From Zygophlyctis sp. KS116 (lineage: Eukaryota; Fungi; Chytridiomycota), in assembly GCA_054661495.1 (NCBI GenBank), contig BAAFSQ010000417.1, positions 1 through 7,079 on the forward strand: DNA of 7,079 nt, written 5' to 3'. Position numbers and translations under genes: made by a program. Shown here piece after piece: positions 1 to 7,079 of this stretch (positions are counted from its first letter, which is position 1; each line of letters opens with the position of its first letter). Below the pieces are notes generated by a model. That model ran no database searches. It was given only the letters and a program-made list of their open reading frames with translations, and had not been told where the DNA came from.

Positions 1-343
1 ATTAAATCACTGCTTCTGATAAATATATTTATTGATCTCAATTATTGTTAATTTTATTGAAGATAAAAGATTTTAAACGTGATTTCCTCAAAATACCTTC
101 CCATAATCATTTACAAAAAGTTAAAATATTTTGGAATAATTCATTAGATCTATATATGGATGGATGTTTGTAATCATATCTATAAAACTCTACACGTTAT
201 TCGTGATTTAGTATTTTTTTTTGTAAAAATCTCATCTCCGGACATGACATGGTTCTGAATACATCAGAATTATCTACCGAATCACATATCTATGTCAAGA
301 AACCCCTCTCTCATTTATCAAAATTAAAATTCAAGTGTCTGTT

Positions 344-365
344 CGTTTAATCTTTAGATTAAATG
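344..365. repeat. Left-terminal hairpin containing the 5' asymmetric terminal inverted repeat
   Basis: CGTTTAATCT-TT-AGATTAAATG: perfect 8-bp stem 346-353/356-363, extendable by a G-T and a C-G pair. Confidence 0.8.
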
Positions 366-502
366 TAATTTTTTGGACATGCAAAATTTTCGTTAAAAAA
401 TATAGGGACGCAATGGGTTTAACTTTCGGACAATTCTCGGACAGATCTGCCTATTCCTAACACATCACCTTGTTTTAATTACAAAGGATTAATTATAATA
501 CG

Positions 503-747
503 GTGGAAGGTCATTAAGCAACAAAAAATAATTTTAGTAAAAGTCTATTTGCTTATATAATCAATCACTCAGACATTTGAAATTTTCAATTTTGGCAGAA
601 ATTTTCAATTTTGGCAGAAATTTTCAATTTTGGCATAAAATTGAGTGGAAGTTCATTAAGCAACAAAAAATAATTTTAGTAAAAGTCTATTTGCTTATAT
701 ATCAATCACTAAGACATTTGAAATTTTTAATTTTGGCAGAAAATTGA
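503..747. repeat. Tandem duplication: 503-644 (142 bp) and 645-747 (103 bp)
   Basis: Both copies read GTGGAAG(G/T)TCATTAAGCAACAAAAAATAATTTTAGTAAAAGTCTATTTGCTTATATA...AAAATTGA. The first copy has two extra 19-bp units and one extra A. Confidence 0.95.
579..635. repeat. 3 x 19-bp perfect tandem repeat GAAATTTTCAATTTTGGCA
   Basis: Identical units at 579-597, 598-616 and 617-635; a single variant copy at 720-738 lies inside the small CDS. Confidence 0.95.
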
Positions 748-1202
748 GGGCTTTCACCCCATACTTTGCAACCAGAAGGACTTTTAATAGAGTAGAGCGA
801 TCCCGGTTGCAAAGCAAACGATTTAGCAGAAGTATTCCAAATTGTAGCAGTAAAAGTAACCTTTCCTAATTTTCCATCAGGTAGTTTTTTAAGAGTACTC
901 AGCAATTCTTTGAAATCCTCACCAGCCGCACATATAGGTGCCAATTTTATTCTTGCAATCGGTTTACCTTGGACTTCATCAAAATCAGCCCATAACAGTA
1001 GACCTTGAATAGTTATATAATCAAACGATTTGTCTAATTTTAAGTGATCTATAAACTCCTCAACTTCTCCAATTACAGCTGCATCTGCTTCTATAGATGA
1101 TATAATTTCTTTGATATTTTTTAAATAGCCGCTTTTCTTTGCTTTTTGTTTCTTAGATTTTTCCAATTTTCCATTCGAATTAATGCATTCTGCTGGTGCC
1201 AT
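702..1202 (-). CDS. Hypothetical 166-aa protein with Lys-rich N-terminus; possible OB-fold ssDNA-binding (RPA/SSB-like) accessory protein
   Basis: Intact ATG-to-TGA ORF of 501 nt in AT-rich DNA, not overlapping another gene. KSKKQKAKK is NLS-like. The strand-like pattern ITIQGLLL / ARIKLA / FTATIWN / LQPGSLYSIK / KVWGESPQFS resembles OB-fold beta1-beta5. The fold call is inference. Confidence 0.65.
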   Translation of the reverse strand: MAPAECINSNGKLEKSKKQKAKKSGYLKNIKEIISSIEADAAVIGEVEEFIDHLKLDKSFDYITIQGLLLWADFDEVQGKPIARIKLAPICAAGEDFKELLSTLKKLPDGKLGKVTFTATIWNTSAKSFALQPGSLYSIKSPSGCKVWGESPQFSAKIKNFKCLSD

Positions 1203-1420
1203 TTTTTTAGATTAGGTTACGCCACGTTTTGAATATAAATGCATAAAACAACCATTTCAAATGATATATACCTACGAAATCTCGACAAACAGCTTTCTTT
1301 AAGTCAAGAAGGGCAAAAAAAAGGTAGTTTTGCAGTAAATCTTAACAGATAGCACTGTATAAGCTTGATTTATTGAATACTAAGTCAAAAAATAATTTAG
1401 ATAAATATTCTTTAAGCATC
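1203..1420. promoter_or_regulatory. Putative bidirectional promoter / 5' UTR region between the divergent genes
   Basis: 218 bp between head-to-head ATGs; contains GCCACGT (1221-1227) and TATAAA (1234-1239). Mostly positional inference. Confidence 0.35.
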
Positions 1421-4400
1421 ATGAGTCTAAAAAGACCAAATATTGATGACGGTTCATTACCATTAGCCAAACGTAAAGCTAAATTGAAACCTACTGGGTT
1501 TTCCTATAAAGATATTTCCGAAGAAGACTGCGAAGATGATGATTATAAGGATTCGGATGATCTCAATCATAAGGACCAATTCTTGGAAATTTATCCTCTG
1601 CACGAAACAAACAAAAAAGATCTAGAAAGAATTAAGCAGCAAATTTCAAAAGGATTGGAAGCAGAAAATTTTCCATTAGTCATTTGTGCAGTGTGTGATG
1701 AAAATGTTAATACTGTTTATCAGTTTTCTCTGTCAAATATTCCATATGATTTGCTTGCGAAAATGAAAATACACCTTGTCTTTCCAGCTAATATTTGCAC
1801 TTCTCTCCTTAAATATTATGACGCCTCTAATGTATGCAAAATATTATCCGGTATCCCACTACAAATCAGGGGACTATCTAATAATGAATTGGCCATATGT
1901 AGTGAATGTTATACTCAGTTATATAAAAAGGTACCTAATTAAATGGTTAATTTTAGGGCCGTATGCCAAAAGCTGCAATTGCAAATGGATTTTTCATAGG
2001 TGAAGCTCCTCATTCCTTACTTGGTTTGTCGCGCACTGAGCTAGCAATGATAAATTTATCTATCCCTCAAGTATATCTTTCTGTTGTTCGTGGCGGCAAA
2101 AATATGGTTCTAAGATCTCATGCTTACTTTTTCAAATCTGAACCAGGTCCTGTAGCTTCTATGCTTCCTCAAAACGTTATTAAATTAGGATCTATAAAAG
2201 TGTCTATTATAGGAGCTTTGACCTCCCCTCAAAAGGCGAAAATTGCCCGTCAATTTGCAGCTAGACCCAACAATGTACGTGATGCTTTGAACTGGCTTAA
2301 ACATTATAACCATTTTTATTCAAAAACTACCTTAGCTATGGATGAGGAAATTGACCATCTTTGTCTATTAATGAATAAGCATACTTTGGAGTATAGTAGT
2401 GAAAACATCTCCGATTTCGATGACGCTATGAACAGACATTCTCAGTCAAATATTAATATTTATCATACACAAACACCGGATGAAATAGAAGAAGATACTA
2501 TACTGGAAAGATGTAACATCATTTCTAATCTGGATAATAATTATTCTGCAAAACATATCCAAATCACACGATCTACAACTTTTCTGTCCGATTATGATCC
2601 AGAATTTTGGAGTCTTAGCTTTGCGGAGCTATTTCCATATGGCCGTGGAGGTATGAATGAAAAAAGACAAATTCCTATATCAGAATCTTTTTTTATTAAA
2701 AAATTACTTCGTATCTCGTCTGGAGCATTCCGTCAACACTTCTCATTTGGTTTGGTGGCATTTGATGTTTTATCGAGGCATAAAGGTGCGAGAACCATCT
2801 ATTACAAAATTAAATCAGATCCTCAAATATCTCTAAGAGCCATAAAAGTAACCAGAGAAGAGCTTTCGGCACATTTGCTTTACGAAAAAGAAAAATTAGA
2901 AGCCTATGCAAAGCACAGGCCAATACCTGTTCCACCAGGCGATGGGAAAAATATTTTTGCTCTTAAAAAAGCGCTTTCATCGGGGCAATCAGCAATGTGG
3001 GGAACTGCAGATGAACGAAAACAGGCACAACGAAAAGCTATCGCCATGACTAAAGAATTTGGACAGCCATCTGTAATGTTTACTATTTGTCCAGAAAGTA
3101 GTTCATCCTATCGTATTGTAGAAATGTCTGAAGGAAGTGCGCGGAAGTTTAACCTGGACGTAAATGTAAAGGATTTTGGAATTAAACACTTGAAATCTCT
3201 TGATCTGCCTGATTAAAAGAAAAGGGATTCTATTGCATCAAATGATCCTGCATCTTGTGCCAGGTAATTAGTTCAGGAAAGAGTTGACATTTTAGATACT
3301 TTGACATCATTATTCAATTAATAATAAGCTCTGTTATCGGCTGGGATACAAAAAAAAACCAGCCAAATTCATTGCCAGGATTATTTGGATATCCGAAAGG
3401 TTATTTGGTATCTCCTGAATCGCAAAACTCTGGAAATCTTCACGCGCACATGTTGATTTGGATCCATGGTTTACCTGCCACAGCATCTCAATATAAATTG
3501 ATATCTGAAAGTGATGATAGATTAGTTCGATATACAAATAATCTTATATCTGTCAACTTGCCCCTCGAGTACGAAAATCGTTGCGTTCTGGTACATTTTC
3601 TTACAGAAAACTAATTTTTAGTGCTCAGTCCCACTGATAGCAAATGATCTGCCTCTGTCAGCATATCACAGAAGTAAACCTGGGCAATTTGAAAGTTCAA
3701 TAGCACAATGTCCCAATTGCGGCAAAAGTTACACATGTAGCGATTTCCACGAACTGGCATTGAATAACAGCATAGATGAAGAAATATTAGACTACATTTC
3801 ATGTTCTTCAATACCTCTATGTAATTTAAAAACTGAATATTTGGCTGGATTATTACTTAAATACCAAGTTCATCACTGGGGACATGTTGCTTCCTGTTTC
3901 AAAAAAGGAAAAAGAGTTTCAAATGGACGATGCTGTAGATTTATCTTTCCAAAAATATTAACTGATCAACGAACTAATGGCAATCAATATGTCAACCCCT
4001 ATAACAAACTAATTGTGTCAACTTTCAAGTGTAACCACGATATCAAGTTCTTATTCGGAGGAGGAAACTCGAATATTTCTTACTATTGTCTTAAGTATGC
4101 CACTAAAGCGCAAAAAGACGTCGAAGATCATATGAATTTTTATATGCAAGCTTTTGATAAAGCAGTCTCTAGAAATGAAGTCAAAGATGACAATGACACG
4201 GAAGATGTCATTAATATAGGTAGGAGGAGACTTTCTTCTATGTTAAAATCACTTACTTCAAAACAAGAAACTTCAGCTCCCTTGGCACAACTTCACTTAC
4301 TGAAAGACTCTCCTTTCTACTGGTCTCATAATTTTATCAATGTTTTTCCATCTACTTATATTAATCAACTATGGAAAACAGACGATGTAGAATTGACTTT

Positions 4401-6777
4401 GACTATAAGTGACAATGGATGTGCAAATTATAATTCCGTGCTGCTGGATTATATATACCGTCCGGAAAAACAGGAAAAACTGAATCTATTTTCCTTTCTA
4501 AAGAGTTATAAATCATATACGTTTACAAAAAACGGAATACTGTTCCTTCCTACACATCCATCTGCTAATAAATTATGCTTGGTTAAACAGAAAATTATAC
4601 CTATCTTGGTTTTTTTGGGGAAACAATTTGATGCAGCGAAAATGGATCTATATTCAAAAAAATTTATCCTGGTCATGTTTGTACCTTTTAGACATATAGA
4701 GTGTTTGGAACCTTGGCTTAAATCCGATTGGATATTTCCAAATGAACAAGCATCCTACCACTATCAGACATGTCTTGATTATCAAGAGTCTAGGCTAAGG
4801 AAAGATTACAAAGATGAAGAAGTCCTGCATTACAATGAACTAGCAATGGGTCAGGATTTTCCTGCTTCTTACGAGACTGATGATTCAAATAACTGTGAAA
4901 ACAGTGAAGATGATAATGATCCAGATAACGATCAAAATACGTTATATGTTGATTCTAGCTCACTGCCACGAGATGTTATACGTGCTGTCACAAGCTCACT
5001 TTATCTAGATCAACAATTTATTATTCCTCATTATAGTGGCTCCGCTGATTCAAAATCGATTCTAAGTCAAGTTCAATTCAAGAATACAATAGTACACTGC
5101 CCAACCATTGTCGAATACATTATGATGAACAAGGATAACCTAATGTATAATCCTTCTGCGGTTACAACATATAATAAATATCCAACTATATTGGCTTCAT
5201 CAAATCAATTTACGTTGAATAAGAGACAGCACCAAATATTTGTTAAATGTGCATTAGCGCTTCTCGCTTCCTGGGCGCAGGACGAACAAATACCAGCAGA
5301 TAAGTTGGATTTATTTAAGGTGTGTAGCTTTGATCAGCTGAATGCACATTTGATCGGACCGGCTGGCTACGGTAAATCGGAAGTCATAAAGGCTCTTGTT
5401 GATTTTGCAAAACAGTGGGAAAGGCCTGATGCAGTTGTGGTTACTGCCTATACTGGGTCTGCTGCACAAAATGCGGGGGGGAATACCATACATTCACTAT
5501 TTGGATGGAGTCCTATGAACATCCACTATAGGGCCACACCTACCCTCAAATCTAAATTCTCTCGACTTAAATTAGTAATTATCGACGAAATTAGTGCGGC
5601 TTCCCAAAGTCTTATTGGATATATGAACCTTATGCTCCAGGATATAAAACAAAAAAAAAATATATTCGGTGGGATACATTATTTATTGGTTGGAGATTGG
5701 CTGCAACTTCCTCCAACAGGAGGAAATACACTTTTTTCAACGCCCAATATATATAACTGTTCCAACAGCACTTTTTGTGCTAGAATGGCAGGAAAAACTG
5801 TATGGGATGCTATTAATTATGTAAGTGAAATCAGCTGCTCTAAATACTAGGTTGTTGAATTGGAGGAAAATATGAGGCATAGAGGATTTCCTATGTTTAT
5901 CGATCTATTAAAAAATTTTAGAAGAGGCAGATACAGCAAAAGTGACATAAAATACTTAAATGAAACATGCCCTGCTGAAAATCTGATCACATACTCAAAA
6001 GAATATTGTCCCTTCATTACAACTTCAAATATTACAAGATGGATTATGAATAAAGCTTGTGTGTATGATTATGCAATGCATAATAAGAGAATTATATATC
6101 AAATAGCAGCAGAGTACAAACAGAAACAGGTTCCTGCTTCATTTTTTACATTGCGAGATTATTCTACTGCCAGAGTATACATGATGCTTGAACTTGTCAT
6201 TGGAATGCCCATAAGTTGTACGAAAAATAATATCGGGGGTGGATTTGTGAATGGAACCCTCGGTATCATACACGGGATACAATGGTCACCAGAAACCGTC
6301 TTTGAAAATTTTATAACTGACACGGGTGTGCATATATACAGAGCTTCACGACTCCCAGAATATGTATTTATGAAGCCTTTTAAGCCAACTGGTCGTGAAT
6401 TCACTGACTTGCCTTCTGGAATAATACCCATTGATGCAACAAAAACTACCGTCAAATTCAATTTGTCACATCGAACCTTTAGGCATTCAATCAATCAAAT
6501 ACCTATCGCACCAGCCTTTTCTATTACCACTGATAAATCACAAGGTTTGACTTTCAAAAAGACGATTATAGACTGTCAAAAAACCGAGCTTCGTTCCCGA
6601 CCCCCTACACAAATTCTATATGTAGCTTTATCTCGTGTAACTGATCCGAACATGATGCGCTTTCTAGAAACCATTTCACTCGAATACCTGAATCAATTCA
6701 CGCCTTCAAAAGTACTACTAGAGGTGGACAAAATTCTTACCGAACGATCAAAGGCATCATCTGAATTCTTTGTGTAG
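1421..6777 (+). CDS. Rep-Hel transposase (HUH endonuclease + Pif1-like helicase), 5 exons: 1421-1930, 1957-3263, 3296-3590, 3622-5820, 5851-6777; ~1745 codons with one internal TAA (3214-3216), so possibly a pseudogene copy
   Basis: Splicing four GT-AG introns restores frame and conserved motifs across each junction: CSECYTQLYKK|GRMPKAAIANG; NDPASCAR|YFDII; NRCVL|CSVP; WDAINY|VVELEENMRH. The first in-frame ATG is at 1421 (MSLKRP...AKRKAK, NLS-like). The ORF-track TTG starts are artefacts of the introns. Confidence 0.9.
1685..2320 (+). other. N-terminal Cys pairs (CAVC 1685-1696, CSEC 1898-1909) followed by a DUF6570-like region (PKAAIANG..GEAP..L..L...E..MI ... VRDALNWLKHYNHFY)
   Basis: Recognised motif pattern typical of the N-terminal part of Helitron2/Helentron-type transposases; not verified by HMM. 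Confidence 0.6.
1931..1956 (+). other. Spliceosomal intron 1 (26 nt, phase 0)
   Basis: AAG|GTACCT...TTAAT.TTTAG|GGC; removal joins the 1373-1942 ORF to the 1963-3216 ORF in frame. Confidence 0.85.
3264..3295 (+). other. Spliceosomal intron 2 (32 nt, phase 2)
   Basis: CAG|GTAATT...TTGAC.ATTTTAG|A; removal yields DPASCARYFDII and joins to the frame carrying the HUH motif. Confidence 0.85.
3591..3621 (+). other. Spliceosomal intron 3 (31 nt, phase 0)
   Basis: CTG|GTACAT...ACTAAT.TTTTAG|TGC; removal creates CVLC and links to the frame of the 3760-5850 ORF. Confidence 0.85.
5356..6636 (+). other. Pif1-family (SF1B) 5'-3' DNA helicase domain
   Basis: Walker A GPAGYGKS (5356-5379); AYTGSAA..GGNTIHS; Walker B IIDEIS (DE 5584-5589); FGG..VGDWLQLPP; LEENMR; GFVNGTLG; PAFSITTDKSQG (6511-6546); YVALSR (6619-6636). 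Confidence 0.95.
5821..5850 (+). other. Spliceosomal intron 4 (30 nt, phase 0)
   Basis: Consensus GTAAGT donor, CTAAA branch-like site, CTAG acceptor; removal deletes the in-frame TAG and gives NY-VVELEENMRH (Pif1 motif IV). Confidence 0.9.
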
Positions 6778-6851
6778 GTCAAATGATATGTTTACTAATA
6801 AACAATTAAAATATAAAATGTAATGGTCATAACCATATATATTTTTACAAG

Positions 6852-6861
6852 AGATTAAACG
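6852..6861 (-). repeat. 3' subterminal asymmetric inverted repeat (AGATTAAACG)
   Basis: Exact reverse complement of 344-353; lies ~40 nt inside the right end, just before the 3' hairpin. Confidence 0.75.
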
Positions 6862-6871
6862 CTCTCCAGGA

Positions 6872-6886
6872 GGACGCTCTGCGGCC
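6872..6886 (+). other. 3' GC-rich hairpin (putative rolling-circle termination signal)
   Basis: GGACGC-TCT-GCGGCC: 6-bp stem with one A/G mismatch, inside an isolated GC-rich island in AT-rich sequence, 11 nt before CTGG. Confidence 0.6.
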
Positions 6887-7079
6887 GACTACCCTGTCTG
6901 GTTTATTTATATTTATTGATTGGAACTAATATTACCCAGTTTTAAAGCAAACCATGCTAAATGGATTTAAGTTCACAAAAATAATTTTTCTTATGGTTTA
7001 ACCTCTCTCTACTTTTAAAGTATTCTCTTTGGAGCCAAACTGCATAGTCAAATTAATTTTATTGGATCCTCTAATTTTT

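Follow-up and report, generated by a model that had tools for sequence, protein, structure and literature searches.

Canonical Helitrons (HLE1) begin with 5′-TC and end in 3′-CTRR, with a hairpin 10–12 nt from the end; they insert between A and T and have no inverted repeat. FoHeli1 and FoHeli2 of Fusarium oxysporum are non-canonical, Helitron2-like elements of about 5–6 kb, which encode a RepHel protein without an endonuclease, make no target duplication, and have an asymmetric terminal inverted repeat of 12 bp, with the 5′ arm in a terminal hairpin and the 3′ arm 38–51 bp before the end (PMC5148889). FoHeli3, which is 9–11 kb long and has a 5′ stem-loop but no 3′ hairpin, has, upstream, a divergent ORF whose function is unknown (PMC5148889) and has been renamed “HLE2-reverse” (PMC11417382). 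In the HELIANO survey, DUF6570 was reported only in the HLE2 clade, for which it serves as a marker, and HLE2 elements were described that insert at T|T, end in short inverted repeats and encode a DUF6570-containing RepHel, with a gene for a single-strand-binding protein, RPA or Ssb-like_OB, enriched upstream of RepHel (PMC11417382). Helentrons, such as the autonomous partners of DINE-1, insert at T|T, have inverted repeats in subterminal position and encode a C-terminal AP endonuclease (PMC4067079).

We analyzed a contig of 7,079 nucleotides (the window) from the chytrid Zygophlyctis sp. KS116. Positions 344–6901 of its plus strand (6,558 bp) very probably hold one copy of an autonomous-type HLE2-group element, a Helitron2 variant, with divergent genes for a Rep-helicase and a probable OB-fold partner. 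This class, which the first-pass annotation had also proposed, is supported by the presence of DUF6570, by insertion at T|T without target duplication and by a 3′ inverted-repeat arm that lies 40 nt short of the end, and it fits the lack of an endonuclease. The likeness to FoHeli1 and FoHeli2 extends to size, a RepHel without endonuclease, insertion without target duplication, the placement of the 3′ arm and a 5′ arm that lies within a palindrome, here a weakly folding one, but the inverted repeat is 10 bp, the termini read CGTTTAATCT...CTGG rather than TCAG...ATTTT, and the target is T|T rather than a site after TNAT (PMC5148889). Moreover, whereas FoHeli1 and FoHeli2 lack an accessory gene and occur in many near-identical copies, the window element is a single copy with a partner gene and four micro-introns. 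Its divergent upstream gene recalls FoHeli3, which was compared by description rather than by sequence, and the single-strand-binding genes of the HELIANO HLE2 elements, although the window partner has no Pfam RPA or SSB match. Given both precedents, the first-pass suggestion that the two-gene layout might be undescribed is not supported, and the element adds to a known type and is not a new kind of element. By their domain marker, Helentrons fall into the same broader clade. Identity with a Helentron was considered and rejected because the C-terminal AP endonuclease is absent: there is no Pfam match to Exo_endo_phos or another AP endonuclease in the Rep-helicase exons, and the ORF stops (6775–6777) 46 codons past helicase motif VI, as first annotated, with the end of the element 124 nt further on.

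The ends of the element could be mapped to 343|344 and 6901|6902 with the help of an older dispersed repeat into which it is inserted. Two uninterrupted copies of this repeat, on contigs C84 and C756 (minus strand), are continuous exactly where the window holds 344–6901, and compared with these copies the junction is T|T (T343 and T6902) with no target-site duplication seen. The two copies are paralogous sites of 60–70% identity, not true empty sites or family alignments, and junction resolution is ~1–2 nt; the proposed ends, 342 and 6901, were accurate to within 2 nt. As one T at either junction is ambiguous, the 5′ end can also be read as TC (343–344); the 3′ end reads CTGG (6898–6901). Altogether, RepHel sequence is lacking from at least five copies of the repeat, all of them diverged.

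An asymmetric inverted repeat had been predicted, and it is present: the terminal arm CGTTTAATCT (344–353) is matched perfectly over 10 nt by the subterminal right arm AGATTAAACG (6852–6861), 40 nt before the 3′ end. Exact inverted matches of 10 nt were reached in 26 of 2000 shuffles and in 1 of 210 interior windows (p about 0.01), which gives the repeat modest support. Within the left terminus (344–365), the same letters form half of a palindrome (345–365) that folds as DNA into a 9-bp stem, with a weak z of only −1.3. In HLE2 elements a stem-loop is expected after the right repeat, often along with a hairpin at the 5′ end. The GC-rich 3′ tail (6862–6901) contains a small hairpin at 6872–6886 (−4.6 kcal/mol) that folds no better than shuffled sequence (z about 0). 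Of the hairpins said to bracket the element, the 5′ palindrome therefore exists, while the 3′ one is at the level of shuffled sequence. A repeat block near the 5′ end (494–748) consists of a 142-bp tandem duplication of the 3′ end of the partner gene (503–604 and 645–745 are 95% identical) and a 19-nt unit present 3.2 times at 579–639.

The Rep-helicase gene runs on the plus strand from an ATG at 1421 to the stop at 6775–6777 and consists of five exons and four GT..AG introns of 26–32 nt. The ORFs at 1373–1942, 1963–3216, 3372–3614, 3760–5850 and 5860–6777 all belong to this one gene, as had been claimed. The introns lie at 1931–1956 (26 nt), 3264–3295 (32 nt), 3591–3621 (31 nt) and 5821–5850 (30 nt, in frame and containing a TAG), at positions identical to those in L034, a metagenomic relative in which they are 24, 30, 28 and 26 nt long. 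The L034 exons are 58–65% identical to the Rep-helicase in amino acid sequence, and the intron sequences and lengths differ. The third intron is absent from a more distant relative, L035.

The first-pass reading also included a fifth splice, which would hide an in-frame TAA (3214–3216) between Rep motif 1 and the HUH motif. This splice is doubtful. The TAA could be removed only by splicing 3160–3219 (60 nt) or 3166–3219 (54 nt), the sole in-frame GT..AG candidates, and in L034 this region reads through as coding and stop-free, with conserved residues; matches by codon position are 8, 15 and 9 of 20. In L035, 14 residues are missing here. Since the stretch is coding in L034, the TAA is probably a recent nonsense mutation in this copy, which it has probably left dead or crippled. 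To call the element complete was thus an overstatement, both because of this probably genuine stop and because its termini are unique in the assembly.

Domain searches were run with each exon as a separate query. Exon 1 (1421–1930, 170 amino acids) contains two CxxC pairs (1685–1696 and 1898–1909). Exon 2 (1957–3263) encodes DUF6570 (PF20209; 6e-21, 75.7 bits against a cut-off of 24.3), which lies N-terminal to Rep and is also found by Pfam in L034, followed by the first part of Helitron_like_N with the Rep motif MFTICP (3076–3093). The end of Helitron_like_N, with the HUH motif HAH (3441–3449), is in exon 3 (3296–3590). The two Helitron_like_N pieces are colinear (profile positions 4–121 and 150–191) and score 23.9 and 17.4 bits, each alone below the 28.9 cut-off, so that of the three expected Pfam families DUF6570 and PIF1 (2e-14) were matched and Helitron_like_N only by these sub-threshold pieces. 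Exon 4 (3622–5820, 733 amino acids) carries the two-tyrosine motif YYCLKYATK (4081–4107) and Pif1 motifs I–III, including Walker A (5356–5379), motif Ia (5452–5466), DE (5578–5595) and GDWLQLPP (5692–5715). Exon 5 (5851–6777, 308 amino acids and the stop) carries motifs IV–VI, with KSQG at 6535–6546 and YVALSR at 6619–6636. The full set of HUH, two-tyrosine and Pif1 motifs reported in the first pass was thus located. Both helicase halves match Pif1 structures in the PDB (3e-13 and 7e-7). Helraiser, the HLE1 transposase, was matched in the PDB by the helicase alone, weakly (2.5e-5) and below cellular Pif1; it was not detected with the Rep exon as query.

The divergent partner gene noted at the outset is a single exon at 702–1202 on the minus strand, encoding 166 amino acids. 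The 218-nt spacer between the two start codons (1203–1420), as read from the sequence, is presumed to be a bidirectional promoter. The protein has no Pfam match, RPA and SSB models included, and no PDB sequence match. Among 1.8 billion representatives its only detectable relatives are three small metagenomic proteins, P0004 (53%), P0005 (49%) and P0009 (30%). P0004 and L034 were obtained from one sample, and the P0004 contig has an upstream, divergent stretch, RKPLRFSYKDMSSDD, that resembles KLKPTGFSYKDISEED in exon 1 of the window. Atlas features of the partner point to POT1/RPA (0.90–0.92). An AF2 model built from 4 sequences has a mean pLDDT of 57 (core 65–82); its top Foldseek matches are all OB-fold single-stranded DNA binders (2e-4 to 1e-2), as are its VIA matches, with Z of 7–8 over about 85–93 residues, values that the tool calls common. 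On these structural predictions, the partner is probably an OB-fold single-strand-DNA binder. Given the lack of a Pfam RPA or SSB match and the three relatives in 1.8 billion, it would be a very divergent or independent OB-fold family.

Elsewhere in the 12.7-Mb assembly there is no second copy with the termini of the element, and matches to the terminus pattern, allowing 3 mismatches, are no commoner than in the control. The search for copies and empty sites therefore gave no second full copy but did yield the paralogous, uninterrupted repeat copies. The Rep-helicase is present once at full length. Otherwise only internal fragments, between them from both genes, occur: on C502 (94%), on C780 and C289 (81–93%), on C210 (79%) and, for the partner gene, on C185 (87%, with 4 stops). 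These scattered, decayed fragments on five other contigs point to past multiplicity of the element. On C28, window positions 1–77 (100%) are joined bluntly to 7016–7079 (94%) at an A|T junction, with no duplication; C28 thus lacks 78–7015, not 344–6901.

Could this larger segment, 78–7015, be the mobile unit instead? The features at 344 and 6901 would then be internal and the real termini would be formed by 78–343 and 6902–7015, while C84 would represent a short derivative of the non-autonomous kind and C28 the empty site. The blunt join in C28 has the A|T junction that canonical Helitrons make, and C84 holds 21–343 followed by about 6917–7015, as such a derivative might. However, the repeat is colinear across 77/78 both in C84, where 57 nt upstream of 78 are 75% identical, and in a second copy on C756, which starts near 67; this places the C28 junction within the repeat and not at its end. 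C84 and C756 also match each other for about 85 nt beyond the equivalent of 7015, a repeat search gave no inverted repeat or hairpin at 78 or 7015, and the repeat exists in its at least five diverged copies without RepHel sequence. We consider the larger unit unlikely; for C28, a deletion or an alternative haplotype is the better explanation.

More improbable still is domestication, with the Rep-helicase a host gene present in one copy and no part of a transposon. Although such a gene would account for the single full-length copy, the unique termini and the introns conserved in L034, the segment breaks into a dispersed repeat exactly at T|T and does not occur in the locus as C28 has it, the reading frame contains a stop, decayed fragments of both genes lie on five other contigs, and the terminal/subterminal inverted repeat is that expected of HLE2. 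There is equally little to be said for a canonical Helitron. The ends can be read as 5′-TC (343–344) and 3′-CTGG, which fits CTRR, and the small GC hairpin in the fold lies 15 nt short of the end; yet DUF6570 has been reported only in HLE2 (PMC11417382), the target is T|T and not A|T, the inverted repeat is present, and the relation to Helraiser is confined to the weak helicase match.

For the element at 344–6901, the analysis establishes domains, motifs, intron positions and the point of insertion, whereas catalysis, circle formation and the role of the partner are modeled on studied Helitrons. If it works as they do, Rep would at the left end nick the plus strand, to which it would remain bound through a tyrosine, while the helicase would peel the strand off 5′ to 3′. 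The right end might be recognized through the GC-rich tail together with the subterminal arm, whose sequence pairs with that of the left terminus in the inverted repeat. The second tyrosine would then close the strand into a circle, to be coated by the OB-fold partner and inserted at a T|T site. A more speculative possibility, which we consider less likely than not, is that the partner is an unrecognized OB-fold family that co-evolved as an obligatory cofactor of an intron-bearing HLE2 lineage, that the left palindrome alternates between folding on itself and pairing with the right arm, and so marks out the strand to be transposed, and that C28 reflects recent loss or mobilization of a composite unit. 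The co-evolution part is suggested by the metagenomic relative, in which partner and transposase are equally diverged and share the same divergent layout.

The known working of Helitrons is unchanged by this element. It provides an HLE2/Helitron2 element with clear boundaries from a chytrid-like, early-branching fungus, a group for which a limited literature search found no specific description of Helitron-like elements. Specialists in transposons may find some use in three points. Where an element has no second copy, as here, the paralogous copies of a dispersed repeat can take the place of empty sites. Four transposase micro-introns are conserved between relatives that are only about 60% identical. 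Finally, the accessory protein, invisible to Pfam and probably an OB-fold binder of single-stranded DNA, extends the known layout of RepHel with an upstream RPA or SSB gene.

The transposase gene of the element, RepHel (ATG 1421, stop 6775–6777), is spread over five plus-strand ORFs. The first-pass annotation had joined these ORFs into a single Rep-Hel protein with HUH/Y2 and Pif1 motifs, and this proposal holds: every catalytic motif could be located (MFTICP, HAH, YYCLKYATK, Walker A GPAGYGKS, TGSAA, IIDEIS, GDWLQLPP, KSQG and YVALSR). In domain order, two N-terminal CxxC pairs are followed by DUF6570 (Pfam, 6e-21), Helitron_like_N in two colinear pieces (profile 4–121, 23.9 bits; profile 150–191, 17.4 bits), PIF1 (Pfam, 2e-14) and, last, a weak match to a UvrD_C-type end. 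All three Pfam families named beforehand (Helitron_like_N, DUF6570 and PIF1) were thus matched, although the proposed query was the spliced protein; our searches took one exon at a time, and the figures refer to single exons. Both helicase halves match solved Pif1 helicases (3e-13 and 7e-7), and Helraiser, an HLE1 (canonical Helitron) transposase, was not detected with the Rep exon as query against the PDB. As annotated, the protein stops 46 codons past helicase motif VI, and the exon-wise domain searches found no endonuclease domain.

The ends of the element could be set from the repeat that surrounds it. C417, the 7,079-nt contig taken whole as the window, is AT-rich (G+C 27–39%) and belongs to a fragmented assembly of 12.7 Mb in 1,175 contigs; a tRNA search found no tRNA genes. 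Its flanks (21–343 and 6902 to ~7015) are a dispersed repeat that matches contig C84 at 66–71%. The C84 copy and a minus-strand copy on contig C756 run uninterrupted where the window holds 344–6901, reading ...TTCAAGTCT..ATCTGTT at the insertion point and then TTATTT.. or CTGATTG... Since both copies are continuous there, the insertion point falls between T343 and T6902; one T is ambiguous, no target duplication is seen, and the ends first proposed (342–6901) are off by no more than 2 nt. The element begins with ten bases, CGTTTAATCT, that recur inverted at 6852–6861, 40 nt short of the end; 26 of 2000 shuffles reach a 10-nt match, as does 1 of 210 interior windows. The left arm doubles as half of a palindrome with a 9-bp stem. 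The 3′ tail is GC-rich with a small hairpin (6872–6886). Of the terminal hairpins and asymmetric inverted repeat originally described, the repeat stands, but neither the 3′ nor the 5′ hairpin folds better than shuffled sequence. This terminal geometry is that described for the Helitron2-type FoHeli elements of Fusarium oxysporum (PMC5148889). An alternative reading of the ends, TC...CTGG, is similar to canonical Helitron termini and would make this an HLE1 element. We argue against that assignment, as both the target site and the domain marker speak against it: T|T targets and DUF6570 are traits of HLE2, the Helitron2/Helentron clade, in the HELIANO survey (PMC11417382).

Relatives of RepHel bear on its gene structure. 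A word-indexed protein search with exon 4 returned three relatives only, a count that is no measure of rarity because the length window of this search leaves out full-length RepHel proteins. P0001 (729 aa), found by word search and 58% identical to exon 4, derives from L034, a 4.4-kb ENA metagenome contig that matches the window exons at 54–65% identity (tblastn). Window and L034 share the exact codon position of all four introns: intron 1 (1931–1956; 26 nt, 24 in L034), intron 2 (3264–3295; 32 nt, 30 in L034), intron 3 (3591–3621; 31 nt, 28 in L034) and intron 4 (5821–5850; 30 nt, 26 in L034). As these positions are kept while intron sequences and lengths differ, the comparison supports all four well as real introns. 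The more distantly related L035 (34–48% identity, exon by exon) lacks the third. Introns this short, all GT..AG, together with standard stop codons, are in keeping with a eukaryote of small genome.

The micro-introns of the first-pass annotation therefore stand in four cases, but a fifth splice, over the in-frame TAA at 3214–3216, is doubtful. This TAA closes the ORF at 1963–3216, and the same frame resumes downstream; the only in-frame GT..AG candidates spanning it are 3160–3219 (60 nt) and 3166–3219 (54 nt). The homologous stretch in L034 is in frame, conserved and without stops (window, VNVKDFGIKHLKSLDLPD and then the stop; L034, IKHRNFGIDYLRSFNLPDS), and nucleotide matches between the two are 8, 15 and 9 of 20 by codon position, a coding pattern. 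For these reasons we think it quite likely that the TAA is a recent nonsense change. A tolerated in-frame splice that removes it is the less likely reading, though conceivable: a CTGAT resembling a branch site lies in the candidate intron where the true introns have theirs, and 14 residues are absent from L035 at this stretch. RepHel would comprise 1,745 codons with the stretch (TAA counted) or 1,725 without the 60 nt.

Within the element, 218 nt upstream of the transposase start, lies a divergent 166-aa ORF, 702–1202 on the minus strand (the partner). Pfam returned nothing for it even at E=10, the word-indexed protein search with the partner alone found no relatives, and its profile gave only chance matches against PDB sequences; JGI metagenome contigs scanned with its alignment, or with that of RepHel exon 2, yielded nothing. 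An exhaustive search of representatives yielded three small relatives, P0004 (53%), P0005 (49%) and P0009 (30%); its four long matches (P0006–8 and P0010) were discarded as repeat-rich HYR/fn3-type proteins. P0004, from the sample that also gave L034, has diverged from the partner about as much as the transposase has. On its 1.35-kb contig, a sequence like the N-terminal part of window exon 1 lies upstream on the opposite strand, which is suggestive of a two-gene layout kept in a metagenomic relative. P0005 (L052:30–530, ENA ERZ27280247 k141_1555218) is shortened by an in-frame TAA beyond which similarity resumes, and may be either another decayed copy or the holder of an 18-nt intron. Downstream of the partner homologue on L051 (1150–1351, ENA ERZ27280238 k141_4425618), two copies of a 69-nt unit that contains a small hairpin (ATAGC-CGAAA-GCTAT) precede the contig end; this may be the left terminus of that metagenomic relative. 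At window 494–748, the partner's last 14 codons and the region downstream are tandemly duplicated (142-nt period, 95%), and this block also holds 3.2 repeats of a 19-nt unit, GAAATTTTCAATTTTGGCA.

A language-model feature search with the partner returned POT1/RPA-type OB folds (0.90–0.92). The single-sequence structure was useless (pLDDT 35). An AlphaFold model from four sequences had a mean pLDDT of 57, with 65–82 over the C-terminal 100 residues, and Foldseek matched it throughout to OB-fold ssDNA binders (archaeal SSB/RPA, Teb1 OB-A, human SSB1 and PriB; E 2e-4 to 1e-2), with a VIA Z of 7–8, middling on the tool's own scale. An OB-fold ssDNA binder is a reasonably probable identity for the partner. 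The two-gene layout, once thought possibly undescribed, is not new, since RPA genes are enriched upstream of RepHel in HLE2, to which Ssb-like_OB is almost confined (PMC11417382), and FoHeli3 has an upstream divergent ORF of unknown function (PMC5148889).

The AT-rich repeat that hosts the element has at least six copies at 60–90% identity. Besides the window copy, split by the element into 21–343 and 6902–7015, copies lie at C84:15339–15839, C756:935–1344 (minus strand) and 460–604, C934:691–880 and C824:966–1050. In the last 160 nt of contig C28 (62683–62842, locus L008/L016, minus strand), window 1–77 (100%) is blunt-joined to 7016–7079 (94%), and an Elf1-like zinc-finger gene (MAKKKSATRKP...CLEC) lies beyond the junction; C28 and C417 thus differ by presence or absence of the whole segment. 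Reading C28 as an empty site, with a clean A|T junction, was considered and rejected: in C84 and a C756 copy the repeat continues colinearly through 77/78, so the junction falls within it. The best reading of C28 is a deletion or alternative haplotype in which part of the repeat was lost along with the element, and an alternative haplotype lacking both is probable. The exact 77-nt overlap between C28 and the window resembles an assembly-graph k-mer overlap.

No other copy with these ends turned up when the assembly was searched at DNA level with the complete window, its two flanks, the 5′ region and the left-terminal 20 nt; the 5′ region, 3′ region and left terminus are each unique. The genome search for further copies, proposed with the original annotation, thus returned internal fragments only: 286 nt at 94% on C502, a piece at 79% on C210, a fusion of window 4302–4436 to 5674–5781/5914 at C289:1436–2952 and C780:268–2037, and a partner fragment on C185 (246 nt at 87%, four stops). 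A search of the C289/C780 repeat, C502 and C210 for the terminal motifs, and for even weak resemblance to the ends of the window, found neither. C289 and C780 share this ~1.5-kb repeat (86–93% identical), which is unrelated to the window outside its chimeric transposase scrap. The assembly also holds a second HLE2 transposase of an unrelated family (G000:C167:2655–7592, locus L054), an intron-free 1,645-aa ORF with DUF6570 (1.7e-25), Helitron_like_N (9.5e-22) and PIF1 (1.3e-21). It is 23–32% identical to RepHel over aligned stretches, and a partner profile search found no partner homologue near it.

From its sequence, we class the element as a well-delimited HLE2/Helitron2 type that carries an OB-fold-like partner gene. 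The copy in the window is whole in structure but has probably been inactivated; its family was formerly multi-copy, with only fragments elsewhere in the assembly.
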